Source: Gammaproteobacteria bacterium | Lineage (GTDB): Bacteria; Pseudomonadota; Gammaproteobacteria; Pseudomonadales; Pseudohongiellaceae | Reading direction: 5' to 3' | Assembly (NCBI GenBank): GCA_050485205.1 | Contig: JBJHAY010000001.1 | Location: 1-32,239, forward strand | DNA length: 32,239 nucleotides | In this document: positions 1 through 32,239 of the stretch, piece by piece | Layout: each line of letters begins with the position of its first letter | Numbering within the stretch: position 1 is the first letter of the stretch | The notes under the pieces: generated by a model | What the model saw: the letters and a program-made list of their open reading frames with translations, nothing else | What the model was told of the DNA's origin: nothing | Databases searched by the model: none | Position numbers and translations under genes: made by a program

Positions 1-184
1 CACTGATGCTGACGCGGGAAAGTCCAGCAATCAACCTTGGTTGTCGAGCCCGCTAATGATGAGGCTATGCAACTTCTGCATCGCCGTGGTTGCCACCACG
101 GAACTTGCCGCATGAAGTCGTTGGATGCTGTCCGTGAACATGCGCGGGTAAGCCGCGGAGGAATGTTGGCTCCTCCATGGAATG

Positions 185-3100
185 TCAATTCTCGTGAATC
201 GGCTGGATGTCGAACGCGAGCTTGTTGCCGTCGATGTCAAATTCCAGAGCCTTGTGGGGGGTGCCAGGAGCGATATGTCTGCACAGCGTTTCGCCGGCAA
301 TATAGTCCCGGTGGCGCTCAATGGCGTCGGCAAGGGCAGTGTCGGCCTCATAGGTCAGACGGATCCGGTCCGCCACATTCAACCCCAACTCCTTGCGGGT
401 CTTCTGAATCCGGTTCACAACTTCCCGTGCCAGCCCCTCTGCAATCAGTTCATCATTCAGGGTGCAGTCCACATCGATGGAAATGAAGCGGTTGGAAACG
501 GCCTCGGTGCCGGGCCTGGCTTCACGGAAGATGAGGATTTCCTCCGGGCTGAAGCTTTCGCCGCCCAGGGGCAGTTGTCCTTCTTCCTGCAAGGCCTTGA
601 GCTGGCGTGAGTCCAGCGCTTCTATCAAGTCCTTGAATTTCTTGAATTCCTTGCCGAGGCGCTTGCCCAGCACCGGGGAATTGGGCTTGGCGAAGAGGTT
701 GATGAAGCGCCCCTCCTCAGTGGAGTATTCGACCCGCTTGACGTTCAACTCACCGGCAATGTAGCCCTCCAGGCGAGCAATTTCATCGAGCATGGCCTGA
801 TCTTCGTGAATGATGGTAAGCCGGGCCAGCGGTACCTTGGTTTTGATCTTGGCCTGATTGCGCTTCTGGCGTCCCAGCAGGATGATGTTCTGCATGCGGG
901 AGACCGCCTGTTCCAGCTTGGGCTGGATCAAGTTTGATTCGGCCTCAGGGTAGCGGCAGAGGTGAGCGGAAACCGGGCGTTCCATCTGTGCCGGAGCAAA
1001 TGCCGCCAGAGCCTGATAAAGGTGTTCGCTCAGGAAGGGCGCGAAGGGTGCCATGACCAGGTTGAGTTCATGCAGGGTCTGATAGAGGGTTTGATAAGCC
1101 GCCTGCTTGTCCGCGCTCATGCCTTCGCCCCAGAAGCGGGAGCGGTTGAGGCGGATATACCAATTGGTCAGATCCTCAATGAACTCGAACAGGGCCGGCA
1201 CCACGTTGTAAAGTTTGTATTGGGCCATTTCCCGGGACACGTTGGCCTTGAGGGATTGCAGACGGGAGATGATCCATTGGTCGGTGATATTGCCTGAGGC
1301 GGTGGGTGCCGCTTCGGCGCGCCAGCCGTCAATCTCGGCATAGGTCTGCAGGAACTTGAAAGAGTTGAGCCAGGGCAGCAGCGCGCGCCGCACCATGTCC
1401 TTGACGCCGCTGTCGGAGAAGCGTTGTTCCTCCGCCTTCACCAGGCCGGAGTTGATCAGGTAGAGGCGCAGGGCATCGGCGCCGTATTCTTCCATCAGCA
1501 CGTCCGGCGGGGTGTAATTCTGCAGGCGCTTGGACATCTTCTTGCCATCCTCGGCCATGACGATGCCGTTGACGATGACATTCTTGAACGAGGGCTTGTC
1601 GTAGAGCGCGGTGCTCAGCACCAGCAGGGTGTAGAACCAGCCGCGGGTCTGGTCCAGTCCCTCGGCGATATATTCGGCAGGGAAGCCGGCCTCGAACAGC
1701 TTCTGATTCTCGAAAGGGTAGTGCAACTGGGCGTAGGGCATGGAGCCGGACTCGAACCAGCAGTCCAGCACCTCCTCCACGCGCCGGTAGGTGCCTTCCT
1801 CGCCGGGAAGCTGGAAGCTGAGGTGGTCCACGTATTCCCGATGCAGATCCTCCACTTTCACACCAGTGTATTGTTTCAGTTCCGCGATGGAGCCCAGGCA
1901 CAGACGCCGGTCGGTCACATCGTTGATCCAGATGGGCAGCGGCGTGCCCCAGTAGCGATTGCGGGAGATACACCAGTCGATGGCATTGGCCAGCCAGTTG
2001 CCCATGCGGCCGTCCTTGATGTGTTCCGGCACCCAGTTGACCTGGGCATTGGCGGCGGCCAGCCGCTCGCGCATCTGCTCCACCTTCACATACCAGGACG
2101 GGATGGTGCGATAGATGATGGGGGTGTCCGAGCGTGGGCAGAAGGGATAGGGGTGGACGATAGTTTCGTGCCGTAGCAGAGTGCCTTCCTCCTTGAGACG
2201 ACGAATGATGAGTTTGTCGGCACTTTTAACGTAGAGGCCGACGAAGTCGGAAACCTCTGCTGTGAATTTACCTTCGAAGTCTACGGGACAAGGCGCGGCA
2301 TTTATTCCGTTATGACGCATTACTCTATAGTCATCCTCACCGAAGGCGGGCGCCAGGTGTACGATGCCGGTGCCGCTTTCGGTGGTAACGTAGTCGTCGG
2401 CAAATACTCGGAAGGCGCCCTCCGATGCAAGGTCCTTGAAATAAGGAAACAGAGGCAAGTAGGACTTACCGGCCAACTCGCTGCCTTTGAATACGCGACG
2501 TTCGGCCAGGGAAAAACCATGAATAGTTTCACCTGCAAGCATCTTCTCTAGGTCTTTACTGTTAACGGGAGACCTATTGAGTGAGTTGGCAACGTAATAC
2601 ACGAGGCCATTTGCCTCGTCCCTTACTTTCAGGTACTCGATATTAGCGTGCACGCAAAGACCGAGGTTGGAAGGCAAAGTCCACGGCGTCGTGGTCCATG
2701 CGGCCATATAAGCGTCTTCATCCTTCAGCTTGAACAGCACGGTGACCGCCGGGTCCTGCACTTCCTGGTAGTTGGAGCCGGCCTCGAAGTTGGAGAGTAC
2801 CGTGCCGAGGGCAGTGGAGAAGGGCACCACCTTGACGCCCTGGTAGATCATGTCCTTTTCCCACAACTGCTTCACCACCCACCACACGGATTCCATGTAC
2901 CAGGGGTCCATGGTCTTGTAGTCGTTGTCGAAATCCACCCAGCGGCCGATGCGGGTGATGGTTTTGCGCCATTCCGCGGTGTAGCGCTGGACGATGCCGC
3001 GGCATTCATCGTTGTAGCCCTTGATGCCCAGTTTTTCCACTGCCTGCTGGGCCGACATGCCCAGTGACTTGTCGATTTCATGTTCGATGGGCAGGCCATG

Positions 3101-3382
3101 GCAGTCCCAGCCGAAGCGGCGCTGCACATAGTAGCCCTTCATGGTGTAGTAGCGGGGCACGATGTCCTTGAGGGTGGAGCCTACGAGATGGCCATGATGA
3201 GGCAGGCCGGTGGCGAAGGGAGGGCCATCGTAGAAGATGAAGGGCTTGCAGTTGCTGGTCTGGGCAAGGGACTGCTGGAAAATCCCTTGGGATTCCCAGA
3301 ATTTCAGCACGTCGTGCTCGGCGGCGACGAAGGAAAAATTGTCACTGCTGCTGGTTTCCACCTGATCTTCTCTGTCTATCAC
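185..3382 (-). CDS. ileS: Isoleucine--tRNA ligase, type 2 (eukaryote-like) IleRS
   Basis: 1065-aa ORF. Class I aaRS motifs are PPFATGLPHHGH (HIGH region, eukaryote-like form), GWDCHGLP and KMSKRL (KMSKS). The C-terminus has no Cys-rich zinc-finger, as expected for type 2. GTG start at 3382 is preceded by GGGAG (3389-3393, minus strand) with a 6-nt spacer. Confidence 0.95.
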   Translation of the reverse strand: MIDREDQVETSSSDNFSFVAAEHDVLKFWESQGIFQQSLAQTSNCKPFIFYDGPPFATGLPHHGHLVGSTLKDIVPRYYTMKGYYVQRRFGWDCHGLPIEHEIDKSLGMSAQQAVEKLGIKGYNDECRGIVQRYTAEWRKTITRIGRWVDFDNDYKTMDPWYMESVWWVVKQLWEKDMIYQGVKVVPFSTALGTVLSNFEAGSNYQEVQDPAVTVLFKLKDEDAYMAAWTTTPWTLPSNLGLCVHANIEYLKVRDEANGLVYYVANSLNRSPVNSKDLEKMLAGETIHGFSLAERRVFKGSELAGKSYLPLFPYFKDLASEGAFRVFADDYVTTESGTGIVHLAPAFGEDDYRVMRHNGINAAPCPVDFEGKFTAEVSDFVGLYVKSADKLIIRRLKEEGTLLRHETIVHPYPFCPRSDTPIIYRTIPSWYVKVEQMRERLAAANAQVNWVPEHIKDGRMGNWLANAIDWCISRNRYWGTPLPIWINDVTDRRLCLGSIAELKQYTGVKVEDLHREYVDHLSFQLPGEEGTYRRVEEVLDCWFESGSMPYAQLHYPFENQKLFEAGFPAEYIAEGLDQTRGWFYTLLVLSTALYDKPSFKNVIVNGIVMAEDGKKMSKRLQNYTPPDVLMEEYGADALRLYLINSGLVKAEEQRFSDSGVKDMVRRALLPWLNSFKFLQTYAEIDGWRAEAAPTASGNITDQWIISRLQSLKANVSREMAQYKLYNVVPALFEFIEDLTNWYIRLNRSRFWGEGMSADKQAAYQTLYQTLHELNLVMAPFAPFLSEHLYQALAAFAPAQMERPVSAHLCRYPEAESNLIQPKLEQAVSRMQNIILLGRQKRNQAKIKTKVPLARLTIIHEDQAMLDEIARLEGYIAGELNVKRVEYSTEEGRFINLFAKPNSPVLGKRLGKEFKKFKDLIEALDSRQLKALQEEGQLPLGGESFSPEEILIFREARPGTEAVSNRFISIDVDCTLNDELIAEGLAREVVNRIQKTRKELGLNVADRIRLTYEADTALADAIERHRDYIAGETLCRHIAPGTPHKALEFDIDGNKLAFDIQPIHEN

Positions 3383-3416
3383 TGCATACTCCCGTTTGAT
3401 CGTTCACTGATTTTCT

Positions 3417-3653
3417 CCCTGTAGGAGCGAGCCCTGCTCGCGACAAAGGCACTGTCATGCAAAGTCTGTGGTATGGGCCGGGCACCGGGGACCTCGTGCA
3501 AAAAACGCCGTGAACCCATCCATGGGGGCTCCGGCAGCGACTTCCTGTCGCTGACGGTTTTTGCACAAGGTCCCCGGCACCCGGCCTGGAGACTTCAGTG
3601 CTGTGGCACTGACCTGATTGTCATTGTCGCGAGCAGGGCTCGCTCCTACAGGG
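3417..3653. repeat. 237-bp nested palindromic element bounded by inverted REP-like units (REP doublet / REPIN- or MITE-like)
   Basis: Perfect 28-bp terminal inverted repeats: ccctgtaggagcgagccctgctcgcgac (3417-3444) and gtcgcgagcagggctcgctcctacaggg (3626-3653). Each arm contains its own gcgagc-cct-gctcgc hairpin. A second inverted pair lies at 3476-3504 / 3558-3586 (26/29 complementary). A central hairpin cagcgac-ttcct-gtcgctg lies at 3535-3553. The arm sequence resembles Pseudomonas-type REP units. Confidence 0.65.
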
Positions 3654-3672
3654 GGGGGGTGGCCCCCATACG

Positions 3673-3699
3673 AAAAAACCCGCCACTGGGCGGGTTTTT
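3673..3699 (-). terminator. Rho-independent terminator (attenuator terminator of the ileS leader; structurally bidirectional)
   Basis: On the minus strand: AAAAA-CCCGCC-CAGU-GGCGGG-UUUUUU, a 6 G/C-bp stem extendable by A-U pairs, a 4-nt loop and a U6 tail. It sits between two divergent genes, 290 nt upstream of the ileS start and directly after the Ile-rich mini-ORF. Confidence 0.8.
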
Positions 3700-3734
3700 C
3701 TGAAGCTCTTGCAAGGAACGCCGTTCAACCCACC
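3689..3734 (-). promoter_or_regulatory. Candidate antiterminator helix of the ileS leader
   Basis: GGUGGGUU (3734-3727, immediately after the mini-ORF stop codon) can pair with AACCCGCC (3696-3689). That is 8 bp with one G-U, and it sequesters the 5' half of the terminator stem. The two structures are mutually exclusive. Confidence 0.45.
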
Positions 3735-3735
3735 T

Positions 3736-3786
3736 TTAGTAGTGTCGAATAATGATGATTATGCGCTTGCCAACGATCCTGAACAT
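3736..3786 (-). CDS. Ile-rich leader peptide MFRIVGKRIIIIIRHY (candidate ileS attenuation leader)
   Basis: Hand translation of the minus strand: ATG TTC AGG ATC GTT GGC AAG CGC ATA ATC ATC ATT ATT CGA CAC TAC TAA. Five consecutive Ile codons use all three Ile codons. Same orientation as ileS, followed by the antiterminator/terminator. An in-frame upstream ATG at 3798 would add MLRA. No clear Shine-Dalgarno sequence, so the start codon is uncertain. Confidence 0.5.
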   Translation of the reverse strand: MFRIVGKRIIIIIRHY

Positions 3787-3794
3787 GGCGCGAA

Positions 3795-3822
3795 GCATTA
3801 GGGATTTACGCCAGGATGTCAA
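3795..3822 (-). promoter_or_regulatory. Candidate sigma70 promoter for the ileS leader
   Basis: Minus strand: perfect TTGACA (3822-3817), 16-nt spacer, TAATGC (3800-3795); alternatively a 17-nt spacer with AATGCT. The predicted start lies at or next to the ATG at 3786, so the leader mRNA would be (near-)leaderless. Sequence-only prediction. Confidence 0.3.
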
Positions 3823-3986
3823 GTCTCTGACTTGGCTTTGCCAATTGAGATAAAGCCCTAAGTTGTGACGAGGGTATGACTCAAGCGCTCACATCGACCT
3901 GTCCAACAACCTTGATCATTATCACCACCTGGCCGACCGGGAATGATAATCTTGGCACCATCTGAATTTGAAACAAGGAGGGCCGG

Positions 3987-5390
3987 ATGGCCATATTGAC
4001 ATTCATTGGCGCGGCGCAGCAGGTAACGGGTTCCTGCTATCTGCTGGAAACCGAGTCGCTGGGCAAGATTCTGCTGGAGTGTGGCATGCACCAGGGCGGA
4101 GATGCCATTGAGCGCATCCAGGATGAAAAATTCCCCTTCAATCCCGCCGACATCAAGTTGCTGATCCTGTCCCATGCTCATCTCGATCATTGTGGCTTGA
4201 TCCCCAAGCTGGTTCATGATGGCTTCGATGGTCCCATCTACTGTACCCGGGGCACGGCGAAATTGTTGCCGGTAATGCTACTGGACGCGGTGGGCCTCTA
4301 TGAGCGCGACCTGGAAATGGAGAATCTGCGGCGCCAGCGCCGCGGCGACAAGCTGCTGAAGCCGGAATATACCCGCCGGGATGTGAGAAAGGCGCTTAAA
4401 CTGTGCCGTGGGGTGTCCTACAAGGAGCCACTGGAACTGGCTCAGGGCGCCAGCCTGAGATTCCATGATGCCGGCCATATCCTGGGGGCAGCCATAGTCG
4501 AGCTGCGGGTCTGGGAGCAAAACGTGGAAAAAACCCTGGTGTTTTCCGGCGATCTTGGCAAGAAGGATTCCGTGCTGATGAACGATCCCACGTTGTTGGA
4601 GCAAGCCGACGTCGTGCTGATGGAAGGCACCTATGGCAACCGTGATCACCGCAGCCTTGATGACACGGTGTTGCAATTGGAGCAAATCCTCAAGGAAACC
4701 TGGGACAAGAAAGGTAATGTGCTGATTCCCGCCTTTGCCGTGGGCCGCACCCAGGAAATCCTGTTTCATCTGGGCAGCCTGCATCAGCAGGGCAGGCTTG
4801 ATGGTTGGCAGGTATTCCTGGACAGTCCCATGGGCATCGAAGTGACAGAAATCTACGACGAGTGCTTACACCTGCTGGACCCTGGCGACGTGGCCAAGCT
4901 CAGCAAGGCCTATGACTCCACCCTGAGGGGTTTCCTGCCTCGGCTACGTTTCACCAAGACCCCGGAGGAGTCCATGGCCATCAACAAAGTGAGTCATGGC
5001 GCCATCATTGTTGCCGGCAGCGGCATGTGCACCGGTGGCCGGATTCGCCACCACATTCGCCAGCGCATCTGGAATCAGCGCAATACCATCATATTTGCCG
5101 GCTTCCAGGCCCGCGGCACCCTGGGACGTATCCTGGTGGATGGCGTCAAACGGGTAAAACTGATGCGAGAAGATGTCGTGGTGAGGGCGCGGGTGGAAAC
5201 GCTTGGCGGCTTCTCCGCCCATGCCGGTCAAAGCGAACTGATCGAATGGATCACCCACTTCAAGTCCTCGCCGAGGGTCATGCTGGTGCACGGTGAACCG
5301 GAATCCCTGGACGCGCTTTCCATGAAGCTGTGGCGGGACAAGGGGCTCAATTCAGAGATTCCCTACATCGGCCAGCGTATTTTTTTCTAG
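3987..5390 (+). CDS. Metallo-beta-lactamase-fold beta-CASP family ribonuclease (RNA-metabolising MBL hydrolase)
   Basis: 467-aa ORF. HxHxDH motif in LILSHAHLDHCGLIP. Length and C-terminal region are typical of beta-CASP/RNA-specificity domain proteins. Strong SD AAGGAGG (3975-3981) lies 5 nt before the ATG. Confidence 0.88.
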   Translation: MAILTFIGAAQQVTGSCYLLETESLGKILLECGMHQGGDAIERIQDEKFPFNPADIKLLILSHAHLDHCGLIPKLVHDGFDGPIYCTRGTAKLLPVMLLDAVGLYERDLEMENLRRQRRGDKLLKPEYTRRDVRKALKLCRGVSYKEPLELAQGASLRFHDAGHILGAAIVELRVWEQNVEKTLVFSGDLGKKDSVLMNDPTLLEQADVVLMEGTYGNRDHRSLDDTVLQLEQILKETWDKKGNVLIPAFAVGRTQEILFHLGSLHQQGRLDGWQVFLDSPMGIEVTEIYDECLHLLDPGDVAKLSKAYDSTLRGFLPRLRFTKTPEESMAINKVSHGAIIVAGSGMCTGGRIRHHIRQRIWNQRNTIIFAGFQARGTLGRILVDGVKRVKLMREDVVVRARVETLGGFSAHAGQSELIEWITHFKSSPRVMLVHGEPESLDALSMKLWRDKGLNSEIPYIGQRIFF

Positions 5391-5481
5391 CCGCCATCTT
5401 CATCTTGGCTGAAACTTTATTCGTCATAATTGCCCCAGGACAAATGGCCTGGGCCTGCTTCTTGCAATACTTGTCCAAGCT

Positions 5482-5518
5482 GGTGCAAGGCCCGCCCTAC
5501 GCGGGCTGGCGGTGCACC
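5482..5518. other. GC-rich imperfect hairpin (REP-like / transcript-stabilising or weak terminator element) downstream of the beta-CASP gene
   Basis: ggtgca...tgcacc forms an outer 6-bp stem. gcccgc-cctac-gcgggc forms an inner 6-bp stem with a 5-nt loop. No U-tract on either strand. It overlaps the first codons of the long malQ ORF call at 5512, which argues for a later malQ start. Confidence 0.35.
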
Positions 5519-5595
5519 AAAACGAGATGCGATGCACTATCATGAAGCGAAGCTCGGACAATTCCAGTGAGCGCCGGACAGGCAAGGGTTTCAGC

Positions 5596-7728
5596 ATGCC
5601 ACCCGCAGTAGACAACGAATGTGCCCCCGAGGCGATGATTTCCCGGGAAAAACTGGAAGCTTGGCTGTCAGTCTGTGGGGTGGCAAGTGGCTTCATAGAT
5701 TTCACCGGCTGTTATGTGCAGACACCCTTGGTGAACCGGGTCAATATCTTGCGGGCACTTGGGCGCATGCCGGATTCCGAGGCAGTTCTTGAACAGTGGC
5801 TGGAATCCCATGAAAAAAGCCGCTGGCAGCGCTGGGTTCCTCCGGTGCTGGTATTGGCCCCTGGAGAAAACCAGGTGGGGCTCGCCAGCCTGGAAGAGGA
5901 GTCTGCCGACTATCTGGCTTGGCGTTTATGTGATGAGTCTGGCCAGCAACGCCAAGGCAATCTGTCAGCGGCGGATTTTCCCATGGTGGAAGAGTATCTG
6001 CTTGATGGTCGCCGTTGGCGTCGTCACATGGTCACTCTCCCAGTGTTGGAGCCGGGCTATTACGAGCTGGTGCTGGAGTCTGGCCAGCGGCTGGAATCCA
6101 GTTTTCTGGTGGTCAGCCCAGAGCGCTGCCACGAAGCGCCATGGGCGCGGGACGGGCAGCGTATTTGGGGCATGGCGGCCCAGCTCTACACCCTCAGGTC
6201 GGACACCAATTGGGGCATTGGCGATTTCAGTGACCTTTTGGGGTTGATTGACGAGGCCGCGGTGGTTGGCGCCGATTTTATCCTGCTGAACCCCCTGCAT
6301 GCGCTTGATTTCAATTATCCGGAGAACTGCAGTCCCTACAGTCCCACTGACCGGCGCTTTCTCAATCCCCTCTATCTGGATCCGGGGGTGGAGCAAGACT
6401 TCCTGCAATCAAGGGACATCAGCCATTGGCACTCAACATCGATTGCAGCGCGGCGTGAAGCTTTGCGGGATCTGGCGGAGGTGGATTATCCAGCGGTATT
6501 CCGCCTGAAATTCGCGGCCTTCGCGGCCATGTACCGCCACTTTACCGAAAACCACCTGCGCCACGACAGCTTGCGGGCGCGGCGCTTCCGTGAGTTTGTC
6601 GATGGCAGCGGGGAAGCGCTGCGAAACTTTGCCAATTTTCACGCCGCGCTGGATCTGCCCCACGTGGAATTTGCAGCAGACCCACAGTTTCATCAGTACT
6701 TGCAATGGCTGGCCCAGGGCGAATTGGCCACCTGTCAGGCCCACGCCAAGGCGAGGGGCATGAAGCTGGGCCTGATTCGTGATCTGGCGGTGGGAGGCGG
6801 CAGTGACAGCTGTGAGGTGGCCACCAACCCTGATCTGTTCTGCCTGGGAGCACGCATTGGTGCGCCGCCCGATCACTTCAATCCCGATGGTCAGAACTGG
6901 GGCTTGCCACCTTTGCATCCCCAGGCTCTGGAGCAAAGCCGCTTTGCTCATTTCATCCAGTTGCTGCGTACCAATATGTTACATTGTGGCGCATTGCGGA
7001 TTGACCATGTGATGGCCCTGATGCGGCTGTGGTGGTGTCCGCTTGACGGGACCAATGCCGCCGGTGCCTATGTGCATTACCCAGTGGATGTGTTGTTCGC
7101 CATCCTCCGATTGGAGAGCCAACGCGCCGGCTGCATGGTCATAGGGGAAGACCTTGGGGTAGTGCCACCGGAGATCAGGTCCCACATTCACGACTCGGCA
7201 GTCTATTCCAACATCATGTTTTACTTTGAAAAGTACGATGTACTGCGCTTCAAGCGACCATCGGACTATACTGTCAAGGCTCTTGCGATCATCGCCAATC
7301 ATGATGTGCCGCCACTGCTGGCTTGGTGGGAGACCCGGGATCTTGTATTACGACATCGACTGGGCCTTATTGCAGACGAGGTGGCGCTGGCCAATGAAAC
7401 AGCTCATCGCGAGCGGGAAAAGGCCGCATTGCTGGATTGGTTGCAGGGCATGGGGCGGCTGCCTGAAAGTTGGCATGACAAACAGACAGGTCGGGCTTTC
7501 GATGAAGATCTGGCGGCCGCCATCATGGGTGCCTGTGCCACGGCCTCTTCGCAACTGCTTTCGGTACAGTTGGATGATTTACTGTTGATGGCCGACCCGG
7601 TGAATATTCCCGGTACCAGCAAGGAATACGGCAATTGGCGCAGGAAGCTGAGAATGTCGGCGCGGCAAGCCTTCGCCAGGCCGCAATTACAATCCATGTT
7701 GCGCGGAGTACGGGAGCAACGGCCTTGA
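5596..7728 (+). CDS. malQ: 4-alpha-glucanotransferase (amylomaltase, GH77)
   Basis: The ORF 5512..7728 shows GH77-type conservation (YSPTDRRFLNPLYLD, GMKLGLIRDLAVG, RIDHVMALMRLWW, VIGEDLGVVP). The start is uncertain: ATG at 5596 (MPPAV..) or 5635 (MISREKLEAW.., GAGG 5 nt upstream) is preferred over 5512, because the 5482-5518 hairpin overlaps 5512. Confidence 0.9.
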   Translation: MPPAVDNECAPEAMISREKLEAWLSVCGVASGFIDFTGCYVQTPLVNRVNILRALGRMPDSEAVLEQWLESHEKSRWQRWVPPVLVLAPGENQVGLASLEEESADYLAWRLCDESGQQRQGNLSAADFPMVEEYLLDGRRWRRHMVTLPVLEPGYYELVLESGQRLESSFLVVSPERCHEAPWARDGQRIWGMAAQLYTLRSDTNWGIGDFSDLLGLIDEAAVVGADFILLNPLHALDFNYPENCSPYSPTDRRFLNPLYLDPGVEQDFLQSRDISHWHSTSIAARREALRDLAEVDYPAVFRLKFAAFAAMYRHFTENHLRHDSLRARRFREFVDGSGEALRNFANFHAALDLPHVEFAADPQFHQYLQWLAQGELATCQAHAKARGMKLGLIRDLAVGGGSDSCEVATNPDLFCLGARIGAPPDHFNPDGQNWGLPPLHPQALEQSRFAHFIQLLRTNMLHCGALRIDHVMALMRLWWCPLDGTNAAGAYVHYPVDVLFAILRLESQRAGCMVIGEDLGVVPPEIRSHIHDSAVYSNIMFYFEKYDVLRFKRPSDYTVKALAIIANHDVPPLLAWWETRDLVLRHRLGLIADEVALANETAHREREKAALLDWLQGMGRLPESWHDKQTGRAFDEDLAAAIMGACATASSQLLSVQLDDLLLMADPVNIPGTSKEYGNWRRKLRMSARQAFARPQLQSMLRGVREQRP

Positions 7729-7756
7729 AAGCCACGCGGACCGATGGCAATGGAGT

Positions 7757-9964
7757 ATGGAACCGATGAATAAGGCCTTGCTGCCGCAAGCGGTGATCGA
7801 GGATGTCGTGAATGGTGCCCACCAGGATGTATTCGCCGTGCTGGGCATGCATGAGCGGGAGCCTGGATGTCAGCAGGTAAATGTATTCCTGCCGGGTGCG
7901 GTCGAGGTGGTGGTGTTGTCGGCTTCCGGCAAGACCAGCCTGGGCGATCTGAGCATGCTGCATAAGGATGGCCTGTTTTCCGGGCTGATCTCCCGCGCCA
8001 AGCCTGGGCCCTACTCTCTGCGGGTGCGCTATCCCTTGCTGGTCTGTGTCAAGGATGATCCCTACCGCTTTCCTTCCTTGTTGTCCGAGATGGACTGCTA
8101 CCTGTTCTGCAATGGCACCCAGGAGCGGGCCTACCACTTTCTTGGTGCCAACCACAGGGTTTGCGATGGCGTGGAAGGTGTGCTGTTTGCCGTTTGGGCC
8201 CCCAATGCCCGGCGTGTCTCAGTGGTTGGTGACTTCAATCACTGGGATGGCCGTGTTCATGTCATGCGCAAGCATCCTACCTCCGGCATCTGGGAGATAT
8301 TTGTCCCCGGCGTGAATTCCGGGGAAAACTACAAGTTCGAGATCCAGGCCGCCGACGGCACCTTGCTGCCACTCAAGTCAGACCCCTATGCCAAACGCAT
8401 GCAACTGCGGCCTGAGAGCGCTTCCATCGTGCCGTCCAAAACTGCCTACCAATGGCAGGATCAGGCATGGATGAGCGCCCGAGCCAAGGCCAGCCACCAC
8501 CAGGCCGCCATCAGCATCTATGAGGTGCATCTGGGTTCCTGGCGCAGACAAGTGGAGGAGGGTGGGCGTTTTTTGAGTTACCGGGAACTGGCCGAACAGG
8601 TGATTGCCTATGCCAGGGACATGGGCTTTACCCACTTGCAATTGATGCCGGTCAGCGAGTATCCATTCGATGGCTCCTGGGGTTACCAGCCCTTGGGCTT
8701 GTTTGCGCCCACCAGCCGTTTTGGTGAGCCGGATGACCTCAGGTATTTCATTGATCATGCCCATCAGGCGGGGATAGGCATCCTTCTGGATTGGGTACCG
8801 GCACACTTCCCTGGGGATGCCCACGGGCTTGCCTGCTTCGATGGCACTCATCTTTATGAACACGCCGATCCCCGCAAGGGCTTCCACCCGGATTGGAGCA
8901 CCTGCATCTTCAATTACGGCCGCGCCGAAGTAGTGAGCTACCTGATCAGCAATGCTCTGTATTGGCTGGAAGAATTTCATGCCGACGGCCTGCGTTTTGA
9001 TGCCGTGGCTTCCATGCTGTATCTGGATTACAGCAGAAATCATGGAGAGTGGATTCCCAATCACCACGGCGGCAGGGAAAATCTGGAAGCGGTGGATTTG
9101 CTGCGCAACATCAACAATCGAGCCTACTTCAATTATCCAGGCATCATGATGGTGGCGGAGGAATCAACTGCTTGGCCAGGCGTGACCGACTTTACCGAAC
9201 GCGGCGGACTGGGCTTTGGTTTCAAGTGGAATCTGGGGTGGATGAACGACAGTCTCAGTTACATGTCACGGGACCCGGTCCACAGAAAATACCATCACAA
9301 TGAATTGACCTTCGGCCTGCTCTATGCCTTCAGCGAAAACTTCATTCTTCCCCTGAGTCATGACGAAGTGGTGCATGGCAAGCGCTCCCTGCTGGAAAAA
9401 ATGCCGGGGGACGAGTGGCGTCAGTTCGCGAATCTCCGAGCTTATCTCGCTTTCATGTGGACACATCCTGGCAAGAAACTCTTGTTCATGGGGGGTGAGA
9501 TTGCCCAGCGCGCGGAGTGGAATCATGATGCCAGCCTGGACTGGCATCTGTTGGCGGATCCGCGCCACAGAGGCATTCAAAACCTGGTGCGCGATCTCAA
9601 TCGTCTCTATCGCGCCACGCCCGCCCTATATGATACGGATACCAGCCATGATGGATTTCAGTGGGTGGAGGCCGACAATCATGCCTGGTCGGTGTTTGTG
9701 TTCCTGCGCCAGTCAGCGCATGGGGGCTCGCAGGTGCTGGCAGTGGTTAACATGACACCCGAGGTGCACCATGGTTTCAGGATCGGAGTGCCGGGGCCGG
9801 GTTTCTACCGCGAATCCCTCAACACCAATGCCGAGGAATATGCAGGTTCTGGGCTGGGTAACTTTGGCGGCGTGGTGGCGGAACGAGTACGCAGCCATGG
9901 CCATGAATGGTCGATCAATATTTTGGTGCCGCCGTTATCGGCATTGATTTTCGTTCAGGAGTGA
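7757..9964 (+). CDS. glgB: 1,4-alpha-glucan branching enzyme
   Basis: 735-aa ORF with GH13 branching-enzyme hallmarks (WGYQPLGLFAPTSRFG, DGLRFDAVASMLYLDY, MMVAEESTAWPGVT, ILPLSHDEVVHGK). Length matches GlgB. Confidence 0.95.
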   Translation: MEPMNKALLPQAVIEDVVNGAHQDVFAVLGMHEREPGCQQVNVFLPGAVEVVVLSASGKTSLGDLSMLHKDGLFSGLISRAKPGPYSLRVRYPLLVCVKDDPYRFPSLLSEMDCYLFCNGTQERAYHFLGANHRVCDGVEGVLFAVWAPNARRVSVVGDFNHWDGRVHVMRKHPTSGIWEIFVPGVNSGENYKFEIQAADGTLLPLKSDPYAKRMQLRPESASIVPSKTAYQWQDQAWMSARAKASHHQAAISIYEVHLGSWRRQVEEGGRFLSYRELAEQVIAYARDMGFTHLQLMPVSEYPFDGSWGYQPLGLFAPTSRFGEPDDLRYFIDHAHQAGIGILLDWVPAHFPGDAHGLACFDGTHLYEHADPRKGFHPDWSTCIFNYGRAEVVSYLISNALYWLEEFHADGLRFDAVASMLYLDYSRNHGEWIPNHHGGRENLEAVDLLRNINNRAYFNYPGIMMVAEESTAWPGVTDFTERGGLGFGFKWNLGWMNDSLSYMSRDPVHRKYHHNELTFGLLYAFSENFILPLSHDEVVHGKRSLLEKMPGDEWRQFANLRAYLAFMWTHPGKKLLFMGGEIAQRAEWNHDASLDWHLLADPRHRGIQNLVRDLNRLYRATPALYDTDTSHDGFQWVEADNHAWSVFVFLRQSAHGGSQVLAVVNMTPEVHHGFRIGVPGPGFYRESLNTNAEEYAGSGLGNFGGVVAERVRSHGHEWSINILVPPLSALIFVQE

Positions 9965-9999
9965 GATGATGAAACGCAAGGTTGCGGTGGAGCTGTTTG

Positions 10000-12138
10000 A
10001 TGAGTGAGGCAGTACTGGAACCTGGCTATCTGAGTCCCCAGGGGGCTCACTGGGATGGCAAGGGCATCAACTTCGCCCTGTTCTCCGCCCACGCGGAAAA
10101 GGTGGAGCTCTGTCTGTTCAGTGATGATGGCAAGCGTGAATTGCGCAGATTGCTTCTGCCCGAACTGACCAACCAGGTCTGGCATGGCTACTTGCCCGGT
10201 GCCGGTCCTGGCACGGTCTATGGGTACCGGGTATATGGCCCTTACCAGCCGCACTTGGGACATCGCTTCAATCACCACAAGCTGCTGCTGGATCCTTATG
10301 CCAGACAATTGGTGGGCAGGTTCGACTGGTCTGAGCTGCACTATGCCTATCAATATGGAGCCGAGGAAGCGGACTTGAGCTTTGATGCCCGCGATAATGC
10401 CGCGCTCATGCCCAAGTGTGTGGTGGTGGAAGATGGCCCCGCCATGATCCTCAGGCGCAACCGGGTACCGAAAGCGCAAACGGTGATCTATGAAGCCCAT
10501 ATCAAGGGCTTTACCAAGCTGCATCCGGGAGTGCCGGAATCAGAGCGCGGCACTTTCAAGGGCATGGGCCATGCCAGTGTGATTCAATATCTCAAGGCAT
10601 TGGGAGTTACCAGCCTTGAGTTAATGCCGGCCCAGGGCTTTCTCAGTGAGCATTTTCTGGTGGAAAAGGGTTTGAGCAACTATTGGGGTTATAACACCCT
10701 GACCTTCTTTGCACCCCACCAGGCCTATCTGCATGGCAATGATATCCGGGAGTTCCGGGCCATGGTGGACGCACTGCACGATGCCGACATCGAAGTAATT
10801 CTGGATGTTGTGTTCAATCACACCGCCGAAGGCGGGCGGTTGGGGCCCACCTTCAGTTTTCGTGGCATCGATAATCTTGTCTACTACCGTCTGCAATCGG
10901 AGAACAAGCGCTTCTACATCAATGACACTGGCTGTGGCAACACCATCAACATCACCCATCCCCAGGTTGTGAAGATGATCATGGATAGCCTCCGTTACTG
11001 GGCCTGTGTAATGGGCGTCGATGGCTTCAGGTTTGACTTGGCGCCAGTGCTTGGACGTGAGTTCCATGGCTTCGATACCTGCAATGGTTTCTTTGATGCC
11101 TTGAATCAGGACCCCACGTTGGATTCGGTAAAGTTCATTGCCGAGCCGTGGGATATCGGCCCTGGAGGCTATCAGCTGGGCAATTTCCCTCCGGGCTGGA
11201 GCGAGTGGAATGATCGTTATAGAGATACTGTTCGCCGCTTCTGGCGTGGTGATGCAGGTGTGTTGCCTGATTTTGCCAGGCGCATACACGGTTCCAGCGA
11301 TATCTTCGAACATTCTGGCAGAAGGCCCTCGGCCAGCATCAATTTCATCACCAGCCATGATGGCTTTACGCTCAATGACCTGGTCAGCTACCGTGAACGT
11401 CACAACCAGATGAACATGGAAGAGAATCGCGATGGCCACAGTGAAAACTACAGTGACAATTATGGCGTGGAAGGGCCGACCCTGATCACTGAAATCAAGG
11501 AGATCCGTGAACGCCAACGCAAGAATCTGCTGGCCACCCTGCTGGTGTCCCAGGGGACGCCGATGTTGCTGGCTGGCGACGAGTTTGGCAGAAGTCAGTC
11601 CGGCAACAACAATGCCTACTGTCAGGACAACTCCACCAGTTGGCTGGACTGGTCTCTTCTTGATCAAGAAGAAGGAAGTAATTTACAGGCTTTCCTCAAA
11701 CACTTGTTGAAGCTCAAGAAGTTGATGCCAGAGCTGAATCAGGACTTTTATATTCATGAACCGATGAAGCATGGTGATCCGGCGATTCTTTGGTTCAACC
11801 CAGGGGGCGAGATGATGCAGTCCAGCCATTGGTCCCAGTATCATTTGAAGACCCTTGGTTATCTCCTGCGCGCCTACAGCAAGGATAATGGGCGTGGCAA
11901 GACTTTCTTTACTATCTTTCATGCCGGAAATGAGCCGGTGGAATTTTTCCTGCCATTCCGGGACAACATCAGCGAATGGACTTTGTTGTTTAACACCGCC
12001 CTGCCTGATGGCATTCCAACCATGAATCAATCCATGGTCAAGGACAAGCTCGTGGTGGCTCCCTACTCAGCCTTGATGCTGACCGCGGAGCCCGCTGCTG
12101 ACAGGCATTCATCTGCTGCAATGGAGGATTTGTTATGA
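10000..12138 (+). CDS. glgX: Glycogen debranching enzyme (isoamylase-type)
   Basis: GAHWDGKGINFALFSAHAEKVELCLF N-terminus, YWGYNTLTFFAPH, DVVFNHTAEG, DGFRFDLA, FIAEPWD and ITSHDGFTLNDLVSY are typical of GlgX. The ATG at 10000 (MSEAVLEPG) is preferred over the TTG at 9982. Confidence 0.93.
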   Translation: MSEAVLEPGYLSPQGAHWDGKGINFALFSAHAEKVELCLFSDDGKRELRRLLLPELTNQVWHGYLPGAGPGTVYGYRVYGPYQPHLGHRFNHHKLLLDPYARQLVGRFDWSELHYAYQYGAEEADLSFDARDNAALMPKCVVVEDGPAMILRRNRVPKAQTVIYEAHIKGFTKLHPGVPESERGTFKGMGHASVIQYLKALGVTSLELMPAQGFLSEHFLVEKGLSNYWGYNTLTFFAPHQAYLHGNDIREFRAMVDALHDADIEVILDVVFNHTAEGGRLGPTFSFRGIDNLVYYRLQSENKRFYINDTGCGNTINITHPQVVKMIMDSLRYWACVMGVDGFRFDLAPVLGREFHGFDTCNGFFDALNQDPTLDSVKFIAEPWDIGPGGYQLGNFPPGWSEWNDRYRDTVRRFWRGDAGVLPDFARRIHGSSDIFEHSGRRPSASINFITSHDGFTLNDLVSYRERHNQMNMEENRDGHSENYSDNYGVEGPTLITEIKEIRERQRKNLLATLLVSQGTPMLLAGDEFGRSQSGNNNAYCQDNSTSWLDWSLLDQEEGSNLQAFLKHLLKLKKLMPELNQDFYIHEPMKHGDPAILWFNPGGEMMQSSHWSQYHLKTLGYLLRAYSKDNGRGKTFFTIFHAGNEPVEFFLPFRDNISEWTLLFNTALPDGIPTMNQSMVKDKLVVAPYSALMLTAEPAADRHSSAAMEDLL

Positions 12139-14609
12139 CCGCTGGCAAGGAAAAAACCTTTGTTGATCGCCATCCCTGGCTGGGCATGGATACCAGAACG
12201 GTCAAGAAGGACGTGGCCAGGCATTATCATCTGACCTTGGGTAGAGGGCAGGCCAATAATCCCGAGCGCTATCTCTACAATGCCACGGCACTGACTATTC
12301 GCGATCGCCTGGTTGAGCGCTGGAGCCAAACCCGTGACAGGTATCAGCAACAATCACCCAAGCGGGTGGCATATTTGTCGCTTGAGTTCCTGATGGGGCG
12401 GGCCTTGCACAATGCGGTATTGAATCTTGATGTGGGCAATGCCACCACCCAGGCACTGAAGGAATTCGGTTGCGCCCTGGAGGAAATCTGTGATTACGAA
12501 AGCGATCCAGGTCTCGGCAACGGTGGTCTCGGGCGTCTGGCAGCGTGTTTTCTCGACAGTTGCGCGACCTTGAAATATCCGGTCACCGGCTATGGCATAC
12601 GCTATGACTATGGCATCTTTCGCCAGCAAATCCGCGATGGCTACCAGATAGAGGTTCCTGATCACTGGTTGGAAGGGGGCAGCCCCTGGGAGTTGATTTC
12701 CCACGAAAATGCCAAGGTCGTGAAGTTTGGCGGCCATACCGAAGTGTACCAAGATGCCAATGGCAGCGAGCGCAGCCGTTGGCTCGGTACCCTGGATGTG
12801 AAAGCGATTCCTCACGATGTGCCGGTGCCTGGATTTCGCAACGACAATGTGATCACGCTGCGGCTCTGGAAAGCGGAATCCGCCGATGTTTTCAATCTGC
12901 ACCACTTCAATTCCGGGTATTTCGACCAGGCCATGGCGGCACAGAACGAGGCCGCGCAAATTTCCATGGTGCTCTATCCCAATGATGTCAGTGTCAATGG
13001 CAAGGTACTGCGATTGCGGCAGCAGTATTTTCTGTCCTCGGCCAGTTTGCAGGATGTGATCCATCGCTGGCTGAAGACCCATGACAACAGCTTTGAAGGT
13101 TTTTCGGCAAAAAACTGCTTCCAACTGAATGATACTCACCCAGCCGTCGCGGTGCCGGAATTGATGCGCTTGCTGATGGATGATCATGGCATGGACTGGG
13201 ACCAAGCCTGGTCAATCACTACCAGCAGCATGGCCTATACCAACCACACCTTGTTGCCCGAGGCCCTGGAGCGTTGGCCCGTGCACTTGTTTGGACAGTT
13301 GCTGCCGCGCCTGCTGGAAATCATCTATGAAATCAATCATCGTTTCCTGCGGCAGGTGGCGGAACGATGGCCGGGGGATGTTGGCAAGCTGCGTGACATG
13401 TCGATCATAGAAGAAGGGCCCGAAAAGCAGATCAGGATGGCCTACCTGGCAATTGTCGGTAGTTTTTCCGTCAATGGCGTCGCGGCCTTGCATACGGCCT
13501 TGTTGCGTCAAGGGCTGTTCAGGGATTTCTATGCCCTGTGGCCTGAACGCTTTATCAACAAGACCAATGGCGTGACTCCAAGAAGGTGGTTGTTATTTTG
13601 CAATCCCGGCTTGCGCGGCCTGATCAGCAATACCATTGGAGATGGCTGGGAAACAGATTTCGGGCTGATATCCAATTTGAAGGCCCATGTAGAGGATGCT
13701 GGCTTCAGACGCAAGTGGCGTCAGGTCAGGGATCAGAACAAGCAGCGCCTGGCGGCATTCATTGAAGATGCCACCGGTGTGGCATTGAATTGTGAGATGA
13801 TGTTTGATGTCCAAGTTAAACGGATTCATGAATACAAACGGCAGTTACTTAACGCCCTGCATGTGATTCACCTCTACGATCGCATCCTCAAGGGCGATAC
13901 CGAGGGTTTCACGCCCAGGGCGGTAATAGTTGGTGGCAAGGCTGCTCCTGGTTACATGATGGCCAAGCTGATCATTAAATTGATCAACAATCTGGCGCGG
14001 GTGATCAATCAGGATAGCCGGGCAGAGTCATTGCTCAAGGTGGTATTCCTGCCCAATTACCGGGTGACGGCAATGGAGAGAATATGTCCTGGCACTGATT
14101 TGTCGGAGCAGATATCCACCGCCGGCAAGGAAGCTTCCGGTACCGGCAATATGAAGTTCATGATGAATGGCGCCATCACCATCGGTACCCTGGATGGAGC
14201 CAATATTGAAATACTGGAAGCGGTCGGCAAGGAAAATTTCTTCTTGTTCGGATTGGATGCGGCCCAGGTGGAGGAAACCCGGCTTGACTATGATCCTAAT
14301 GCCCTCATCGCGGCGGATGCGAGATTGCGCAGAGTGATGGAGATGCTGGAGGGTGATCTGTTCTGCAAGGATGAACCAGGTATTTTCCAAGCCTTGGCTG
14401 CCAGTATCCGTGACAATGGGGATCCCTGGTTGACCGCGGCTGATTTCGCGGCCTTTGTTGAGGTGCAGCAACAGGCAGCGACAGCATTTTTGGATAAGGA
14501 GCAATGGACTCGCATGAGCATCATGAATACCGCGAGCAGTGCTTATTTTTCCAGTGACAGAACGATCCGCGAGTATGCCAGTGAGATTTGGCGACTGGAT
14601 GAGATTTGA
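12135..14609 (+). CDS. glgP: Glycogen/maltodextrin phosphorylase (GT35)
   Basis: 824-aa ORF. Motifs YLSLEFLMGR, GLGNGGLGRLAACFLDS, the NGVTPRRW region, HEYKRQLLN, and the pyridoxal-phosphate lysine region EASGTGNMKFMMNGA. The ATG overlaps the glgX stop (ATGA). Confidence 0.96.
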   Translation: MTAGKEKTFVDRHPWLGMDTRTVKKDVARHYHLTLGRGQANNPERYLYNATALTIRDRLVERWSQTRDRYQQQSPKRVAYLSLEFLMGRALHNAVLNLDVGNATTQALKEFGCALEEICDYESDPGLGNGGLGRLAACFLDSCATLKYPVTGYGIRYDYGIFRQQIRDGYQIEVPDHWLEGGSPWELISHENAKVVKFGGHTEVYQDANGSERSRWLGTLDVKAIPHDVPVPGFRNDNVITLRLWKAESADVFNLHHFNSGYFDQAMAAQNEAAQISMVLYPNDVSVNGKVLRLRQQYFLSSASLQDVIHRWLKTHDNSFEGFSAKNCFQLNDTHPAVAVPELMRLLMDDHGMDWDQAWSITTSSMAYTNHTLLPEALERWPVHLFGQLLPRLLEIIYEINHRFLRQVAERWPGDVGKLRDMSIIEEGPEKQIRMAYLAIVGSFSVNGVAALHTALLRQGLFRDFYALWPERFINKTNGVTPRRWLLFCNPGLRGLISNTIGDGWETDFGLISNLKAHVEDAGFRRKWRQVRDQNKQRLAAFIEDATGVALNCEMMFDVQVKRIHEYKRQLLNALHVIHLYDRILKGDTEGFTPRAVIVGGKAAPGYMMAKLIIKLINNLARVINQDSRAESLLKVVFLPNYRVTAMERICPGTDLSEQISTAGKEASGTGNMKFMMNGAITIGTLDGANIEILEAVGKENFFLFGLDAAQVEETRLDYDPNALIAADARLRRVMEMLEGDLFCKDEPGIFQALAASIRDNGDPWLTAADFAAFVEVQQQAATAFLDKEQWTRMSIMNTASSAYFSSDRTIREYASEIWRLDEI

Positions 14610-14654
14610 TTATTGACCCGGCACCATCATGTGCCAATTTTGCGGAGAAACTCC

Positions 14655-15929
14655 ATGTACTACCCTGGTTCGCGTCATATCAGCAAGCTGACTCGCGATA
14701 CCTATGCCATCATTCTGGCTGGTGGCAAGGGCAGCCGGCTTTATGAATTGACCGAGTGGAGGGCCAAGCCAGCCCTCTATTTCGGCGGTAAGTTCCGCAT
14801 CATCGATTTTCCCCTTTCGAACTGCATCAATTCCGGGATTCGACGGGTTGGCGTGGTGACCCAGTACAAGGCCCACTCGCTGATCAAGCACCTGGTACGG
14901 GGCTGGGGCCACTTCAAGAAGGAGTTGGGAGAGGGGATTGAGATACTGCCCGCGTCACAACGCTTTTCCGAAAACTGGTACCTGGGCACGGCCGATGCGG
15001 TGTATCAGAATATCGACATCATCAGGGGTGAGATACCGGCCAATGTGATGGTACTTTCCGGTGATCATGTCTACCGCCAGGACTACGGCGACATGCTGGC
15101 ATTCCACAGTGAGTGTGATGCGGAAATGACGATTTCCTGTTTTCAGGTGCCAATTGAGGAAGCCGCTGGCGCCTATGGGGTGATGGAAGTGGATGAGAAT
15201 TACCGGGTGATTGGTTTTGCGGAGAAGCCCGCCAACCCCTGCCAGATTCCAGGCAAACCCGGTTTTTGTCTGGCATCCATGGGTAACTACATATTCAACA
15301 GTGAGTTTCTGTTTGACCAGTTGCGCGATGATTCCAGAAATCATGAATCCCATCATGATTTTGGCAAGGACATCATTCCCTCCATCATCAAGGATCACAA
15401 AGTTTACGCCTACAGTTTTGCCGATCCCGCCAAGGATACCAAGGCTTACTGGAAGGACGTGGGTACACTGGATGCCTTCTGGCGCGCCAATATCGAACTT
15501 GCGGAACCAGTGCCGGCGCTCAATCTTTATGATCATCGCTGGCCTATCTGGACTTTCCAGGAGCAGTTGCCGCCGGCCAAGTTCGTCTTCAATGACAATG
15601 ATCGGCGCGGCTATGCGGTGGACTCTCTGGTTTCAGGAGGATGCATCATTTCCGGATCGAAAGTCGAAAGGTCAATTCTGTTCAATAATGTGCGCAGCAA
15701 TTCATATTCAACCATAGAAGAATCCGTGGTACTGCCAGAGGTCAACATCGGCAGGCATTGTCGGATTCGCAAGGCAATCCTGGATCGTGGCTGCAACATT
15801 CCCGCCGGAATGGAAATCGGATATGACCGCGAGGTGGATGTAGCCAACGGCTTCAGAGTGACCGATGGCGGTGTCACGCTTGTTACCCGTGCCATGCTGG
15901 GCCAGAAAGTGGGCACCATCAGCGGATGA
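14655..15929 (+). CDS. glgC: Glucose-1-phosphate adenylyltransferase
   Basis: [54 protein letters not shown] closely parallels the E. coli GlgC N-terminus. The ATG at 14655 with upstream GGAGA is preferred over 14613. Confidence 0.95.
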
Positions 15930-17494
15930 AGTCTTCTATGCACATTCTGATGGTGGCGGCGGAAAATGGCGCATTGCCTGGCGGCAAAGTGGGGGGGATC
16001 GGCGATGTGATCCGGGATGCACCCATTGCCTTGGCCAAGGCAGGGCATAGGGTCACAGTGGTGACACCGGGATATGGCAGCCTTTCGGCGCTGCCTGAAG
16101 TCAGTATGCGCAATACCATGACAGTGGAGTTCTGCCGGCATCTGGAAGAGTTGGCGCTTTTGGAAATCAAGCCAGCGTCCGAGCAGCTAGGTGTGACGCA
16201 CTTGTTGCTGGAAAATGCCTTGTTTGCAGCCTGTGGCATTGGCAGTATCTACTGTGATGATGAGTGGGGGCCATTTTCGACGGATGCGCACAAGTTTGCA
16301 TTATTCTGCCTTGGGGTTTGCCATGCGATTGTGACGGGTGCCATTGAGCGCCCGGATGTGATTCACTTGCATGACTGGCATGCCGCACTCCTGCTGTTTC
16401 TGCGTCGCCATCATCCTGCCTACAAAGCTCTGCGCTCGTTGAGAGTGGTATACACAATTCATAATCTTTCGCTCCAGGGTGTCAGGCCATTCCAAAACAA
16501 TGGGTCTTCATTGGAAGACTGGTTTGCTCTCAGTGATTATGATCCCGCGCTGATTGCTGATCCCAGAACCCCAAGCTGCGTGAACATGATGCGCATGGGA
16601 ATCAACCTGGCGGACAAGGTACATGTGGTTTCCCCAACCTATGCCAGGGAAATATTGCAGCCCAGCAATCCAAGGCAGGGTTTCGTCGGTGGCGAGGGCC
16701 TGGAAGCGGATTTGCAAAGAATCAGCCGGGGAAAGAAGCTGGTGGGGATTCTCAATGGCTGTGATTACGAAGGGTATCGGAGCGGCAAGCCCACTGCCAA
16801 GTCTTTCCTGTCGCTGGCCAATGACTGTCTTGGCCAGTGGGCAGGTAACCGTCATTCCGTAGCGGCGGCTCATTTCTTTGCACAGCGGCGGATCATGGCA
16901 TGGTCCTCGGGCAAGTGGCAGGCCAAAACCGTGGTGGCTTCCATCAACCGCCTGACCGGGCAGAAAGTCAGCCTGTTCGAAACCCAGGTCAGTCCGGGTG
17001 TTACCGCGCTTGACGCGGTACTGGAAAGCCTGGGCGAAAGTGTCTACATCATGACTGGCAGTGGTGATCCTCACTATGAGGATTTCATGACGACAGCAAT
17101 GGCCAGGCATGAAAATTTTCTGTTCATGCGTGGCTATTCGGAACCCTTGGCAGACAATCTCTATCGCTTTTGTGATTTGTTTCTGATGCCAAGTTCGTTT
17201 GAGCCCTGTGGTATCAGTCAGATGTTGGCGATGCGGGCTGGCAAGCCTTGTCTTGTGCACAAGGTGGGCGGCCTCAATGATACGGTAAGCCACAACCACA
17301 ATGGTTTCAGTTTCAGTGGCGCCAATCCCGTCGACCAGGCCCAGGCCATGGTGAAGTGTCTCGACAAGGCGCTGGACACTCGGCTACATCGTCAGGAGCA
17401 GTGGCGCCGCATCGCCCAGGCAGCCAGACAGACTCGTTTCCCCTGGGAGGACAGTGTGCGACGTTATGTGGATGAGTTGTACTGTGTGGATTGA
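15926..17494 (+). CDS. glgA: Glycogen synthase (GT5)
   Basis: 522-aa ORF. N-terminal KxGG motif ([10 protein letters not shown]). C-terminal [32 protein letters not shown]. The ATG overlaps the glgC stop (ATGA); an alternative ATG lies at 15938. Confidence 0.9.
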
Positions 17495-17509
17495 GCGCCT
17501 GCTGACTTT

Positions 17510-18178
17510 CTATTCAAAATCATAGCCGCTGAGTTCGACGATGGCTTTTGCACGTCGGGTGATTTCTTTCCACTGTCTGTGTTCGATCAGATCCTTGGTT
17601 GCCAGCCATGAACCGCCGATGCATTCCACGTTGTGCAGGCGCAGATAGTCCATGGCATTGTCATGATCGATTCCACCCGTGGGGCAGAAGCGAATGTCGG
17701 GTAATGGACCGGCAATTGCCTTCAAGGCCTTGACGCCGCCATTGATTTCCGCGGGAAAGAATTTGAAATGGCTGTAGCCATATTCCATCCCCACAAGAAT
17801 TTCCGAGATTGTGGCAACGCCGGGAATCAGAGGCAATGCGCCCTTGGCGGCATTGCCGAGCAGGTTTGGGGTCAGGCCGGGGCTGATCAGAAAACGGGCG
17901 CCAGCCGTTGCCGAATCCCGCATATGGGTGGTGTTCAGCACTGTGCCCGCACCCACCATGGCCTGCGGCAGTCTGTGCGCCAGTTGTTCGATCACTGCCA
18001 GAGCGGCGGGGGTTCTGAGGGTGATTTCCAGAACATTGATGCCTCCTTCAAGTAAGGCCTCGGCCACGGGCAGCGCATCCTCCACCTTGTGAAATACCAG
18101 TACCGGCATGACAGGGCCCGTGCCGAGCACTTCTTGAGGAGTGAGCTGCCAGGAGACGGGGCGTTGTATCAGGGTCAT
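17510..18178 (-). CDS. eda: 2-dehydro-3-deoxy-6-phosphogluconate (KDPG) aldolase
   Basis: 222-aa ORF with a KDPG/KHG aldolase pattern (PVLVF.., GINVLEITLRTPAAL, GAGTVLN, FLISPG, PGVATISE.., FKFFPAE, FCPTGGI). The start overlaps the glk stop (ATGA). Confidence 0.93.
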   Translation of the reverse strand: MTLIQRPVSWQLTPQEVLGTGPVMPVLVFHKVEDALPVAEALLEGGINVLEITLRTPAALAVIEQLAHRLPQAMVGAGTVLNTTHMRDSATAGARFLISPGLTPNLLGNAAKGALPLIPGVATISEILVGMEYGYSHFKFFPAEINGGVKALKAIAGPLPDIRFCPTGGIDHDNAMDYLRLHNVECIGGSWLATKDLIEHRQWKEITRRAKAIVELSGYDFE

Positions 18179-19161
18179 GAGGATGCATCCTTGGTAGTGT
18201 GGCCGCTGTTGCGATGGAGATGAAGCGCCGCCCCCAGCAGCCCGGGATTGGGGTGGGTGATGACATAGGTGGGGATTCTGGCGTTATAGGCTTGATAGCG
18301 CCCCTTGGCCTCGAAGCGGGATCGGAAATCACTTGCTGCCAGGAAATCCAAAAAGCGAGGTGCCATTCCTCCCGCAATATAGACGCCACCAAAAGTCGCC
18401 ATGGTCAGCGCCAGGTTGCCGGCAAATCCACCAAGAATGGCGCAGAAACGACGCAGCACTTTTGCACAAAAAGTATCACCCCGCAGAGCGGCATGGGTGA
18501 TCTGGGATGCTTGCATCGGTTGGACTTCATATGCCATCAAGGTTGCCATGATCCGGTGCAAGGATTCCAGTCCAGGGCCTGATAGCAGACGCTCCACTGA
18601 CACATGGTCGCCATGCAGGTGGCGCAGACTCGACAGTATTTGGGCTTCGATCTCGTCCATCGGCGCGAAGTCCACATGTCCGCCTTCGCCAGCCAGTGTC
18701 AGCCAGCCCTGTTGCGTGGGCAGGAGATGGGCAACACCAAGGCCGGTGCCGGGACCACAAACGGCGATGGGCTTGTCTGGTTGTGCCTGACCCCCGCCGA
18801 TTTGATGGCGGTCGGCCGCGGCCAGGCTGGGAATGCCCAGTGCGATCGCTTCAAAGTCATTGATGAAGCATACATGGCGTAGACCGCAGCGTTGGCGCAG
18901 CGAGTCCTTGCTGAAGCGCCATGCAAGGTTGGTCATGCTGATTTCCGATCCGCTCACCGGCGCGGCAATGGCCAGACAGGCATCGGCGGCCTTGATGCCT
19001 TGTTCACCCATGAAAGCCAGGATCAAGTCCTCCAGACAGTTGTGCCCATGGGTTGCAAAAGTATGGACTGGTCCTGGCCTGCCGTCGCTTGTCAGACACA
19101 AGCGGACATTGGTGCCGCCAATGTCGGCGGCAAGACCAGGGATGGGCGAGGGCGTAATCAT
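18175..19161 (-). CDS. glk: Glucokinase
   Basis: LAADIGGTNVRL ATP-binding motif and GPGTGLGVA; length about 328 aa. ATG at 19161 (MITPSP..). The ORF-track TTG at 19170 would overlap the edd stop by 4 nt. Confidence 0.9.
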   Translation of the reverse strand: MITPSPIPGLAADIGGTNVRLCLTSDGRPGPVHTFATHGHNCLEDLILAFMGEQGIKAADACLAIAAPVSGSEISMTNLAWRFSKDSLRQRCGLRHVCFINDFEAIALGIPSLAAADRHQIGGGQAQPDKPIAVCGPGTGLGVAHLLPTQQGWLTLAGEGGHVDFAPMDEIEAQILSSLRHLHGDHVSVERLLSGPGLESLHRIMATLMAYEVQPMQASQITHAALRGDTFCAKVLRRFCAILGGFAGNLALTMATFGGVYIAGGMAPRFLDFLAASDFRSRFEAKGRYQAYNARIPTYVITHPNPGLLGAALHLHRNSGHTTKDASS

Positions 19162-19166
19162 GGTGT

Positions 19167-20975
19167 TCAAAACAGCGAGCAGGCGCCATCGGCGGCACTG
19201 CCCAGGTTGGCGCGCATGTTGCCGAAAAGTTCGCGTCCCATGCCCACGTGCTGGTGTGACAGGTCATAATGCGCGGGTGATCGCGCCGCCAATTCCTGAG
19301 GGTCAACCTTCAGTTCCAATATGCCCTCAACTGCATCGAGCAGTATCAGGTCGCCCTCCCGGATGCGGGCAATGGGGCCATTGTCTACCGCTTCCGGAGA
19401 CAGGTGAATGGCCGCCGGGACATTGCCGGAGGCGCCGGACATGCGGCCATCTGTGACCAGGGCAACCCGGTAGCCACGATCCTGCAACACACTGAGGGGC
19501 GGCGTCAGTTTGTGCAACTCAGGCATGCCTCTGGCGCGTGGTCCCTGGAAGCGAACCACTACCACGCAGTCGCGGTCCAGTTCGCCACTGGCGAAAGCCG
19601 CGGCGAGTTCATGCTGATCATCAAACACCACTGCCGGGGCCTCGATCCTCAGGCGGTCAGTCATGACAGAGGAGGTCTTGATCACGGCGGTGCCAAGATT
19701 GCCTTTGAGGACATTGAGACCACCATGATCGTCAAAGGGCTTGGCAATGGGGGCCAGCACAGCCTCGTCACTACTGTGGCTGGGGCCTGCTTGCCAGGTC
19801 AATCCAGTGTCTGAGAGCGTGGGGACCGTGAGATATGGGTCCAGGCCCTTGCCGCAGATGGTATCCACGTCGTGGTGCAGGAGACCGGCGTTCAACAACT
19901 CACGCATCAGCAAGGCCATGCCGCCTGCCGCCTGGAAGTGATTGATGTCGGCTTGGCCATTGGGATAGATGCGAGTCAGCAGGGGTACCAACTCGGAAAG
20001 GGCCGCGAAGTCGTCCCAGGTAATGTGAATGCCCGCCGCTCTTGCCACGGCTATCAGGTGAATGGTGAGATTGGTGGATCCGCCAGTGGCAAGCAGGCCT
20101 ACCATGCCATTGACGATCGAGCGTTCATCTATCATCCGGCCCATGGGCAGGTAGTTCCCTGATTGCTTGGTGAGCCGGGTTACCTGCCTGGCTGCTGCCT
20201 CGGTGAGGGCATCCCGCAGTGGTGTGTTGGGGTTGACGAAGGAGGCACCAGGCAGATGCAGGCCCATCATTTCCACCACCAGTTGATTGGAATTGGCGGT
20301 GCCGTAAAAAGTGCAGGTGCCCGGGGAGTGGTAGGACTGGGCCTCGGCTTCCAGCAGCGCCGCCTTGTCGGCCTTGCCTTCCGCGTGAAGTTTGCGGATG
20401 CGGGCTTTTTCCTTGTTGGGGAGGCCAGAAGGCATGGGGCCGGCAGGCACGAAGACCACTGGCAGATGACCGAAAGCCAGTGCGCCGATCAGCATTCCTG
20501 GCACGATCTTGTCACAGATTCCCAGCATCAGAGCCCCATCGAAAAGATTGTGGCTGAGGGCGACCGCGCTTGCCAGTGCAATGGTGTCACGGCTCATCAG
20601 GCTTAGATCCATGCCTGGCTGGCCTTGGGTGACGCCATCGCACATGGCCGGCACGCCGCCGGCAAACTGGGCCACGCCACCGGTTGCGGCAATGGCACGG
20701 CGGATCAGATCCGGAAAATTCTTGTAGGGTTGATGGGCGGAGAGAATGTCGTTGTAAGCGGAAACAATGGCGATATTGCTGTCGGTCAGGGAACGCAGGC
20801 GGCGCTTGTCAGTTTCCTGGCAGGCGGCGAAGCCATGGGCCAGGTTGCCACAGGAGAGCGCCGCCCGGTGCACGCCCTCGCTGCCCGCGGCATCTATTTT
20901 TTGCAGGTAGGCTGCGCGGCTGGCGCGGCTCCTGTCGATGATGCGCTGGGTGATCGCTTGGATCTTGCTGTGCAT
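19167..20975 (-). CDS. edd: Phosphogluconate dehydratase
   Basis: IlvD/Edd family ([20 protein letters not shown] tail). The ATG at 20975 ([16 protein letters not shown]..) has AGGAGA 7 nt upstream and gives 602 aa. The 671-aa ORF-track version extends into the pgl 3' end and is not credible. Confidence 0.93.
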
Positions 20976-20994
20976 GTGGTGATCTCCTGAGATT

Positions 20995-21705
20995 TCAACG
21001 GGCTGCCCAACAGACTTCCAGGTCCAGACTGGGATGATGCAAAAAAGCACGAACCGGCATTTCCAGTGTGTTGTCACCTTCCAATGCCCTGGCAATAACT
21101 TGCTTCTTGGTTTGTCCGGTGGCATGGAGAAAGACCTTGCGGCTTTGCAATAAAGCCTGCAAGGTGAAACTGATGCGATCATAGGGCGCCGTGGTTGGGC
21201 GTATCCGCATCAGTAGCGCGGGGTTGTCCATGGACATCGCCTGATAGATTTCGTCGGCGCAGGGGAATAAAGATGCGGTATGGCCATCTTCACCAAGACC
21301 CAGCGTGAGAACGTCGAAGGGAAAGGCGTCTGCTTGCAGCAGTCGAATGGATACATCCGCAAGAGAGTCAGCATTGGGTTCACCCTCGGGTCGGATGCTG
21401 TGATAGCGTGCGTCGGCTGCCGGACCTTGCAGCAGTGTATCCCGCAGCATGTGTTCGTTACTGTCTGAAGACTGGATGTCAGTCCAGCGCTCGTCCACCA
21501 GCACCACATTCACCTGCTGCCATGGCAGCTTGTGCGCTGCCAGCTTGATCAGCATTTCACGTGGAGTGCGGCCGCCCGAGACCGCCAGGTTGGCATGTCC
21601 CTTGGTGATGATGGCCTGTTCAAGGGCATGGGCAATGGTTGACGACAAGTAGTCGTCAATGGCACCGCTTGCGGGAAACTCGTGGATTGTCGCGGTCATG
21701 TTCAT
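20995..21705 (-). CDS. pgl: 6-phosphogluconolactonase
   Basis: 236-aa ORF with VSGGRTP, the LVDERW region and [13 protein letters not shown] motifs. The start overlaps the zwf stop (ATGA). Confidence 0.9.
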
Positions 21706-23174
21706 TCATCCCATTGTCTGTGATCCCTGGCAATCAGAGAAATTGAGGACGTTGGCCCCCATGATCCGGCGGGATAGGGGTCAGGCTTGGCTCCTCCCTT
21801 GCGCCAGGCGTTGATGATGTTGTCCACCCACATCCAGGCATGCTCGACTTCATCGCGGCGAACGAACAGGGCCTGGTTTCCTGCCATTACCGCCAGCAGA
21901 AGTCTTTCATAGGCATCCACGACCCTGGCGTCATTGGAGGTTTCGGAGAAACTCAGGTCAAGATTGTTTTTCTGGATTCTTGATATTTCCGTGATACCTG
22001 GCACTTTATTTACCATCTGTAACTCAATACCCTCGTTGGGCTGGAGCCGGATGGTAAGCTTGTTGGGTGGCAGGTCCATGTAGCTTTCACGGAAAATATT
22101 GTGGGGTTGGTGCCTGAAGTGTATGTTGATTTCACTATACTTGGCGGCCAGTCGCTTGCCTGTACGCAGATAGAAGGGTACTCCTGCCCAGCGCCAGTTA
22201 TCGATTTCGGCCTTGATGGCAACAAAGGTTTCGGTCTGGCTGCCAGGTTCCGCGCCATATTCTTCGAGATACCCAGGGACCGGCTTGCCCTTGATAAAGC
22301 CGCTGGTGTACTGACCTCTGACCACGTTGCGGCTGATATTTTCCCCAGTGATCGGCTTCAAAGCCTTCAGCACCTTGAGCTTTTCGCTGCGGATGGTTTC
22401 GGCGCACAGATCAAAGGGAGGCTCCATGGCCAGCAGGCAGAGAATCTGTAACAAGTGGTTCTGTACCATGTCCCGCAATTGCCCAGCCTTGTCGTAAAAT
22501 CCCCAGCGATTTTCTATGCCCACGCTTTCAGCCACGGTGATCTGCACGTGGTCTATGCATTTGTGATCCCAGTTGGTGGTAAATAGTGAGTTGGCGAAGC
22601 GCAATACCAACAGGTTGAGCACGGTTTCCTTGCCAAGGTAGTGATCGATGCGGTAAATCTGTTCTTCGCTGAAGTGGCGTGCCACGGTGTCGTTCACCAG
22701 GCGGGAGGAGCGCAAGCTGTCGCCAATGGGTTTCTCCAGCACGATACGGCTGCTTTCCCGGATCAGCCCCGCATGCTCCAGGCCATTGCAAATGTCGGTA
22801 TAAATGGCCGCTGGTGTAGCCAGGTAGTAGATGGCTGGCCTTTCCATGGGGGTCATGGCGGCATGCAGGTTGTTGTAATGGGTGGGCTCGGTAAAGTCGA
22901 TCTGGTGGTATTGCATGCGTGAAAGCAGCTTGGTCAGGATTCCTGGTTCAGGAGGTCGGGAATCGAACTCGGTGAGGCTGTCGGACACCATGTCCTGGAA
23001 GCTTTGGGAGGTATAGGGCGCTCTGGCGGCGCCGAATATCCTGGTGTCTTCATGCAGGAGACCCGCGTCTTCCAGATGATAAAGTGCTGGCAACAGCTTG
23101 CGGCGGGCGAGATCCCCGACAATGCCGAAAATAACCAGATCACAAGCCGAGGGTTGGTGTTCGATTGCATCCAT
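21702..23174 (-). CDS. zwf: Glucose-6-phosphate 1-dehydrogenase
   Basis: MDAIEHQPSACDLVIFGIVGDLARRKLLPALYHL parallels the E. coli Zwf N-terminus. RIDHYLGKE active-site motif is present. The ATG at 23174 (GAGG upstream) is preferred over 23195. Confidence 0.95.
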   Translation of the reverse strand: MDAIEHQPSACDLVIFGIVGDLARRKLLPALYHLEDAGLLHEDTRIFGAARAPYTSQSFQDMVSDSLTEFDSRPPEPGILTKLLSRMQYHQIDFTEPTHYNNLHAAMTPMERPAIYYLATPAAIYTDICNGLEHAGLIRESSRIVLEKPIGDSLRSSRLVNDTVARHFSEEQIYRIDHYLGKETVLNLLVLRFANSLFTTNWDHKCIDHVQITVAESVGIENRWGFYDKAGQLRDMVQNHLLQILCLLAMEPPFDLCAETIRSEKLKVLKALKPITGENISRNVVRGQYTSGFIKGKPVPGYLEEYGAEPGSQTETFVAIKAEIDNWRWAGVPFYLRTGKRLAAKYSEINIHFRHQPHNIFRESYMDLPPNKLTIRLQPNEGIELQMVNKVPGITEISRIQKNNLDLSFSETSNDARVVDAYERLLLAVMAGNQALFVRRDEVEHAWMWVDNIINAWRKGGAKPDPYPAGSWGPTSSISLIARDHRQWDE

Positions 23175-23207
23175 GGAATAACTACCTCTTACCATGTTGT
23201 CCTGGCC

Positions 23208-23236
23208 AGCATAAGACTTTCACTGGTGAGTATCAA
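23208..23236 (-). promoter_or_regulatory. Candidate sigma70 promoter of the zwf-pgl-edd-glk-eda operon
   Basis: Minus strand: TTGATA (23236-23231), 17-nt spacer, TATGCT (23213-23208), about 30 nt upstream of the zwf ATG at 23174. Sequence-only prediction. Confidence 0.3.
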
Positions 23237-23342
23237 TCACCGGATAGGTAGATGCCGGGCGGCTGTTGGTACTTGCAAGATTTCTTTATGCAATCTTCAT
23301 GATGCAAGCTTCGTGCTGGAACGCTCCGCAGCCATTACTGTC

Positions 23343-26300
23343 TCATTCTGCTCGAAAGCGAAGGTCCAGGGTATAGGGACGTTCGGGATGTGGTGGTTCG
23401 CGCTGAAACACCATGTTGCCCTGCAGATGTCCCATGGCGGCAAAGCGAGCCACGCGGCGTGCCTCGGCTTCGTTGGCATTGACAGGAAAGGTGTCATAGT
23501 TGCGGCCACCGGGGTGGGCCACATGATAGGTACATCCGCCCAATGAGCGCTGGTTGATCATGTCCACCACATCGAAGATGAGAGGCGTGTGAATGTCGAT
23601 GGTGGGATGCAGGGCGGAATAGGGAGCCCATGCCTTGTAACGCACACCACCGACGAACTCGCCCTCTCGGCCGGTAGCTTGCAGTGGAATCAGGCGGCCA
23701 TTGCAGGCAATGGCGAGACGGTTGCCGGTCATGCCCTGAACCTTGACTTGCAATCGCTCCACGGATGAGTCCACGTAACGCGAGGTGCCTTGTCCGCTGC
23801 TTTCCTCGCCAAGCACATGCCAGGGTTCTATGGCATGGTGCAGATCCAGTTGCAGGCCCGCCACATGGACACGGCCAATGTGGGGAAAGCGAAACTCCTG
23901 GAACGGTAAGAGCCAGTCGAGATCGAAGGCGTAGCCAGCCTCATTGAGATCACTTATCACCCAGCGCATGTCTTCCCAGATAAAGTGCGGCAGCATGAAA
24001 CGGTCATGTAATTGACTGCCCCAGCGAACGAAGGGACGTTTATATTCCTGTTTCCAGAACCATGCCACCAGACTGCGGAGCAATAACATCTGTACCGCGC
24101 TCATGCGCCAGTGTGGCGGCATTTCGAAGTTGCGGAACTCCACCAGGCCGAGTCGACCGGTGCTGCTGCCAGGGGCATAGAGCTTGTCGATGCAGAATTC
24201 AGCGCGGTGGGTATTGCCGGTTAGATCCACCAGAAAATTGCGCAGGGTGCGGTCTATCAACCAGGGTTGGGCGGATTCTCCCCGTGGCAGTTGTTGCAGG
24301 GCAATTTCCAGTTCATAAAGGTTGTCGTCTCGGGCCTCATCTACCCTGGGCGCCTGACTGGTGGGGCCAATAAATTGACCGGAGAACAGGTAGGAAAGAC
24401 TGGGATGATTCTGCCAGTAACGGATCATGCTGGCGAGCAAGTCTGGTCTGCGCAGGAAGGGGCTGTTGGCTGGATCCTGGGCACCAAGGGTGACATGGTT
24501 GCCGCCGCCGGTGCCGGTATGCTTGCCGTCGAGCATGAATTTTTCCGTGCCGAGGCGGCACTGACGGGCGTTTTCGTACAGAGGTTCAATGATGCCGAGC
24601 AGTTCATCCCAACTGGATGCGGGATGGACATTGACTTCTATCACGCCGGGGTCCGGTGTGATCATCAGTTTGCGCAGTCTGGAATCCCTGGGTGGTTCAT
24701 AGCCTTCGATGATGATGGCTTGATTCATGCTGGTAGCCACATTCTCCAGTGCGCCGAGCAATGCCAGGTACTGTTCCAGTTGCTTGAGAGGTGGCATGAA
24801 GACATGCAGCTTGTTCTGGCGCACTTCCACGCACAAGGCAGTGTGGATGATCTTGTGAACACTGACTTTTGCAGAAGCCTCAGTGCCTGAAAACCCGGTG
24901 GTGGCGGGGTAGGGTAGTTCCTCCACTTCGGAGAATGGGTCCTTGGGGAAGTCCAGCTCACTGGGATCATCCACTTGCCACGGGAGACTGGCAAGTATCC
25001 CGTATTGTCTCCTTCCGCTGACCAGGACAAAGGCAAGGCAAAACCCACCCGTGCGTTGAGGCCGCGATCGAACACTTTTCGCAGTCGTGCGCGTTCGCGG
25101 GGATCGTCCAGTTTATTGTCGGCAATTTTCACATTCTTGGGTAACTGACTTTCCCGGGTCAGGTAGAAGTCCTGATCTTCGTATCCTGGCACCACATAGC
25201 GGGTTTCCAGCCCCAACTCGGCACACAAGGCCTGCATGAATTGCTCAGCTGTCGCGGCATCGGCGCGGCTGGCGTCATCGGGAGTGGCCAGCAGGGAGGG
25301 GGAATGCCAGAGTGGCTTGGCATCGGTTCTCCAGTAAATTCCCAGAGCCCAGCGTGGCAGTGGTTCACCGGGGTACCACTTGCCTTGTCCATGGTGGATG
25401 AAGCCGCCAGGGGCAAAATGTTGCTTCAGAGCCAGCATCAGTTTCCCGGCGAGTCTGAATTTGTTCTCTCCCAGCGCGCCGGTATTCCACTCAAGGCCGT
25501 CCATGTCATCGATGGAGACAAAGGTCGGTTCTCCACCCATGGTCAAGGCGAGCCCACCGTCCCGCATTTCCTGATCCACTGATTTGCCCAGATCATTGAT
25601 GGATTGCCACTGGGACTCGGTATAGGGTTTGGTGACTCTTGGGTCTTCGTGAATGCGGGTGACCTTGTTGAAGTATTCGAATGTGACTTCAGTAATACTG
25701 GTGGCGCCGGTGATCGCGGCGGCGCTGACCGGATCCGGCGTGCAGGCCAGGGGGATGTGACCTTCGGCCGCGAACAGGCCTGATGTTGGGTCGAGCCCGA
25801 CCCAACCCGCACCAGGAATGAACACTTCAGTCCAGGCATGAAGATCGGTAAAGTCGGCTTCTGGGCCAGAGGGGCCATCAAGGGCCTTGACGTCGGCGGT
25901 CAACTGCACCAGATAGCCCGATACGAAACGCGCCGCCAATCCCAGGTGGCGCAATACTTGCACCATCAGCCAGGCTGAGTCCCGGCATGAACCGGACTTC
26001 AAGGCAAGGGTTTCCTCGCAGCTTTGGACGCCGGCTTCGAGGCGAATCAAATAGGCAACAGACTGTCGCAGTAGTTGGTTGATGTCGACCAGGAAATTGA
26101 TGGTGGGACGTTTGCGTCGATCCACCTGCTTGAGCAATTCCATCAGCAGCGGGCCTTTTTCCTTGATCTGCAGATAAGGCGCGAGGTCCTTGCGCAATTG
26201 CGGCTCGTAGCGAAAGGGAAATCTTTCAAACTTTTCTTCAAGAAAAAAATCGAAGGGATTGATCACCGTCATGTCGGCGATGACCTCAACGTCGAAAATT

Positions 26301-26524
26301 AGTTCTCGGGTTTTTTCCGGGAAGACAAGCCGTGCCAGATAGTTGGAGAATGGGTCTTGTTGCCAATTGATAAAGTGGTTTTCCGGTTGCACCTTGAGCG
26401 AGTAGGATTGGATAGGAGTGCGGCAGTGCGGTGCTGGACGGAGTCTAACGACATGTGGCATGATGGCCGTCAATCTGTCAAAGCGGTAAGCAGTGTGGTG
26501 ATGAATGGCTACCTTGATTGTCAT
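23343..26524 (-). pseudogene. Large transglutaminase-family protein (Bact_transglu_N + transglutaminase core + DUF2126-type C-terminal region), interrupted by a frameshift
   Basis: Two overlapping ORFs in different frames: 24725..26524 (599 aa) and 23343..24974 (543 aa). The N-fragment has a typical start (MTIKVAIHHHTAYRFDR), the catalytic Cys context SGSCRDSAWLMVQVLR and the His/Asp context DLHAWTEVFIPGAGWVGLDPTSG. After about ..LSWSAEGDNTG its translation turns into low-complexity nonsense. The other frame then reads protein-like ILASLPWQVDDPSELDFPKDPF... and continues to the stop at 23343. The frame change maps to about 24980-25005. Confidence 0.8.
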
Positions 26525-26548
26525 GTCCTGTCTCAGTCCTGATACGCT

Positions 26549-27997
26549 ATGAGTATTGATTGGAAATCATACCACCCCGGCGAGTTTTATGACGAGCTAA
26601 TTAGTTCCCCCGGACACCCAAGAAAAATTGCGCGTGTCCTCACCAAGTATCTCTCTTCCCTCTCCCAGGAGGAATTGAAGCATCGCAAGGCATCGGTGGA
26701 ATTGGCCATCAAGGCCATGGGTATTACGTTCACAGTTTATAGCGAGGCCGGCAATATCGATCGCGAGTGGCCTTTCGATATCATTCCCAGAATCATCGCG
26801 GAAAAAGAGTGGCAAGTGGCGAGCAAGGGTTTGGAGCAGCGGCTGCGAGCCCTCAATTGTTTCATCCATGATGTCTACAACAAGGGGCTGATTCTCAAGA
26901 ACAAGGTTGTGCCCAGGGAACTGATTGAGGATTCTGCAAACTTCCGCAGGGAGTGCGTGGGCATGAGCCCGATCCATGAAGTCTGGGCGCATGTCTGTGG
27001 TTCCGATCTTATCCGCGACAAGGATGGGCGTTTCTATGTGCTGGAGGACAATCTTCGGGTTCCCTCTGGCGTGTCCTACATGTTGGAGAATCGCACCATT
27101 ACCAAGCGTGTGTTCCCGGAATTGTTTGAAAACTACGACATCCAGCCAATCACTGAATATCCAGGTCAGTTATTCGACACACTGGCAGCCATCTCGCCAC
27201 GACCGGTGGACTACCCCGAGGTAGTGGTGTTGACGCCGGGTATCTATAACTCGGCTTATTTCGAGCATTCTTTTCTGGCGCAGCAAATGGGTGCTGAACT
27301 GGTTCAGGGCAGTGATCTGGTGGTGGAGGATGACAAGGTTTTCATGAAAACCATCAATGGACTGTCTCCAGTTGATGTGATTTATCGACGTATCGATGAC
27401 CTCTATCTTGATCCCTTGGTTTTCAATCCTGATTCGACCCTGGGTGTTCCTGGTTTGATGCGTGCCTGGCTCAAGGGCAATGTTGGCTTGGCCAACGCAC
27501 CCGGCGCGGGGGTGGCCGATGACAAGGTCATCTATACCTATGTGCCGGCCATGATCAAGTATTATCTGGATGAAGAGCCGATTCTGCCCAATGTGCCCAG
27601 CTACATGTGCATCGACCCCCAGCAATGCAAGCATGTGTTGGCCAATCTGGACAAGTTGGTGGTGAAGCCGGCCAATGAGTCTGGTGGCTACGGCATGTTG
27701 ATGGGTCCCCAGGCCAGCAAGAAGGAACGCGCCGAGTTCGCGAAGAGAATCAAGGCGAACCCCAGAAATTACATGGCACAGCCGCTGATTTCCCTGTCCA
27801 CCTCACCAGTACTGACCGATCGTAGCGTGGAGCCCAGACATGTGGATCTGCGGCCGTTCATTCTGCAAGGGGCCCGCACCCATGTCACCGCGGGTGGACT
27901 GACAAGGGTGGCCATGGTGAAGGGCTCCTACGTGGTGAATTCCTCCCAGGGTGGAGGCAGCAAGGATACCTGGATCGTGTCGGAGGGGAGGCGCTAG
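26549..27997 (+). CDS. Circularly permuted type-2 ATP-grasp protein (putative amidoligase)
   Basis: 482-aa ORF with family-typical blocks (GITFTVYSEAGNIDREWPFDIIPRIIAEKEW, RVPSGVSYMLENR, NAPGAGVADDKVIY, VVKPANESGGYGMLMG, DLRPFIL). It lies immediately upstream of, and is translationally coupled to, an alpha-E gene. Confidence 0.88.
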   Translation: MSIDWKSYHPGEFYDELISSPGHPRKIARVLTKYLSSLSQEELKHRKASVELAIKAMGITFTVYSEAGNIDREWPFDIIPRIIAEKEWQVASKGLEQRLRALNCFIHDVYNKGLILKNKVVPRELIEDSANFRRECVGMSPIHEVWAHVCGSDLIRDKDGRFYVLEDNLRVPSGVSYMLENRTITKRVFPELFENYDIQPITEYPGQLFDTLAAISPRPVDYPEVVVLTPGIYNSAYFEHSFLAQQMGAELVQGSDLVVEDDKVFMKTINGLSPVDVIYRRIDDLYLDPLVFNPDSTLGVPGLMRAWLKGNVGLANAPGAGVADDKVIYTYVPAMIKYYLDEEPILPNVPSYMCIDPQQCKHVLANLDKLVVKPANESGGYGMLMGPQASKKERAEFAKRIKANPRNYMAQPLISLSTSPVLTDRSVEPRHVDLRPFILQGARTHVTAGGLTRVAMVKGSYVVNSSQGGGSKDTWIVSEGRR

Positions 27998-27999
27998 TC

Positions 28000-28959
28000 A
28001 TGTTGTCGAGCGTTGCCGAAAGAATTTACTGGCTTGGACGTTACATCGAGCGAGTCGAAAATACCGCGCGCTTGCTCAATGTCTATTCCGCCATGCTGTT
28101 CGATCTGCCCAGGGGGACTCCTCTTGGGTGGGGGACCTTGATCGATATCATGGGGGTCAATGAGGAGTTTGGGAAAAAGTCAGAAAATTATGATGAGCGG
28201 TCAGTAATACGATATCTGGTGGCTGATGCCACAAACCATTCGTCAATTTTCAGCTCACTCAGATTGGTAAGGGAAAATGCCCGCACCAGTCGTGAAGTGA
28301 TTCCATCCGAAGCATGGGAAAACATCAACGATCTGTATCTCTATGTGAAGGATAATGTGTCACATTGTGGCGCTCGAGGCCGTCGTCATGAAATTCTCAA
28401 TGAGGTGATCAATCATTGTCAGCTGATAGCTGGTCTGTTGTCGGGCACCATGAGCCACAATGTGGCCTATGCCTTTATTCATCTGGGCAGAAAACTTGAG
28501 CGCGCTGACATGACAACCAGAATCGTGGATGTAGGTTCCATCAATTTATTGCCGGGATTTTCCGACAAGAGCAGCCAGAGATCCATCCTGGAGCCATATG
28601 AGAATGTGGTGTGGATGAATATATTGCGTTGTTTGAGCGCCTATCAGGCCTATCGTCAACAAGTTCATAACCGGGTAGGTGGCGAGGAGGTGGTGAAATT
28701 CCTGCTTCAGGATGAGGACTTTCCGCGCTCCATCAGTTTTTGCCTTTCGCAGCTAAGTTTCTTCATTCAGAAGTTACCAGCAAACGACAATGTGCAAAGA
28801 GCCGTGGCGAGAGTGCAGCGCGTCAGCAAAGAAGTGGCTGTCAGCGAGTTGTTGAAGCGTGGCCTGTTGGATTTTATTGATGAGTTGCAGATATCCATTG
28901 CCGATATCCACGAGGAGATCAGTAACAGTTGGTTCAGGCCAGTGGCCCCGGGAGAGTGA
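28000..28959 (+). CDS. Alpha-E domain protein
   Basis: 319-aa ORF. Characteristic ER motifs are AERIYWLGRYIERVENTARLLNV at the N-terminus and HLGRKLERADMTTRIVDV. The ATG lies 2 nt after the ATP-grasp stop. Confidence 0.88.
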   Translation: MLSSVAERIYWLGRYIERVENTARLLNVYSAMLFDLPRGTPLGWGTLIDIMGVNEEFGKKSENYDERSVIRYLVADATNHSSIFSSLRLVRENARTSREVIPSEAWENINDLYLYVKDNVSHCGARGRRHEILNEVINHCQLIAGLLSGTMSHNVAYAFIHLGRKLERADMTTRIVDVGSINLLPGFSDKSSQRSILEPYENVVWMNILRCLSAYQAYRQQVHNRVGGEEVVKFLLQDEDFPRSISFCLSQLSFFIQKLPANDNVQRAVARVQRVSKEVAVSELLKRGLLDFIDELQISIADIHEEISNSWFRPVAPGE

Positions 28960-29019
28960 ACTACCGGATTCAGGCTTGTACCATCAAGGACAGGAAAGTA
29001 CCGGTTTGCCGGAGCGGCT

Positions 29020-29778
29020 TCAGTACACGCCGCTCTTGCTGTCGGATATCTTGTTCCAGCTGGCGGCCCAGGCCAGGGGAGGCAGTTGGTTGAATGCTTC
29101 CTTCAGTCGCCTGTCCCAACTCTTCTTCAATTCCCGCAAGAACTCGCTGTCTTCCTCGAAACGCAGATACGGCTGCAGAACAAAGCTGTTGGCATGGTAG
29201 AGCAGAATTTCGATGGGAGGCCCAACGCTCAGGTTACTCTGCATGGTGGAATCCATGGAGACCAGGGCGCAAAGCGCGGCGGTATCGAGCTCTGTATCAG
29301 GTTTGATGATGCGGTCCAGGATGGGCTTGCCATACTTGCTTTCGCCGATCTGGAGGAAGGGAGTGTCCTTGGAGCTGGTGATGTGGTTGCCTTCCGGGTA
29401 AATCAACACAATGCGGTGATGGTTGTCACCGATCTGCCCACCAAGGATGAAACTGGCTTCAAAGCCAGGGCCCATGGTGCCATGTTTTTCCTGCTGTGAG
29501 CGGCTGATACGGCCCAGATAGTCGGCGGCGTCGCCGATGGTTTCCACTGTCTTCAGGCTTACCTCTGCTTCTTCCCTGAGATCCCGCCGCATTTGGGCAA
29601 TGGAGCCCTGGGTGGTAGCAAGATTGCCAGCCGAGAGCACCACGATTTGGCGATCGGGGCCCAGGTCGAAGCGCGCCATTTTGCTATAGGTGCTGACCTG
29701 ATCAACGCCGGCGTTGGTCCTGGAGTCTGAACAAAACACCATCCCGGCATTCACTGAAATCGCCAAGCAATAAGTCAT
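29020..29778 (-). CDS. Anbu-type proteasome beta-subunit homologue (Ntn-hydrolase peptidase, COG3484-like)
   Basis: 252-aa ORF starting MTYCLAISVNAGMVFCSDSRTNAGVD..YSKM. The nucleophile Thr follows the initiator Met directly (no propeptide). Asp and Lys sit at proteasome-like positions. It is linked to ATP-grasp, alpha-E and transglutaminase genes, as in Anbu loci. Confidence 0.85.
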   Translation of the reverse strand: MTYCLAISVNAGMVFCSDSRTNAGVDQVSTYSKMARFDLGPDRQIVVLSAGNLATTQGSIAQMRRDLREEAEVSLKTVETIGDAADYLGRISRSQQEKHGTMGPGFEASFILGGQIGDNHHRIVLIYPEGNHITSSKDTPFLQIGESKYGKPILDRIIKPDTELDTAALCALVSMDSTMQSNLSVGPPIEILLYHANSFVLQPYLRFEEDSEFLRELKKSWDRRLKEAFNQLPPLAWAASWNKISDSKSGVY

Positions 29779-29908
29779 AAAAGGGAGTTACCTGCTTACA
29801 GGGGAAAAATATCAGCTGTCCATTCACCATTCAGGTGTCATGGGCGAGGGGCAAATACTAGCTCACCGGTCAGTGCCATGCAATTGTGAGTTGGGGCTTT
29901 GCGAATAA

Positions 29909-30472
29909 TCATCGGGGTAACAGGGCTTGCAGCCGCCGGTGAAGTTCCTGATCCATGGGCTTTTCCTGGATTTCATCACTGCCAAGCCCCAGTAATTCAT
30001 GGGGGAAGACCAGCCATTGGTCGCATTCGTGTAAAAAATAGTCAGGTGCCATGCCTGTGAGGTTGTTGCCTGGTTTGTAATAGGGGGTCGCGACCCGTAT
30101 CTCTGGCGGAGTTCCCTGATACAGAGTGTCCAGTTCCGCGAGAATCTGCTTGATGCTGAGCCCGGTGTCGAAGACGTCGTCGATGATCAACAAGGAAGCA
30201 TTTGGGGCCAGATTTTGTCTGATGTAGTCCAGCCCATCGACCTTGACAGTAGTGCGCTTGCCGATACCGCTGTAGGACGATGCCCTGATGGCGACATGGT
30301 CACAGGCAATGCCGGCCAATGCCAGGGTTTCCTGGATGGCGATGGCGATGGGAGCTCCGCCTCTCCAGACTCCTGCCAACAGATCAGGTTTGTAGCCGTT
30401 GTCCAGAATGGAGAGGGCCAGGCGCAGGGAGTCTTCCAGAAGCTGTTGGGCTGAGATATAGGTTTTTTGCAT
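29909..30472 (-). CDS. Phosphoribosyltransferase family protein (xanthine-guanine/purine PRT-like)
   Basis: 187-aa ORF. PRPP-binding loop LLIIDDVFDTGLS. N-terminal layout (..LLAGVWRGGAPIAIAI..) is similar to Gpt-type PRTs. Confidence 0.75.
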   Translation of the reverse strand: MQKTYISAQQLLEDSLRLALSILDNGYKPDLLAGVWRGGAPIAIAIQETLALAGIACDHVAIRASSYSGIGKRTTVKVDGLDYIRQNLAPNASLLIIDDVFDTGLSIKQILAELDTLYQGTPPEIRVATPYYKPGNNLTGMAPDYFLHECDQWLVFPHELLGLGSDEIQEKPMDQELHRRLQALLPR

Positions 30473-30525
30473 CAGAGGGCGGCTTTGGACAGTAGGTGGG
30501 CAGGAACCGCGCCGACATAGTCTGC

Positions 30526-31506
30526 TCAGCGGGTTTCCTGGGTGCTGTCACTTCCCAACAGGCCCAGGGTGACGATGTTGAGCCAGGACCGCTTCTGCTC
30601 TTCAACGGGGACGTTGAAGGCATAGGGAGTATCATTGGCCGCAGGCCTTCTGGTGGGTGCCAGAGGCGCGTCACGCTTGTTGGAGCCCACCAGGCCAAAG
30701 GTCACTGAGTACAGGAAAGAAGGGTCCGTGATCTGGGTGGACACGATGAAGTTGCCGTTGGGGTCCAGGGTGGGACTGTCCGGATAGTTGGCCTTGAGCA
30801 CTGCCAGTGAGGTATCGGCAAGGTCAGTAAGACCCAGCCTGAGGTACATTTCCACCACGATCTCCATGGCCCGCGGGACTGCGGGGGTCCCCTGGTAGTT
30901 TTCCACCACGTAGCGTGCGCGGTTGAGAGAGGACAGGTAGGCCTGGCGTTCGATGTAGAACTCTGCCACGTGCACTTCATAGGCCGCCAGCATGTTCTTG
31001 AGGTAGATCATCCTGGCGCGGGCATCCGGCGCATAGGGACTGTCGGGGTAGCGGGCCAATAATTGCGCGAAATCGGCGAATGCTTCCCTGGCCTTGCCTG
31101 GATCGCGCTTGCTGGGGTCGGTGGGCAGATAACGCCCCAGAAAGCGGGAGTTCTCGGTGTAGAAGGACATGCCCTTCATGTAGTAGGCATAGTCGATATT
31201 GGGATCATCCGGATGCAGGCGGATAAAGCGATCGGCCGCGGCGCGGGCGGCTTCAGGCTCACCGTTCTTGTAGTAGGCATAGACCAGTTCGATCTGGGAT
31301 TGGGCGGCATATTCACCAAATGGAAACTGGGCTTCCAGTTCCTGAAACACGGCGATGGCACGTGGATAGTTGGAAACCTCCAGGGATCTTGAGCCCAGGT
31401 CGTAGAGGAATTCCTCGGTGGAGCCGGCGAACTCGTTTTTGTTGGAGCAGGCGGTGATCGCCAACATGGCCGTCACCAGGAAAAGGCTTCTGAGTTGCAG
31501 GATCAT
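30526..31506 (-). CDS. bamD: Outer membrane protein assembly factor BamD (lipoprotein, TPR-like)
   Basis: Signal peptide with lipobox MILQLRSLFLVTAMLAITAC; BamD/YfiO-type helical repeats; divergent from rluD as in many proteobacteria. The ATG at 31506 is preferred over the ORF-track 31569. It carries a roughly 80-aa C-terminal extension. Confidence 0.88.
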   Translation of the reverse strand: MILQLRSLFLVTAMLAITACSNKNEFAGSTEEFLYDLGSRSLEVSNYPRAIAVFQELEAQFPFGEYAAQSQIELVYAYYKNGEPEAARAAADRFIRLHPDDPNIDYAYYMKGMSFYTENSRFLGRYLPTDPSKRDPGKAREAFADFAQLLARYPDSPYAPDARARMIYLKNMLAAYEVHVAEFYIERQAYLSSLNRARYVVENYQGTPAVPRAMEIVVEMYLRLGLTDLADTSLAVLKANYPDSPTLDPNGNFIVSTQITDPSFLYSVTFGLVGSNKRDAPLAPTRRPAANDTPYAFNVPVEEQKRSWLNIVTLGLLGSDSTQETR

Positions 31507-31583
31507 GGCTTCTCTGTCATTGACTGGTTTTGAATTCAGCGGCGGTGCCCGGGTTTTGCTGTCGGGCATGGCGCGAGCCTGGA

Positions 31584-31589
31584 TATAAT
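31584..31589 (+). promoter_or_regulatory. Candidate -10 box (TATAAT) for rluD
   Basis: Perfect TATAAT about 100 nt upstream of the rluD GTG in the bamD-rluD divergent spacer. No convincing -35. Confidence 0.25.
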
Positions 31590-31687
31590 GGCCGACAGTG
31601 TACTACAAATCCGCCAGGGCTTGCCTCGTCGGGTTAATCATCAGCCATCCGGGGCCCACACCCCGCGTTACAAGGACAATAGACAAC

Positions 31688-32239
31688 GTGAGCAGGGAAA
31701 AGTTTGTTCAGGAGGCGATCGTGCCGGAAAGTCTGTCCGGCTTCAGGCTGGATCAGGTGGCCGCCCTGATGTTTCCGGATTTCTCCAGGGCCAGGCTCCA
31801 GCAGTGGATCAAGGAAGGTGCCCTGACGGTAGATGGCAACATAATGAAAAACAAGGAAAAAGTGCTGGGAGGTGAGCATTTGGCCTTGGCTGCGATACTG
31901 GAAGTGGAGACTGGGGGGCATGAGGCGGAACCCTTGCCCTTGCGGGTAGTGCACCAGGATGATGCCTTGCTGGTTATCGACAAGCCTGTGGGCATGGTGG
32001 TGCACCCGGCCGCGGGCAATCGGGATGGCACCCTGCTCAATGCCCTGTTGCACCACTTTCCCGGCCAGGACAAGCTGCCGAGGGCCGGCATCGTGCATCG
32101 CCTGGACAAGGACACCAGTGGATTGATGGTGGTGGCGCGTACCTTGCAGGCCCATCGCAGCCTGGTGGAACAACTGCAGGAGCGGACCTTGTCGCGTGAA
32201 TACCTTGCCTTGGCCCAGGGTGTCATCACCGCTGGTGGA
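31688..32239 (+). CDS. rluD: 23S rRNA pseudouridine synthase RluD (5' partial, continues beyond the window)
   Basis: Hand translation from the GTG at 31688: (M)SREKFVQEAIVPESLSGFRLDQVAALMFPDFSRARLQQWIKEGALTVDGN.. (S4 domain, parallels the E. coli RluD N-terminus). It continues ..LLVIDKPVGMVVHPAAGN..GIVHRLDKDTSGLMVVA, which has the catalytic Asp motif HRLDKDTSG. There is no stop before the window end, so it is absent from the ORF track. Confidence 0.9.
   Translation, partial: MSREKFVQEAIVPESLSGFRLDQVAALMFPDFSRARLQQWIKEGALTVDGNIMKNKEKVLGGEHLALAAILEVETGGHEAEPLPLRVVHQDDALLVIDKPVGMVVHPAAGNRDGTLLNALLHHFPGQDKLPRAGIVHRLDKDTSGLMVVARTLQAHRSLVEQLQERTLSREYLALAQGVITAGG

Follow-up and report, generated by a model that had tools for sequence, protein, structure and literature searches.

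A putative leader-peptide attenuator upstream of type-2 ileS in a gammaproteobacterium and its Pseudomonadales-like relatives

How Gram-negative bacteria match the level of isoleucyl-tRNA synthetase (IleRS) to demand is, to our knowledge, poorly defined. Gram-positive bacteria use T-boxes for the control of this enzyme, and among the synthetases of Gammaproteobacteria we know of pheST as the only textbook case of attenuation. Here we ask how the ileS gene of a gammaproteobacterium of the Pseudohongiellaceae might be controlled, using a stretch of 32,239 nucleotides (the window) in which a first-pass annotation had read a short isoleucine-rich open reading frame and a terminator upstream of ileS as a ribosome-mediated attenuator. 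Every sequence-level prediction of that interpretation that was open to test was borne out, and we consider it very likely that the locus carries a leader-peptide transcription attenuator which would set ileS expression by the supply of charged tRNA-Ile.

The elements of the putative attenuator are listed in Table 1. The positions previously given for the promoter, the mini-ORF, the isoleucine run, the G-rich box and the terminator all hold on the minus strand, and the end of the terminator lies 290 nt from the GTG of ileS (3382). The sequence ATHATHATHATHATH occurs a single time in the 32 kb, both strands considered, and in 0 of 100 shuffles; likewise, the run of five Ile codons has no second example in the window and none in 100 shuffles. 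Because ATHATHATHATHATH is unique and orthologous ileS genes are preceded by the complete arrangement as well, we regard the arrangement as beyond chance.

Table 1. Features of the predicted ileS leader region and their positions in the window.
Feature	Position	Strand	Remarks
-35 hexamer TTGACA	3822-3817	minus	read from the sequence; identical in the closest relative, L081
-10 hexamer TAATGC	3800-3795	minus	16-nt spacer from -35; family consensus TATCCT
GC-rich discriminator TTCGCGCC, 8 nt, between -10 box and ATG	3787-3794	minus	
Leader peptide ORF MFRIVGKRIIIIIRHY with stop, 16 codons + stop, ATG at 3786-3784	3786->3736	minus	
Run of five Ile codons AUA AUC AUC AUU AUU	3762-3748	minus	putative regulatory codons
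Leader stop codon UAA	3738-3736	minus	
Region 1, UUCGAC.CUACU	3739-3751	minus	pairs with region 2 + GAA (3724-3734) in MFE folds, no ribosome
Region 2 GGUGGGUU, antiterminator 5' strand	3734-3727	minus	begins 1 nt past the stop codon
Region 3 AAAAACCCGCC, terminator 5' strand	3689-3699	minus	AACCCGCC (3696-3689) common to antiterminator and terminator
Region 4, terminator 3' strand GGCGGG + U6	3673-3684	minus	fold -18.2 kcal/mol
Terminator AAAAACCCGCC-CAGU-GGCGGGUUUUUU	3699-3673	minus	12-bp stem by folding
Nested inverted-repeat insertion, REP/MITE-like	3417-3653	no strand	spacer between attenuator and ileS
ileS, type-2 (eukaryote-like) isoleucyl-tRNA synthetase, putative regulated gene	185-3382	minus	GTG start at 3382

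We suggest that the attenuator would work in the following way. Transcription would start either on the AUG of the leader ORF or a few nucleotides upstream of it, and a ribosome would translate the nascent leader, probably in leaderless fashion. When Ile-tRNA-Ile is plentiful, the ribosome would reach the UAA and cover region 2 (GGUGGGUU), so that region 3 (AACCCGCC) could pair with the GGCGGG of region 4, and the hairpin followed by U6 would terminate a transcript of about 114 nt. When charging is low, either because isoleucine is scarce or because IleRS activity is insufficient, the ribosome would stall at AUA-AUC-AUC-AUU-AUU, 14-28 nt upstream. Region 2 would then be free for region 3, no terminator would form, and RNA polymerase would be expected to continue into ileS. 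If the leader is left untranslated, region 1 of the window could sequester region 2, leading to termination.

The first-pass annotation had made its reading depend on whether the mini-ORF and terminator are conserved upstream of ileS in relatives, and this is what we find. At 62 of 79 orthologous loci with upstream DNA (853 kb of Pseudomonadales-like metagenome-assembled genomes, IleRS identity 65-85%), the covariance model R1 gives exactly one plus-strand match, located directly upstream of type-2 ileS. Complete assemblies that contain the element are CP121333.1, OZ253942.1, OY843767.1, OZ255839.1 and CP170502.1. The other R1 matches in the 853 kb are on the minus strand over the same palindromic terminators, apart from one weak match (L074, 32.9 bits). 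The pattern CCCGC[CT]-loop-[AG]GCGGG-Tn is present in 61 of the 79 loci and ends 3-194 nt before ileS. The element always adjoins ileS on its upstream side and in the same orientation, though the other neighbours differ between loci. This constancy argues against a free-standing P9-like small RNA gene that acts in trans from its own promoter and terminator and is next to ileS only incidentally, an explanation which we consider very unlikely and to which we return with the Rfam matches below.

The closest relative, L081, has an IleRS that is 81% identical and the same divergent neighbour gene. From promoter to terminator, L081 and the window hardly differ, and the spacer past the terminator is unalignable. 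The spacer of the window is long, with 290 nt compared with 3-120 nt in most loci, and it contains a nested inverted repeat of 237 nt with arms of 35 nt and 32 nt (fold -173 kcal/mol, z = -16), which L081 and the other loci lack and which lies outside the conserved attenuator. This raises the question whether an ancestral attenuator has become uncoupled in this genome, with the palindromic insertion and the long spacer supplying a separate promoter or processing site. We think this unlikely, since the promoter-to-terminator stretch is intact and matches L081 far more closely than the spacer does, since a promoter scan predicts no sigma-70-like promoter on the minus strand at 3672-3383, and since the leader is still intact in L081 and L015, whose spacers are roughly 190 nt. 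The palindrome could nevertheless affect the read-through mRNA or hide a second promoter.

The product of the presumed target, ileS, matches the NCBIfam ileS model TIGR00392 with 925 bits. The MupA and MupB models are related, and the product scores about 720 bits against them, below their cut-offs. An exact-protein look-up of this IleRS returned no record, and a tRNA scan of the window, a singleton metagenome contig, found none. The REP-like repeats had prompted us to consider a mupirocin-inducible accessory resistance gene in a Pseudomonas, which we set aside on the identity of the relatives: the nearest relatives of GlgB and IleRS, at 69-81% identity, come from uncultured Pseudomonadales, Cellvibrionaceae, Halieaceae and Pseudohongiellaceae. 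As all of them belong to such lineages, ileS looks vertically inherited, and judged from these comparisons it is probably a housekeeping gene.

If charged tRNA-Ile is what the leader senses, its codon content is of particular interest. In the window leader 6 of 16 codons specify Ile, five of them consecutively, and the orthologous leaders, which have 14-37 codons, contain 2-8. Among 1,094 leader codons altogether, 25.4% specify Ile; the figure is 6.2% for the neighbouring ileS genes and 3% for the other two reading frames. The rare codon AUA accounts for 17% of the leader Ile codons compared with 7% in ileS, and the family consensus over the Ile run reads ..AUA AUU AUC AUU AUU CGN.. In the clades nearest the window the leaders have just 2-3 Ile codons among Phe and Tyr (FIYFFIRR), so that the specificity for isoleucine is less clear-cut in these clades.

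The mini-ORF might instead encode a functional hydrophobic micropeptide, with the hairpin serving merely as its terminator, since it is short, comes with a promoter and terminator of its own, and has hydrophobic, Ile-rich products. We find this exceedingly improbable, because the peptide sequences diverge among relatives and only the Ile richness is retained: even at 81% IleRS identity, the L081 peptide MFSIIIKFISLIRH is unlike the window's MFRIVGKRIIIIIRHY, yet Ile-rich. The length of the ORF and the position of its stop vary as well. The one conserved piece of peptide, a C-terminal 'MVG', corresponds to the GGUGGGUU box, which is retained both inside the ORF in relatives (...RMVG-stop) and past it, as in the window, and this marks the box as an element of the RNA rather than a motif of the peptide. 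That Ile richness is the sole conserved coding property of the ORF also counts against the small RNA gene.

The RNA elements of the predicted switch are the most constant part of the leader, with region 2 near-invariant across the family. Its duplex with region 3 (GGUGGGUU with AACCCGCC) has a predicted energy of -14.4 kcal/mol in the window and a family median of -14.5. In every locus but one (L007, which reaches +25) the box is placed within -14 to +16 nt of the leader stop, its start in the window being 4 nt past the first base of the stop codon and 14 nt past the last Ile codon. This placement fits cover by a ribosome at the stop and exposure when the ribosome is at the Ile codons, the footprint sizes used in the geometry test being established knowledge. 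When the 5' part is masked as it would be under a stalled ribosome and region 4 is still to be transcribed, almost all of the 55 leaders fold with CCCGCC paired to region 2. For the window, constrained folds of the minus strand gave the three expected outcomes, region 2 being covered with the ribosome at the stop codon, and the two alternative structures previously predicted both form. Across the alignment the antiterminator cells are 91.8% paired, compared with 34-60% in slid controls, and the terminator cells 97.4% (50 sequences).

Covariation adds thin support to these pairings, because there is hardly any variation in regions 2, 3 and 4. In L006 and L013 the G-C-G of alignment columns 38, 97 and 106 is jointly replaced by A-U-A, L004 and L027 show the change in partly compensated form, and these compensatory changes of antiterminator and terminator amount to one or two evolutionary events. 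The terminator-loop extension pairs give a modest signal against naive shuffles, of which 203 and 43 out of 5,000 reach the observed values, and we do not rely on them as independent covariation evidence. We also rejected an AUUCG-N4-CGAAU hairpin over the last Ile codon, which is 64% paired, indistinguishable from shuffles and absent in the window. The 'protector' pairing of regions 1 and 2 is present in the MFE fold of the window and is absent or different in many relatives. Equilibrium folding favours the terminator over the antiterminator, and the switch would therefore have to act kinetically, as every attenuator does.

In 54 orthologous loci as well as in the window, a TTGACA-16/17-TATCCT promoter is followed by the leader start codon at a distance of 5-10 nt from the -10 box (mode 8 in the 55 leaders). 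Most of these 54 leaders with a recognisable promoter have TTGAC[A/T] at the equivalent position. The start codon is ATG, replaced by GTG in three of the 54 loci. This implies that the transcript is leaderless or has a leader of 1-3 nt, the transcription start being deduced from promoter spacing. The missing Shine-Dalgarno sequence and near-leaderless start had been entered as caveats in the first-pass annotation; as the promoter-to-start spacing is common to 54 loci, the absence of a Shine-Dalgarno sequence can instead be taken as a conserved, leaderless-type feature of the family. The alternative start previously put forward, an ATG at 3798, falls within the -10 hexamer, would hence not be transcribed and is unusable as a start codon. 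A simple promoter and terminator scan of the window detected neither the leader promoter nor the leader terminator. This can be explained by the weak -10 box (TAATGC) in the first case and, in the second, by pairing of the A-tract with the U-tract, which leaves no free T-run past the stem; the scan's miss is therefore not counted as evidence against either.

Efficient leaderless translation is unusual in Gammaproteobacteria. Leaderless polycysteine short ORFs reportedly act as attenuators in mycobacteria (Canestrari et al. 2020), a parallel to what we propose for ileS in that downstream genes are under the control of a short ORF that is leaderless and rich in a single amino acid. Those systems are found in Actinobacteria, are said to sense cysteine and reportedly do so without a classical intrinsic-terminator switch.

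In its predicted logic the ileS leader is classical leader-peptide attenuation, like that of pheST or trp, applied to ileS. Like pheM-pheST of E. coli and the trp, his, leu, thr and ilv leaders, it has a mini-ORF close to the promoter with an excess of cognate codons, and mutually exclusive antiterminator and terminator hairpins with one common strand. With pheST, cited as the gammaproteobacterial example (PMC1262725), it additionally shares an aminoacyl-tRNA synthetase as the target, giving feedback on tRNA charging. It differs from these in the amino acid and gene concerned, Ile and type-2 ileS, in the lack of a Shine-Dalgarno sequence and in a start 5-10 nt past the -10 box. The T-box riboswitches of ileS in Firmicutes, and translational T-boxes in Actinobacteria, serve the same purpose, with ileS up when tRNA-Ile is uncharged (PMC1262725; PMC2494555), but they do so by direct RNA-tRNA binding of the uncharged tRNA and need neither ribosome nor ORF. 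A T-box covariance model gave no match at E <= 1 in 3000-4400 on either strand.

The closest precedent by name is CCNA_03934 of Caulobacter crescentus, also a small translated ORF upstream of ileS, which a ribosome-profiling study labelled 'ileS leader CDS' (Schrader et al. 2014, PMC4117421). It is alphaproteobacterial, and its ileS, of 969 aa and followed by lspA, we read as type 1. The ORF was used there only as a negative control, and in the text of PMC4117421 we found no sequence, Ile content, terminator or mechanism for it. Apart from this label, we found no account of leader-peptide attenuation of ileS in the openly searchable literature, outside which lies paywalled work such as Vitreschak et al. 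2004. The first-pass annotation's claim of novelty has to be qualified in one respect, as an ileS leader ORF had already been named, with no mechanism attached.

An Rfam scan of the window (E <= 1) produced sub-threshold matches only, to P9, RNAI, the Thr and Leu leaders, rsmX and microRNA models, the last triggered by the long palindrome. The matches to Thr_leader (22.7 bits, gathering score 55) and Leu_leader (18.2-21.4, gathering score 50) are driven by the terminator and the A/U-rich codons. The match to 'Pseudomonas sRNA P9' (RF00624; 3675-3756 on the minus strand, 25.1 bits, E = 0.008, below the gathering score of 43) deserves more attention, as P9 likewise has 5' Ile codons (AUUAUUAUU), a spacer and then a AACCCGCC-loop-GGCGGGUU terminator. 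In Rfam, P9 is classed as an sRNA gene rather than as a cis-regulatory leader, and it has been seen as a 130-nt RNA on Northern blots of P. aeruginosa (PMC1524904). The small RNA gene introduced above gains from this weak match, from the RNA of about 114 nt that the promoter and terminator would yield, and from the fact that terminated attenuator RNAs can work in trans, for example rnTrpL (PMC6614838). True P9 members (50-70 bits), however, carry Ile or Ile/Thr-rich mini-ORFs ending ...MVG-stop, much like the ileS leaders, and score 38-64 bits with the ileS model R1. They are found upstream of threonine dehydratase (ilvA) or of a SnoaL/AAA_33 gene, where the window element is upstream of ileS, and at the gathering threshold RF00624 gives no match in the ileS-type loci L081-L083 and 50-70 bits in ilvA-type loci. 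With Ile-rich ORFs before ilvA-type genes the P9 members are attenuator-like themselves, which suggests that what Rfam calls the 'sRNA' P9 is in fact an attenuator responding to Ile. A role in trans could exist alongside the role in cis.

These similarities lead to a wider hypothesis, which we offer tentatively and judge somewhat less likely to be right than wrong. Promoter, leaderless Ile-rich mini-ORF, GGUGGGUU box and AACCCGCC terminator might form one portable Ile-sensing cassette of common descent in Gammaproteobacteria and related lineages, placed before type-2 ileS, before ilvA and PA1325-ilvA2 (listed solely as 'sRNA' P9), and before genes for uncharacterised P-loop proteins and a citramalate/isopropylmalate-synthase-like gene, with a Leu-codon version before leuS.

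The leader described here is a concrete candidate for a cis-regulatory element of ileS, conserved across a large and mostly uncultured Pseudomonadales-like group, and its sequence suggests that leader ORFs in Gammaproteobacteria can be leaderless. With about 150 bp including the promoter, it would be a compact natural sensor of Ile-tRNA charging, with a possible use in reporters. Type-2 IleRS is the mupirocin-insensitive form, and a charging-responsive switch is therefore relevant wherever such genes coexist with a sensitive ileS1. If the portable-cassette hypothesis is true, control of aminoacyl-tRNA synthetases by leaderless leader peptides would be a widespread and so far unrecognised regulon in uncultured marine and freshwater Pseudomonadales.

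The leader upstream of ileS in the window is a real feature, and the comparative evidence gives good support to the proposal of the first-pass annotation that this candidate leader controls ileS by classical ribosome-mediated attenuation. Our reading of the minus strand returned the coordinates described there for promoter, mini-ORF, G-rich box and terminator. The ORF reads ATG TTC AGG ATC GTT GGC AAG CGC ATA ATC ATC ATT ATT CGA CAC TAC TAA, and its run of five consecutive Ile codons is found only once on both strands of the 32-kb window and in 0/100 shuffles. The terminator alone folds at -18.2 kcal/mol. Both the promoter and the terminator were missed by a simple promoter/terminator scan of the window, because the -10 box is weak and pairing of the A-tract with the U-tract leaves no free T-run 3' of the stem. 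We treat these misses as a limitation of the tool.

Features of the ileS leader and its surroundings in the window
Feature	Position	Strand	Basis or remark
-35 hexamer TTGACA	3822-3817	minus	sequence reading
-10 hexamer TAATGC	3800-3795	minus	16-nt spacer from -35
8-nt discriminator TTCGCGCC	3787-3794	minus	between -10 box and ATG; short, GC-rich
Leader ORF, product MFRIVGKRIIIIIRHY	ATG 3786, end 3736	minus	translation
Region 2 box GGUGGGUU	3734-3727	minus	sequence reading
Region 3 core AACCCGCC	3696-3689	minus	sequence reading
Terminator AAAAACCCGCC-CAGU-GGCGGGUUUUUU	3699-3673	minus	12-bp stem on folding
Nested inverted repeat	3417-3653		arm complementarity
Type-2 isoleucyl-tRNA synthetase gene ileS	3382-185	minus	1,065 aa, GTG start, NCBIfam ileS 925 bits
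Beta-CASP metallo-beta-lactamase-fold protein gene	3987-5390	plus	467 aa, divergent from ileS

Missing conservation in relatives was among the outcomes that the first-pass annotation had named as refuting its proposal. The comparison set was 80 loci for orthologous type-2 IleRS, with best-segment identities of 65-77%, taken from species-representative genomes; upstream DNA was available for 79. A CCCGC[CT]-loop-[AG]GCGGG-T(4-9) terminator ends 3-194 nt 5' of ileS in 61 of the 79, and 54 of these 61 have a TTGAC[A/T]-16/17-TATCCT promoter, like the window. R1, a covariance model built from 50 leaders, has exactly one plus-strand match directly 5' of ileS in 62 of the 79 loci, non-seed loci among them, so that the mini-ORF and terminator are indeed conserved. 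Its remaining matches in 853 kb are minus-strand ones overlapping the same palindromic terminators and a weak one in comparison locus L074 (32.9 bits). The leader element is absent from 17 of the 79 loci, the more distant ones, including Bacteriovoracaceae, a Vibrio and some Pseudomonadales; several of these retain the promoter, but with an unrelated 5' UTR.

The leader peptides, for example MNQLKNAIIRIIIIIRQRMMG, MKDIKRKLIGIIIIIRQRMVG, MDRSILGAQIIIIIIQSLGVG, MNKRAIYPRIIFIIQH and MTNKLIYSIFIFIIRR, have almost nothing but their Ile richness in common. Ile accounts for 278 of 1,094 leader codons (25.4%); its share is 6.2% in the neighbouring ileS genes and 3% when the leader DNA is read in its other two frames. 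AUA makes up 17% of the Ile codons in leaders and 7% of those in ileS. Since these counts ignore relatedness, nominal P-values exaggerate the significance, but the effect is large. In the clade nearest the window (L001, L009, L014 and L076) there are only 2-3 Ile codons per leader, mixed with Phe and Tyr (AFIYFFIRRRKVG), where sensing is either relaxed or dependent on very few codons. The closest relative, L081, whose IleRS is 81% identical to that of the window, is near-identical from the -35 box through the end of the terminator. Its peptide, MFSIIIKFISLIRH*, differs from that of the window and is Ile-rich nonetheless, and from the terminator to the ileS ribosome-binding site the two sequences cannot be aligned. 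This pattern of a retained promoter and terminator with a diverged peptide and spacer argues that selection acts on the promoter, Ile codons, G-rich box and terminator, and not on the peptide or the spacer.

The consensus of the leader alignment is ..CAUAAUnAUCAUUAUUCGnCnCnGAAnGGUGGGUUGA-(small hairpin)-AAAAACCCGCC-loop-GGCGGGU(6-9), in which GGUGGGUUGA codes for the final residues and stop codon (..MVG*) in most loci. An earlier stop codon in the window and several clades leaves the box outside the ORF. Conservation of the G-rich box inside or outside the ORF therefore argues that it is an RNA element. It is positioned -14 to +16 nt relative to the leader stop in all loci but L007 (reaching +25), and its duplex with the 5' strand of the terminator has a median energy of -14.5 kcal/mol (-14.4 in the window). 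In folds of the nascent RNA ending at the terminator loop, its 5' portion masked to mimic a ribosome stalled on the Ile codons, pairing of CCCGCC with the box was predicted in nearly all of 55 leaders. The two alternative structures suggested by the first-pass annotation were likewise obtained for the window, where the antiterminator (-16.2 kcal/mol) is predicted with a ribosome on the Ile codons, and the terminator with a ribosome at the stop codon masking the box (region 2). With no ribosome, region 1 (UUCGAC.CUACU), 5' of the box, is predicted to pair with region 2, leaving CCCGCC unpaired for the terminator.

Counted over the alignment, the antiterminator has 91.8% of its positions paired (34-60% with its partner slid) and the terminator 97.4%. 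True covariation is thin, since the three strands hardly vary; such invariance is to be expected where one strand has to fit two partners. The best example is at columns 38, 97 and 106, which switch together from G-C-G to A-U-A in L006 and L013, L004 and L027 having partly compensated forms. Pairs extending into the terminator loop do only modestly better than shuffles, and the small hairpin AUUCG-N4-CGAAU is without support in these counts.

Under the attenuation model, a ribosome translating the leader would, at low Ile-tRNA-Ile, stall 14-28 nt short of region 2; the antiterminator would then form, and polymerase would continue into ileS. When charging is ample, the ribosome would get as far as the stop codon and occlude region 2, and an RNA of about 114 nt would be released at the terminator. 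The first-pass annotation had listed a nearly leaderless mini-ORF without a Shine-Dalgarno sequence as a caveat. This turns out to be a conserved spacing, with 5-10 nt (mode 8) from the -10 box to the leader start codon in the 54 loci and similarly in the window, and together with the missing Shine-Dalgarno sequence it implies an mRNA that would be leaderless or nearly so. The discriminators of the window (TTCGCGCC) and of the 54 loci (..CGCCCC, ..CACCGCC, TCGCCCC, TCACCGCC) are GC-rich, and in their shortness and composition are reminiscent of stringently (ppGpp/DksA) controlled promoters.

The terminator had seemed otherwise unexplained between two divergent genes. The flanking beta-CASP gene does run divergently, and the terminator therefore serves no convergent gene. 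The same gene is divergent from ileS in L081 too; its top NCBIfam match is the type VII CRISPR Cas14 model (359 bits, cut-off 800), followed by archaeal aCPSF1. Beyond it lies a glycogen/alpha-glucan metabolism block (5512-9964) with a malQ-like 4-alpha-glucanotransferase gene (5512-7728, plus) and glgB (7757-9964, plus), and big ORFs on the same strand extend to about 17,500. The ileS product is related to MupA/MupB and scores under their NCBIfam cut-offs. A Pseudomonas carrying ileS as an accessory resistance gene is a reading that we disfavour. The window, which is a complete metagenome contig of 32,239 bp, encodes an IleRS that is the sole member of its 90% cluster (nearest IleRS 81% identical), and its GlgB has its nearest relatives, at 69% identity or less, in uncultured Pseudomonadales, Cellvibrionaceae, Halieaceae, Porticoccus and Pseudohongiellaceae, the same groups that hold the closest IleRS sequences. 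Thus ileS appears to have descended vertically in an uncultured, Pseudomonadales-like gammaproteobacterium. Reliance on ileS1 or ileS2 alone is the general rule in bacteria (bioRxiv 10.1101/2022.02.09.479832).

The 290 nt between the terminator end and the ileS GTG hold a nested inverted repeat with outer arms of 35 nt (TGTAGGAGCGAGCCCTGCTCGCGAC core, 94% complementary) and inner arms of 32 nt (88%), folding at -173 kcal/mol (z = -16). Its core has only two copies in the window, and the palindrome is absent from relatives, L081 included. We take it to resemble REP/REPIN-type elements of Pseudomonas; it also sets off spurious microRNA matches in Rfam. Read-through ileS mRNA would contain it, and it could influence mRNA stability or processing. 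The simple promoter scan predicted no minus-strand promoter inside it, which still leaves some room for one there. The spacer of L015 is also long (194 nt) and made of a tandem GC-rich repeat.

No Rfam family matches the window leader at threshold; the best match is Pseudomonas sRNA P9 (RF00624; 25.1 bits, gathering score 43). Scanning metagenome contigs for GGTGGGTT..AACCCGCC..GGCGGGTTTT, ileS not being required, returned 120 loci, and type-2 ileS is next downstream in 25 of the 101 with at least 400 nt downstream. Counted across all loci with a callable ORF, the other downstream genes encode a SnoaL/AAA_33 protein (36 loci), threonine dehydratase IlvA (14), a 193-aa protein with a P-loop motif and no Pfam match (12, the L144 cluster; leader MNINLTQQIARIIIIP), LeuRS (4), an aminotransferase (2) and an HMGL/LeuA-dimer protein (2, L123 and L153; Ile-run leader MNRIITNKGIIIIRHLQVG), possibly the citramalate synthase of the alternative Ile pathway. 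The LeuRS loci (L092, L094, L149, L194) have a leader with three consecutive Leu codons (MNNGSTHTLLLSTID), and box and terminator sit 80-150 nt upstream of leuS, making it a candidate Leu-sensing attenuator.

The ilvA and SnoaL-type leaders, such as MNCLDIRIALIISIIHRMVG and MHSPATAFALIITTIRSMVG, are true P9 members (50-70 bits), while ileS-type loci are not by Rfam P9 scoring. R1 gives 38-64 bits to P9-type and 59-84 bits to ileS-type leaders, a likeness partly guaranteed by the scan pattern. P9 members (L096, L120, L122, L148, L165, L168, L190 and others) contain Ile or Ile/Thr-rich mini-ORFs ending ..MVG*, directly 5' of the ilvA or SnoaL/AAA_33 gene, so that P9, though catalogued as an sRNA, has the look of an Ile attenuator. 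The ileS leader appears to be its divergent sister or a convergent look-alike. In P. aeruginosa the gene downstream of P9 is presumably PA1325. P9 there lies 44 nt 5' of a 405-nt gene (PMC1524904), and in an EF-G mutant the operonic pair PA1325-PA1326 (ilvA2) showed the strongest up-regulation (bioRxiv 10.1101/842781).

T-boxes of ileS are described in Firmicutes and Actinobacteria, and the gammaproteobacterial synthetase attenuator cited with them is pheST (PMC1262725). The novelty claimed for the ileS leader holds in so far as we found no description of an ileS leader-peptide attenuator in the literature searched, most subscription journals being outside its scope. It is qualified by an 'ileS leader CDS' in Caulobacter (CCNA_03934), named once and used there as a negative control (PMC4117421). 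Like pheST, the ileS leader would form a feedback loop on charging, the regulated gene being a synthetase. The candidate regulator is of a known kind; its apparently leaderless leader ORF would be unusual, and its distribution is wide and previously unannotated.

Follow-up and report, generated by a model that had tools for sequence, protein, structure and literature searches.

A probable lineage-typical Anbu module with a disrupted large transglutaminase-DUF2126 gene in a gammaproteobacterial contig

The window analyzed here is a stretch of 32,239 nucleotides from Gammaproteobacteria bacterium (GCA_050485205.1 JBJHAY010000001.1:1-32239). It probably carries the known Anbu module in a form typical of its lineage, which comprises an ATP-grasp/alpha-E gene pair, a convergent Anbu gene with a candidate promoter of its own, and a divergent, disrupted gene for a transglutaminase-DUF2126 protein. 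The convergent split layout is normal for this Pseudomonadales clade and is not special to the window. In this sequence, the large transglutaminase gene is broken by a 79-nt deletion, which is either a recent lesion or an assembly error. The relevant features are as follows.

23343-24974, minus strand: 3' fragment of the transglutaminase-DUF2126 gene, an ORF of 543 aa in a different frame from the 5' fragment
24725-26524, minus strand: 5' fragment of the same gene, an ORF of 599 aa
24996/24997, minus strand: junction of the 79-nt frameshifting deletion, located by DNA alignment with six relatives
26525-26548: spacer of 24 nt separating the start codons of the divergent ATP-grasp and transglutaminase genes
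26549-27997, plus strand: circularly permuted type-2 ATP-grasp amidoligase (COG2308 type), 482 aa
28000-28959, plus strand: alpha-E protein (COG2307 type), 319 aa
28960-29019: spacer of 60 nt between the convergent 3' ends of alpha-E and Anbu
29020-29778, minus strand: Anbu, a proteasome beta-like N-terminal-Thr hydrolase, ORF of 252 aa
29855-29883, minus strand: candidate sigma-70 promoter of Anbu (TTGCAT, 17 nt, TAGTAT), called from consensus and conservation only
29909-31569, minus strand: genes preceding Anbu, one for a purine-type phosphoribosyltransferase (29909-30472) and the other bamD (30526-31569)

Judged by its sequence, the window's Anbu protein groups with Anbu and not with HslV or 20S beta subunits. 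Its PDB matches are Anbu entries only (5loy, 5nyw, 5lox, 5nyj and 5nyf, with E values from 1.5e-67 to 2e-51), and the alignment to these chains extends to residues 237-239 and takes in the C-terminal region. The Pfam Proteasome profile scores 22.4 bits, which is precisely its cut-off value. The N-terminus reads MTYC, and the PDB Anbu chains begin at TYC. Because Thr directly follows the initiator Met, the protein has no propeptide, in agreement with the first-pass annotation of this gene. Residues T2, D18 and K33 are invariant across an alignment of 14 homologues, and the protein thus carries the characteristic Thr1 after Met, Asp17 and Lys32/33.

The candidate Anbu promoter sits between the phosphoribosyltransferase gene and Anbu. 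In about 16 related loci, Anbu directly follows a phosphoribosyltransferase gene, and in 15 of the 16 with this gene a -10-like hexamer precedes the ATG of Anbu by 31-91 nt (0 of 2000 shuffles). This conservation is compatible with a separate Anbu promoter. The ATP-grasp coding sequence contains a promoter-like site for the transglutaminase gene (26595-26566). The three promoters that had been suggested for the module are putative. The earlier observation that Anbu is co-directional with bamD and phosphoribosyltransferase genes was also correct, since both are found on the same strand. Among the related loci, these neighbors of Anbu are confined to one subclade.

The ATP-grasp and alpha-E genes lie beside each other and beside Anbu. 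The former matches the full Pfam CP_ATPgrasp_2 profile (1-374 of 374; 1.3e-167) and PDB entry 3n6x (2.1e-154). The latter matches the full Pfam Alpha-E profile (1-294 of 294; 1.2e-86), and no match was found among solved structures. The alpha-E gene starts 2 nt past the ATP-grasp stop codon, such that the coding sequences nearly abut. These ORFs and full-length matches agree with the first-pass coordinates for both genes, and profile searches, which had been named as a check, recovered all four families where they had been placed. The description of Anbu as convergent with alpha-E across a 60-bp gap lacking a clear terminator likewise holds: a scan of this spacer revealed no terminator-like site, and its folding is not above background (z = -1.1). 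The transglutaminase gene is indeed divergent from the ATP-grasp gene, and the spacer that separates them is 18-29 nt long in 13 of 16 related loci. None of the four core proteins has a model in NCBIfam, and a PADLOC check for anti-phage defence matched no family.

The minus-strand span from 23343 to 26524 matches Pfam Bact_transglu_N, Transglut_core and DUF2126. It was previously described as a DUF2126-type transglutaminase of about 1060 aa. The families named are present, but the single ORF is not. The length of the span (3182 nt) is not divisible by 3, and in place of one ORF of ~1070-1140 aa with Bact_transglu_N, Transglut_core and a complete DUF2126 domain there are two, separated by a frameshift and the loss of a motif. 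The 5' fragment includes Bact_transglu_N, Transglut_core and positions 3-231 of the DUF2126 profile, with homology extending to ~24997 and followed by ~90 codons out of frame. The 3' fragment covers DUF2126 positions 318-826, and the source's own gene call for it is a 461-aa fragment (P0121). Positions 232-317 (of 826) are matched by neither ORF. The deletion falls there and takes out W..W..L.PGDS.G.R.PL, which a protein alignment reveals to be invariant in 23 relatives. The predicted structure of the C-terminal DUF2126 fragment has a mean pLDDT of 69 and gave no match in a PDB fold search at E <= 0.001. The only support for a glutamine-synthetase-like amidoligase fold of DUF2126 is its Pfam label, 'putative amidoligase'.

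All 23 full-length relatives (1072-1143 aa) are intact. The closest relative has the same layout, an intact 1086-aa gene, and an Anbu protein with 85% identity. Two 'short' homologues on long contigs were checked, one being a scaffold gap and the other belonging to an error-ridden long-read contig with many fragmented genes. Values of dN to outgroups for the window versus the intact closest relative are 0.206 versus 0.199, 0.204 versus 0.206, and 0.249 versus 0.247. The broken gene has no additional stops. This unchanged dN and the lack of further stops indicate that the lesion is recent or artefactual. If the deletion is real, then the DUF2126 protein would be inactive. The window's sole candidate for an intact transglutaminase-fold partner is thus frameshifted, which could be an assembly artefact.

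We give somewhat less than an even chance to the explanation that the deletion arose in assembling the metagenome contig or in calling its consensus, in which case the protein would be an intact one of ~1085 aa and the four-component set would be functional as in relatives. Such an error would account for two halves that are otherwise perfectly preserved, with dN to outgroups equal to that of the intact relative, in a gene that is whole in all 23 relatives. Moreover, in another assembly, from related bacteria, a scaffold gap of 100 N falls only a few codons from this position, suggesting that this stretch is perhaps hard to assemble. However, short-read assemblers are not typically prone to clean internal deletions of 79 nt, and an exact-match scan of metagenome contigs with a 22-mer beside the junction revealed no other allele. 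The database gene call for the contig, at 461 aa, is likewise fragmented. The contig index was also consulted for the window's Anbu protein, which is not on record there.

To place the layout in context, we compared the window with 81 related Pseudomonadales loci (82 in total). Anbu is convergent with the ATP-grasp/alpha-E pair in approximately 64 of the 82, and none has the canonical co-directional operon. The split arrangement is therefore not unusual, contrary to the first-pass annotation. Linkage of Anbu with the pair persists although dS is saturated and flanking genes differ, and so this part of the proposed four-gene linkage stands. The remaining part does not, because a full large transglutaminase gene is adjacent in only 25 of the 82 loci, making it a variable accessory whose linkage is weaker than claimed. 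In 39 relatives, Anbu and alpha-E are separated by a Zn-ribbon metallopeptidase gene (Zn_ribbon and Peptidase_Mx), which is absent from the window. No partner of Anbu is present within the DNA examined for eight of the 82 loci, some of which are on short contigs.

A tentative extension of these findings, which we consider possible but doubtful, is that the clade has rewired the Anbu module. Under this proposal, Anbu would have its own promoter and would always face ATP-grasp/alpha-E, a slot for a second hydrolase would be interchangeable, and the window would represent a natural minimal state. The slot could then be occupied by the Zn-ribbon metallopeptidase, by the large transglutaminase-DUF2126 protein, by both, or by neither. 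If the window truly is a minimal state with ATP-grasp, alpha-E and Anbu only, then Anbu would be the essential hydrolase partner of the ligase.

It is improbable that the adjacency merely reflects inherited synteny without functional coupling, wherein Anbu goes with the housekeeping bamD and phosphoribosyltransferase genes and ATP-grasp/alpha-E is independent. Anbu and the pair do occupy opposite strands, orphan Anbu genes occur (for example, on an Azospirillum plasmid), and the eight loci without a partner, some of them on short contigs, fit this explanation. However, the ~64 loci retain the linkage while upstream neighbors vary, with bamD and the phosphoribosyltransferase present in one subclade only, and these families form operons in distant taxa and are induced together in Pseudomonas putida. 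We assign a very small probability to a naturally split or recoded large gene, either through a programmed frameshift or as two functional polypeptides (N-terminal transglutaminase and C-terminal DUF2126): each ORF keeps strong profile matches (4.7e-90 and 2e-275), the N-terminal ORF spans the entire Transglut_core profile, and a promoter-like match lies at the junction (24994-24966), but we rejected this candidate because the lesion deletes residues invariant in 23 relatives, none of these intact genes is split at this point, and no ribosome-binding site is evident by eye before the GTG at 24974.

Returning to the known, lineage-typical module, the system is probably best read as combining the ligation of peptides or amides with hydrolysis, in connection with nitrogen limitation. 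Going by the protein families and what has been published on their context, the circularly permuted ATP-grasp, acting with alpha-E, would use ATP to make an acyl-phosphate and would join an amino acid or a peptide to either a protein or a small amine. Hydrolases could then reverse or process the ligated bond, or degrade the marked substrate. Anbu, through its threonine nucleophile, would be one of these, accompanied in loci that have it by a transglutaminase-fold cysteine peptidase or a Zn metallopeptidase. The working core in this organism is probably ATP-grasp, alpha-E and Anbu.

The Yersinia ATP-grasp protein releases phosphate from ATP (PMC6376114). Shortage of nitrogen is the probable inducer of the module, and induction under nitrogen limitation has been reported for Pseudomonas putida (PMC3235984). 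Log2 fold changes of 4.44 for PP_2685 and 3.99 for PP_2688 have also been published (PMC8050072). A sigma-54 promoter scan of the window gave 32 matches versus 26 expected, none of which is suitably placed or lies upstream of Anbu or ATP-grasp. Nitrogen regulation is unsupported by the window sequence. Peptidase activity in vitro has never been shown for any Anbu, and no complexes among Anbu-operon proteins were detected (PMC6376114). As of 2021, no function was known for Anbu (PMC8665760).

Little in the window is new, since its components and the association between them have been in the literature from 2008-2009 onward. Both the composition of the Anbu operon and the peptide-tagging hypothesis have been described (PMC5666114, PMC6376114, PMC3495828), and Valas and Bourne (2008) noted that Anbu is sometimes outside the operon yet in the same predicted regulon. 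Comparative by-products of our analysis are that the ligase pair and Anbu are linked in this clade without co-directionality, and that the second hydrolase appears to be replaceable or dispensable. Cultured Pseudohongiella or Cellvibrio relatives would be better test beds than the uncultured and possibly defective locus in the window.

The canonical Anbu operon of Pseudomonas, Yersinia bercovieri and Klebsiella consists of ATP-grasp (COG2308), alpha-E (COG2307), a small transglutaminase (COG1305) and Anbu. The window shares with it the full-length Anbu, ATP-grasp and alpha-E families, and the location of alpha-E directly after ATP-grasp. However, Anbu is convergent in the window, whereas it is the last co-directional gene of the canonical operon, whose four-gene order is found in a Klebsiella plasmid and not in the window. 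Furthermore, the window lacks the small transglutaminase, and its one transglutaminase-fold gene is the large DUF2126 fusion, in divergent orientation and disrupted.

Operons with a large transglutaminase-DUF2126 gene adjoin Anbu in four Cellvibrio loci (L042, L055, L066 and L078) and in Acidithiobacillus caldus, where this variant adjoins glnL-ntrC. They hold paralogous ATP-grasp, alpha-E and small transglutaminase genes, and presumably resemble the Mycobacterium Rv2566-Rv2569c type. As in the window, a three-domain large protein is encoded near an ATP-grasp/alpha-E pair and Anbu. At those loci, the large gene comes first in a co-directional operon that also includes a small transglutaminase and a divergent ATP-grasp of its own (34% identity), whereas in the window it is disrupted and is divergent from the Anbu-type ATP-grasp gene.

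In the Peptidase_Mx variant of Pseudohongiella-like relatives, Anbu is convergent with ATP-grasp, alpha-E and the Zn-ribbon metallopeptidase. The metallopeptidase gene is missing from the window, and a 60-nt spacer stands in place of ~1 kb, but the two arrangements have the convergent orientation in common, and their Anbu, ATP-grasp and alpha-E proteins are orthologous, with Anbu identities of 59-71%.

The window carries a further member of the already known Anbu module, in which an accessory gene is disrupted. The component genes are as follows.

29020-29778, minus strand: Anbu, the proteasome homologue (ORF list)
26549-27997, plus strand: circularly permuted ATP-grasp (ORF list; Pfam CP_ATPgrasp_2)
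28000-28959, plus strand: alpha-E protein (ORF list; Pfam Alpha-E)
24725-26524, minus strand: 5' ORF of the transglutaminase-DUF2126 gene, 599 aa (ORF list, Pfam)
23343-24974, minus strand: 3' ORF of the same gene, 543 aa (ORF list, Pfam)

The coordinates that the first-pass annotation gave for Anbu, ATP-grasp and alpha-E agree exactly with the ORF list, and the profile search it proposed assigns the ATP-grasp, alpha-E, transglutaminase and DUF2126 families (Pfam). These ORFs and families stand, whereas its single 1060-aa transglutaminase (23343-26524, -) proves to be a 3182-nt region holding two ORFs in different frames. The ATP-grasp matches CP_ATPgrasp_2 at 1.3e-167 and the alpha-E protein matches Alpha-E at 1.2e-86, each over the full profile. 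PDB searches returned 3n6x as a near match of the ATP-grasp (2.1e-154) and no solved relatives of alpha-E or DUF2126. The Anbu ORF barely reaches the cut-off of the Pfam 'Proteasome' profile, and its PDB matches are exclusively Anbu entries (E 1.5e-67 to 2e-51), aligned from Thr2 onwards. Residues T2, D18 and K33 do not vary in an alignment of 14 homologues. Our confidence in the identification and anatomy of the module is much higher than that in its mechanism.

In the broken gene, the 5' ORF includes Bact_transglu_N, Transglut_core and DUF2126 profile positions 3-231, and the 3' ORF covers DUF2126 positions 318-826 (Pfam). DNA alignment with six relatives reveals a single 79-nt gap, found only in the window at about 24997/24996, which shifts the frame. 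Protein alignment indicates that the gap removes the motif W..W..L.PGDS.G.R.PL, invariant in 23 relatives, and that the reading frame picks up again at 'SLPW' in the second ORF. The gene is uninterrupted in all 23 full-length relatives (1072-1143 aa), and the database gene call on the window's contig is a 461-aa fragment. The nearest relative, L001, is a Pseudomonadales metagenome-assembled genome (Anbu identity 85%) whose layout matches that of the window and whose copy of the gene is intact at 1086 aa. Relative to three outgroups, dN of the window copy equals that of the L001 copy, with dN/dS of about 0.1 and no further decay apparent. Because other decay is lacking, the lesion is either recent or artefactual. 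One hint of an artefact comes from a related assembly, L085, where a 100-N scaffold gap (L085:7901-8000) lies in the orthologous gene a few codons downstream of the deletion site. This gap falls in the same linker region, which suggests that the stretch is hard to assemble. An exact-match scan of metagenome contigs found no second allele.

To place this arrangement in context, we used the window's proteins to map 82 loci, comprising the window, L001 and 80 fetched genome loci whose Anbu proteins show 59-77% identity. Anbu is convergent with alpha-E/ATP-grasp in about 64 loci, and none carries the canonical co-directional four-gene operon. The exact arrangement of the window recurs in L001, L004, L019, L044 and L075 (six of 82 with the window itself), and also in L085 beyond this set. 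A full-length transglutaminase-DUF2126 gene is adjacent in only 25 loci, where it is divergent from ATP-grasp, lies directly downstream of Anbu, or heads a paralogous ATP-grasp/alpha-E/small-transglutaminase operon. The earlier interpretation is thus supported in part: linkage of Anbu with ATP-grasp/alpha-E is widespread, whereas that of the large transglutaminase is not, and the split layout, thought to be unusual, is on these counts the norm of the clade. The window's own peculiarities are losses, namely the broken DUF2126 gene and the absence of a metallopeptidase gene.

In 39 of the 82 loci such a gene (Zn_ribbon_DZR_6 + Peptidase_Mx) separates Anbu from alpha-E, for example at L007:10716-11771 (-), and its 3' end usually overlaps that of Anbu by 2-38 nt. 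Two related loci carry Anbu paralogues less than 10 kb apart (L003:10001-10756 and 19547-20275; L005:10001-10714 and 19217-19972) that share 52-55% identity. The conserved copy immediately precedes the large transglutaminase gene. The divergent one, with SDSRDSLQTD in place of SDSRTNAG, holds the bamD-phosphoribosyltransferase-Anbu position and faces alpha-E.

Only 2 nt separate the ATP-grasp stop from the alpha-E start. In the window, 24 nt (26525-26548) separate the start codons of the divergent ATP-grasp and transglutaminase genes, and in 13 of 16 loci this spacer measures 18-29 nt, a spacing at which both promoters would have to lie within neighbouring coding sequence. A candidate site by promoter consensus is TCGTCA-18-TATGAT at 26595-26566. 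Of 16 loci that carry the phosphoribosyltransferase gene, 15 have a -10-like hexamer upstream of Anbu, versus 0 of 2000 shuffles, and the candidate promoter in the window is TTGCAT-17-TAGTAT (29883-29855, -). Relatives have TAGAAT, TATAAT or TATACT in place of TAGTAT, and by eye the surrounding intergenic sequence does not look alignable across loci. A terminator scan and folding found no terminator in the window's 60-nt convergent Anbu/alpha-E gap. The transcription units are putative assignments at the consensus level only.

The module is flanked by a purine-type phosphoribosyltransferase gene and bamD upstream of Anbu, and by zwf-pgl-edd-glk-eda downstream of the transglutaminase gene. The phosphoribosyltransferase gene (187 aa, 29909-30472, -; best PDB match 1vdm, 2.5e-11) immediately precedes Anbu in the window and about 16 relatives, which may reflect a functional link or plain synteny. 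Positions 185-23195 hold housekeeping genes: ileS, a beta-CASP RNase, a glycogen cluster (malQ, glgB, glgX, glgP, glgC, glgA) and an Entner-Doudoroff cluster (eda, glk, edd, pgl, zwf). The edd ORF as listed (19167-21182) shares 188 nt with pgl, so the real edd start probably lies downstream of the listed one.

Iyer et al. in 2009 reportedly described a system of permuted ATP-grasp, a permuted glutamine-synthetase-like ligase (DUF2126), an Ntn peptidase and alpha-E. Anbu has been tied to ATP-grasp, alpha-E and transglutaminase in a proposed peptide-synthesis or peptide-tagging system (PMC5666114; PMC6376114), and tag reversal is the predicted role of the transglutaminase-like domain (PMC3495828). 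The Yersinia ATP-grasp releases phosphate from ATP, and experiments found neither peptidase activity of Anbu nor complex formation (PMC6376114). Genes of the module are strongly induced by nitrogen limitation in Pseudomonas putida (PMC3235984; PMC8050072), and as of 2021 no function was known (PMC8665760). The most likely mechanism, which we put forward tentatively, is that ATP-grasp/alpha-E would carry out ligation, followed by hydrolysis by Anbu and an accessory peptidase.

An Azospirillum plasmid carries an orphan Anbu, and the canonical operon is present, for example, on a Klebsiella plasmid, in contrast to its absence from the 82 loci of the window's clade. Acidithiobacillus caldus has a variant with the large transglutaminase beside glnL-ntrC. 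There, on megaplasmid NZ_CP005987.1 (L082), glnL-ntrC is found within a few kb of Anbu, the large transglutaminase, ATP-grasp and alpha-E, a proximity that fits the nitrogen-limitation link in P. putida.
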